A stretch of DNA of 64,000 nucleotides from Mobula hypostoma (lineage: Eukaryota). Below are positions 1 through 64,000 of this stretch, piece by piece. The translations under genes were made by a program, and so were the position numbers. A model generated the notes under the pieces. The model did not search any database. It was not told the origin of the DNA and saw only the letters and a list, made by a program, of their open reading frames with translations. Position 1 is the first letter of the stretch, and every line of letters starts with the position of its first letter. The DNA lies in the NCBI RefSeq assembly GCF_963921235.1, contig NC_086097.1:128466001-128530000 (forward strand). The letters are read 5' to 3'.

Positions 1-94
1 TCTGGTATGTTTTCGAAGGCACACACTCATCCACACAGGTCTTCATGAAGTCAGCGAAAATTGTGACGTATACGTTTAGATTTGAAGATTAATC

Positions 95-735
95 CGTGCA
101 TATTGTCCCATCCACTGACTCAAGGTTAGTGCTCTCTGCCTTCCTTGACCATACCTTCTTGGTCCTCACCACCAGTATTGCAGTCCTTAGTCTCAGCTTT
201 TTTGCTGGGAGTAGAAGTACAGCCAGGTGATTGGACTTTCAAGGAAGCCAGAGAAGATAGGCATTTATCATTGGCAGGCTCGACCAAGATATACAATTGT
301 GCATCATTTGCATAACAATGGAAATAAAGTTTATGCTCTTTAATGCTGTCTCCTATGGAGACAACGTATAAGAAGAGTAGGGACCAAGATAACATCCCTG
401 AGCAACACTTAAAGGTAAATCTTATCGCTTAGAAAATTGGTCTCTGAGATACAATGTATGAGCAAAACCAAATAATAGTGTTACCAGAGAGGCCAGCACC
501 ATTCTCAAGGTGATGTAGAAGAATGCTGTGGTCAATTGTGTCAAACGGGGTGTAGATCTAAGAGAATTAGAACTGAGAACCTGTTGTTTCAGTGCTGAGC
601 CAAAGGTTGCTGACAATTTTGGTAAGGGCCATCTCCATGCTGTGGCTTGCTCTAAAAACTGATTGAAACTTCTCGAGAATATTGTTCTAGTGAGTAACAA
701 GACCTGTAATCTGTTGAGAGTTTTATTCATACTTT
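95..735 (-). mobile_element. L2-clade LINE, decayed reverse transcriptase fragment
   Basis: Minus-strand translation gives YFHCYANDAQLY, matching the L2 FHCYADDTQLY motif. Upstream RT sequence resembles LDL-AFDTIDH and is frameshifted. Confidence 0.8.
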
Positions 736-974
736 AGAAACAGATTTGTTTTTAATGTAGAATACTAAAACTGGTAAAGGAGCAATGATCATGAAAACAG
801 AATTGGCTCAACTAGCCCTTTAGAAATGGGAAGTAGTCATTCTCACTAAGTCCAACCAGTGCTATTTGTGCCGTACCTGTCACCAGTCTCTACTTACCCA
901 TCACGTCTTGGTCTGGCCTATCACTGACTTTGTTATTTTTTTTATCATAGAGTCAAGCTGTCAAGGGTCAAATT

Positions 975-1435
975 TTATCATTAAGCTGGAAAGGTTGCAA
1001 AGGACATTGATGAGGATACAGCTGAAACCAGAATTATGGAGAGAAATTCAACGGGTTGAGATTTCATTCATGGGATTGTAGGAGAATGAGAGGTGATCTT
1101 ATAGACACATATAAGATCACTAGGGGCATAGAAAGGGCAAATGTATACAGTCTTTTTTTTCCCAGGATTGGGGAATCTAGAACAGGAGGCTATGAGTTTA
1201 AGGTGAGAAGGGAGAGATTTAATAGGAGCCTGAGGGGTAACTTTATGGACTGAGCTGCCAAAGGAAGTTTTAAGGCAGGCGCATTATCATCATTTAAAAG
1301 GTATATGGTCAGGTGGATGAATTGGAAAGGTTGAGAGGGATATGGTCAAATGTGGGCAAATGGGAAACTTGGCTGGCATAAACCAGTTAAGGCTGAAGGA
1401 TCTGTTTCCTTGTTATTTGACTCTATCACTCTATA
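975..1435 (+). mobile_element. CR1 LINE 3' fragment
   Basis: RRMRGDLIDTYKITRGIER and SRTGGYEFKV match the CR1 ORF2 C-terminus; a CR1-type 3' UTR follows. Confidence 0.85.
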
Positions 1436-1439
1436 ACCC

Positions 1440-1990
1440 AATGAGACTCATGAAGTCTTACAGCACAGAAACAATCTTTTGGCCCAACTGGTCCATGTTG
1501 ACTAAGATGCCCAGCTAAGCTAGTCCCATTTACTTGCATTAGGCCATATCACTCTCCACTTATCCTGTCCATGTATTGTCTAAATGTCATTTAAATATTG
1601 TTTGACCTGCCCTGCCTCTACCACTTGCCCTGATAGCTGGTTCCATATACAGTATGCACCACCCTTTATGTGAAGAATTGCCACATAGCTTCTGTTTAAA
1701 CCTTAACCCCCCTCACCTTCAACTTATGTCCTCTAGTTTTGATCCCCTTCCCCTGGGAAAAAGACTGGGAGTACTAACCCTATCTATGCACATCTTGACT
1801 TTATATACCTGCAATAGTTCACCAGTCTCCTCCGTTCCAGGCACAAAGGCCCTGGCCTGCCCACCCTCTCCATTTAACTCAGGCCCTCGAGTCCTGTCAA
1901 CATACTTAGAAATCTTCTTTGCACTCTTTCCAGCTTAATTAAGTCTTTCCTATGATTGGCTAAGCAAAACTGTACACAATACTCCAGATC
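1440..1990 (-). mobile_element. CR1 LINE 3' fragment, tail-to-tail with the previous copy
   Basis: Reverse complement of the CR1 3' UTR and ORF2 end (caaaactgtacacaatactcc encodes EYCVQF). Confidence 0.75.
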
Positions 1991-1999
1991 TTTGTCTTC

Positions 2000-2300
2000 A
2001 AGTCCAGTAGGGTTGCTGGCTCATGACTCTGGCAAGCTAAGTTCAGTTCCAACCTTAGGTGTTGTCTGTGTGGAGATTGCACGTTCTCTCTGCCAACGCT
2101 TGGATTTCCTCTAGATGCTCAATTTCCTTTCCACAGATGGGCAGGTTTGTGGTTTAAGTAGTTACTGTAAATTGCCCCCTGGGACATAGGTGTGTAGTAG
2201 AACTTTACAATGTTGAGCAGGTTGTAGAGGGAAGAAAACAGGGTTAGTGTTGGGTGGGCTCAGAGTCCTGCTTTCATTCTGTATAACTCCATGAATCACT
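2000..2300 (+). mobile_element. Degenerate V-SINE (HE1-like)
   Basis: Decayed tRNA-like head, then tgtgtggagattgcacgttctc...tttcctctagatgctcaatttcctttccaca (V-domain) and a CR1-type tail. Confidence 0.6.
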
Positions 2301-3169
2301 CCATAGCCTTAACTCTCCCTGATCTCTATAAAATCCCTGTCTCTGGAACTCTAAGAATTCTAATATTGTCCAAATCTAATCACTCCATAATAGGCAGCTG
2401 TGTTGTCAGCTAGACCTTTCCCTCTCATTCCTCCATTTTAACTCTTCTATTTAAAAACTGATCTGTTTGACCAAGCCTTCAGTTATCTATACTAATAGTC
2501 AAATAAAATCAGAAACTGCCTTTCTAATTCTCTTGAAAGGTCATCAGCTAGAAACCCTGTTTCTCACTCCCACAGGAATTTCCAATGTTTCTGATATTAT
2601 TTGTATGTAAATGGAAACTCAGGCAGGTTTATTAACTCTATGGAACGGTATGTCCCATTACAAACCTTCCTCAGAATAATATCTCCCTCAACCTCTTTTT
2701 ATACTGAGCTCTTCTGAAAAACTTATAAGCATACCTTAATAGCTATGCATAAAGTGAGTGATCATCAGTTGTCTGTTTTTCTTCATTAATCTATTAGGAA
2801 GTGGATGTTGCTGTCACACTGGGGTGCTGGGAACAGACCCAAATGCGAGACACAGACACGGAAGTACCAGGAACAGGACTTGACTAGAGTAGGGTTGTGA
2901 CAGGATACAGACCAGGAGCAGGGACAAGAACGCAGACTTGGGCTAGGGAAAGTGGGACCAGGACTAGAAACCATGGACTAGGAGACAAGGCTTCGACTCC
3001 AAGCCCGAGACTGGACAAGGACCCAGAACGTGGGTCTTGCCTTGGGCTCGGACCCCAGAACCAGGCAAGGACATGACATGGCTTCAGGACAGGACATGGC
3101 TGGGGTCTAGAGGCCTGAGTTTGGAGACAGGCTGGGGTCTTTGTGCTTGAGGCTGGGGTCTTGCTCTTG

Positions 3170-3440
3170 CGGCTTGAGGCTGGGGTCTTCGAGGCTTGGG
3201 TTCTTGGGTTCTTGGAGCTTGGCTTGGGCTCTTCGAGGCTTGGGTTCTTGGAGCTTGGCTTGGGCTCTTCGAGGCTTGGGTTCTTGGAGCTTGACTTGGC
3301 CTCTTCGAGGCTTCAGTTCTTGGAGCTTCTCCTGGGCAGGGCGCGGGCCTTGGGTCTTGAGCTATGGAGACTAGGGTCTTCAGGCTTGGGTTCTTGGAGC
3401 TCGGCTTGGGATCTCCGAGGCTTGGGTTCTTGGAGCAACT
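3170..3440. repeat. 36-bp minisatellite inside the LTR
   Basis: Unit ctcttcgaggcttgggttcttggagcttggcttggg; cttcgagg recurs at 3231, 3267 and 3303. Confidence 0.9.
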
Positions 3441-3489
3441 CCTAGGCAGGACGCGGAACTCTTGGGCAGGACGCAGAACTTCACCCCAC

Positions 3490-3720
3490 AGAGGCAAGGA
3501 CAGTGAGGGACAGATCCAACCGCAGGGTAACAGCAAACGGCCTGCTTTCCTGAAAGAGGCAAGGGATAGGAAGAGACAGATCCAAATGCAGGGTAACAGC
3601 AAATGGCCTGCTTACCTGTCAGAGGCAAGGGACAGGAAGGGACAGAACCAACCGCAGGGTAACAGCAATTACAGCCTGGCTTACTCAATGGAGGCAAGGA
3701 CAGGAAGGGAGTTAAGTCCG
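3490..3720. repeat. ~66-bp tandem repeat inside the LTR (about 3.5 copies)
   Basis: gaggcaag...caaccgcagggtaacagcaa units start at about 3491, 3556, 3622 and 3691. Confidence 0.85.
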
Positions 3721-4086
3721 GGGTGGCTCTGAGTCTCAGGGCAGCCAGCAACCTTGGCTGGCTACAGAAACAGCCAAATCCATACCACAATGACTGCTCC
3801 GACAAGTGGCAACAAGGCTCCATGAAGTGGTGGTCCTCCAACCAGGCCTAGAGATCACAAATGGTTTCACTAGCCTTCTATCAGCAGGTTGCTCCAAAGG
3901 GGACTGACAAGACAAACCAGCAGCTCACACCCGACCCCAAGGCCACTTATATTCCAAGCCGCAAGATGGGAATCAGGTGCCTATGATTAACTCAACCAAA
4001 TGAGGGACAGCTGGAAGACCCGGAGTCCTGAGTCCATGGACCGGACCGTGAACTGGAATGCAGACTTCACGGACCAGACCATGCCA

Positions 4087-5280
4087 GGTACCGGCAAAAG
4101 CAGCATTAATTACATATTCTTAATGCCCCGTGAGAAGATGGTGATGAGTCACCTTCTTGAATACATCTAGTGAACATGCTGCCACCGTGTTGTTAGATGG
4201 TGACTTCCAAAATTTAGACCTGGCGCTATTTCCAAGATGTTAAGGAGTCATGGTGTTCCCATGGACCTGTTGCTTTTGAGCTTCTTGGTAACAGCGGCTA
4301 CAGGTGTTGCAGATACTATCAGAGTGGCCTAACCAAGCACTTTGTAGATGGTGATCACCATGCATTGGTGCAGAAGGGTGTAAAAACTGAAGATGGTGCA
4401 CTGCATACATTGTAATGGACGACGCATTGGACTTGTTGGAATTGTACTCATTCGGGAATTTGGAGAATATTCCACCACATTCTGGCAGCTGGTGGAAAAG
4501 GTTTTGGGGGGATCAGGAGGTGACCTATTCATCCTCTGGCCTGCTTTAATGAGAGGTCCTGCTAAATTTCTGGTCTAAGCTAGATGTTGATTGTGGCAGG
4601 ATCAGTTATGGTAAACATAGAACATAGAACATAACAGCACAGTACAAACCATTGGGCGCACAATGTTGTGCCAAACCTTTACCCTCTATTATGATCTTTT
4701 AACCTTTCCCTCCTACATAAACCTCTATTTTTATATTATCTATATACCTATCTAAGAGTTCCTTAAATGTCCCTCCCTCTACCACCACTCCTGGCAGCAC
4801 ATTCTACGCACCCACAACTCTCTGCATGAAAAATTTGTGTGAAGCTATTGAACATGAAGGATAGGTAATGAGGCTCTCTTTTGTTGGAGATGGCATTACC
4901 TAGTACATATGTAGTATGAATATTGTCTGTCGGTGATGAGCAAAGACCTGAAGGTTGACACAAATGGCTGCAGCTGCTGGAATATGGAGCAATGAGTGAG
5001 TTACTGGAGGAACTCAACGGGATGAGCAACATCAGTGGGATGAAGGAATTTCCTGATGCTCGTTTTTGACCCAAAACATTGACAGTTCCTTTTGCTCCAC
5101 ATTTGTTGCTCGATCTGTTGAGTTCTTCCAGCAGACTGTTTGTCATACTTGAATGTTGTCTAGGTCTTGCTGCATGCAGGCATGCACTGGGGTGCTGCTG
5201 AAAGAACTGAACATTGTGCAGTCATCGGCGAACATCCCCACTGCTGACCTTGTAATGGAAGGCAAATCACTGAGGATAAT
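4087..5280 (-). mobile_element. Old CR1/L2-group LINE remnant, interrupted by a CR1 3' tail (4615-4830) and a Penelope end (4940-5150)
   Basis: Reverse complement of the common shark LINE tail (gcatttattgcccatccctaattgcccttgagaagg-like); continues the sequence before 2812. Confidence 0.55.
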
Positions 5281-5359
5281 CGAATAGAATAAGAAGTACG
5301 GTGGAAACAGTGATACTCTTGGAGAGGTAATGGTGTGGAATTTAATCCAACAGAGTCAA

Positions 5360-6740
5360 AGATTCATACAGCTTAGAAACAGGCCCTTCAACCCTTCTGA
5401 CCCATGCCGATCAAGAAGCCCATCCAAAATAATCCTATTTGCCTGCATTTCACATTTGTCACTCTGTATCTTTCTTACCCATGTACCAAGTGGCTTTTAA
5501 TGTACCTATCTCAGCCACTTCCTCCAGCAGTTCATTTCATATACTGTCCACTCTCAGGGTGGAAAACATCCCCTCAGGTTCCTGTTAAATCTCTTCCCTC
5601 TCCTCTTAAATGTATGCCTCAAGTTCTTTATTCCCCTACCTAGAGAAAGGGATTGTGCACATTGACCTTATATCTGCCCCTCATGATTTTATACACCTCT
5701 GTAAGATCACCCATCATGTTCTTATGCTGCAATGAAAAAAGTGCCAGTCTCTTTAACCTTTCTCTATAACTCAGTCTCTGGAGTTCTAACATTTTCATAA
5801 ATCTTCTCCTCATACCTTTGAACTTAATGTCATCTTTCCTTTAGCAGGGTGACCAAAACTGAACACAATATTCCTAGGCAACACATACAAAATGCTGGAG
5901 GAACTCAGTAGGCCAGGCAGTATCTATGGAAATGAATAGACAGTCGACGTTTCGGGCCGAGACCCAATGTGGCCTCGCTGATGTATTGTACAACTACAAC
6001 TTAGCATCCCAACTCTATATTCAATGCACTGACTGATGAAGGCCAGTGTGACAAAAGTCTTCGTCACCACCGTATCTACCTGCAATGCCACGTTCTGGGA
6101 ACCATGAGTTTGTACTCCTAGATTCCTCTAGGAGAGGATTCGGCTCAGTATATCACAGGTAAAGCCCTCCCAACCATTGAGCACACCTATATGAAATGCA
6201 GTCATAGGAAAGCAGCATCCATCATTAGAGATCCTCACCACCCAGGCCATGCTCTTTTCTCACAGCTGCCATCAGGTAGAAGGTACAAGAGCCACAGGCC
6301 TCGCACCACCAGGTTCAAGAACAGTTACTACTCCTCAACCATCGGGCTCTTGAACAAAAGGGGATAATAACACTCACTTGCCCATCCATTATTCCGACAA
6401 CCAATGATCTGACTTTAAGTCCCTTTTACCTTGTTATTTCATGTTCTTGTTATTTACTGCTATTTATTTATTTTTGCATTTACACAGTTTGTTGTCTTCT
6501 TCACTGTTGTTGATCTTTCACTGATTCTGTTATAGATACAATTCTATAGATTTGCTGAGTATGCCCACAGGAAAATGAATCTCAGGGTTGTATGTGGTAA
6601 CATAAATGTACTTTGATGATAAAATTACTTTGACCTTTGAACTTTTGAACTTTCTACAAAACTCTCCAGGGCCTTCACCGTGAAATTCCCATCCTGATTT
6701 GTCTTCCCAAAATGTAATACATTACACTTACCTGTATTAA
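5360..6740 (-). mobile_element. CR1 LINE fragment split by a Penelope piece (~5878-5965) and a Rex1 piece (~6130-6650)
   Basis: CR1 sequence rejoins across both inserts: gaacacaatattcc|caatgtggcctc and gattcctct|ttctacaaaactctccagggcc. Confidence 0.75.
6130..6650 (+). mobile_element. Rex1/Babar LINE 3' end
   Basis: KAASIIRDPHHPGHALFSQLPSGRRYKS-type C-terminus, AT-rich 3' UTR and (TTGAAC)n tail. Confidence 0.85.
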
Positions 6741-9419
6741 ACTACTGCGGTCAAATCAAAAAATAAGGAAACAGAGGAGGAATATATGAACAAAAAGGGG
6801 TTGGGTTTATGTGCAGCGAAACCAAAACCAATAATGGGTTGAACTAGTGTTGTAAATTCCATGTAAACTGAGGTATTGCTATGTGTAACCATACTCTGTG
6901 CATGTCTGCACAGTCAGTACGAAGCCCAGGGTTTTATGTGGAAATGCCTGAGATCACAATCACTCACACAGCACTGATGAATGAAAATGCTTTAATCCCC
7001 TAGATAGGGCCATTCCAGGCTGATTTCTCATTGGCACAACAATCAAGCTCAAAGAAGCTCCTTTCACTTCACATCCACTAAACATATCATTCACATCCAA
7101 TTAGGCACCAATTAGCACAGGGCAGCGGCAAATCTAAAGTGGGAAATTGAGCTGGTTGCTGTATCTGTCCAGTGTGTTCGAAGTGACACTGAACAATTGC
7201 ATGTCTCGTTCTGAAACAACCCTGTGGTGAAGTAGATGGTATCCATTTTCTTGTTGCTATCTTTTCTCAGACTAGTTTGTAGTTGATAGCTGTCAAAAAA
7301 TGAAAATAGGTTTCTACTGAGAATTCGGGATGAAATCTCACATGCAAAGGGTGAACAATGGGAATCTCAAGGGAAGTGCGATGGTAAGGACATTTCACTC
7401 GTTATCTTAAACTTTGTGTGGTATTGTTGTTAAGAAATATCTTGGAAGGCCTATCTGCATCAAAGGCCATATGTAAATACAGATTTTTTTGTCTGATAAG
7501 TGGACAATGCAGGTTGCAAACTTGTTCTCTTTTCTATGCTCTTCATTAAGATCCACTTCTGAAACTTGCCTGCATTGAAGTTAATAGAAGCAAAAGTTTG
7601 GAAGTGAATTTTAATGTATTTACATTAGAATATTGCATACTTTGTGATGTTTTCTGTTTGGGCCATAGTTTCCATGGTTGTCATGACTTGAAATCATGAA
7701 ACAGGAATTCACTCTGACAGCTTAAAGTCTCAGCATGTAAGATAATTGCTCTTTGGAGTCTTCATGAAGACATTACAGGTGTTTTTCTTCCTTTCAAGGT
7801 AGATGAGGTCATTTGTGAAATCCAGCCTGCACTGTGGTTGAAGCCAATGAATTCTTAGACCAGAGACTGAATTAAAGCTACAGCACAGTGTTAAATCTCA
7901 GTGAGTCACTTGGGAAAATAATGGGTGGACTGTCAGTTGTTTCTGCATATATGGAATTGAAACGTTGATAATTTAAGGAGATGTAGAGTAAGATTGACCT
8001 GTTCTCCAATCTGAACTTTATTCACCAGAATTTCAAGAGAATGAGAAGTGATCTTACAGGGGTATTTTAAATCACAAGAGGTAATATGCACAATGTCCGG
8101 GGTTGTGGAGCTAAAAAATAATACAATCTGGTTTAAGGTGAGAGGGAATTCATTTAAGAGAAAACTGAGGGTATTCTTTTCACCCAGACAATGGTCAGTA
8201 TATGGAATGAGCTGCTGGAGGAAGTTGTTGAGGCAAGTACATTAACAACATTTAAAAGTGCCTTGGAGAAAGTGGCCTGAACTCTAGTTCTGGGTCATAC
8301 TAAGTATTTATTGTGTGTGAATTAACATCAGTGGTAATATCAGTACATCTCACTGTATGACAACTAAACCTTCCCTTCATGTCTGGCAGTAGATTTCCTT
8401 TCAGTATCTAACAATGACAGCTAGACATTATCCTGGGCACTCTGTGCAATATTACATTAACTCATCAATCTATCTCAATTGGATAATGATCTTTAATCAG
8501 TTTCTTGCAGGGGAGTCTATAAATTGACCAGAGCTTTTTTCTTCTCTGGAGGACCCTTGTGCTCATCTCCATTTGTGCTAATGCCTAGCTTTCAAGAGAG
8601 TAAATATCCATTCACAAAGTCTATTCTATTCTGCTTGAAGGCGTCGGGCTGTGTTCTGTTGATTTTTCATGGTTCTCTTTCAAAAAGGGTTGAAGAGAGC
8701 TACATGCCAGCTCTCCCAGGGGTGCCCCTGTAGCCCTGCTACATCACAAGGGCCCACCATTCTCATTAAGCCTGACCCATCGTTAGCCTGCTTTGTGTCA
8801 GCCCTAGTGATCGAAGCGTTGGGCTCACCCCCGGAACACAATTCCAAACGGGAAGGATGAAACAGGTCAGCAGCCACCAGTCATCAGGCTGGAGCTGACG
8901 TGTCGATGGATGGTGGGGATTTCTCTGTTTTGTCCGTCACTGCACAGAAGGGCTCGATAATAGGATGGGGGCGGGGAGAAGTCTCCATTGATTGCCAACT
9001 TTTTTCGACAAGTGCCTTATGTAGGAAGTGCCTGAGTGGTTTGCAGCCTATTGTTGTTTAAGTGCTTAGCTGTGTACAGATGAAAACCAGTCAGCCTGTT
9101 AAATAAAGCCGAATAGCCACCCCCCATTGTCAAGGAATACTAGCCTCTCGCTCGACACAAGTTTTATTTGTAAAGGGGCAGTGTCAAAGAAGGATGAGGC
9201 TGATACTTGTTCATTGTGTTGAAGGCAGTCTCAAGCCGGGAATAGCACATCGATGTAAAAATCTGTGGTTGTCTATGCATGGATAGAAACTCAGCTTCCC
9301 TGGAATTAGGATATGCTTCTGATGGTGTGCACATTTTTATGGCTGGAGTGTAGCCCCGCCTGCTTCAGGGGCCAGCACAAGCCCAGCTGTATGCAGGGGA
9401 GATGAAGTCAAGGCAATTT

Positions 9420-10025
9420 GAGTTTATTGATGTGTCACAAATATGATGTGGTACAAATACAATGAAAGCTTGCTTGCAACAACATCACAGATACGGAGTT
9501 AAATTAAATATCGGATTATACCATACTGGTTAAAAAGACTGTATTAAACACAAAACATTAGTGCAAGAAAAAAGAGGCACAACTGAAGACAAGTCCATAG
9601 TAGTGCCAGAGGTAGTCGGTAGTGTCCTATTGCTTGTGCAAGTAGATTCAAGGATCTGATGATAATAGGAAAGTAGCTGTTGCTGAACCTGAGACTTCAT
9701 GTTTCTCTACTTCCTGTTTGACAGTAGCAGTGAGAAAAGGGCATGGTCCAGTTGCTGGGGATCCTTGCTGACAGATGCTACCCTCTTGAACCAGTGCCTA
9801 CTGTAGGTGCTTGGAAAGGCAGGGCTCATGATGGACCAGACTATGTCCGCAACTCTCTGCCATCCCTAGTGTTCCTGTGCATGTAAATTACCATACCAAG
9901 CTGTGATGATACTTTCAACACAATGTTGTTTGAGTATTTGGTGACATGCCAAACCTCTCTAAGCTTCTGAGAAAGTAGAGGTGCTGGTATGTCTTCTTCG
10001 CGATTGCATCAATATGTTGAGCCTC
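9420..10025 (-). mobile_element. Rex1/Babar LINE 3' fragment
   Basis: QHIDAIAKKTYQHLYFLRSLERFGMS on the minus strand, with the 3' UTR toward 9420. Confidence 0.8.
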
Positions 10026-10544
10026 AAATTCTTTCAGTTTGCTTTCATGGATGCTGTTGAGGGTGCCAGAAATCACAGGGCAGACCAGCTCACTGAGTTT
10101 CCCTTCCTCATCACCAGCCCCCAATCAACCAGCCTGTCCACACTCTCCTGAAGTGATATGACACTGATACTCCCTTAGTAGCTATCCTGTGGCCTCATTT
10201 AGTGAGGTTGTCAATCTATGCTTCCTTTTTAATCAAAATCCATACGAATTGCAACATTCCCAGATTGAGCTCAGGCTCAAACATATTTGATGATCTTCTC
10301 CCTACAGCTAAGACTGCATTGGTAGAAAAGAGTGGTAGTGACTAGTCACAGAATAGAAACAAATAATAACCTTCATCTCTGTAGCACTTTTGATCAACTC
10401 AAAATCTTCCAAAGTGTCTCACAGTCAGTGAGGTGTGATGAGAAAATGAGGAGCCGAAGTGCGAACAGCAAGATCCAAAGTAGGGATTCTGAACAGTAAT
10501 CTGCCTTCAGTGGTAAATCCTGTCCAGGCAACCAGGGACTAATT

Positions 10545-10575
10545 CCCCTCCTCCTCCTCCTCCTCCTCCTCCTCA
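10545..10575. repeat. (CCT)n microsatellite
   Basis: About 9 CCT units. Confidence 0.95.
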
Positions 10576-11399
10576 AAGTTAGATCACAGGATCATTCACA
10601 TCCCCACGGAAGAGCTGATATGGTTTTGGTATAATGTCTGATATGGCTGTGTGCTGTGATAGACCCAGTGATTAATCTACTTTGGAAATCTGTTTTCCAT
10701 CCTCTTCCTTTTCTCTTACAGATTGACTTGGACCGATTTGTGATCTGTACATGTTGCAGTGTTTGCAACTCTACCTTCCGGGGCACCAGACTGTCAGGTT
10801 AAACTTTTGTTATTCAGGGAGTTTTATGGCTCTTTTCTAACTTTGTGGCTGCACTTCCACTCCTTTCTGTATAGTGGCTGCCTCCTCTGTCTTTCAGTCC
10901 AGATGAATTGTGTTGACCCAAATCACCAGCTGCCCATTTCCCTCCACCTTGACCCAATGAATTCTTCCATCTTCCTGTTTGTTGCTCCAGATTCCAGCCT
11001 ATGCTTTAGAAGGTCATGGACTGTGTGATGTTTTGGAGATTTGGATGTGGAGAAAAGTGTCATTACCATTGCTTCAGCTTTTTGCATCCTATTAGAATTT
11101 TGCTTCTGGTCAAGATGGTGCCGAGTTGCAATCTCCATCAAGATCAGGATTCAGACATGTTTTTTTTAATTTGTAGAGGTGGTTTTGGGGACAGAAAGGG
11201 GAGTTGGGAGTCAGTATAGGAATATGGAGGGGTTTGAGGTCAGCCCAGAGCTTAGCCTCTGCTCTGCACTCTGCGTTCAAGGGCCAGCAATGTGGATATG
11301 GGATGAAGGACATCCAGAGTCCAAGCCTTCACTTCACACTCTTTGCTCTATGCTGATGTGTGATGAAAGACATCCATTGGTGTCGGACTGTGCCAGATT

Positions 11400-11830
11400 G
11401 CCACATCCCGGGACAGGATTTTCACGCGAACAGGAGGCACAAGGGCTGGCCAGTCAGCAAGCTCAGAGTTCAAGGCATAGAAGTTGGGCTCCTAAAATAA
11501 GCTAGTCTGCGGGTTGATACCTAAGACCAAAGCCCGAGGGTCGATTGGAAGTCCAGAATTCAAAGCCTAGAGACCGGAGGCCTGTCATGAGGTTGAAGGT
11601 CCGCCTGTGTGTGCGGGTAGGTGGTAAGGAGGAAAGGGGCTTGTTTTGCTGTTGTGTTGTTGTTTGTTGTGTTCTGTATTTTTCTGCCAAGCATTGGGAG
11701 CATGCTATCTTGGTGCCAAAACATGTGGGATGCCCACAACACACCTTTAGGTGTGTTGGTTGTGAATACATTTAACTGTATGTTTCCATAGACATGTGAT
11801 AAATAAATTAATCCGAATCTGAATCTGAAC
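11400..11830 (+). mobile_element. Non-autonomous retroposon with a Rex1-like 3' tail
   Basis: GC-rich head, GTT-rich body, ending in atgtgataaataaa...(ATCTGA)n like Rex1 tails. Confidence 0.5.
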
Positions 11831-11942
11831 TGTGACTACCGAAGAAGAATTAAACAAGTAGCCTTTCAGCACCGGATCTAACCTAGGTTGCCACTATGCT
11901 ATTTTGGTAGCCACAACAGGATACATAAAGCTATAAAATATA

Positions 11943-12634
11943 GAGTGCCTATAAAAAGTATTCACAGTTCCCCTGGAAGTTTTCAGTTCCATAGATTTGC
12001 AACATTGAATCACAATGGATTTAATTTGGCTTTATTTGACACTGATCAACAGAAAAAGACTCTTTTGTATGAAAGTAAGAACAGATCTCTACAAAGTGAT
12101 CTAAATTAATTACAAATATAAAGCACAAAATAATTGATTGCATAAGTATTCGCCCCCTTCGAGTCAAAGCTACATAGGAGTAGCTACAAAACAACGAAGT
12201 TAATGTCCTGGAGTGGCCAAGACAGAGTCCAAACTTGAATCCATTTAAGAATTTGTGTCTGGACTTAAAAAAGGCTATTCACTCATGATCCCCATGCAGT
12301 CTGACAGAGCTTGGGCAGTTTTGTAAAAATGAATGCGGAATAACTGCAGTGTCCAGATGTGCAAAGCTGATAGATATCTATCCACACAGACTCAAGGCTG
12401 AAATTGCTGGCAAAGGTGCATGGAGTAAATACTGACATGAAGGGGGTGAATACTTATGCAATTAATTATTTTATGTTTTATATTTGTAATTTATTTAGAT
12501 CACATTGACACCAAAGTAACTTTTTTTGTTGATCAGTGTCAAAAAAAGCCACATTATATCCACTATGATTCAATATTGTAAAACAATAAAACATGAAAAC
12601 TTCCAAGAGGGGTGAATACTTTTTGTAGACACTG
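11943..12634 (+). mobile_element. Internally deleted Tc1 (IR/DR type) DNA transposon
   Basis: TA-flanked. ~200-bp inverted termini each contain two copies of the aagtattc(a/g)c / gtgaatactt direct repeat. Internal WPRQSPNLNPFKNL resembles Tc1 WPSQSPDLNPIENL and ends GKGAWSKY*. Confidence 0.9.
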
Positions 12635-12997
12635 TATTCTTATCCTTAACTCTTTGTCCATTGGCAACCTTACTCAGTGGGATGAAATGGGATGTTTTGA
12701 GGTAGCTGTTCGTGACAGCTTCAGCCCATTGCTCAGCTCTGGAGAAGAAAGCTTTGACTTCAACTCTTGAATACAACGGCCTAAACACAAGAGATGTCAG
12801 AAATCCAGACTAGCAGATGAACTGATCAGAGTATCTGATCCAGTCCTGTTAAAAAATCTTGGCCCGAAATGTTGACAGTGTATTCCTGTCCATAGATGCT
12901 GCCTGACCTGTTGAATTCCTCCAGAATTTTCTGTGTGGTACAGAGACCTAGGGTGGTTTTCCACCTCAGCACAGTGGGAATGCTGTTCTATCATTCA

Positions 12998-13298
12998 AGC
13001 CAAGTGGTTAAGGCATTCGACTAGTGATCTGAAGGTCGTGAGTTTGAGCCCCAGCTGAGGCAACGTGTTGTGTCTTTGAGCAAGGCACTTAATCACACAT
13101 TGCTCTGCGACGACACTGGTGCCAAGCTCTATGGGTCCTAATGGCTTTCCCTTGGACAACATCAGTGGCGTGGAGAGAGGAGACTTGCAGCATGGGCACC
13201 TAACTGCCTGTCTTCCATACAACCTTGCCCAGGCCTGCGCCCTGGAGTGTGAAGACTTTCCAGGTGCAGATCCATGGTCTCGAAAGATTAACGGATGC
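12998..13298 (+). mobile_element. tRNA-derived SINE with an RTE-related body/tail
   Basis: A-box-like agccaagtggttaagg and B-box-like gagtttgagccc, then gtgttgtgtctttgagcaaggcactt. TSD CATTCA at 12992-12997 and 13299-13304. Confidence 0.8.
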
Positions 13299-13849
13299 CA
13301 TTCAGACTGGGGGGCAAGAGGTTTGGTGGGAATTGAGATCCAGCCTGCTCTCACATAAATATAAATGATATCCTGACACTATTGGGAGGAAGGACAGGGG
13401 AATATGCCCGAGTGATGTTCATCCTTGATCAACTTCTGTCACTAACTGGTCATTTTGTCAATCTTGCTGGCTGCAAATTCCCCAGCACTGAAAACAAGCC
13501 ATTGACTGTGCATTGCTTTGATCTCACTCAGGACTTGCCTCTGTACGTAAGGACGATTGTGTTAAGAAGTAGATGCGTCTGAATCTCTCTCTCTGAGGAT
13601 TAAAGTGATTGATAATTCAAATTAACAAGGGGTTTTCATTAAGTGAAAGGAAAGTTAAAGTGTCAGGACAGTATTTTTCCTGAGAGTTTCTCCACTGTCC
13701 TGACATTACTACAGTTACACACTGCAAGACTGGAACTGGTAAATCTTTTCTGCGCCTTCCCAAGTAACTTGTAAAAATGTAGTGTATTGAGTCAGGACCC
13801 AAATTTAAATATTCACCATCACTGCAGTTTTTTTGTAATTAATGCCACC

Positions 13850-14080
13850 TTTCATACAGAGAGTGTTGGGTGCATGGAATGCACTGCCAGTGAAGGTGGT
13901 AAAGGCGGATACAATATAGTCTTTTAAGAAAGTCTTAGATAGGTACATGGAGCATAGAAAAATAGAGGGCTATGCAGTAGAGAAATTCTAGACAGTTTCT
14001 GGAGTAAGTTATATGGTTGGCACAACATCGTGGGCTAAAGGGCCTGTAATGTCCTGTAGATTTCTATGTTTCTATGTTTT
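13850..14080 (+). mobile_element. CR1 3' end
   Basis: QRVLGAWNALP...SFKKVLDRYM followed by a (TTTCTATG)n tail. Confidence 0.85.
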
Positions 14081-14904
14081 CATAGACCCAAGGATCCACA
14101 TTTCTTTTTTAAGTCCTCTCACTTTCAAATATTTCAGCCCCAGATTATTAATTTTGGCAGCCAAACAATTTTAAAAGAATAAAGTTCGTGTTGATATTTT
14201 CCCTTACATGTAATGTGAGCAGAAGAAGCCAAATAATTTGGAATTTAATGATTTTGGTCTGTATCCTCAGCCAAACTTTCACTTACTTTTGTAGGACAAG
14301 GAGTCAGTCTTTTCAATACAGTTGGCAAGAATAGCAAAGACTGATATCATTCTGCTGGGAGATCATCTTTACCCTTTCGTCTGATGCGTTTGAGCCATTT
14401 AAGATTGATTTGGACTGATCCGCAGGCATCGCACTGTGTGCCTCTCACCCACCCTTCCAGTTCAAAACTGCATGTAATACAATAAACTATTATTATGCTC
14501 TTCACTTGCATTTTAATGGTACACTCTGAGAGGCAATTTATTCTCTTAATATGTGAGTTCTAAAGAAAGAATGAGTTGGGCTTTTTATGTGGGAGATGCC
14601 ATAGTTCATAAATGATGACTTATGATAAAATATTGATAGCACTATAAAGCTCAATTTCTCTCTGGTTTTGCAGAGTCAGGCTTAAAAATTGTTTTCCATT
14701 CTATTGCACTGTTCTCTTGGTCTCAGTGGCACATGACTCCTGTAGACTCCAAAACAGTCTGGTTCATAATCTGTATCCTGCAAATGCATAAATGTTAGAG
14801 AGAATAGCTAACTCAAGTGTGGCTGTATCCACAGGAAGGATGGTCCAGGAAATTCATATTGTTTCTGCATGTTCTTGCCCAAAATATATATATTGTTACA
14901 AACA

Positions 14905-15620
14905 ACAAATCTCAGACACAACCTCATACCACCCTCTGGATCCTTACCCCACCACTGAACATCAGGCCTTTGTCTCGCACAAAATTACAGACCTTACTTG
15001 TTTGGGAGATGTTCCCTTCACTGCATACAACCTTGTTGTGTCCCAGTCCTGTGTAGCCAGGTTCTACTGCCTACCGAGATCTACAAACAGACCCAATATT
15101 TCAGCTTTGAGCCTACTGTATGTTTCGCTGCTTGCTTGCCCCTGGCTGAATCATTTCTCTGCTTTTATAGTGTCAAGATAGTAGAAAAGGTGGAAGTTAA
15201 TTAATCATTTACATGCAAATCCCCCAGCATTACTTATTGCACTCAGTGCCTCCATTGCTGTCTCCTCTACATCAGCGAGGTCAAATGCTGACTGGGGAAC
15301 CAAGAGAAGTCAAGCACATTCTCTCCATCCATCTAGACCATCTGGATCTCCTGGTTCCCAGCCATTTTACTTCTACTTTCTATTCCTACACTGACATGTC
15401 GATTCTGAGCCTTCTCTACTGCCAAGTTGAGGATAAATGCAAATTAGAGGAATAACGCCTAATATTCTACCCGGTAAGTCCATGATCTGACAGCATGAAC
15501 AGTGATTTCTCTAACTTCTGGTAACTGCACCTTTTCTCTTTTTTCTCTCTTCCTGATCAATCCTGCCCCGTATCTACTTCTCTTTCTTTTTCCCTACCCT
15601 CACCATCTGCCCATCACCTA
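14905..15620 (+). mobile_element. Degenerate Penelope-like element
   Basis: Decayed homolog of the 62124-63112 GIY-YIG region (ttattgcactcagtgc...ctctacatcagcgag; aaattagaggaataacgcctaatattc). Confidence 0.65.
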
Positions 15621-15874
15621 CATACAACTCACAATGGTTGCGATACCTACCGCACTCCCTTTATTCCCTGCTCCACCTGAAGTGACTTGTCTAATTTGGG
15701 AATTCCTCTCAGGCTTTAGTACTTGATTCCTAGAGGCTGATTTCCAGTCTAGGGCAAAACAGGTAATATCCAGGGTGCTCAGCAATTGAGTAATAGAAAA
15801 TAATTCTTTTGAACAACAGTTGTTAATTGCACAGCACCCTTTAACCTATCAAGTACATCTGAGGCTCTGATCAT

Positions 15875-16190
15875 GTGGATAGCCAGAGGCTTCTTCCCAG
15901 GGCTGAAATGGCTAACAGGAGGGGGCATAGTTTTAAGGTGCTTGGAAGTGGATACAAGGGGGATGTCAGAGTTAAGTTTTACACACAGAGGGTGGTGGGT
16001 GAGTGGAATGCACCACCAGTGACGGTGGTAGAGGTAGATGCAATAAGGTCTTTTAAGAGACTCTTAGATAGGTACATGGAGCTTAGAAAAATACACAGAT
16101 TCTAAGCAGTTTCTGGAGTAGATTACATGGTCAGCACAACACTGTGGGCCGAAGGGCCTGTAATATGCTGTAAATTTCTATGTTCTGTAA
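15875..16190 (+). mobile_element. CR1 3' end
   Basis: DSQRLLPRAEMANRRGHSFKVLG...TQRVVGEWN, followed by a CR1 tail. Confidence 0.85.
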
Positions 16191-16579
16191 GGCTTCAGGA
16201 ATGATTATTAATATATACTGAAAATTTTCCATTTAAGGAGACATTAGGGCTAATGACTGACCACCTCCAAAGCCTCCGCATCCTCCCTGTAATGGAGCTT
16301 CGAGATTAATTTCTTATAAAATATCAGATTTACGGAATGCAATGACTAGCATAAAATAGAAAATGCTGGAAATGCTCAACAGGTCAGGTAGCATCAATAG
16401 AAAAAGAAACAGTACTAATATTTCAGGTCAGAGACCAGTCATCACAACTTAGTAGGGGAAAGAAACAAATTAGTTTTAAGTTGTAGAGAAGGTGGGTAAA
16501 ATTCAAGGGATATATTTGGTCAAGTGAGGCCAGGGTTACAATGAGGATAAACTGGAGATGAATTCATTGGTTTCTGAGG

Positions 16580-16586
16580 GGAGAGG

Positions 16587-16656
<70 letters not shown>

Positions 16657-16665
16657 GGGAGAGAA
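16580..16665. repeat. (GA)n microsatellite
   Basis: Long GA run. Confidence 0.98.
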
Positions 16666-16989
16666 AGCACAAACAAAGGAACATAAAAGCTGTGAAATGC
16701 AGAGCTGCAGGAAATCCTTAGCAGTACTCATAAAGAGAGATAAACAAGCCCAATTTTCATTTATAATGGCCTTTTTGTGCCCTATTTCTTGAATTGCGTA
16801 TGGTGTATCTGGTTTTCCGCAGAACCAATAATAGCCTTCGACAAGTAACAGCAAAAAAAATGTAAGTACGTTTTTTCTTCCCTTTCCACACCTTTTCTCA
16901 ACCAGAGGAGAATCTTTTGCTTGTGCCAATTTGTGCAGCTAGAATTTTAATAATATTGCAAATGTAATACTTTCAGTGAAAATAATGGA

Positions 16990-17340
16990 AATTACAAGAG
17001 TTTTGCATTACTACATTGCCTAAAGTGTTCCTTTCAAGCCACACAGTCCGCTGGCAATATCCTTTATAACTTATTTTTTTAAGTGTGATCATTATTGTAA
17101 TGTTGGAAATATGGCAGCTAATTTGCACACAGCAAGCTCCCACACAGAGTGAAGCGATAATGACCAGATAATCTGTTTCTGTGATGTTGAGTGAAGGATA
17201 AGTGTTGGCCCCAGGACACACAGGAGAACTCCTCTTCAAGACAGTTCTATGGGATCTTAGGTGGCCACCTGAGAAAGCAAACAGGACCTCAGTTTAATGT
17301 CTCATCTGAAAGTCGTTGAGAATGCAGCGATGTACTCCAT
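16990..17340 (-). mobile_element. DeuSINE (SacSINE1/AmnSINE1-type Deu domain)
   Basis: Minus strand reads ttcagatgagacattaaactgaggtcctg...ctcaggtgg...aagatcccatag...cctggggccaaca...cagattatctggtcattatc...tgtgggagcttgctgtgtgcaaattagctgcc, the Deu-domain signature. Confidence 0.8.
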
Positions 17341-17829
17341 TACATCATTAAAAGGTCAGAAGGCCGTGGCACACAACCCAAGATGATTGCATTGCAAACT
17401 GAAGCATTAAAAAGAAGCACATATTCATATTCCCTGCACAGGCAGTGAAGTTTTCTCCCCTCTCTTATGCAATGTAACAAATGACCCAGACAGCCAGAAT
17501 TACTTTGCAGCCAACTCCCTTTGTGTCTCTCCCCCATTTCACAGCTATAAGGCAATCAGCAGAACCATTTATCAATTCAAAACTGGGAACACAGGATTGT
17601 GGATATCAAAGGTATTCAATGAACAGTCTGACCTGGTAGCTTTCGATTGATGATTCGGTGAGTGGCTTGTAATAATCTGGTTATGATATAGATATTTTCT
17701 ATATTTAGTCTCCTGCCACTGCTGTTTCCATTTGCATCACAATGCAACGTTGACCGGTTTCAGCAGTGCTTCCTGTGGCGAACCACTTCCATACAGGTGC
17801 AATGGGACCTGATGGAGCAGCAGGAAGAT

Positions 17830-19015
17830 CTGGTCATTGCAGATTCCAGGCTGCAGGAGTGCGTGCTGAGGGACATGTTGAAGCTTGGTGCAGCTACTGC
17901 AAGGGCTCCGTGGGGAAGGACCACTGTATAGGGTACAGGAGCAGGGAGGTACTACTGCAGTTGTACAAGGCCTTGGTGAGACCACACCTGGAATACCGTG
18001 TGCAGTTTTGGTCCCCTAATCTGAGGAAAGACATCCTTGCCATAGAGGGAATACAAAGAAGGTTCACCAGATTGATTCCTGGGATGGCAGGACTTTCATA
18101 TGATGAAAGACTGGATCGACTAGGCTTATACTCTCTGGAATTTAGAAGATTGAGGGGGGATCTTATTGAAAAGTATAAAATTCTAAAGGGATTGGACAGG
18201 CTAGATGCAGGAAGATTGTTCCCGATGGTGGGGAAGTCCAGAACCAGAGGTCACAGTTTAAGGATAAAGGGGAAGCCTTTTAGGACCGAGATGAGGAAAA
18301 ACTTCTTCACACAGCGAGTGGTGAATCTGTGGAATTCTCTGCCGCAGGAAACAGTTGAGGCCAGTTCATTGGCTATATTTAAGAGGGAGTTAGATATGGC
18401 CCTTGTGGCTCAAGGGATCAGGGGGTATGGAGAGAAGGCAGATACAGGGTTCTGAGTTGGATGATCAGCCACGTTCATACTGAATGGCGGTGCAGGCTCG
18501 AAGGGCCGAATTGCCTCCTCCTGCACCTATTTTCTATATTTCTATGTTTCTATGTTCGTCCGCTACTGAAGAGGGAAGGGTCGGGCTGAGTGAGGAAGCC
18601 ACTCCCTCACCCAGGCTGGGAACACCCACCCTTAGGTCCACCTGATGCTTGCTGGTTTCCCAGCACAGTGTGAAGTCCATAGTGCAATGCTGCCAGCTGG
18701 CACTGTCCAGTTCGCCAGGGTTTGTGCCAAGGGGTGTACTGAAGCTTGGTGTAGCTAATGCAGGGGCTCTGAGGGGAAGGAGTACTATCTGGGCTCCTCC
18801 CACTACCACTCATGGAGGGGCTGAGTCAGGTGGGGAAGGCCCTCAAACAATGAAAGAGTGTAACACATCAGGGGGTCACAGGGACAGCAATAACGCTGTG
18901 AATTTAAAAATACGTTAACACCACCGGATGCACTGATCATGAGTGTAAAAGAGTTGCAGTGCTTCTTTTGCATATGTTTTTATTATGAACAAAGTTCATG
19001 TTTGAAATGTTGAAA
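17830..19015 (+). mobile_element. Two Tx1-like (L1 clade) 3' remnants (~17830-17930 and ~18560-19015) around a CR1 insertion
   Basis: Both blocks encode a similar C-terminus (SRLQECVLRDMLKLGAATARAPWGRTTV and LKLGVANAGALRGRSTI) and are similar to each other. An A-rich end lies near 19015. Confidence 0.55.
17931..18555 (+). mobile_element. Young CR1 3' fragment with an open ORF2 C-terminus
   Basis: Uninterrupted YRSREVLLQLYKALVRPHLEYRVQFWSP...RRLRGDLIE...TRGHSL...FFTQRVVNLWNSLP, then a (TTTCTATG)n tail. Confidence 0.95.
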
Positions 19016-19642
19016 AAGGATGATCTGGTCTTACCCACTGGACACTGAGGGGTGAACCATGTGCAAGGAGCTGTCGGGTGCATTGTTTAGAGGCAACGTG
19101 AGCGGCATTAGTGCTTTTGTTGAAAGAAAGCATTAAACTGAAGACTTGACAGTATCACGACTGTGTAGAATGGGCAATCTTAATAATGTAAAGAAAGCCA
19201 TGTACTGGATATTCTTGTAAATGATTTTACGAATATTAATTTTTTAAATCTGATATTTTCCCTGTTTTCCACACTACCACTCTTCCCAATCTCTTTATTA
19301 AACAGAAGAGCAGAAGAGCTGCAAGGCATGAATAAAGATCTACTTTAATGTACTTAATGTAGCATGAAAATACAACAAAGGTGGTTAAGAAAACTATGTT
19401 TAAATCAAATTGACACCAAGCCATTTGGTGGAGATGCCAAATTTTGGGGTAAAGAGATAAGATCTGTGATATCTCCAGCCAGAAGTGAAGGTCTAAGGAG
19501 GGACTTTTGGAATTGAGACTCTGCCAGCTAAAGACTTACCCACTAGAAATGGGTTGATCAAAACTTGTAATGTTCAAAGGCCTGAAATGGAGCAGCTCAG
19601 ACACCTTGGGAGATCGTAGAGTTGCAGTTAACTACAGATATA

Positions 19643-20195
19643 TATGGTTTTCGGTCGGGCGCCAGGCGCTCGGAGAGATTGGTGGGGGGTGGGTGTCCAG
19701 CGCTCGGCCGGGGGCCATGGTCGAGTGGCCGGCGACTTGGGCCGGCTCCCCCCACCGGACTTAGTCTGGTGAGGAGGGTGTGAGGACACCCAGCAGGACT
19801 AAAAAAAAACAAGACCTGACAAAGGGTGGATGAGCTCCTTGTGAGCCAACGGCCATCTTCCGTGGAAGAGATTAAAGCCTCACCACGTATCTACGAATCG
19901 TATGCCATGCACCTAGTTAGAAGAGACATGGTGAACTTGGGCGCTGCACTGTGTGCCTGGTCCTGCTCAAGGCCTCCGCCTAAGGAAGGGCCGAGCTTGA
20001 AGAAGCGGCCACGGCTGGGAGCCGACACGGCCTCGGGCTCGAGTTCAGCGGGGGTGGCAGCGGGCGGTGCCAAAGCGGCCAATGAGAACAAACTGGAGGA
20101 GAGGCTGTACTCGGTGCCGTCACAAGATCGAAGAAAATGGAGGTGCATAGCCGCCAACCCCGGATTCGGGACGTCACCCACTGACTGACTGACTG
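19643..20195 (+). mobile_element. Chimeric non-autonomous RTE-type retroposon carrying a captured host gene fragment
   Basis: TSD AGATATA at 19636-19642 and 20196-20202; (ACTG)n tail; RTE-like C-terminal QDRRKWRCIAANP; CpG-rich relative to the flanks. Confidence 0.75.
19943..20117 (+). pseudogene. ZFTRAF1: Retroposed fragment of the ZFTRAF1/CYHR1 N-terminal coding region
   Basis: KKRPRL, an Ala/Gly/Ser linker and KLEERLYSV match the remembered vertebrate CYHR1/ZFTRAF1 pattern PPKKR...GKLEERLYSVLCCTVC. It is truncated just before the RING cysteines. Confidence 0.7.
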
Positions 20196-20654
20196 AGATA
20201 TAGAGGAATGGTAAGATTGAAAAAGGTAAACAGCAAATGATCTGCTGGAGGAACTCATCAGGTTTAGCAGCATCGAGAGGGAATTTATTTGTTGATGTTT
20301 CTGGTCAAAACCCTGAACCTTCGTTCATTTGTTCTTTTTTATGTTTTCTCTAACCCAATTTGATTTTATGAATGACTTTTCAAACTTATGGTTAGTTATA
20401 TTAATATCCTTTATTTGATTGAGTTAGAAGGAGAAATATGCCACTGATTCTTTGCATCCTTATTTCAATTTCCTCCTAATTTACAGGATCTCAGCTCTCT
20501 CATTCATTCCGTTGCTAAATTATCTCAGATTCAGCCCTTTGTTCTTTGCTGATTCTTCTCTGTTGTTTTTCAAATTTAAACCTTATCGCTGCTCTTCCTA
20601 CTTCCAAGGTGCTTCTACTATGCTCTGTTCACCTCCCTGACCTACTATTAGCTG

Positions 20655-21010
20655 GTTGGTTTGTTATTAACGCCACATGTATCAGGGTCCAGAGTAAAAC
20701 TTTGTTTTGCATGCCATCCATGCAGATATTTCATCACATCAGAACATCAAAGTTGTACAAGGGAAAAGGAAAAACATACATAGAATATAGAGCTACAGTT
20801 ACAGAGAAAGCACGGTGCAGGCAGACAGTAAGGCTGTGATGAGATAAAGTCTATCTTGTCATACAAGGGGATCATTCAATAATCTTATGATAGCAGGACA
20901 GAAAATGTTCTTAAGCTTGTTGGTACATACTTTCAGTCTTTTGCTCCTTCTGTACCTTCAGACAGGGGGTGAAAAGACAATGCCTGAAGTGGGAGGGTCC
21001 ATGGATTACT
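20655..21010 (-). mobile_element. Rex1/Babar 3' fragment
   Basis: Reverse complement of the Rex C-terminus and 3' UTR; head-to-head with the plus-strand copy at 21025. Confidence 0.65.
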
Positions 21011-21024
21011 ATCATCAATTTTTT

Positions 21025-21910
21025 TCAACAACAACCTCTTGCTCAATGTCAACAAGACCAAAGAGCTGATTATTGACTTCAGGAGGAGGAAATTGGAGGT
21101 CAATACGCCAGTCTTCATCAGAGGATCAAAAGTGGAGATGATCAGCAACTTTAAATTTTTCGGTGTTATCATTTCAGAGGACCTGTCCTGGGCCCAGTGT
21201 GTAAGTGCAATTTCGAAGAAAGCATGGCAGTGCCTCTACTTCCTTAGGACTTAGTAAAAATTCAGCATAACATCTAAAACTTTCACAAACTTCTATAGAT
21301 GTGCGTTGGACAGAATATTGACTGGTTGCAGCACAGCCTGGTATGGAAACACCAATGCCCTTGAACGGATAATCCTATGAAAAATAATGGATACAGATCA
21401 GTCCATCACGGGTTGAGCACAACTACACAGAGCGCTGTCACAAGAAAGTAACGTCCATCATCAACGACCCCGCCATCCAGGTCATGCTCTCTTCTTGCTG
21501 CTGCCATCAGGAAGAAAGTACAGGAGCCTAGGGACTCACACTACCAGGTTCAGGAACAGTTATTAATCCTCAACCATCAGTCTCTTAAACCATTCATACA
21601 ACGTCACTTGCCCCATCACTGAATTGTTCCCACAAACTATGGACATGCTTTCAAGGTCTCTTCATCTCATGTTTTCGATATGTATTACTTATTTATCTAT
21701 TTGTTTGTTTGTTTGTTTATTCTGTTTTGTATTTGCATAATTTGTTGTCTTTTGCATATTGGTTGTTAGGTGCGGTCTTTCATTAATTCTAATGTATTTC
21801 TTGGAGTTGCTGAGTATGCCCAAAAGCAAATGTATTTCAGGATTGTATATGATGACATGTATGTACTTTGATAATAAATTTCCTTTGAACTTTGAACTTG
21901 AACTTTGAAA
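21025..21910 (+). mobile_element. Rex1/Babar LINE, 5'-truncated
   Basis: LNVNKTKELIIDFRRRK...FKFFGVIISEDLSW...CLYFLR, with a (TTGAAC)n tail. Confidence 0.9.
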
Positions 21911-21934
21911 TTTACCATCATAGCAAGGTCACAG

Positions 21935-23235
21935 CAGATGCCATTTTGTTGGCGTTTCACTAAACCCTGGAAGATCTGGACAGCTCAGGATGCTCTGTAT
22001 TGACTACAGTGTGACATCCAATATCATCATCCCCTCAAAACTAATCAATAAGCTTCAAGAACTTGGACTCACTACCTCCTTATGCAATTGGATCCTGATT
22101 TTCCTCATTTACAGACCACAGTCAGTTGAGATTAGCAACAACAGCTCCTCCACAATCTCCATCAGCACAGGTGCATCACAAGGCTGTGTGCTTGACCCCT
22201 TCTCTATTCACTTTACACTTATGATTGTGTGGCTAAATTTAGATCCAATGCCATATTTAAGTTTGCTGATGACACCAGTGTCGTTGGCTGGATCAGAGGT
22301 GGTGACGAACCAGCATGTAGGAGGGAGATTGAAAATCTGACTGAGTGCTGTCAGAACAATAACCTTTCACTCAATATCTGTAAGACTAGGGAGTTGATTA
22401 TTGATTTCAGAAGGAGGAAACCAAAGGTCCATGAGCCAGTCCTCATCAGGGGATCAGAAGTGAAGAGAATCAGCAAATTTAAGTTCCTCTATGTTATCAT
22501 TTCAGAGGATTTGTCATGGTCCCAGCATATAAGTCCAATTACGAAGAAAGCATGGCAGTGCCTCTAATTCCTTAGAAGTTTGCGAGGTTTCAGCATGAAA
22601 TTTGAAACCTTGACAAACTTCGATAGGTGTATAGTGGATTGGTTGCATCACGGCCTGGTATGGAAACACCAATGCCCTTGAATGGAAAATCCTACAACGT
22701 GTAGTGGATATGGCTCAGTCCATCATGGTTAAAGCCCTCTCCACCGTTGAGCACAACAACATGGAGTACAGTGGCAAGAAAGCAGCATCCATCATCTAGG
22801 ATACCCACCATCCGGACCATGCTCCCTTCTTGCTGCTGCCATCAGGAAGGAGGTATAGGAGAGTCAGGACTCACACCACCAGTTCAGGAACAGTTATTAC
22901 CCCTTAGCAATCAGGCTTATGAACCAGAGGGGATAACTGCAGCTAACTTCACTTGCCTCAGCACTGAATGGTTCCCACAACTTATGGACTCACTTTGAAG
23001 GACTCTTTATCTCATGATTTCAATATTTATTGCTTATTTCGTTATCTTTTGCATTTGCAATGTTTGTTTCTTTGCACATTGGTTGTTTGTCCGCCCTGTT
23101 GGATGTGGTCTTTTTGTGGTCTTAATTCTTTTGTGTTTCTTGGATTTACTGAGTATGCCCACAAGAAAATGAATCTCAGGGATGTATATGGTGACATATA
23201 TATACGTTGATAATACATTTACTTTGAACTTTAAA
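21935..23235 (+). mobile_element. Rex1/Babar LINE, 5'-truncated, with RT core
   Basis: [21 protein letters not shown] and LSLNICKTRELIIDFRR, plus 3' UTR and tail. Confidence 0.92.
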
Positions 23236-23564
23236 TTTTCTGTCATATACACAAGTATATATATGCACAGGTATAATTAAAAATTGTACTAGTGTATATG
23301 ACAATTAATGCGATTTTAACTTCAACTTTGACTACTGCATAGCTAGCTATGAGCAAAATCTTCATTCGGTTTCATGAAGAAATCGTACACTCATTCTAAG
23401 AATTCCTATTCCTTTTGTCTTCTCTTTTCCAACCTGTCCCAGTTAATAAACGGTTCATTAAACTCTTAGAACAATAATTCTGTTATTCAAACTTATTTCT
23501 CCAATTTATCTGCATATTTCCTTTTTTGTATCCTTCCTTTAATTTGAAGTTCTGTAATATACCC

Positions 23565-23835
23565 AGGGCGACATAGTAGTGAAGTGGTTAGCACAACGCC
23601 TTACAGTACTGGCGACCTGGGTTCAATTCCTACTGCTGCCTGTAAGGAGTGTGTATGTTCTCCCTGTGACTGCACGGGTGCTCCGGTTTCCTCCCACAGT
23701 CCTAAGACATACCGGTTGGTAGAATAATTGGTCATTGTAAATTGTCCTGTGACTAGGCTAGGATTAAATTGGGAGATTGCTGGGCAGCGTGGTTCAAAGG
23801 GGCCAGAAGCGCCTACTCCATGCTAATTCTTAACA
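23565..23835 (+). mobile_element. V-SINE (HE1-like)
   Basis: tRNA-like boxes (agtggttagc; gggttcaattcc) and the V-domain gggtgctccggtttcctcccacagtcc. Confidence 0.85.
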
Positions 23836-24324
23836 AACAAAAACAAAATAAATTTTAATATATTAGCAATTATTTTTAATAGCTGAACTTATGCCAGTGT
23901 CCCTTCTGTAAACATCTCTCTCACTAGTTATTCCAAATAATATTTCTCACCCTTTGCTACTTTGATGTGAACTATCTTGCAATGTTTATATTTCATTACC
24001 AGCCCGTTGATAATCAGATGTATGCCAATGTTATTAACATTGCACCTGTCTGCAAAACAATAGCTTCCAGATCCCCCCAGTTTACTTGTTCACAGCAGTA
24101 TATCCAGTTCACCTACTTTTCTCATTTGAACAACCCTTCTTCCAGGCTTCATCTTGTGGAATCCTGTTGTCTGCTCTCCAGCTGAAACGATTTATTTCTA
24201 TACTCTGAAACTACCTTGTTAAATTGGCTGCTCTGTGAATGTTGCCTTTGTTTATGTTTCCCTTCATTAATCAGAAACTCTGATTATATTGTCTGTCTCC
24301 GTTCTTCTATTTTGTAGATGACTT

Positions 24325-24810
24325 GAATCAGAATCAGAATCAGGTTTAATATCACCAGCATATGTTGTGAAATTATTTGTTTTGCGGCAGCAGTACAGTG
24401 CAAAACATAATAATAAAAACAATAAATTACAATAAGAAGTGTATTGTATAAAAATAAATTAAATGAGTAGTGCAAAGAGAGAGGGGAAAATATTGAGGAA
24501 GTGTTCATGGGTTCATTGTCCATTCACAAATCTGATGATGGAGCGGAAGAGGTTGTTCTTAAAATGGTGAGTGTGTGGCTTCAGGATCCTGTATTTTTTC
24601 CTTAATGGCAGCAATGAGAAGAGGTCATGTCCTCGGCGATGGAGGCCCTTAATGACAGATGTTGCCTATTGAAGCATCGCCTTTTGAAAGTGCTGAGGAG
24701 GCTAGTGCCCACAATGGAGCTGGCTGAGTTTACAACTTCCTGCAGCTTTTTCCGATCCTGTGCAGCGGCCCCTCCGTACCAGACAGTGATGCCACCAATT
24801 AGAATGCTGG
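24325..24810 (-). mobile_element. Rex1/Babar 3' fragment
   Basis: (AATCAG)n tail at about 24327, with reverse-complement Rex 3' UTR and ORF end. Confidence 0.8.
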
Positions 24811-26329
24811 AGCGTTCACTGATATCTTTAACCTCTCACTTCGGCAGTCTGAAGTACCCAAATGCATCAAGCAGACTTCAATTATACCAGTGCCCAAGAA
24901 GAATATGGTAACCTGTTGCAATGACTATCATCCAATCACACTTACATCGACTGTGTGCAATGTGTAATGCCAGCTGAAAGTTACTTCCTCTGTGCTGGTT
25001 GATGATTGGCTGATTCCAGGGATGCTGCGGGTCTTTCTCATTGGCTGCCTTGCGTGACAATACACTGGTGTCTGATTCCAGGTGCCTCACTGGCCTGGAA
25101 TAAGAATAGCCTGTGCAAGAGACTCAGTCTTTTTCCTTTGCCTCCAGGGGCTCATCTTCACACTGAGGTCATGACCAGTGCTGAAGAACCATTGGGAAAG
25201 GGTGCTGCAGATATACGAGAGCTCACATGCACACTTTTAGAACCCTAAAGCTCTCTACCTCCTTCCTGTACTCTGTTATCGATGTGTACAGGATGCATTT
25301 TATTTACCAGCAATGAGCCTTACTCCTAAATGTTGCCTCCTCATCAACTCAATTAGTTTATTCAAGACTTCTAATCTTGCTTGATCTATTTTATTGATTC
25401 CTTTACCGGACATTATACTGAGTTGCTTTGCATCACTTTCCATTTTTTTTGCTCATCTATGTGTATCCTTTACTCTAGTTCCTGAAGGCTTACTAACAAT
25501 CAAAATTGCAAAACTCGGTCAGATGTGGACATTGCTTTGCAAATCTTGTGTATATTTATATATGCCTTTGAGGAGATTGTAATAAGTAGCCCTTCTTGAG
25601 TAGTTACAATTAGTCATGAGTCCAGAAATCTCAGAATTAGTGTGAGTGTTGCAGATTTTCAATAAATGTTTGAGGAAGTCTTTGAGGCTCTGATTATCCA
25701 CCCAGTAATCAGAATTCTGATGCGAGATCATTGGCCTGAAAGGTTAATGCTGTTTTCTCTCTAAACTGATATGCTAAGTATATCCAACACTTTCTGTCTG
25801 CTTCAGATTTTTAGTGTCTGCAGGTGTTTATCCAGACACACGTGATGGATTTCTGCTGCGAACATATTGCCGGGAAAGGTCTCTTAAATATTTTCTGGAG
25901 AGCACATCTTAACTCCGAATCTCTGCCACATGCACAAGCATGTGACCTCTGTCTCACTTGGGAGTTGTTTAAATACCAGCCATCTTGATGGTGTTTAAAA
26001 AATTTTTCAAATTGCATCCTTTCACTTTATTATTATGCTTTCCAGAATATCTGGATTCAAGAGAAACTACTGCAATTTGCGACTGTACCGCAATTTTTCA
26101 TTCAATATCCTTAAAGATGGAAGTGATAAAATACCTCCACAGAATGTGGAGCAACAAACAATCTGCTGTAGGAACTCAGTGTGTCATGCAGTTTCCATCC
26201 TTTTACACAGTTTCAATCTAAAACATCAGCAATTCCATTTCTCCTACAGATACTGTTCCACCTGCTGATTTCCTCGAGAAGATTTCTTGATGCTCCAGAT
26301 TTCAGTACCTGCATCTCTTGCACTTCTAT

Positions 26330-26670
26330 GGAATCGTAAAGAACTGGAACAGGCCCTTGGCCCATCAAGCCCACACTGACCATCAAGAATCCATTTGCAC
26401 TCATTCTACCTAATCCCAATTTATTCTTCCCACTTTGTCATCAACTCCCTGATTTCTACCACTCACCTACCCTCACTACAACAGCCAATTAATCTACCAA
26501 CCCGAACATCTTTGGAATGCGGGAAGAATCTGGAGCACCAAGATGAAACTCTTGCAGTCATAGGGAAAATGTGCAAACTCCACATAGATGGCACCAGGGA
26601 CCACAATTGAATCAGGTTTGTTGGAACTGTGACAAGGCAGCTCTATTAACTGTGCCATTGTGCCATTATC
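26330..26670 (-). mobile_element. V-SINE
   Basis: tctttggaatgcgggaagaatctggagcacc is the reverse complement of the V-domain; the tRNA head lies near 26660. Confidence 0.7.
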
Positions 26671-26694
26671 CCATTGGTTAATTACAAGAATTAA

Positions 26695-26935
26695 GACCAT
26701 AAGACCATAACATATTGGAGCAGAATTAGGCCATTTGGCCCATCGAGTCTGCTCTGCCATTTCATCATGGTTGATCCAATTTTCCTCTCAGTCCAGATCT
26801 CCTGCCTTCTCCCTGTATCCCTCCATGCCCTGACCAATCAAGAATCTATCAACCTCTGCCTTAAATATACATAAGGATTTGGACTCCACAGCTGTTTATG
26901 GGAAAGAATTTCACAGATTCACCACCCTCTAGCTA
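26695..26935 (-). mobile_element. CR1 3' end
   Basis: (GACCATAA)n tail and ggagcagaattaggccatttggcccatcgagtctgctc. Confidence 0.85.
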
Positions 26936-27174
26936 AATTAACTGGCTTAAGAAAGTATTCCTGTCTAAGAACAAGTTGCTTTTGGCTTGTTTTTTTTTTG
27001 CTAAGCACGGATTGACAGATGTTTTTCATTGTATCTGCACCTCAGTGTACTTGTGCACATGACAATCAACTCAGTTTGTCTCGATTTGCATCAACTTTAC
27101 TTGCAAAATTTCTTTCTGTAGGTGTTTCATCCGTTGTTAGTTTCTCAAAGTAAATGATTAACAATTATTAATAG

Positions 27175-27560
27175 GCTGATGTGGTGTTGTAGTTTCATTA
27201 TAGTTCCAGTATCTGGAGGGCTGAATTTATAATCGAGAGGCGTGAGTTCAAGTCCAACTATGGACATTGGGAAATTTTCATTCACGTAATCAAATAATAT
27301 GTATTAGTAATGGTGACCATCTCTAGATTGTTGTGAAAATCGATTTGATTTACTAATGACCTCCAGTGCAGGAAATCTGTGATCACTATCCATCTAGCTT
27401 TTACATGGCTCCAGACCCGATGTAATGTGATTGACTCTTAACTGCCCTTGCAATTGACAAGCTGGTCATTTTAGGGGTAATTGGGGATGAGGTATAAATT
27501 ATGAGATAATTAGGGATGGGGTATAAACTAGTCAAGATACTCACAGCTGTGAATCAATAT
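27175..27560 (+). mobile_element. Old tRNA-derived SINE with a LINE-type tail
   Basis: B-box-like gagttcaagtcc, body gtaatggtgaccat...ggaaatctg...ttgactcttaactgccct, and an agggatggg...taaa tail. Confidence 0.6.
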
Positions 27561-28039
27561 TTGATTGGTTATATAAGCCGAGGAACCATTGGCTTTCTGT
27601 AACTTTTCACATACTTTCCAGGATGTGACCAGTGGACCAGAGATATGGTTGCTTTCATTAAGACTCTCCCAAAACAGGCCTGCTAAAGTTTGGTAAAGCA
27701 TGTGACAACAGACAGTCTCTTCCTAGGCACATGGTTTTGAATCCCAGAATTGTGAAATGGCAATCGGCTGCGATTCAGTCTTGAGACAGCAGGTTGGGAT
27801 TCACATCACTCGACAGTGACCTAAGCACAGAAACTCAACCTAAGTCCAGTTTAGTTGTTGGGGGTGCCAACTCAACTGGAATGAAAGATGCCATGATATT
27901 ATTTCAAAAAGTGGAACAGGATTATCCTGATAGCTAAAGCTCAATCAGCATCATCAGAATTAAATTTTGTAGATTATTTTACCCATGTGGTTGTAGAATG
28001 TTACTGTGTCTCACGATCCTTGCTAGATATTGGGAAGGG

Positions 28040-28365
28040 GTATCAAAAACTGTAAAGAGAAAAACTAAAAGGGACCCAAGCTGCAAATTCTTCATGCCGA
28101 GGGTGGTGCCGATATGGAAGAAGCTGCCGGAGGAAGTGGTTGAGACAGGTACAATGCTAACATTTTGTTCTCCTTACACTCATGAAGAATGACAACAAAC
28201 AATCTCGATCTTGATTCTTGAATCTTGGATCTTTCCAGGTACATGAAATTGAAAGGTTCAGAGGGAATGGACCAAATGCAGATGAATGGGATTATCGTAG
28301 ACGGGATTCTTCGCTAGCATGGACAAGTTGAGTCAAAGAGCTTTTCCATGCTGTATTGCTCTAGA
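28040..28365 (+). mobile_element. CR1 3' fragment
   Basis: FFMPRVVPIWKKLPEEVVE followed by a CR1 3' UTR. Confidence 0.7.
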
Positions 28366-28867
28366 CAAGAGTAACTTCATTTCAAAAGATGTCTATGGCT
28401 GTATATGTCATGAAAGGTACCCAGTAAAGCAAGTCTTTTCTTATTTAGTGTCATTCAGCTGTATAACACCTTCCGTATAATTACAATTGCAAGGATTAGG
28501 AACAAGTCGGCTCCTGATTAGGATGGATTACTATGATATAACAAAATCTGAAACTGAGCCAAACCAAACTGGAATTATTGCTAATAACTTTTAGACAGTT
28601 TGGCATTTATTTTGGATAAGATTTTGACAGAAAGAAAAACAATCTTAAATTACATTATTTGAAAATTTCTATTTTAAAATGGGACTCTGGAATAATGCCA
28701 AAAGCAAGACAAATATTAAATTCCCCACAGAAGAGAAAAACTACAGGAAATATAAAGGGGTGTGGGATTACCTATCTTGAGCTTTTAAACAGCTTGAATG
28801 ATGGTAATGGGTTGAATGGCCTCTTTCCATGAGATATAATCCCTTGAAAAGGAAACATTCAAATGTA

Positions 28868-29348
28868 CAGTAGTGAAGTAAAGTCTTAGGCACATACTAT
28901 ATATATAAAAAAAACAATTTTCATGACATTGTGAGTGATAAAACCAATCCTTATATGGGTCACTACTGTGGACTGAGAATGGGAAGGGGGCAGGGAGAGG
29001 GAAATCATGGCTGCGAAAAGGGGAAGGGAGAGGGAAGGGAGCAGGAAGCACCAGAGAGACATTCTGTAAAGACCAATAAACCATTTGCTTGGAGTCGAAT
29101 AACCTTGCTTGGTGTTTCAAGGGTGGATGTGTCTGCATCCATGCTACATCCCTCCCTGGCGCTCCTTCTCTGCCACCAATCCCACACCCCTCTGCTGCAC
29201 TCTACCCTCACCATTCCCAACACCCTTTGCTCCCACCAGATTTACAGACTTGCTCTCTGCTCCACGTTATCAAATACAGTACTGTGCAAAAGTCTCGGGC
29301 ACCCTAGCTACTGTATATAAACGGGCCTCAGACTTATGCACAGTACTG
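28868..29348. mobile_element. Composite Tc1-type MITE
   Basis: Mini-element TA-cagtactgtgcaaaagtct...agacttatgcacagtactg-TA at 29277-29348, plus a second degenerate left TIR (cagtagtgaagtaaagtcttaggcac) at 28868. Confidence 0.7.
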
Positions 29349-30199
29349 TAGGTTACATTCTTTAGAACAACCAACATGGATTTTTGAGTGTATGAAAAGA
29401 AACACTAACTAGAAAAACAATTAAGAAAATAAGAAACCTATGTTGTGGTTCAATGAGATCAAAGCTGATGTGTTGTTTCAAGCCAACAGCGCACTCTTCA
29501 TATGGACTTTGGTTTCTACAGAGTCTAAGAGTCTACTGAATACAACCGATGATTGAGTGTTTAGAGCCACTGAAGGTTTAATGAGCAGGACCTCTCATTT
29601 GCACTTTCTTAAACAATGACCATTTCTGATCAAAAAAAATTTGAAAAGAAAACTGCAGATGCTGGAAATCCAAAAAACCCCCAGAAAATATAGAAATGCT
29701 ATTTCTGACAAGTGGGCCTGACCTGAAATACTCTTTGTTTCTCTGTCCTAGATCATTCTTGATCTGATGAGAGTTTCCATATTTTCTTCTTTAAAAATTT
29801 TTTAAAGTATAAACCAACTGGCAGACATTGACAAAAAGACTGGGCCATGAAATAAGTAACACCTTCTATGCACTTTTTGGAACTGCACACAACAACTACA
29901 TTAGCCAGGAATTAGCTTTGCAACTATAACTAATTACTGCCTTGAACTGTTAATTCTATTTCTCCCTTGACAGATGCTCCTCGACCTACTGAGTGTTTAC
30001 AGCATTTTCAATACCAGTAACCGTCATCTCAAAAAGAAAATGGGAACAGTAGTTACGACCTGAAATGAAAAACCTTTGATGTTGAATTCAAAGAGTTTTA
30101 AACTGTTGAATCAAATTGAGGTTCTGTTTCTTGAGCAGCTTCTGAATTAGAATGGTACTTTATTACAATTGTGTAGGGAGCTAGTCATAGGAGTGGAGC

Positions 30200-30690
30200 A
30201 CGGAATTAAAATGACTACCTCAATTTGTGGATGCAGCTCAGTCCATCAGAAACACCGGTCTCTCCTCCATGGATTCTATCTACATTCCTTGTTGCTTTTG
30301 AAAAGCAGCCAACATAATCAGAGACCCCACCCACCCCAGACATTCTCACGTCTCTTCCCTGTCATTGGGCAGAAGATACAAAAGCTTGAAAATATGCACC
30401 ATCAGGCTAAAGGATTGTCTCTGTCTCACTATTATAAGACTCTTGAATGGACTTCTTGTACAATAAGGTTGAACTCTTGACTTCAGTTTACCTTGTCATG
30501 GCCCTTACACCTTATTGTCTATCTGCAATTTACTTTCTCTGTAACTAGAACCATAAAACTATGTGCCGCATTCAGTTATGGCTTTTCCTTTGTACTATCT
30601 CAATGTACTTACGTTTTGAAATGATCTGTATGGATGGCTTGCAGAACAAAGTATTTCACTGTATCTTGGTACATGTCAATAAAAAAAACA
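30200..30690 (+). mobile_element. Rex1/Babar 3' fragment
   Basis: aaagcagccaacataatcagagacccc (KAANIIRDP) followed by the 3' UTR ending in gtcaataaa. Confidence 0.75.
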
Positions 30691-30704
30691 ATACCTATAT
30701 GATT

Positions 30705-30955
30705 TTTTTTTGGAGTTACAGCACAGTACCAGACCCTTCTAGCCCAATGAGCCCGCACTGCCCACTTACATTCATGTGACCAATTAAGCTAATGACCCGT
30801 ATGTCTTTAGAACATGGAGGAAACTGGAGCACCCAGAGGAAACCCATGTGGTAATGCAGTGAATGTACAAACCCCTTACAGACAGGGACAGCGATTGAAT
30901 CTAGGTCCCTGGCACCCTAATAGTGTCATACTAACCACTATGCTGTCACGTCACC
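30705..30955 (-). mobile_element. V-SINE
   Basis: ggaggaaactggagcacccagaggaaacccat is the reverse-complement V-domain. Confidence 0.8.
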
Positions 30956-31099
30956 CCATATATGAAGGCACGGGGTGGACACAGAATGAGGCATGAGGTG
31001 TACAGTGCAGAAACAGGCTCCTTGGCCTGTCATACCTATACTGACATTTTCCCACATTACGAGGATTTGAAAAACAAAAGCTAGTATGTTTAAAGGAAA

Positions 31100-31560
31100 A
31101 AGTCAAGGTTGAGCTCGTTGTCATATACACAAATAAATGTATGCTCAGGTGCAATGACAGACTGACATGCAGCAGCATCACAGGCACATGGCAACAGATA
31201 AGCCGCGTTCACAAGCGAAAATATAAACTAAGCAGAAATAATACAAAATATTTACAAGAGAGAACAGAATTAGAATGAAACTAAACAAAAAGTTCATTTT
31301 ATGCAAAGTAGTCAATGTAGTCATGGTGTTGCTATACTGAGGTTGTGATTAATGTTGTGTCAATTGGTTCAAGAATGGTTGAAGGAGAGTGGCTTTTCTT
31401 GACCTTGATAGTGTGGGACTTCAGGCTTCTGCACCTCCTGCCAGATGGTAGCTATGAAAAGAGGACATAGCCCGAATAGTGAGGATCTTTCAAGATGGAT
31501 GAGGCTTTCCTGAGACAGCACTTCTTGTAGATGTTACCCAAGGAGGGGAGGGATGTGCTA
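31100..31560 (-). mobile_element. Rex1/Babar 3' fragment
   Basis: Reverse complement of the Rex C-terminus and 3' UTR. Confidence 0.7.
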
Positions 31561-32379
31561 GAGCAATAAGCATTAGAAATGCAGCACTTTCTCTGTTTAG
31601 TGTGGATTTTCAATGTATCCAAGGAAGGAAAATGGCTGAAGGACCCTTACACGTGAGAAGTGTAATATAAAATGTTAAACATGTGGGGAAATGCAATATC
31701 TCTGGGTTGTCTAGCTATTACAGGATTATAGATGGAAAATTGGATAATGTGGCACCATTATACCATCAAAACGGAGATGATTCAATAAACGATCACACCT
31801 GGAGACCATACTGATATAGGGGATATGTAATTTGTACGTATCTATTCTCTGGTGACTGCATTTTGATGGAGAAATTATTCAGATTTCATCTGGTGTAGCT
31901 TTAGCCATGATTCTCCTTGCTTCAGGGAAGGTTAAGAGAAGAATTAATCAGGATATTCAAAATCTTGATGGATTCTCAAGGAGTAGATCAGCAGTAGCCA
32001 TTTCCAGTGTGGGAAGGGTCAATAATCAGAGAGTATGGAGCAAAAGTAGCCACCTAATGATAATATGGAAGGAAGCGTACTTTGCATAGAGATGAGTGAG
32101 CCTCAGAGGGTGGTGGAAGCAGCGCCATCAATAACCTTCAGAAGTAAATTGGATGAATACTCGAAGGGAAAACATTTACAAAGACAAGGAGTAGGAACAG
32201 AGGAATGTAACCCGCTGTATAGGCATTGCAAAGAACTATTGATTTAATGACCAACCAGGCTGTAAGATTCTAAGGTTTACGCTGATTCACCTCTCCCTTC
32301 CCTGGACACCGAAGAGCAATGAAGGTGAGTAGCCCGCTGAACAATAATTTAAGTAAGTTGTGTCATAGATTAATGACGT

Positions 32380-32995
32380 GGCTGGCACAGTGGTACAGCT
32401 AGCAGAGAAACTGTCTCACAGCACCAGAAAGCCAGCTTCAATATTTATTTATTTATTTGTTGAGCTGCAACGTGGAGTGTGCAATCCCAGCCCTTCAAGC
32501 CCAGCAATCCCCAAGGTTTAATCCTAGTCTAATCACAGGACAATTTACAATGACCAATTGACCTGCCAACCAGTACACCTTTGGACCGTGGGAGGAAACC
32601 CACGCGGTCAGGGGGAGAACGTACAAACTCTTAACATGCAGCAGCCAGGAATTGAACCTAGGCCACGGGCATCGCGGAGCGTTATGCTAATCACCACACT
32701 ACCGTGGCATCCAATCCTGACTCCAGTGGTATCTGTGTGGAATTTACTCATTGCCCTTTGACTGCACGCGTTTCCTCTGGGTGCTTCGGCTTCTGTCCAT
32801 GTGTGCATGTCGGTCGGTTTATTGGCCACTATGTGTAGGTGAGTGGTAGAGTCTTGAAGGTAGTTGACGAGAATGTAGGGAAAAGTAAAAAAAGATAATG
32901 GGATTAATGTAGAATTAGTATTAATGGTTGATGCCCAGCATTGACTTAATGGGCCGAGTGGTCTGCTGCCGTGCTGTACATCTCCATGACTCTAA
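32380..32995 (+). mobile_element. V-SINE with an antisense V-SINE (~32443-32710) nested in its B-box
   Basis: The outer head ends gcttcaat and resumes ccaatcctgactcc. The inner copy has an (ATTT)n end and an inverted V-domain. Confidence 0.75.
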
Positions 32996-34894
32996 TGTTC
33001 AATGAGATATCTGCAAGATTCTTAGGAATGCAGTTTTTTTTAACACTGGAAATATGACTTCCTTTTGCACTATGTATGCTAATTTCATGGATGAGTTTAT
33101 AGAAAGTTTTGTTGTTTAATTTATGTTTATTTTAGTTTTAGTGGTATTTAGAATATCGATCCACAGGACCGTCTTGGAAACAGCATAGCAGCATTTTTTG
33201 CTGGAAGCCGATGAATAAACAGAAGCTGACAATGGCGAGATATGTTTTTATATCGTCATTGATGAACACTAAGGGTAGAAGTAACCAAATTTAAAGGAAG
33301 AGTGAAGGACGCTGCAAAGATCATTGTATAGCGTCTGAGCATGGTGGTTACTACAGTTACCACAAAGACTAACTACACTGAAGGATCATCAAGTATGAAA
33401 AATCATCAAAACATAATTTATCTCCCAAATGGTAACACACATCATCAATGACAGATTTGCAGATGGACTTTACAAGGAGTCCTTAATTCTTGTTTAATTT
33501 GTAAACTGTCTCCAATTGCCCTTGTGGAATGCACACACTTTTGCAAACTGGTGAACTTTCATGCCCGACAGTGTCAATAACTGCATCAAATTGTCTGGTT
33601 TGCTTCTGGCTAAAAGTAATATCCTCCTTTATTGTGAAATTCTTTGAATCGTGGCCACCTAAACTTTCATTCAATTCATAGTATACTGCATCCCCCAAGA
33701 AAGCTTTACTTATATCAAAAATTAATGATGTCATTTTGGCTTCAGCAGGCTCTGACTCCATGTGTGCTGCTTCTTAATTGGCATGCCAGACGAGCTTGGC
33801 GTATTTTTCTTTTGAAGTTATTGAACAGTTGCCCTTAACGTTATACAATCTGACTATTACATTTGCCATCGCATCTTGCAGTTGTCAATGTATTTCCATC
33901 AGCATTTTTCATCTAACTAGTGGTTTTCCTTTTCACTGGGCAGGCATCTAGCAATCTTTATTGTGGATTAAACTGCAGCTTAAGAGGCTTACTAAATACA
34001 TGCTATGGTGTGTAAAGGAAATCACCCTTGAAGGAAACACTTTTATTCGCAATAGAATACTTCACATGTGGCAAAGCTCAGTAAATACATGCTGTTGTCA
34101 TTCATTTATATACTTGGCCAATCCCTTAAATAAAATCTTTGACAATTTACTCTTTGAAAACCAGCAATAAAATAACTAATAGTTGTCAATTTTGCATAAT
34201 CACCACATTTTTCCACAGTGCCAGTGCAGCCGTTGGAGTGTGCAGATGTATTTCTTACACAGACTTTCAATTAAATTCCTTGAAGCTTTGCATTGTGAAG
34301 CACAATGAGCCTATGCATGGCAACACAGTCACACAAAGACTGGATACTCGCAGATCCAATGCAAGCATAATCCTCGGGGATTTACTTCATTTTAAACTGC
34401 AAAAATGACAGAAATGCAGTAAACAAAGATACTCCATTCTGAACCCATTCCATTAATGCACAAGCAATGGGACGAGCCAATTCAAAAATCTACTATTGGT
34501 GCACTGTGCTCTATATGTGTTTACCATATCATTGCTTTCCTCATTTAAAAAACCTATTAAATCAGCAGTAAGGCATGGGGTCTATCGTCATACACAAGAG
34601 CACACAGCACATTGTGAGAGTGTGAACTATCAGCATTACAATATTGTGGACTCCCTCACAGTTTTATTTTCCTGTAAAGGGCAACGATGTTGAAGGGGGC
34701 CATGAGGAGAGGGTTTGTGGATCAATTTGGTAAATAAAGGAAGTGGCACATGACCAAATAGTTTTAAGAAGGATATAAAGCACTTGAGTTTGATGGAGGA
34801 CAGCTTTCAGCCTGAATGTTGAGTGGAAGCCAGATTCCAAAAGCTTTGTTCCTCCGGCTACAGCAGTGATATGGTCATGAGGCACTCAGTCCCA

Positions 34895-35417
34895 ATGCAG
34901 ATGTACTGATGAGAGTATCCCGACTGGTTGTATCGTGGTCTGTTACAGCAATTCAAATGCATGGAAATGTAAGAAGCTGTACAGAATTGTGGACTCAGCC
35001 CAATACAACACAGACATATCCCACCCCACCATCAGTAATATTTCTAGGAGCCGCTGCCTCAGGAAGACAACATCCATAATTCAAAGATCCCCACTATCTG
35101 GGCTATGCCATGGTCTTGCAGGTACATTCAGGCAGGAAATACAGGAGCCTGAAATCCCATGGCACCAGGTTCAAGAAAAGCTATTTTCTTTCAGTCATTC
35201 ATTTCTTGAACCAAACTGCACAGCCCTAATCACTACTTCAATATAGCAACATTGTGACCACGTAAATCACTTTGCACTTCAATAGAATTTATTTTTCTTT
35301 GTTTCTATCCTGCTCATTCTTGTAAAAGTGATGTGCCCTTTACGTTCTTTCTGTGAATGTTGTGTATCCGTTGCTATGTGCCTGAGATGCTTCTGCAACT
35401 ATGTTTTTTAATTGCAC
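34895..35417 (+). mobile_element. Rex1/Babar 3' fragment; its tail resumes at 41476-41512 after the Gypsy insertion
   Basis: Rex C-terminus; attgcacctg is continued by acgtacttgtgcatatgacaataaa after the 3' LTR. Confidence 0.75.
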
Positions 35418-35730
35418 CTGCTGCACAGGAAGGCACCTTCCAGCCTCCACCCAGCTATCAGGAGTAAACTGCCATTCACTTCCAATTCATCACCTGCAGC
35501 CTATTTAAACCCTGCTCTAATCCACAGTCCTTTGTCCACCCACCAAACCAGCCAGCGTCAACCAGTTGCTCCTAGCCTTCAGTTGTCATGTTGTGTTAAG
35601 TATCTGTTCTCTCTTGTTTTATGGCCCCTCTTGGCTTGTTATTTTGTAGTTTATTAGGAAAATATCGCTCACTGCTAAGTCATCTCCGCTGCTCTGCTTT
35701 TGGGTCAAGCTTCCACTACATCTCCTGACA
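35418..35730 (+). repeat. 5' LTR of the Gypsy element (5' end eroded)
   Basis: Shares caaccagttgctcctagccttcag and gttaagtatctg with 41191-41475; ends TGACA. Confidence 0.85.
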
Positions 35731-37654
35731 GGATGCATGAACCAGAAATTGACCCAATAGAGTAGGCTCGCCGAAAGGAATTCATCCATTGACAGGAGCG
35801 CATGATCCTGAAGTAGTAAGAAACCATTGACCATCTGCTCGCCACTCTCCCCCAGCTCCCCGTCTTGATTCAGCAATGCCGCACCAGTCCATCTTCTCCT
35901 TCAGAGCCCCATATTCTGGTGCCCTAATGCTTTGATCGATCCCCAACCCGATGTCACGGCTTTCTGTCCAACTGCATCTTCCACTTCGAGTTCCAGCCGT
36001 CTCTGTATTTTACCAACCCAGCCAAAATCACCTTCGGCATCTCTCTCCTGACTGGGCGAGCTCTGTCCTGGGCCACCGCTAACTGGGACAGTAAGACCAC
36101 CATTTGTAGTGAGCGTCAGGAATTCACCGCTGAGATGCGGCGGGTTTTCGACCATCCAGTAAGCGGGGGGCAGTGGAATGGATACTTCACCTGTGTCAGA
36201 GCTCATGCTCACAGCTGGAATTCAGGACCCCCCCAGCAGAGTGGAGCTGGAAAGTGGAAGTGCTGCAGTCCCATTACCACCACGGCCCCTCAGAGTGCTT
36301 GAGGAACCAGCTGTCTACCACTGACCTTGAAAGCACCATCACTCTGTCTGTCTGAATTGACAAGCATCTTATGGAACAACCCCCCAGATTACCTGCCAGG
36401 ACCCCAGTTCCATTCCCAGAACCACTTCAGGGTGCAGGACCCTCATCATCATTCCCTCCAGAGCCTATGCAGGTAGAGATAGAGTTCTTTTAAACCACCC
36501 CCCCCCAAAAAAAAGGCATGAGCTGAGTTGAAGAAACAATTTGTGCTCCTACTGTGGAGACACCAATCACTCGTGCTTCAAATGCCCACTGCATCCAGCA
36601 AAACAGCACCACCAGGCAGAGACAAGGGGCCTTCCATCTGGTAAGCTCCCCCTGCCCCTTTGTTCCAGCACCATAGCTTGACTCGTTTTCTCTGTCTTCC
36701 TCCACACCACAATGGCTCTATGCACACAGGAGGCTCTGGCGGATTCTGCCACAATAGACAACTTTCCGGACCGGACTCTGTCCATACAGCTCGGACTCCC
36801 TAATGAGCCTATCTCTCGCTCCTTCTGGATCACAGCCCTGGACAGACATCGTTGCAGTCAGGGACAGTCAGAGCGCACACAGGGCCTGTGCACATGATCA
36901 TCGGAAAGCACCACAAGTCCATCCAATTCCTCCTCATCAACTTACCCAACACTCCTCTCATCTTGAGTTAACTCTGGCCCTCCACTCACAACCCTCACTT
37001 TGCCTGGTCATCCAGTTCACTGCTGTGGGGGCCCCACCTGCTGGACTACCTGCCTGCGATCTCAGTTGGCTCACCCTGTAATTCCGTGGAAATGGAGAAA
37101 ACTCTCCTCCTCACCCAACTCCCACAGGAATACCATGACAGCGTCATCACCATCATTAAAAGGGAGGCCAGCACCCTTCGACCACAGACCATACGACTCT
37201 GCAATCAACCTCCTCCCGGGCACTACCTTCTCCTCAAGGTCGTCTGTTCTCTCTCTCCCCTCCTGAGACCCATGAAAGACTACATCGCCAAAGCGCTGTA
37301 GCACAGTTTCATTTGACCATCCCTGCCCCCATCCGGTGCGGCATTCTTCTTTGTCTGAAAGAATTATGGGGTCTCTGTAACTGCATCAACTACAGTGGAC
37401 TCAACAAGATCACAGTTAAGAACTGTTGCCCTCTGCCCTTGATGGTTAATGCATTCGAGATGCTCTGCAGAGCCCAGATTTTCACCAAACTGAATATACG
37501 GAGCTGGTACAAACTAATCTGCACCAGCCAGACGAGTGGAACAGAGCATTCAAAACACCCACTGGTCACTATGAATACCTAGTGATGCCTTTCAGACGTT
37601 CCAACAGCAGTCTAGCCATTTTTCTACCCTTCACCAATGACATCCTCTGAGACA

Positions 37655-38145
37655 TGAGAGAGTTCAAAGGAGGTTCACGAAAATGATTCCAGGATTGAAT
37701 GGCTTATCACATGAAGCGTGTTTGATGGCTCTGGGCCTGTATTCGCTAGAATTCAGAAGAATAAGGTGTGACTTCATTGAAACCTATCAAATGGTGAAAG
37801 GCCTTGATAGGGTGGATGTGGAGAGGATGTTTCCTGTGGTGGGAGAGTCTAAGGCCAGAGGACACAACCTCAGCATAGAAACGTGCCCTTTTAGAATGGA
37901 GATGAGAAAGAATTTCTTTAGCCAGAGGGTGGTGAACCTGTGGAATTCTTTGTCACAGGCAGCTGTGGAGGCCAAGTCTGTATGTATATTTAAAGCAGAG
38001 GTTGATAGATTCTTGATTGGTCAGGGCTTGAAGGGATACAGGGAGAAGGCAGGAGATTGGGGCTGAGAGGAAAATGGGATCAGCCATGATGAAATGGCAG
38101 AGCAGATGCGGTAACCCAATGGCCTAATTCTGCTCCTAGGTCTTA
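37655..38145 (+). mobile_element. CR1 3' fragment inserted in the Gypsy RT
   Basis: MIPGLNGLSHE...LGLYSLEFRR...FFSQRVVNLWNSL. Gypsy pol flanks both sides. Confidence 0.9.
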
Positions 38146-39504
38146 TGATAACCATGGACCCGGAGAAAGTGTGCATCATCATTGAATGGCCCCGACTGCG
38201 CTCCCTCAAACAGCTACAACAATTCTTGGGCTTCTCCAACCTTACCACCATTTCATTTCATCAGGAACTGCAGCCAAATCACTGCTTCTCTCACCAAATC
38301 ACCTACCTCACAGATGACCCGGTCTGCTGCTGCAGACCTTATTTTCAAAGTGCTCAAGAGATGCTTCACCACTGCTCTCATTCTCCATCGTCCAAACACA
38401 TGCAGACCTTTTGTGGTAGGAGTGGATGCATCTGATGTGGGCACTGGAGTCATCCTTTTCCAGTGAGGACCAGACTGGAAGGGCACACCCTAGTGCCTTC
38501 TTCTTGTACAAGTTCAACTCTGCACAGCAGCGTTATGGAGTAGAAGTCAGGCAGCTACTTTCCATTAAATGAGCCTTGGGAGAATGAAGCCAACAGTTGA
38601 TGGGACCAACAGAATCTCCTATCCATAAATTGGGTCCACCAACTCAACCTATATCAGGGATGCTGGGTCCTCTTCTTCAAGCAATTCAACTCTTACCGAA
38701 GCAGCCCTACGAACACTGAGGTGGACGTCCTGTCATGACAGTTTGACCCAGTCAAAATGGAGGCCCATCATTCCATCTTCTCTTCCCATCCCTCTCCACC
38801 TCCCACTCTTACTCCTCATTCTCCCACCTCCTCCCCCTCTCCTTCCTTCCCACTCTCCCTCTCTCCTTCCTGCTCTCTCTCTCTTTCTGCTCCTGCTCTC
38901 CGCCCTCTCCTCTCCCCCTCCTACTATGCCTCACGCATGCCCAAACACCCTGCCAGTTGATGGCTGATCTTTTATCCCAGTGTCACTCTCTTTGTATTGA
39001 TTCCCCTTAACAATCCTCCCTCAGCCACTTACTGCTTCTCCCTCTATCACCCACAACTCTTTCTTTCCTTCTTCCATGTTACATTTTCTGTACCAATGAC
39101 AGTTTCATTAGGTACCCTGAGTGTCAGGGATAGACCAAATAGCAGCAAGTGTGAATGTGCAGTTAATCATTGATGCTGGCTTTATGCTTCATGTGTTACA
39201 CAGGCATCAAGGTGTTAACGGAATCACATACGTTGTAAGAGGTTAGGCAGTGTGTGGGCAGCAGGTGTAATGGTCTCTTGCCAAAGGACCAGGCCCTTGG
39301 TCCCTCCTCGCCCCTCTCCAACCATCGACCGACTCTTGGATTTTCTGCGATCCCAGTTCCAGTGGCCCACCATGATCACAAATGCACATTAGTTCACCGC
39401 TGCCTGCCCTCAATTTGCCCAGTGCAGTTCCTCCAACCAGCAGCCCTTTGGGCTCCTACAGTCTCTACTGTTTCCCTGAACACCCGTGCTCCCATGTTGA
39501 TACC

Positions 39505-40125
39505 CTATAAGAAAGCTTATGGGGTGTTAGCTTTCATAAGTCTAGGGATAGAGTTTAAGAGTCGCGAGGTAATGATGCAGCTCTGTAAAACTTTGGTTAG
39601 GCCACACTTGAAGTACTGTGTCGAGTTCTGGTCGCATCACTATAGGAAGGATGTGGAAGCATGGGAAAGGGTACAGAGGAGATTTACCAGGATGCTGCCT
39701 GGTTTAGAGAGTATGGATTATGATCAGAGATTAAGGGAGCTAGGGCTTTACTCTTTGGAGAGAAGGAGAATGAGAGGAGACATGATAGAGGTGTACAAGA
39801 TAATAAGAGGAATAGATAGAATGGATAGTCAACGCCTCTTCCCCAGGGCACCACTGCTCAATACAAGAGGACATGGCTTTAAGGTAAGGGGTGGGAAGTT
39901 CAAAGGGGATATTAGAGGAAGGTTTTTTTTTGAGTGGTTCGTGCATGGAATACACTGCCTGAGTCAGTGGCGGAGGCAGATACACCAGTGAAATTTAAGA
40001 GACTACTAGACAGGTATATGGAGGAATTTAAGGTGGGGTGTTATATGGGAGGCAGGGTTTGAGGGTCGGCACAACAATGTGGGCCGAAGGGCCTGTACTG
40101 TGCTGTACTATTCTATGTCCTATGT
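39505..40125 (+). mobile_element. CR1 3' fragment inserted in the Gypsy integrase region
   Basis: KKAYGVLAFISLGIEFKSREVMMQLCKTLVRPHLKYCVEFW...RRMRGDMIEVYK with a TTCTATG-type tail. Confidence 0.92.
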
Positions 40126-41190
40126 TCTATCACCATCGATTGCATCACATGTTTGCCACCTTCTGATAGGCCACAGTGATCAAGACTGTGGTGGACGATT
40201 CTCCAAGGCAGCCCACTTCATTGCACTTACCAAACTTCATCATCCTCTGAGAAGGTGGGTATGGTTCTCCAACATGCGGTTTGGCTCTACGGTTCCCCTC
40301 AGTATGTTGTGGCGGACGGGGTGGGTGGGAGGGGGCTATAATTCATCTGCCGCTCCTGGCTAGCCTACTGCTCCCTCCTCTGCACCTCACTGAGTTTGTC
40401 CTCTGACTATCATCGGCAGACCAATTTAACAATCAGAAAGAGCCAATCAGCGAGTGGAGAAATCTCTGTGATGTTTTGCCACTTCTAACTCTTCCACATG
40501 GAAGAGGTATCTGCTTTGGACTGAACTGTTCCACAGTCTACATACCTCCGCTGCCACAGGTTTGTCACCCTTTGAAGTGCTTCATGGATATGAATCCCCA
40601 TGGTTCGCCATGGAATAGTCATGGAGGTTCCGTCCACCAGGGCCCTGGCTTACCAATGTCGGAATGCTCGGAAGAGGCCACGGAGGGCCATCTTAGCTGC
40701 CAACCATGCCCATTGCCACCAGGGTAAGAGCCCATACATTCTCTGAGCTGAGGACCGTGTCTGGTTGTCCACCAACTCCCACAACCTCTCGTCCCTGGTT
40801 CATTGTTCCCTTTAAGATTAGCCATCGCATCAACCCAGTCATTTAATGTCCCCTGCTTCCACTGTCCCTCAGGATTACACCTAACTTCCACATGCCCTGC
40901 CTCAAACCCGTTGTCCATGGGCTATTTAACCCACCTGAGCCTGCATCTCCAGAACCAAAGATGGTGGAGGGTCATCCAGTGCACACAGTTTGCCGGATGA
41001 TGGATTCACATAATTGTAAATGGGGTGTGCAGAACCTGGTCAACTGGAAAAGGTAAACCCTGGAAAAGAAGTCCAGGGTGCCGTCCAGCTTCATCTTGGA
41101 TCTATCACACTTCAAGGAGTTCCACCAGACCCATCAGGTTTGTTCTGGTCATTGGGTACCTGCTGTGATTGGTGGGGGGAGTGGTATCCC

Positions 41191-41475
41191 TGTTGGGCCT
41201 GCCACACAGGCTGGCACCTCCCAGTATCCACCCAGCAAACAGGAGTCACCTGCCACTCATTTCCAGTTGTAATCCACAGTCCTTTGATCACCCATTGAAC
41301 CAGCAAGCATCAACCAGTTGCTCCTAGCCTTCAGATACCTTGTTGCCGTGTCATGTTAAGTATCTGCTCTCTCATGTTCTGTGACCCCTTGTGGCTTTTT
41401 ATTTCGCAGTTAATTAGTAAAATACCACCTCACCTGTTCTGCCTTTGCGTCAAGCCTCTTCTACTTCTCCTGACA
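41191..41475 (+). repeat. 3' LTR of the Gypsy element
   Basis: TG...CA termini after the purine-rich tract; homologous to the 5' LTR. Confidence 0.85.
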
Positions 41476-42409
41476 ACGTACTTGTGCATATGACAATAAA
41501 TTCGACTTTGATTTATTGTCAGGGCTCAAAACCAACATTATTTACCTTATTACCTTCAGACAATGAGGATATGGTGTACTCAGACCATGGCATCTGGATA
41601 GGAACAATCATTTGAGGCTTAGACTGTACAGATGTATTAGCTAAAGCAGCAGACGTGAAAATGTTATAAATAGCAAAGCAGCAGACAATGAGTTCAAGGC
41701 TGCTTTAAATTACAGGTGACAGAAATGCATTCCTCTTTTAATTGAAATTCCTTTGCATCATTTGATTTTCCGGATTAAGTTCCTAGGATCACATCCCAAA
41801 TACTTAATTCTACAATTGCAGCTTGAATGAGCAATTCTTCTTTCAATTACAAAGCATTCCAAGGTGCTTTGTAGTTATCAGGAAAACTTTATCAATAATT
41901 TACCAGAACAGATTAGCAAAAGTATGTTTCAGGAGGTAAAGAAGCACCTTAAATATTATTTTTATTTTTGTCTTCACTAACTTTACTGATTTCAGTTTCT
42001 CCACAGGTTTTTTGTACAGATTGCGGAATTCCAATACCTGCAATATTTTGCATTATTGTGCTATGCAGCCAGGATGTTCTGGGTGGGTAACTGCAATACG
42101 TTTTGTAGATGGTACACTCTGCCGTTAGAGTGTGTCGTTGGTGCCCGTAGTGAAAGGTTAAGGTGGAGTACAAATCATGTGGGCTACTTTGTTCTGAATG
42201 AGAGCCCTCGCGCAGGGAGGTGGAGTATTCCATGTCACCCCTGAACTTATCTTCATGAAGGGTCTCAGCCCGAAATGGTGACTGTTTATTCCCCTCCATA
42301 GATGCTACCTGATCTGCTGAGTATCATGTATGTGTGTTGCTGAACTTGTGGTTTGTTGGTAGTGAAAAAACTTGGAAGATTAAGGGGGCGAGCCACTGAT
42401 TGGGACAGA

Positions 42410-42690
42410 ACATAGAGCATGAAACAGTACAACCCAGGAACAGACCATTTGGCCCAAAATATTGTGTTAAACCAATTGATCTGATGGCACCTGATCACTT
42501 CTGCCTGCACATGATTCCTATTTCTCCAATGTCTGAATATTTATGTGCCTGTCTCTTAAATGCCTCTGTTACATCTGCCTCCACTACCACCCATCCCAAT
42601 GGCATTCACAGCTCTGGAAAAAAACTTGTCCAGCATGTCTCCCTTAAACTTTCGTTTTCCCATCTTAAATGAATGCCTTCTAGTTTTCAA
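42410..42690 (-). mobile_element. CR1 3' end
   Basis: catagagcatgaaacagtacaac...ccatttggccca is the reverse-complement CR1 tail. Confidence 0.7.
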
Positions 42691-43324
42691 AATTGGATAG
42701 TTACTTGAACCAAAGACAAAAGCAGAAGAGTGAGTTTAATTGAACAGAACAAAGAAAGAATCAGCTCAGGTGTGACAGACAGTGAGGGAATGGAAAAAAA
42801 ACTTACAAGTCTTCTTCACCAGAATTGAAAGAGTGGGAAGATCCTAGGGGATTACAGGTCTGGTGAAGACTAATGAGATAAAGAAAATAACATTATGGAG
42901 AATGCAGTGAAACAACCTGAAAAGGAACACTCCCAAAATTTTGAGGGAGGCAAAGTAATGTGGCCCGAGAGATAATGTGTGATGGTGTTAGGAAAAGAAA
43001 AGCTCTATAGGATTGATTAGAAATGACCTACCAAGCACAAAGCCATGTTGACTATTCCTAATCATTCCTTCTCTATCCAAATACTTTTCTACCCTGTCCC
43101 TTTCAGGAATTTGCTCACTACTGAAATCAGTCTCAAAAACCTATGATTTCCCAACTTATTCTTGGAGCCTTTCTTGAACAACAGAACAACATTAGCTATC
43201 CCTCAATCCTCTGGCACCTCACCTGCAATGAAGGACATTTTAAATACCTCTGCAGGGCCAAGCTGGGGTTTGTCGGGTGCCCCATTGGTGTAGTGCTTGT
43301 GCTGTTTTGGCATGTAGACTTCAG

Positions 43325-43480
43325 AGTCCATAAGACCATAAGATATAGGATCAGAAGTAGGCCATTTGGCCCATTGAGTCTGCTCCGCCATTCAATCATG
43401 GGCTGTTCCAATTCTTCCAGCTGTCCCCACCCCGCTGCTTTCACCCCTTGATGCCCTGACTAATCAAGAACCTATCTATA
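43325..43480 (-). mobile_element. CR1 3' tail
   Basis: (GACCATAA)n and agaagtaggccatttggcccattgagtctgctccgcc. Confidence 0.8.
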
Positions 43481-43860
43481 TGGAGTCTGTTTGCAGTTGC
43501 CCAGTTTTTATCTGGTAGCTGTAGTAAAGTCCGGGAGGAGTAAGATGGGGTCGTCAATCAGATTTCCGCTGGGGGGTGGGGGGCATGTTGGTGTGCCAGC
43601 ATTGGCTCCATTCAGTGTGTTCATTATAGGTTCATCAAGGTTTTTCAAGATGTGGAAAGGCTTTTGGGATTTGAGCTGGGAAGCTGGAGGAGCATTTTCA
43701 ATGAGTTTATGAACTGGGATGTTGTTGGGCATATTTTGGATACGCTTGTAGAATTTTGCCAAAGCTGCTCTTCTACGGATCTCCGGGGGTGCTATTCTGC
43801 TTATGTTGGGAGCCATTGGACAGGTGTGGATTTTAGTGTTCCTGAGATTTATCTCATGGA
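43480..43860 (-). mobile_element. Ingi/Vingi-like (I group) LINE fragment
   Basis: Minus strand ISGTLKSTPVQWLP, a frameshift, then IAPPEIRR...LKSQKPF...IDDP...WATANRL. This matches the remembered Vingi C-terminal motifs (TP..WLPVL..IAPP..RR, RLKSR.PF). Confidence 0.65.
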
Positions 43861-45395
43861 CATCTGTAGAAGTCCGTCAAAGTTTTAGATGTAATGCCAA
43901 ATCTTTACAAGCTCCTAAGGAAGTAGAGGCACTCCTGTGCTTTCTTCATAATTGCACTTATGTGCTGGGACCAGGACAGGTCCTCTGAAATGATAACACC
44001 AGGGATTTTAAAATTGCTGACTCTTTCCAATTCTGATCCTCTAATGAGGACTTGCTCATGGACCTTAAACGCAAACAACAGGAATTCTGCAGATGCTGGA
44101 AATTCAAGCAACACACATAAAAGTTGCTGGTGAACGCAGCAGGCCAGGCAGCATCTCTAGGAAGAGGTGCTGCCTGGCCTGCTGCGTTCACCAGCAACTT
44201 TTATGTGTGTTGCTTTCTCACGGACCACTGGTTTCGTCCTCCTGAAGTCAAAAAACAACTCATTGGTGTTGCTGACATTGAGTAAGAGGTTGTTGTTGTT
44301 GTAGTACCACTGAATCAGATTTTCAATCTCCCTCCTATATGCTGATTTGGCACCACCTTTGATTCAGCCTACAATGGTGTTGTTGTCAGTAAACTTGAAT
44401 ATGGAATTGGAGCTGTGGTTAGCCACACAGTCATAAGTGGGGCTAAGCACAGATCCTGGCAGTGCACCTCTAGATTGTGGAGGAGGAGATGTTGTTGACA
44501 ATCCGAACTGACTGGAGTCTGCAGGAAACTGAGGATCTAGTTGCTCACAGAGGTATTGAGACCAACGACTTGAAGCTTATTGATTAGTTTTGAGGGGATG
44601 ATGGTATTGAATGCTGAGCTGTACTCAATGAAGAGCATCCTGATGTATGTATCTTCACTGTCGAAATGTTCCAGGGTTTAGTAAAGAGCCAATGAGAAGG
44701 CATCTGCTGTGGACCTGTTGTGTCGGTAGTCAAATTGGAGCAAATCCAAGTCCATTCGGGAGGAATTGATAGTTTCAGTACCAGCCTCTCAAAACACTTC
44801 ATCACAGTGGATGTAAATAGAAATGCATGGTAGTCATTGAGGCAGTTTACCATGTTCTTCTTAGGCGCAGTGGTATAAGTGAAGTCTGGTGGGTACCTCA
44901 GATTGCCAAAGCAAAAGGTTAAACTTCTCAGTGAACACACCAGCTGGCTGATCAGCACAGGTCTTTCATACTTGACCAGGTACCCCATCTGTGCCAGATA
45001 CTGTTCATGGGATCACTCTCCTGAAGACAGCTTGCACGTCACCCTCAGAAACTGAAATCACAAGATTATCTGGGGCTGTGGGTGTTCATGATGGTTCCTC
45101 CATGTTCCTCCTGATTTAATTGTCTAAGAGGAGGTAGCATTCAAGCCCTGCCACAACTGTCAAGCATCCTTTGTTGATTGAAGTTTGGTCTGGAATTGCC
45201 ACTTCACCCATGAGATAGCTTTCTGGAGATTGTACCTGGACCTGTTGTACCTTTCTTGATCACAAGACTTGAATGCCTCTGATCTGGCCTTCAGCAGATT
45301 GCAGATCTTATGGTACATGCAGGGCTTCTGGTTGGGAAAGACTCTGAGTAATTTTGTGGGACAACCTCATCTACAACTGTTTTAATAAAGTCCAG
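43860..45395 (-). mobile_element. Rex1/Babar LINE, RT region
   Basis: CLNDYH..TSTVMKCFERLVL and VIISEDLSWSQHISAIMKKAQECLYFLRSL. Confidence 0.9.
44065..44216. mobile_element. Penelope-end-derived palindromic insertion
   Basis: 53-bp arms at 44106-44158 and 44163-44215 (one mismatch, AGGA loop). Flanking duplication ctcatggacc/ctcacggacc. Confidence 0.85.
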
Positions 45396-45399
45396 TGAA

Positions 45400-45860
45400 G
45401 GCAAGCTGCAAGCTTTCTTTACCATTCTATCTACTTGTGATGCCACTTTCAGTGTGCTTTGGAAATGCACCCTAAGATTCCTCTGTACATCAATGCCTCG
45501 AAGAGACCTGCCACTCATGATATACTTTCTTCTTACATTCAGTCTCTTAAAGTACCAGAACTTGCACTAGTCTGAATTAAACTCCATCTGCCATTTTTCT
45601 GCCCACATTTACAAGAAATCTTTATCATGCTGAATCTTTTGACAACCTTCCACATCATCCACACTCTGCCATTTTTTTTTGCATAATGTGCAACTTACTG
45701 ATCTGCCTATCTACATTTTCATGCAAATCATTTATATATGTTGCAAAAAAACAGAACTTCCAGCTCTGATCTCTGTGGAACACCATTGCTCATTGATCTC
45801 CGATTTGAATAATATCTCTCTAGGTCTTCTATGTCCAAGGCAAATTTGAATCCAAGTTAG
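45400..45860 (-). mobile_element. CR1 RT-region fragment
   Basis: TLKVASQVDRMVKKA, and the reverse complement of KWQMEFN. Confidence 0.75.
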
Positions 45861-46904
45861 ATTTAGAAGAGGGATGCAATTATAAAAGCAATAACTTTTA
45901 GTGTTTATGATTAAAGTGATGATTACTTGGTTTCCTCTGAAGCAGGCTACAACATGAAAGATTGAGAGCCTCTGATGTTAAATGTATTTGGAATTTTCCC
46001 AGAATTTATGAATATTTATAATACATGCATCAGATCTTATGCACAAACTCAGCCAAAGACAAAGATCACTGTTTCAGTGTTAGGAAGTTGTCAGTAACAC
46101 TGTATATGACATACAATAAATTCATCCCAAAAAGAAAAGTAAAGGCAGGAAGCAGGAAAGGAGGAATTTGTATGCAGCAAGCTCCCATAAGTAGCAATGT
46201 AAAGTCTACAGTGTATGATTGAAAAAAATCATTCTGCAGTCAGCCATATTAAATATTTTGATGGTTGTATCACATGTAATGCCATTACCTCAGAAATTTA
46301 TTTCAAATGAGAATGAATTTCCCACTTCTTGTGTTTTGCGAATGTTGGTTGAGAGGTATATATTGGCCAAGAGTGCCACCTCTGATGATGCTGATCAGCA
46401 TTAAGCTTCTTCATTAACAAACACAATGAAACTATTAAACAGCGTTTATTCTATTGCAGTTCAAATGTATCATGGAAAGGGTAGACTCCTCAACCTCTCC
46501 ATGAATAGTGTTTAGCTCTCTAAATCACTTTCATCAAATACATGCTTCATAAATAGTGATCAGTTTTATCAACCTTTGTTAAGATGACATGCTATGTCAC
46601 CCACTTCTTATCCAATATTTTCATTTTTCCCATAAATAGTTGGTGAAAAGACAAAATTTCTCCCATTAGTACTTTGTTTATTGACTATATCATTGTTCTG
46701 TTGGCTTAAATCCAAATCAGATAAAGGTCCACTACAAGGCTTGTTTATTCAATAACTCATTTTCAGTTTAAAGAATAAATGTTTTTGATTTGATTTGGTC
46801 CACTCAAAGCACTAGCTCCCTGAGAATAAGGTTTCCATATTAATTGCATATTATATGAATGATTTCATCATCAAGGAGGAAAGCTCAAATTCAAGCCTAA
46901 AATA

Positions 46905-48010
46905 AGACCATAAGACATAGAAGCAGAATTAGGCCATCTGGCCCATCGAGTGTTCTCTGCCAATTAATCACGGCTGATCCAATTCCCTCTCAGCCCCAAT
47001 TTCTCACCTTCTCCCTGTAACCCCTCAAGAATCTATCAACCTCCACCTTAAATATACCCAATGCCTGTGGCTGCGTATTCCACAGATTCACCACTCTCCA
47101 GCTAAAGAAATTCCTCCTCATCTCCATTTTAAATGGATGTATCTCTATCCATCAAGGCCTTTCAATATTCAATAGGTTTCAATGAGATCTTCCCTCATTC
47201 TTCTGAGTGCATGCCAACAGCCACCAATCGCTACACACATGGTATCCCTTTCATTCCTGGAATCATTTGCGTGAACCTCTTTTGAACCCTGTCCAATGTC
47301 AGCACATCCTTTCTTAAATATCATCACCATCATTTTGTGACATGCTGTATGATGTGGGCAATCGTGGTCTTTCTCTGACCATGATTGTTCTTGGCAAAGT
47401 TTTCTACAGAAGTGGTTTACTCTTGTCTTCTTCAGAGCAGTGTCTTTACAAAAATGATGACCCCAGCCATTAGCACTACTCTTCAGAGATTGTCCGCCTG
47501 GTGTCAGTGCTCGCATAACCAAGACTAGCTTCTCACATGACCATCCATCACCTGATCCCATGGCTTAATGTGACCCTGATCACGGGGTTAAGCAGGTGCT
47601 ATACCTTGCCCAGGGATAACTTGCAGGCTAGCAGAGGAAAGGAACATCTTACACCTCTTTTAGTAGAGACATCCTCCCCACTATCCACTTTCTTAGATAA
47701 GGGGTCCAAAACTGCTCATATTATTCTAAGTGAGACCTTACCAGTGCCTTATTAAGCCTCAACATTACATTGCTACTTTTATATTCTCGTCCTCTCAAAA
47801 TGAATGCTAACATACGTTTGCCTTGCTCACCACTGACTCAACCTGCAAATTAACCTTTAAGGAATTCTGCATGAGTCCCTTTGTATCTTGGATTTTTGAA
47901 TTTTCTCTCCATTTAGAAAAATAGTCTGTATCTTTATTTCTTCTACCAAAGTGCATGACCGCACACTTCACGACAGCATATTCCATCTGCCATATTTTTA
48001 CCCATTCTCC
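46905..48010 (-). mobile_element. CR1 fragment interrupted by a SINE
   Basis: CR1 tail at 46905; RRMREDLIETY and WQMEYAVVKCAVMHFGRRN. Confidence 0.85.
47321..47687 (-). mobile_element. SINE with an RTE-type 3' tail
   Basis: 12-bp TSD ctttcttaaata (47309-47320) / ctttcttagata (47688-47699). Minus strand aaaccacttctgtagaaaaactttgccaagaac resembles RTE/Bov-B-type SINE tails; ends in an (ATG)n-like repeat. Confidence 0.75.
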
Positions 48011-49269
48011 TGGAAAAATAAAACTGCCAAAATTCATTATTTTTTCCTGCAAGACTGTGGCAAAAATTCGGCTGTCATCCTGAATTCATGATGGGAGCAA
48101 TGTGAAAGGAGTGTTGGGCTGTGGAGACATGTCAAGCAACAAAGCTCAGATTTTAATTCATTTGCATTTACATGTTTAGGATTGAATTCTTTCCAGATGT
48201 TGCTGTAATCCCTGTCAGCGAGGCAAGTGGGAGCAATAATGAACGGAGATGGAGCAGCAATAACTTCCTTTCATGGGGAGTGTGGTGTATCTGCATTTGG
48301 TTATATAAAGTAGTCACATGGTCAGAGGTCATAGTAGCATCATTACATCATGGAGTGAGGAAAAACATTCTAGACTGATGCTCATATATCCTGTAACTGA
48401 TAATATTAGTGCAGCACAACCACCACAGCTGAACGCATCAGGATATGCAATGGGGAGATTATTTTCAATGTAGTAATAGCATCCACAAGATCAATAGCAA
48501 ATAAGAAAAGCTCTGTGTTGTAAGGTTTAAATATTATGAAAAGACTATGGACAGGCCAATTGATTGAAGACTGTCTCTGATAGTTTTATAGGGATAGATG
48601 ATAAGGTGAGAGAGAAAAGATTTAAAAAGGAGTTGAAGATAAACCAGTGGTGTCATTAAACGTATTATCAGGAGGTAAGATTTGGAGGGACATTGCGCTG
48701 AAGAAGATTCCAAATGTAAATAGGTGTTGTCCTGGATCAAGGTAACTTCATGAGGTGGCTTGGGATGGAAAGTTGGCAGTACCCATTGGATGTAATACGA
48801 CATTCAGCTCTCTAGGCTCCTGCTGCACTTCCACTAGGTTTCCTCCTATAGATTTCACCAGTAATCAGACCCTGGGTTAAAATGGCAGTTCAGATATGAT
48901 GTATTGGCAGATACTCAGCAAACGGAGATTTGAGACTGAGACCTTTTACTTCTTTCTCCAATGAAGATTGGGACTTACCTGAGACTGGATTTCACTGCGA
49001 GTCAGTGAAATGAACTTCACAGATGGAGTGCCATGTGGTTAAGTGATGATGTAGAGACTTCAGCTCTGAAATACGGTACCGATTGTCCTGGCTGATGGTG
49101 TATTGTTCCAAAGTACCTCTGATATCCCCTCAGTGACACACACAAAATGCTGAAGGCACCTAAGCAAGCCAGGCAGCATTTATGGAAAAGTGTTAACATT
49201 GATATTTCGAGCCAAGACCTATTATCGGGACAGAAACAACAGACCCTCTCTTGTTTCTGATATCCTTTC

Positions 49270-49992
49270 AATAGAAACATAGAGAAACCACAGCGCAATA
49301 CAGGCACTTCGGCCCACAAAGCTGTGCCAAGCATGCCCTTACCTGAGAAATTACCTAGGGTCCCATAGCCCTCTGTTTTACTGAGCTCCATATAACTGTC
49401 CAGGAGTCTCTTAAAAGACCCTATCATATCCACCTCCACGACCATCACCAGCAGCCTATTCCACAAAGTCACCACTCTCTGTGTAAAAAACTTATTCTGA
49501 CCTCTCCTCTGTACCTGATTCCAAGCGCTTTAAAACTGTGCCCTCTCATGCCAGCCATTTCAGCCCTGAGAAAAAGCCTCTGACTATCCACACGATCAAT
49601 GCCTCTCATCATCTTGTACAACTCTAAAAGGTCACCTCTCATCCTCCGTCGCTCCGAGGAATGAAGGCTGAGTTCACTCAACCTATTCTCATAAGACATG
49701 CTCCTCAATCCAGGCAAGATCCTTGTAAATCTCCTCTGCACCCTTTCTATTGTTTCCACATCCTTCCTATAGTGAAGATACCAGAACTGAACACAGTACT
49801 CCAAGTGGGGTCTGACCAGAGTCCTATATAGCTGCAACATTACCTCTCGGCTCCTAAACTCATTCCCACAATTGATGAAGGCCAATGCACCGTATGCTTT
49901 CTTAACCACAGAGTCAACCTGCGCAGCAGCTTTAAGTGTCCTATGGACTCGGACCCCAAGATCCCTCGGATCCTCCACACTGCCAGGAGTCT
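49270..49992 (-). mobile_element. CR1 3' fragment
   Basis: RDLGVRVHRTLK...LYRTLVRPHLEYCVQFW...RRMRGDLLELYK. Confidence 0.92.
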
Positions 49993-51584
49993 TTGCTCCA
50001 ATCATTTTAAAATTTTGACTTGTTGTACAAGCTGTAAATTGTCAATGTTTCAGGCTGAAAGCCTGCTTTAGGACTGAGAGTGGAGATACAGGATGGTCTG
50101 CGTAGAGTGGAGAAGGAGAATGGGAAGAAAGGACTTTGAGGAGATTGCTTCACTGAGAAGAAGTGTAGATGACAAGTAGGTGGAGCCAGGCTGGGGAGGT
50201 GAGTGGGAGTAGAGTAGGAAGACTGTGACAGGAGAATGATAGATGGAGGCAGACAAAGAGATTGAGGAAAATGAAACAGAGCCAGTTTTGATGAAGGGTC
50301 CTGGCCTGAAAAGCTGATTACTTATTCCCCTCCATAGATGCAACCTAAATTCTTCCAGTATTTTTTGTATGTGTTACTGTCAGACAAAAGATGGAGCAAG
50401 GAGGAGAGGGGAGACTGGAGGTCGATGCTGGAGGACGATAAACAGGAACACCAGTGCTGGGTTCCAGTAAGTAAAGAAGATGAGAATGGGAGCCAGTAGA
50501 GGAGAAGGAAAGGGTGGACGATCGTTGGAACCAGGTGGAAATTGTTGGTGGTGGTGAGATTGGGGGTGGGCATAGTGATGTTAGTGAAATAGTGAGGAGA
50601 TTGGGAACAAAGACCGGTGAAAGGGGATGGGGGGACAGTGGGAAGTGAAGCAAAAATAGGCGGATCAGAAGGAGACGGGGGAGGCAGGGAAAAAGGAAAG
50701 ACGAAGGGAAATTAACTAAAATCAGAAAACTCGGTATTCATTGCATCAGGTTGTAGGCCACGTAGGCTCAAGGGAAAATGGGCCAAGCCTCTTCAGTCTC
50801 TCCCACTAACTAAAAAGTTCTTTCTCAGGTAACATCTTGGTGAATCTCCTCTTGCCCTCTCCAGTGTGCGCTGGTTCCGTCCCACATCCCAAAGAAATGC
50901 AGGCACAAAAGAGACTGCATAATGTTGGAAACCTAGAGGAACTCAGCTGCCCAGGCAGCATCAATGAAGGAAAATGAACAGTCAACATTTTGGGCCAAGA
51001 CCCTTCATCCTGATGATGTTTCTGGGTTTCTCCAGTGTTTTGTGAGTGTTGCTAGGCTAATTACCCCCTGAAAATTGCCCTTAGTGAGTAGGTGATCTAT
51101 AAAATCTGGGTCGATGAGAATATGGGGAAAATAGCTGGAGGATTTCTCTGTGAAACAATATAGACTAAACAGCCAGAAATAGTCTTGTATATTGTAAGGA
51201 AGAAGTAAATATGAGAGTGGGTAGTTTCTGAGACAATAAAGGGATCACAAGGGTACAGACATCGATAGTGTCAGGAACAAGGTGGCGGAGAGTCATGTTG
51301 GCTGGTGACGCACTCAAAGGAATCTACATACTAATTTCAAAGTGTTCTCTCAGGAGACTTTATGACCATGAAGTTCATTCTACGTGTGTCACGCTTGACC
51401 TACTGTAGAGTGAAACTACTATTGTGCTCCTTTTCTTAAATTTGCATTGGTTTCAACTTCACTGGATTTCAAGAATTCCGGAACAGTGGTGGCCATTTCT
51501 AAACTGCTACAAATGCTGCTAGGCAAGGACAATTTTCTCCCCTGTTTATTATTCCTGGAGAATGAAACATTTTGTTAGTAAATT

Positions 51585-52100
51585 ATAGAGTCATAGGGTA
51601 ATACAGCATGGTAACAGGCTCAACTCATCCATACCAACCATGATGCTAGTCCCATTTTTGACCCCTATCCCTCAAAACCCTCTTAAATATGTACAGTACT
51701 TATTCAAATCTCTTACGTGTTGTTATTGTGCCTGCCTCAAACCGCTTCCTCTGGCAATTCATTCCATATATGCACCATCCTCTGCATGAAGAACCTCAGG
51801 TCCCTTTTAAACCTTTCACCTCTCACCTTAAACCTATGCCCTGTAATTTTTAGGTTTCTATTCCTGGCAAACAAAAAGACTATGTGCATTCACTCCATAT
51901 ATACCCTCTCATGATTTTATACACTTTTAAAATGTCACCCTTCAGTCTCCTATGTTTCAAAGAAGAAAGTCCTACTCTGCCCAAATTCTTCCTATAGCAC
52001 ATAGCCTAATGTGCTGACAGCATCATCATAAACCTTCTCAGGACTCTTTCCAGTTTAATGATATCTTTCTTCTCACAGTGTAACCAAAACTGTACACAAT
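51585..52100 (-). mobile_element. Old CR1 3' fragment
   Basis: Reverse-complement CR1 3' UTR and ORF2 end (caaaactgtacacaat). Confidence 0.7.
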
Positions 52101-52234
52101 AAAAAAGACATTGCAAGCATCAGCTTGTGGTCAATGCCCTGGAGTTCCTTCCTTAATCATACCTTCACCAGCACATTCTCAAGAGCACCTGGGGATGAGC
52201 AATAAAACTTGTTCATGCTGATGATGTACCACAG

Positions 52235-53440
52235 AACCATAGAACACTACAGCACAGAAAACAGGCCATTCGGCCCTTCTAGTCTGTGCCGAAACTTTAT
52301 TCCGCTAGTCCCATTGACCTGCACCCAGTCCGTAACCCTCCAGACCTCTCTCATCCATGTATCTATCCAAATTATTCTTAAAACTTAAGAGTGAACACAC
52401 ATTTACCACATCAGATGGCAGCTCGTTCCACACTCCCAACACTCTCTGAGTGAAGAAGTTCACCCTAATATTCCTAACCTTTCCCCTTTCACCCTAAAGC
52501 CATGTCCTCTCATATTTATCTCTCCTAGTCTAAGTGGAAAGAGCCTACTCGCATTTATTCTGTCTAATTTTGTAAACCTCTATCAAATCCCCCCTCATTC
52601 TTCTACGCTCCAAGGAATAAAGTCCTAACCTGTTCAATCTTTCCCTGTAACTCAACTCCTGAAGACCTGGTAACATCCTAGTAAATCTTCTCTGGACTCT
52701 TTCAATCTTACTGATATCCTTCCTATAGTTAGATGACCAGAATTGCACACAATACTCCAAATTTGGCCTCACCAATGTCTTATACAACCTCACCATAACA
52801 TCCAAACTCCTATACTCAATGCTTTGATTTATGAATGCCAGGATGCCAAAAGCCTTCTCTACAACCCTGTCTACCTGTGATGCCACTTTCTGGGAATTAT
52901 GTATCTGAACTCCCAGATCCCTTTGTTCCTCCGCACTCCTCAGTGCCCTCCCATTTGCTGCGTATGTCCTACCTTGATTTGTCCTTCCAAAATGCAACAC
53001 CCTCACACTTGTCTGCATTAAATTCCATCTGCCATTTTCTAGCCCATTTTTCCAGTTGGTCCAGATCCCTCCTTTTGAAAGCCTTCCTCGCTGTCCACAA
53101 CACCTCCAATCTTAGTGCCATCAGTAAACTTGCTGATCCATTTTACCACATTATCATCTAGATCATTGAGAAAAACAACAAACAACAATGGTCCCAGCAC
53201 AGATCCCTGAGGCACACCACTAGTCACAGGCCTCCAGTCTGAGAAGCAAACATCCACTACCACTCTCTGTCTTCTCCCACACAGGCAATTTCGAATCCAG
53301 TTTAAATCTTTCCATGGATACCTAGTGTCTGAAACTTCTGAACTAACCTCCCATGTGGGACCTTGTCAAAAGCCTTACTAAAGTCCATGTAGACAACATG
53401 CACAGCCTTTCCTTCATCTACTTTCTTGGTAACCTCCTCG
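52235..53440 (-). mobile_element. CR1 LINE, 5'-truncated, with RT core
   Basis: WRPVTSGVPQGSVLGPLLF..FLNDLD..ISKFTDGTKIGG and LYKTLVRPNLEYCVQFW. Confidence 0.95.
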
Positions 53441-53694
53441 ATGTGAATCACATGAAGGAATAAAATACAGAATCCTTTGACAGTTTCTTCAGAACACCAG
53501 CATAATAAAAATAATTATCTACATTATCTGGCTTTGGATCAAATTTATTTGCAGGCTGTGTTACTTGTGTCCTCAAAGACCTTTTGAGACTATTCTGCAA
53601 CTGGCCATGGAGCGAATGCAGAACTTGTTATCTCTGACAATAGTTGAGGTGAGCAGCACAGGTGAAATTTCAAGGAAGCTCAGTACGTACTCAG

Positions 53695-54085
53695 AAATGG
53701 AATTAGATTTATTGTCACTGACTGGCATGATGTGAATTCACTGTTCAGCAGCAGCAGTATGCCGTAAAGACATGAAATTACTCTAAACTACAAACAAAAA
53801 AGTGCAAAAAGAAGAAATAAGGAGGTAATATTCACAGATTGATGAGAAATCTTATGGTGGAAAGAACGAAGCTGTTTCTGAATCACTGAGTGGGGATCTT
53901 GTACATCCTCCCCAATGATTATTACAGGAAGAGGGCTTGTCCCGGATGGTGAGGGTCCTTAGAAGTGTGCTGTCTTCTTGAAGCACACAGTCTCTTGATG
54001 GTGTCCTCAACTGTGGTAAAGGTTGAGTCTGTGAGGAACCTGGCTGAGTATACAACCCTCTCAGTCTTCTTGATATATTGTACGT
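53695..54085 (-). mobile_element. Rex1/Babar 3' fragment
   Basis: KDPHHPGQALF on the minus strand, plus the Rex 3' UTR. Confidence 0.75.
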
Positions 54086-56129
54086 ACTGTGGTGTTATTC
54101 GAATCCCTTCCTTGACAATAATGATGTGGTGATAAGGGTAGATAACAAATAATGAGCAAGATTCATCCATTCTGACACTGACCTACTATAGACATAATGA
54201 TTTATTTCTGCAGCGTAACTTCAACGCAACTAAGAGAGTTAATATATTTTCAGATCTACTTTGATCAGAATATTTTCTGTTGCATGACTAACCAGCCAAT
54301 TGTAAAACTAACATTCTGTACACACTTGAATTTTATTTCTGTGCTCCAGGGCCTCATAAGTCAGTTCTGTCCAAATTCAAAGATACCTCTCATTAATCAT
54401 TAGATATGCAAACTGAATTAAGGCAACTATATCTAATGTGAGGTATGGCAGCACTGAGGATTTCAAAATGTAAAGCAATTTACCACTGTACACTGAGGGT
54501 CACTTGTACACTTTGTGATAAAACTGTGGCGCTAATGATGGCAGATTATTGGACTGAGGAGATCTGCTGCCTTTAGATCCTGCTTTAATTTATGATTAGC
54601 AGTCTGCTCATGGTTCCAACAAGGCACCTTCTGTCTATACATTTTTACACACCCAACAGTCCTCTTTTCTGCGATTGCACACAAGAAGACAGAGGCATAC
54701 TTTTGTCTGAGAGGTGAAGAGGCAGGGGTGGGAATGGGGGCACTCCCAGCAGGCTTGCTGTTCCCCAATTGGAAGTAAGGGAGCAAGGTCACTTGCAAAG
54801 TTCATGTCGCCTGGGGACAGATGCCTTCCTTCCTGCCCTCTTGCACTCTTCCGGTTTGTCAATAGCTTTGCAAATGCATCACAGATTCAACTACACAAGT
54901 AATATCATCTTAGTTCGATTGCACATCTCTAAAATTACTTTGTACTTGCAGAGTATGTCATCAAATTGAACTGAATCTCCCTAAATTTAATCAGTTTACT
55001 GCTCCTTCCTATTGAATTTTCTTTTCTTCTTGTTGATGAACCTCTATTCATCGAGGGCTAACCTATGAGTGAAAAGACAGAACGTCTAATCAAAATTTAA
55101 TTATTCTTTATGGGAACTTGCTGTTTAGAAACTACCCAGTATTATCTGTGTTAAAATAGCAACTTCATTAGTATTTCTATGGCTGTAGTGCTCTGCAGTA
55201 CGTCCTGAACTAGGGGACTTTAATACTTGCTTATGACATTGAAATAGATCATTTGGCCCATCAAGTCTAGACAGAGCAATTCCTTTCCTCCCTCTAGATC
55301 CTCCCTGAGAGCATTTCTCATCAAAATTTCAACAAGACCTTCTATATTTACCACCACCTACATACCTACATATGGAGAATACTTTGGCCAACACTCTGTG
55401 GCCTAAGGTGAATTTCTTCTCCCAGATATCTCCCTATGCGTCCTTCCAGTGTTTGGTTGGCATTGTCAAATTATCACATGGAGAACAGTAAATACAACCC
55501 TCACCTTAGCAAAGGACTTTGATAAAAACTGCACAGCTCCAGTGCACCTTTAGATTAAACATTATTTTACAGCTGTGATTGAAACAATTGAACCTTGGAG
55601 GACAGAAAGATTGACCCATAGAACTGGATGATGTATTAGCACAGAGGTGACATTGCCTTATGATGCATCGGCTCTGAAATCCATTTGTCAAGAAGTGTCA
55701 CGATGCAGGTTCTGTACCATGAGCTTGTGCATAATGAGTTCTTATTGTCTTCCTCAGGGGATACTCTGGAATATTTCAGGTTGGGAGCATTGGCAGAGGT
55801 CAGATAATTTAAGTAAGGGAGAAAAGCAACCCAAAAAGCAGCGAAAATGTGCTCTCTAAGATCTAAGAGCATCAGATGTGACATTTCCTCTTTTATCCCC
55901 AACCTACCAGAGCCATCCCCTTCCAAGTGAAGCAAATTGGTGCTGCACTCGCTGCTCATAGTACTCTGGAGAAAACAAACATAGACTAGCTATTTGCATT
56001 CTTACTACACCTGAGGTTAGTCCACAAGGACCATCCTGAGCTTGCAGGTGGCTGCTGTTACTGGGAATTGAGTCACTGGAGACATTGAAGCTAGCAGCTA
56101 TAAAAAATCTTCATTCATCATGACAAGCA

Positions 56130-58770
56130 GATCTTCCCTTGGCACTGAGCACCTGCACTTCTTCCACAATGGCCTGCCAGAGCACCCGGTTACAAGACGT
56201 TTTAATTCCCCTTGTCATTCTCACACTGATCTGTCTTTTCTTAGCCTCATTGAATTCCAGGGTGAGGTTAAATGCAAACTAGAGGAACAGAAACTCATAT
56301 TCCATCTGGATAGTCTACAGCTCAATGGCATTAATGTTGAATTCCCTCCCTCCCCTTTCTCAATCTCTCTACCTCCAACTCTGGAGATAAACTTTCGACC
56401 AACAGCTTTTATAATCCTACTGATTCCCATGGTTATCTTGACTATACCTCTTCCCACCCTGTTTACTGTAAAAATGCTATTGCCTTTTCTCACAAACACA
56501 GAAAATCTGCAGGTGCTGGAAATCCAAGGCAAGACGTACACAATGCTGGAGGAACTCAGCCAGCCAGGCAGCATCTGTGGAAATCAATGCTTCTGAATGG
56601 CTTCATCAGGATTGGAAAAAAAAAGATGAGAAGTCAGAGTAGGAAGGCAGTGACCGGGAGGGGAGGAAGAGATATAAGGTGATAGGTAAAACTGAGAGAG
56701 GGGGATGGGGAAGTAAAGAATGGAAGTTGATTGCTGAAAGACATAAAGGGATGGAGAAGGGGAAATCTGATAGGAGAGGGTAGAAGACCATGGAAGAAAG
56801 GGAAGCAGGAGGAGTACCAGTGAGTGGTGATGGGCAGGTAAGGAAAGTGTGAGAGAGGAAAACAAGAATGCGGAACAGTGAAGATGGGGGGGATTATTAA
56901 CCAGAGGTTCAAGAAATCGATGTTCTTGCCATCAGGTTGGAGGCTACCCCGATGGAATATAAGGTGTTGCTCCTGGTGGCCACCTCTATATCAGTGAGAA
57001 CTGACATAGATTGTGAGGCTGCTTTGCTGAGCAACTAAGCCCCATCCACCAGAAAAAGTAGGATCTTCCAGTAGGCACCCATTTCAACTCTACTTCCCAT
57101 TCCCATCCTGACGTGTCAGCCCATGGCCTCCTCCACTGCTGCGATGAAGCCACACTCAGGTTGGAGGAGCAACATCTTATATTCCATCTTAGTAGACTCC
57201 AGCCAGATAGGCACAAACATCGAATTCTTGAGCTTCCGGTAATTGCCCCCTCTTCGCCATTCCCTATTCTTCTTTCCCTCTTTCACCTTTCTCCTTACCT
57301 GCTCATCCCACCCCCTTCCCCTCCCAGTGTTCCTCCTACTTCGTCTTCTTCCATGGTCTTCTACCCTCTCCTATCAAATTCCCTTCTTCCAGCCTTCAGC
57401 TTCCCAGTTCTTTACCTCACTCCTTCTCTCCTCCCAGTCACCTATCACCTACCACCTTGTATTTCTTTCTCCCCTCCTCCACCTTCTTTCTCAGACTTCT
57501 CATCTTTTTTCCAGTCCTGATGAAGGGTCTCAGACCAACACTTCAGCTGTTTATTCCTATCCATTAATGCTGCCTGACCTGTTGAGTTTCTCCAACAATT
57601 TGTGTATTCCCGTTTCTCAGTTCCTTGGTCTCCACCATATCTAATCCCACATGCAGCTCTCCTTTCCAGGACATTAGAGGTGTCCTCCTTCTTCAGAAAA
57701 CAGGGTTTATCTTTCTCCACTATTGATGTTGCCCTCATTCACATCTTCTCTATTTCCCAAACATCTTCACTCACCCCACCTTCCTGCCGCCCTAACTCTG
57801 GTAGAGTTCCACTTGTCCTCACCTACCACTCCATGAGCCTCCGCATCCAACACATCATTCTCTGCAACTGCTCCCATTTCCAAAGGGATCCTACCTCCAA
57901 ACGTATCTTTCCCTCTCCTACCTCTCTCTGCTTTTTGTAGGGATTGCTTCCGCCTTGATTCCGTTGTCAATTCATCACTCTCCACTGATCTCCCTCCCAG
58001 CACTTATCCCTGCAAGCAGCCAAAGCGCTACACCTGCCCATTCACCTCCTCCCTCATCTTCATTCAGGGCCGCAAACAGTCCTTCCAGGTGGGGCAACAC
58101 TTCCCCTGCAGATCTGCTGGGGCTGGCTATTGTGTTCGGTGCTCCTGAAGCGGACTCTACATTGGTGAGACCCATCGTAAATCAGGGGAGTGCTTCATCG
58201 AGCACCTCCGCTCCATCTCCCTAATGTGGAACTTCCTGGTGGCCAGACATTTTATTTCCTATTCCCTTTCCCATTTTGACATGTTGGTCCATGACCTCCT
58301 CTCATAGCCACCCTCAGTGTGGAGGAGTGACACCTTATGTTCCGTCTAGGTAGTCTTCAACTTAATGGCATGAATATCAATTTCTTCTTCCTCTAAAAAA
58401 AATTCCCTCCCCATTCTCTTTTCTTCTATTCCCCACTCTGGCCTCTTACCTCTTCTCAACTGACTATCACCTCCCCTTGAGTCCCTTCCTCCCTCCCCTT
58501 CTCCTATGGACTACTCTGTTCTCCTATCAGATTCCTTCCTTTCCAATCCTTTCTCTTTCCCACCCACCTGGCTTCACCTATCACCTTCTATCTATTCCCC
58601 CTTCCCCTCCCCCCACCTCTTTACTCTGGCGCCTCCCCCCGCCACTTCCTTGTCAATCCTGATGAAGGCTGTCAGCTCAAAATGTTGACTGTTCATTAAT
58701 TTCCATAGATGCTGCCTGACCTGCTGAGTACCTGCAGCATCTTGCGTGTGTTGCTCTGGATTCCCTGGGT
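56130..58770. mobile_element. Cluster of Penelope-like elements: old fragment (56130-56480), inverted copy (56490-56975), two tandem plus-strand copies (56975-57610, 57620-58770)
   Basis: GLLHCCDEATLRLEEQHLIFHL; degenerate GIY-YIG; pyrimidine-rich tails ending cctgatgaagg...gatgctgcctgacctg. Confidence 0.85.
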
Positions 58771-58894
58771 TCAGGTTATCTGCTTCCCCTCTTTCCCTTT
58801 CTCTCCTTCTGATCTATCCATGCCCTCTCACACACATCTTTCCTTCCAAAAACTTCCCAGCCCCAATCTTACATTTCCTTTACCCTCCTCCACC

Positions 58895-59112
58895 TACTCT
58901 GTGGAATTCTTTGCCTCAGGCCACTGTGGGATCCAAGTCTTAATGCATTTTTAAGACAAAGGTTGATAGATTTCTGATTGGTAAGGGCATGAAGGGATAT
59001 AGGGAGAAGGCAGGACATTGGGGCTGAGAGGAAAATTGGATCAACCACCATGGAATGGTAGAGCAGATGGGCTGAATAGCCTATATCTTCTCGTATATCT
59101 TATGGTCTTATG
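58895..59112 (+). mobile_element. CR1 3' end
   Basis: ctgtggaattctttgcctcagg (LWNSLPQ) through a ttatggtcttatgg tail. Confidence 0.8.
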
Positions 59113-59119
59113 GAAGTAC

Positions 59120-60074
59120 TGTCATGGTCCAGTCCATGAAGTCCGTATTTCAGTTCACGGTCCAGTCCATCGACCCTCACTCCAGGTTTTCCTGTCTACC
59201 CTGTTTCTATTCTTGTTGAGCTGTAATTGAGGCAGCTGATGCTCATTGGGGCTGGCTGCATAAATACCTTCAGAGACCAGGGCGTGGCTGCTGGATTGTT
59301 CTTGTCCTTAATCCTTGTATCCCTTCCTCTGCCTTCTGTTTCCTCGCCTGAAGCCTTGCCTTGTCTTGCCAGTAGCTCTTGCCTCACCTGAAGTTCTTGT
59401 CTCGCCTTGCATTGCCTGAAGCCTTGCCTTGTCTTGCTGGTAACTCTCACCTTGTCTCGCCTGCAGTCTTGTCCTGGAGCCACACTGTACCTAACTCCCT
59501 TCCTGTCCCTTGCCTCCTCCCAGGTAAGCCAGGCCGTCTTGCCGTTACCTATGGTTGGTTCTGCCCCTTCCTAACCCTTGCCTCCGTCGGGTAAGCCAGG
59601 CTGTCTTGCCGTTACCTGCGGTTGGTTCTGTCCCTTCCTGTCCCATTCCTCCATCGGGTGGTGATCCGCGCCATGCCCAGGAGTACCGCGCCCTGCCCAG
59701 CTGAACCACGCCCTGCCCAGGAGGAGCCTGCCTAGCCTCAAGCCTGAAGACTCTGGCCTCCTGCCTCCTGCCAAGCCTCTCCTCGTCTCTAGCCTCAAGC
59801 CTGAAGACTCCAGCATCGTCCTGCCTGCCTGCCAAGCCTCGTCCTTGCCTTGGTCTGGGGTCCGAGCCAGAGGCAAGACCCAGGTACTGGGTCCTTGTCC
59901 AGTCTCTGGCTCGGAGTCCAAGCCCGGGCTCCTAGCTCTCTTGTCCCGTCCTGTTCCGGGTTCCCCGTTTTCGTGTCCATGTCCTTGCCCTCACCCTGTA
60001 TCCTGGTTCCGTCCCTAGTACTTCAGTGTCTGTGTCTTGCACTTGGGTCCGTTCCCAGCCACCCCCTTATGACA
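59120..60074 (+). mobile_element. Solo LTR (Gypsy-type)
   Basis: TGTCA...TGACA termini; perfect 5-bp TSD AGTAC (59115-59119, 60075-60079); TATA-like cataaata at about 59259; internal repeats. Confidence 0.88.
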
Positions 60075-62123
60075 AGTACGCCATTTTCTCAACACCCACA
60101 CACTTCTTGCACTTGGTCCCTTCCAGATGCAGTTCCCATCTGTCCTCCTCACCTCCCTTATTTTATTCCTCTTCACCATCCTTCCTTCTCTTATTCCAAA
60201 CTCAGCCTACCTTGTTGCCTGCACATCACCTCCAAGTCTCTGTTGGTATCTCCACCCCTCCATAACCCGTAAATCTATCCTCACTTGGATGCTCTTATCT
60301 CTTCCCAGCTCTTGCCCTATCTCTCCTCTTCATCTCTTTATACTGGCTATTTCTCCTTTTCCTTTCAATCCAAATGAAGGGTCATGACCCAAATCATTTC
60401 CCTCCACCAATGCTGTCTTACCCGTTGAAATAATATAGAACAATACTGCACAGCACTGGCCCTTTGGCCCACAATGTTCTGTCAATCTTTTAATGTACCC
60501 TCAGATCAATCTATTCTTTGCTTATCTAAGTGTTTCTTAAATCCCATTATTGTGTCTTCCTCTACCTAGCTGGGCACTCACCATTCTCTGTGTAAAAAAA
60601 TTACCTCTGACACCTCCACAATACTTTAATCCAAACGCCTTAAAATTGTGCCCCTTCATATTGGTTATTTTCACCTTGGGATAAAGTCACCTCTCATCAT
60701 CCTTTTCACCAAAGAGAAAAGCCATAGCTCACTCATCCTTTCCTCACATGCTCTTAAATCCCGAACATTCTGGTAAATCTCTGTTGCATCCTCTCCAAAG
60801 CTTCCACATCCTTCCTATAATGAGGCGACCAGAATCATACACACTGTACTAAGCATCACGGATATCTTACTCCAAAATCTATAGAAGCTACAAAATCTCA
60901 GGGCGTCAGAATTTGGAGCTCAGTTCCAGCATCTTCTTTTAGCACATTTACATGTTCCTTCCCAAGTGTGCATGAGTTTCCTCTGGGTGCTCCAGTTTCC
61001 TCCCACAGTCCAAAGACATACCAGTTAGTAGTTTAATTGGTCATTGCAAATTGCCCCATGATTAGGCTAGGTATTTCTGGAAAGGCAAGAAGGGCCTATA
61101 TCCCTAAATAAATGAATAAATAATATTTCAAATGTGGTTAAACCACAGCTTTATAGAGCTGCAACATTACCTCAAACTCAATCCCCAACTAACGAAGGCC
61201 AACAATCCATTCACCTTCTTAACAACTCTTTCAATTTGTGCGGTGTGGACCCCAAAATCCCTCTGTTCCTCCACACTGGCACGAGCACTATATTCTGCCT
61301 TCAACTTTGACCTTCTGAAGTGAATCACTTCACATCTTGCTGGATTCAACTCCATCTGCCACTTCTCAGCGCAGTTCTGCATCCTGTCAATGTCCCACTA
61401 TAACCTACGTCAACTTTCTACTCTATCCACAACTCCACCAACTTTTGTATCACCTGCAATCTTACAAAGATCCAAGTCATTTATAAAATTCACAAAGAGC
61501 AGGGGTTTCAGAACAGATCCTGATGGAGCACCACTGGACACCAACCTTCAGGCTGAATATACACCATCTACAATCACCCTCTCGTTTCTGTGAGCAAGAC
61601 AAATCTGAATCCACACAACCATGTCTCCCTGGATCCCATGGCTCTTGACTTTCTAAATGAGGAAACCATGGGGAACATTATCAAACTTCTAACTAAAATA
61701 TGTGTACATTACATTCACTGCTCTACCTTAATCGACATGCTTTGTCACATCCTCAAAGAATTCAGTCAGGTTCACAAGGCATGACCTTCCTTTCACAAAG
61801 CCATGCTGACTATTTGTGACTACATCCATTCACAGTTTTACATGCCCAGGTTCCTGTCTAATAGCATCATAATTCGCCCTCCCCTAATTAAGTACTTCCC
61901 CATACCTTCTACTCCTACCTCACTCCAAGACAATGGTAAATGTCAGGAAGTTGTGGTCTCTGCCACCTAAATGCTCACCCACTGAGAGATCTGACACCTG
62001 ACCAGATCCAAAATGGATTCTCCTCTAGTCAGTCTGTCTACGTGTTGTATAGGAATCCCTTCTGGACACAATCAACAGATTTCACTCCATATAAATCTTT
62101 TACACTGAACAGGTAAAATTCAA

Positions 62124-63112
62124 GCACACCAAGCACATCTTTCCCTCCCCCCCACTGCTTTCCACAGGGATCGCTCCCTACGCGACTCCCTTGTCCATTC
62201 GTCCCCCCCATACCTTCCCACTGATCTCCCTCCCGGCACTTATCCTTGTAAGCGTAACAAGTGCTACACTTGCCCTCACACTTTCTCCCTCACCACCATT
62301 CAGGGCCCCAGACAGTCCTTCCAGGTGAGGCAACACTTCACCTGTGAGTCGGTTGGTTTGATATACTGCATCTGGTGCTCCCGGTGTGGCCTTTTATATA
62401 TTGGTGAGACCCGACACAGACTGGGAGATCGTTTCACTGAACAATTACACTCTGTCTACCAGAGAAAGCAGAATCTCCCAGTGGCCACACATTTTAATTC
62501 CACGTCCCATTCCCATTCTGATATGTCTACCCATGGCCTCCTCTGCTGTCAAGATGAAGCCACACTCAGGTTGGAGGAACAACACCTTATATTCCGTCTG
62601 GGTAGCCTCCAACCTGATGGCATGAACACTGATTTCTCTAACTTACATTAATACCCCTCCTCCCTTTCTTACCCCATCCCTTATTTATTTATTTATTTAT
62701 TATTCCCTCTTTTTTTTCCTCTCTCTTTTTTCTCTCTCTGTCCCTCTCACAACCACTTTTTGCCTGCTCTCCATCTTCCTCTGGGCTCGCCTCCCCCTTT
62801 CTTTCTCCCTAGGCCTATCGTCCCATGATCCTCTCCCTTCTCCAGCTCTGTATCCCTTTTGCCAATCAACTTTCCAGCTCTTAGCTTCATCCCTCCCCCT
62901 CATGTCTTCTCCTATAATTTTGGATCTCACCCTCCCCCTCCCACTTTCAAATCTCTTACTATCTCTTCTTTCAATTAGTCCTGACGAAGGGTCCTGGCCG
63001 GAAACATCGACTGTACCTCTTCCTATGGATGCTGCCTGGCCTGCTGTGTTCCACCAGCATTTTGTGTGTGTTGCTTGAATTTCCAGCATCTGCAGATTTT
63101 CTCGTGTTTGCG
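62124..63112 (+). mobile_element. Young Penelope-like element, 5'-truncated, GIY-YIG endonuclease
   Basis: LIYCIWCSRCGLLYIGETRHRLGDRFTEQ...RLEEQHLIFRLGSLQPDGMN. Perfect 13-bp TSD aggtaaaattcaa (62111-62123, 63113-63125). Confidence 0.93.
62977..63012 (+). ncRNA. Minimal type I hammerhead ribozyme motif in the Penelope terminal repeat
   Basis: agtc-CTGACGA-agggtcctggccg-GAAAC-ATC-gact: both conserved core boxes, helix I agtc/gact, and an NUH triplet (AUC). Confidence 0.7.
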
Positions 63113-64000
63113 AGGTAAAATTCAATATTAGGGATGTTAATGTCACCCATGATAAAAAGTTTGTAATTTTTTGCACTTTTCCAAAATCAACCTCGCTGTC
63201 TCTGTTACTAATAGGGGCAAGGGGTGGTGACTGAGTGATTGTACCCTTCCTGTTTCTGACTTCCACACACATGGACTCAATCTCTCCATGACGTAATCTC
63301 TTTCTGCAGCTGTGATACTATCCCTGATTATTAATGTCACCCTCCCATCTCTTTTACCTCCTTACTTCTCCCTGGAACACCCATCAGCTGTTCCTTCCCT
63401 AGTGACAGATAGGTCTCCAGAATGGCCACAATGCTGTGGTTCCATGTACTGCCCTACGCTTATCACTCTTGTACCTGATACTTAAAATACACACAGTTCA
63501 ACCTATCTCATTGACTGCAATTTTGACGTATCAGCTGCCTATCCTTCCTCACAGTCTCTCTACACACTGCACGTACCTGTACACCAGCTGCTCCATCCTC
63601 TGATTCCTCTACCCCACCCAAACTAGTTTAAACCTTTTCCAATAGCTCTGCTGACAATTATGTTGGTCCTCATCACCTTCAAGTGTGGTCCATCCTTTTT
63701 GACGGGCCATACCTTCCCCAGGAGAGATCTGAATGTTTCTGAAGTCTGAAAACCTGGCCCCTGCACTAATTTCTCGGCCGCACATTCATCCGTCAAATCA
63801 TCCTATTCTTACCTCCACTAGTGCATGGCCCTGGCAGCACCCTTGAGATTACTACCCTTGAGGTCCTCCTTGTCAGCTTCCTACCTAGCTCCTGATATTC
63901 TCTCACCAGGACCTTAATCATATTCCCTACTATGTCATTGGTTCCAATATCTACCAGAACTTTTGGCTGTTGACTCTCCTTCCCTTTGAGAATGCTGTGA

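Follow-up and report, generated by a model that had tools for sequence, protein, structure and literature searches.

A GC-rich insert at positions 19643-20195 of the window (the whole 64,000-nucleotide stretch of Mobula hypostoma DNA analysed here) is one member of an amplified family of chimeric elements, in which a circularly permuted piece of the host gene ZFTRAF1 is enclosed between the two ends of an RTE-type LINE, and whose 5' head is an inverted repeat that very probably carries the marks of RNA editing. We propose, as the account that the evidence on balance favours, that this is a non-autonomous retroposon mobilised in trans by the LINE, and that both the exon capture and the edited fold-back would go back to its founder.

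All parts of the insert lie on the forward strand. Target-site duplications of 7 nt flank it at 19636-19642 and 20196-20202, as a sequence-only reading of this DNA had claimed; both are read from the letters themselves, and the left one was also recovered by a TSD script. The (ACTG)n tail of that reading is (ACTG)4 at 20180-20195, its open frame at 19907-20188 translates as it was given, and its description of the insert as GC-rich agrees with its GC content, which in stretches of 200 bases is 0.52-0.64, compared with about 0.3-0.45 for the flanking DNA. From the 5' end, the insert begins with the remnant of an inverted hairpin arm (19644-19670; 27 of 53 nt, the reverse complement of RTE 5'-UTR pieces), a loop of sense RTE 5'-UTR with 2 A-to-G differences (19672-19691), and a sense arm made of two RTE 5'-UTR pieces with about 100 nt deleted between them (19692-19744). 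The remaining RTE 5'-UTR and the first RTE codons follow, with a 7-nt and a 10-nt deletion (19745-19942), then 40 nt of ZFTRAF1 exon 1 (piece B, 19943-19982), 138 nt of the same exon that lie upstream of piece B in the gene (piece A, 19983-20120), and, at 20121-20195, the partner LINE's final 75 nt, which include its stop codon and the (ACTG)4 tail. Full-length family copies begin about 26 nt further 5' than the window copy, which is without the first 26 nt of the head; the full-length copies have 3 A-to-G sites there.

An amplified family from a past wave

A 25-letter pattern laid over the internal junction occurs at 787 places in the genome (3.48 Gb in 200 contigs searched), with 0 for a control. 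The pattern recovers 35 of 43 sampled copies, which scales the count to about 970, a floor since the sample is biased, and we estimate the family at about 1,000 copies. When the genome was searched with the insert, 40 of 1,876 candidates were scored, and all 39 that were not the insert itself proved near full length at 90-92% identity. Target duplications of at least 7 nt flank 15 copies in a sample of 46, against 1.1% of 2,070 shuffled flank pairs; the sample was drawn from loci L001-L061 minus 4 duplicate loci, 10 pure LINE loci and the host locus, and its members were chosen by likeness to the window copy or its 3' end, not at random. The earlier proposal of an amplified family with common junctions and differing target duplications is upheld by the 787 junction matches and the 39 near-full-length candidates. 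A one-off retrocopy is ruled out by a family of at least 787, and a processed pseudogene by the lack of exon-2 sequence and of poly-A.

The retained CpGs had been taken to suggest a recent insertion, which overstates the case. The window copy differs from the family majority by 13.7% at CpG and 3.1% at other positions; for 36 near-full-length copies these differences average 16.9% and 2.6%, respectively, and the closest other copy to the window copy is 92% identical. With such divergence and so distant a nearest copy, the window copy did not insert freshly but belongs, as an ordinary member, to a past wave.

Three marker pairs examined for subfamily structure were without linkage (P 0.08-0.72). 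The 5' ends of the 46 sampled copies, a biased set, cluster twice, with 16 at head positions 1-5 and 15 at positions 23-28, the second cluster adjoining a short palindrome of the inverted arm; the two clusters possibly reflect a second master or a truncation hotspot. One copy (L024, at about 2041-2070) has part of the head tandemly duplicated, seen as an extra 51-base match. In a search of sequencing runs, 11 of 24 rows, from 5 organisms, share at least 0.2 of the query's words and no RNA run is listed, a result that is uninformative on species range and expression, the query being a mixture of host exon and LINE.

The partner LINE

Both ends of the element derive from an RTE-type LINE, as had been supposed: the 3' end is found on LINE copies, and the 5' part matches the LINE 5'-UTR. 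The last 75 nt match 30 loci, of which the chimeric element accounts for 20 and LINE copies with other upstream sequence for 10, and over this 3' end the family majority and the majority of the 10 LINE copies show zero differences. The 5' part is the LINE 5'-UTR plus first codons with the 7-nt and 10-nt deletions; full-length LINE copies have the same 5'-UTR, and the ATG at 19907 corresponds to the LINE frame's first ATG, the first eight residues being common to both. The residues VNLG had been read as the start of the APE domain. They are instead a frameshift product of the 10-nt deletion, eight codons past the first ATG, and are not that start: in the LINE the endonuclease motif (GTWN, as we take it to be) follows only some 60 codons further on, and the element lacks it.

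The LINE copies carry stops and frameshifts, and they encode a reverse transcriptase (Pfam RVT_1, E 3e-35). Their N-terminal fragment has no Pfam hit; compared with proteins, 14 of 264 candidates scored, all with endonuclease domains. These relatives, which combine endonuclease and RT domains, are about 1,000 residues long, and one of them is named craniofacial development protein 2-like. A PDB sequence search with the endonuclease fragment gave one hit, which we judged to be chance. The LINE measures about 3.2 kb between the 5'-UTR match and the tail in 5 of 5 stitched copies, within the size of about 3-3.5 kb expected of RTE elements, and, as in their layout, its stop codon lies inside the short tandem-repeat tail. 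The partner LINE is RTE-type, a placement made by structure and not by tree. Its own 3' junction has 303 genomic matches, so that, set against the 787 element junctions, the passenger is more than twofold commoner than the LINE.

Rfam searches on the LINE 5' pieces and one full copy returned hairpin matches below threshold only, with no ribozyme, and no family came close to its gathering score. Of five long LINE copies, three (L093, L094 and L096; positions 1-60 in LINE orientation) have common sequence further 5', in which a pyrimidine-rich run plus AG, placed where the other two copies begin matching, looks like a splice acceptor close to the 5' end of the LINE. A 30-nt insertion lies within the 5'-UTR of another LINE copy (L062, at about 25-68).

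A permuted ZFTRAF1 exon

That the middle of the insert comes from ZFTRAF1 was stated in the sequence-only reading and holds: the protein of the open frame matched 2 of 1,952 candidate proteins, both of them skate ZFTRAF1/CYHR1 (E 1.0e-4 and 1.5e-4). The extent given there, a segment at 19943-20117, does not, as the host sequence covers 19943-20120 in two pieces of swapped order. A pattern in which the last stretch of the element's host part is set ahead of its first has a single genomic match, which falls within exon 1 of ZFTRAF1; the exons of this gene are 84-98% identical to a skate protein. ZFTRAF1 lies at 227,933,278-228,091,328 of contig C5, as a single copy with four matched exon blocks over about 158 kb.

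Piece A corresponds to host positions 1388-1525 (136 of 138 identical in the family majority, 125 of 138 in the window copy), keeps the host frame and carries KKRPRL and KLEERLYSV. Piece B corresponds to host positions 1526-1565 (39 of 40 in the majority, 36 of 40 in the window copy); it is residues 105-118 of the skate protein P0002, at the start of the RING-like region, and stands out of host frame in the element. In the host the two pieces abut with no gap and no overlap, no base being lost or doubled at the opening point. The middle is 178 nt in circularly permuted order, the downstream 40 nt ahead of the upstream 138 nt, in host sense orientation and without an intron. The loop closes where piece B ends, 4 nt before the exon-1 splice donor, and the closing junction as it stands is without microhomology. 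Replacement by host mRNA through template switching had been suggested for the interior; a colinear piece of mRNA is not what is found, and given the permuted order one simple template switch is insufficient.

Origin of the founder

We hypothesize that the reverse transcriptase of the LINE, having copied 75 nt of the LINE 3' end, would have switched to a 178-nt ZFTRAF1 exon-1 RNA, run to the 5' end of that RNA and passed onto its 3' end, either by jumping end to end on a linear exon-1 fragment or along a covalent RNA circle. On reaching the start of its own cDNA, exactly one turn later, it would have halted and gone back to the 5' region of the LINE. The LINE would recognise the intact 75-nt 3' end of the element and insert it through target-primed reverse transcription. 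The capture and the editing of the hairpin may have come in either order.

The capture probably took place at the RNA level. An RNA template is supported by the host sense orientation, the lack of an intron and the closure 4 nt from the donor, and we favour it for that orientation, for the position of the loop's end at the donor and for the lack of microhomology; reverse-transcriptase switching on an RNA loop is, to our mind, likelier than the integration of a DNA circle. According to PMC4117753, the R2 reverse transcriptase jumps from the end of one template to another, and it also displaces annealed strands, which weakens the idea that the enzyme stops after one turn. The length of the loop counts against RNA capture as well, for 178 bp falls within the 175-185 bp class of germline DNA circles described in the portion of PMC10581685 that we cite.

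Those circles provide a rival origin that we consider somewhat unlikely, namely that the CpG-island first exon gave rise to a mononucleosome-size extrachromosomal DNA circle which, opened by a single cut, was ligated into a broken RTE copy that lost about 2.9 kb; retrotransposition would then have amplified the chimera. Both the 178 bp and the GC-rich origin match the circles of about 180 bp in the cited part of PMC10581685, a single cut accounts for the exact abutment, and the closing junction would have had 3-nt microhomology if 2 nt were lost later. However, that same source gives microhomology-mediated joining as the main route, and the junction now has none; the loop ends 4 nt from a splice donor and holds no intron, and neither LINE join loses a host base. 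Insertion of the LINE into a circle can be rejected, as it would give the order host-LINE-host and not the order seen.

Within capture at the RNA level, which remains our preferred reading, there is an unlikely special case in which true back-splicing, of the exon-1 donor to a cryptic exon-1 acceptor, supplied a circular RNA of 180 nt as the template, with 2 nt lost in the founder; the element would then be an amplified circRNA-derived pseudogene. Piece A starts with AG, and the donor joined to this AG would be 2 nt longer than the element's junction, so that the two differ by a 2-nt deletion in a founder that has other small deletions (4, 7 and 10 nt). Amplified circRNA-derived pseudogenes exist in mouse, according to the cited part of PMC4897178. 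The exact back-splice junction has 0 matches in the genome, with 1 mismatch allowed, and the supposed acceptor is GAG without a pyrimidine tract directly before it. Acceptor sites without such a tract are weak, and to our knowledge first-exon circular RNAs are rare. Surviving intermediates were sought by exact patterns, with 0 genomic matches each for a direct LINE 5'-3' join, the back-splice form, a LINE with the 7-nt deletion and the unedited head, a weak search in that a single change hides a copy.

The chimeric frame

The 93-codon frame at 19907-20188 runs from the first ATG of the LINE into the host frame and on to the LINE's own stop codon. Of 43 sampled copies, 20 have kept it intact and 23 have lost it. 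The suggestion that the element spreads a functional host peptide is not borne out by these counts or by the tests of selection, which are weak. The copies, for the most part dead, decay close to neutrally, and the frame most likely arose as a by-product. Among predicted proteins of similar length, 0 of 20 candidates scored, and Pfam found 0 families in 2 of 2 proteins of the chimeric frame. The basic stretch of the peptide may resemble a nuclear localisation signal.

It is quite unlikely, in our view, that the in-frame fusion was selected, whether because translation aids survival of the RNA or contact with the LINE protein, or because the basic peptide acts itself. The fusion involves two frame coincidences, expected in about 1 of 9 cases by chance, and the spectrum-corrected N/S over the whole frame is 0.83-0.88, below the 0.95-1.07 of the other two frames (a raw N/S of 0.46 was dropped on account of transition bias). 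Stop codons are too few in L001-L030, with 3 seen and 11.2 expected (P 0.004), but this deficit lies mainly in the LINE 3' part (1 against 6.9 expected), the host part having 2 against 4.1 (P 0.22). Frameshifting indels are likewise rarer in the frame (22 in 12,423 bases) than in the 5' part (47 in 10,570 bases), although homopolymer runs inflate the latter count. Set against these signs are the loss of the frame in more than half of the copies and the absence of any similar-length protein or Pfam match, and we see in them a hint of selection at most.

A probably edited hairpin at the head

In the head, two LINE 5'-UTR pieces stand first in inverted orientation and, after a loop, a second time in sense, with a deletion of about 100 nt at the join. 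It folds into about 52 pairs at -103 kcal/mol, against -65.5 (sd 3.9) for shuffled sequences (z -9.7). On the transcribed strand of the stem, A is read as G at 13 of 17 positions and T as C at 0 of 17, with a 4-nt gap placed as the inverted arm shows; a free alignment in which the gap is misplaced gives 12 of 20 and 1 of 21. Ten of the edited sites are on the 3' arm and three on the 5' arm. At all 13 the facing arm retains T and the LINE majority has the unedited base, in a reference of 5 to 9 copies, part of which rests on only 5. Over the whole head, A is changed at 15 of 22 positions, compared with 0 of 55 in the remaining 5' part (P 5e-11) and with 1 of 20 for T (P 2e-5), and the A-to-G changes end where the hairpin ends.

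Hyper-editing by ADAR is recognised by such A-to-G changes, clustered on the transcribed strand and confined to a long duplex. We favour editing because a strand-symmetric process acting on DNA does not give this pattern, whereas A-to-I conversion in duplex RNA followed by reverse transcription does. ADAR disfavours a 5' G neighbour; three of the four unedited stem A have a 5' G, yet 4 of 7 such A are edited, the others being edited in 9 of 10 cases, and the preference is a weak one here. The sense arm has 10 A-to-G sites in the family majority, at 9 of which the window copy has G. At 11 of the 13 sites G is present in at least 85% of covering copies, and the other two, which lie in new CpGs, are mixed. 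We conclude that the head very probably carries ADAR hyper-editing fixed in the founder of the family, judging from the sequence pattern. Through the 5' fold-back a hairpin of about 52 bp, near-perfect in its pairing, would have formed, ADAR would have edited the RNA, and reverse transcription would have fixed the inosines as G in a master copy ancestral to all sampled copies. What the editing attests is that the head passed through RNA; for the capture it is no such evidence. The edited hairpin was missed in the earlier interpretation.

It is very unlikely that the differences stem from another RTE subfamily or from DNA-level AT-to-GC drift: the unedited head is without matches and the LINE reference has only 5 to 9 copies, but the arms copy each other, the partner arm has T at every edited site, the A-to-G changes fall on the transcribed strand in both arms with none of the 17 stem T read as C, which is not strand-symmetric, and the changes stop at the limit of the hairpin. 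At window position 19666 (head position 49), which faces a stem C, G is found in 7 and A in 28 covering copies; either the ancestral state is kept in some copies, or editing of an A-C mismatch continued. In the portions of the literature that we consulted, no repeat family founded on an edited hairpin was found.

Implications and window context

On this account, the element is a record, datable in principle, of two events that are rarely caught, the exact one-turn capture of a piece of host exon and A-to-I editing fixed in the germline. If the reading of a one-turn circular RNA plus an ADAR hairpin is true, a vertebrate germline received both circular RNA and A-to-I editing back as DNA, which was then amplified. 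In its fullest form, this reading traces a family of about 1,000 copies to a host circular RNA that was copied for one turn, together with an ADAR-saturated hairpin, in which the editing and the restored frame helped the element to outrun its LINE, a combination that we regard as distinctly doubtful. The heads of other SINEs described as 'GC-rich, origin unknown' may be edited fold-backs of the 5'-UTR of their LINE. On a practical level, ZFTRAF1 exon 1 has about 1,000 near-copies in this genome, and these will confuse the mapping of reads, the calling of circRNA and the annotation of genes.

Elsewhere in the window, a tandem array with a 36-nt period occupies 3181-3456, inside a minus-strand open frame of 175 codons. 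Other retroelement fragments lie at 17754-18455, 39239-39991, 49469-50041 and 52545-53111, which we take to be CR1/L2-type LINE ends, and at 56072-56596, 57062-57520 and 62109-62651, presumably GIY-YIG endonucleases of Penelope-like elements.

Comparison with known systems

Each ingredient of the element has a precedent, in bipartite RTE derivatives, exon-carrying SVA, permuted pseudogenes and edited retroviral repeats. No paper combining these ingredients was found in the literature searched; Repbase, Dfam and supplements lay outside the search and may list the family without these features. The comparisons that follow draw on parts of the sources named.

The closest structural relatives are bipartite RTE derivatives and RTE-mobilised SINEs such as Bov-A, RTESINE2, RTE-N2_Lch, ManaSINE2 and BuceSINE (PMC5786205, PMC4844689), with which the element has in common an RTE 5'-UTR piece and a short 3' end, a microsatellite tail, a deleted interior, a GC-rich head and amplification in trans. 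Its 5' and 3' parts come from the same LINE with the interior lost, but it does not consist of LINE parts only, as 178 nt of host coding exon lie between them. As in SINEs, dispersed copies have a LINE tail and variable target duplications. A SINE head in the strict sense (tRNA, 5S or 7SL) is absent, with 0 tRNA genes in 3 of 3 loci and the head mapping to the LINE 5'-UTR; the GC-rich head is, on our reading, an edited fold-back of the LINE's own 5'-UTR without a small-RNA gene.

The SVA subfamilies SVA_F1 (MAST2 exon 1) and pt_SVA_D6 (STK40 exon 1), with 84 and 94 copies (PMC6139936), are similar in that a GC-rich host first exon was built into a non-LTR retrotransposon subfamily and amplified. 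Their exons are splice-captured, colinear and placed at the 5' end, whereas that of the element is internal, permuted and not bounded by splice sites, and the element is about ten times as numerous.

In the circRFWD2 pseudogenes of mouse (PMC4897178), too, a non-colinear host exon was multiplied near retroelement sequence. These have exact exon-exon back-splice junctions, LTR flanks and 33 high-confidence copies; the element's junction is also non-colinear but lies within one exon, 4 nt short of the donor and inside a LINE derivative, and it corresponds to a donor-acceptor junction only with a 2-nt loss. The authors of that study point out, in the text cited, that open-ended structured RNAs can leave the same signature as a circRNA.

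LINE-1 chimeras that arise by template switching or RNA ligation (PMC13174262) resemble the element in the fusion of sense cellular RNA to a LINE 3' end; they are mostly single insertions, as against an amplified family here, and 'circular' and 'permut' have 0 occurrences in the text of that paper. Finally, the ADAR hyper-editing of avian retroviral sequences (PMC12925331) left clustered A-to-G changes in an inverted repeat after passage through RNA, as we propose for the head. The avian cases, as described in the part cited, are individual viral sequences, whereas in the family described here the edited form would be the germline founder of a whole repeat family.
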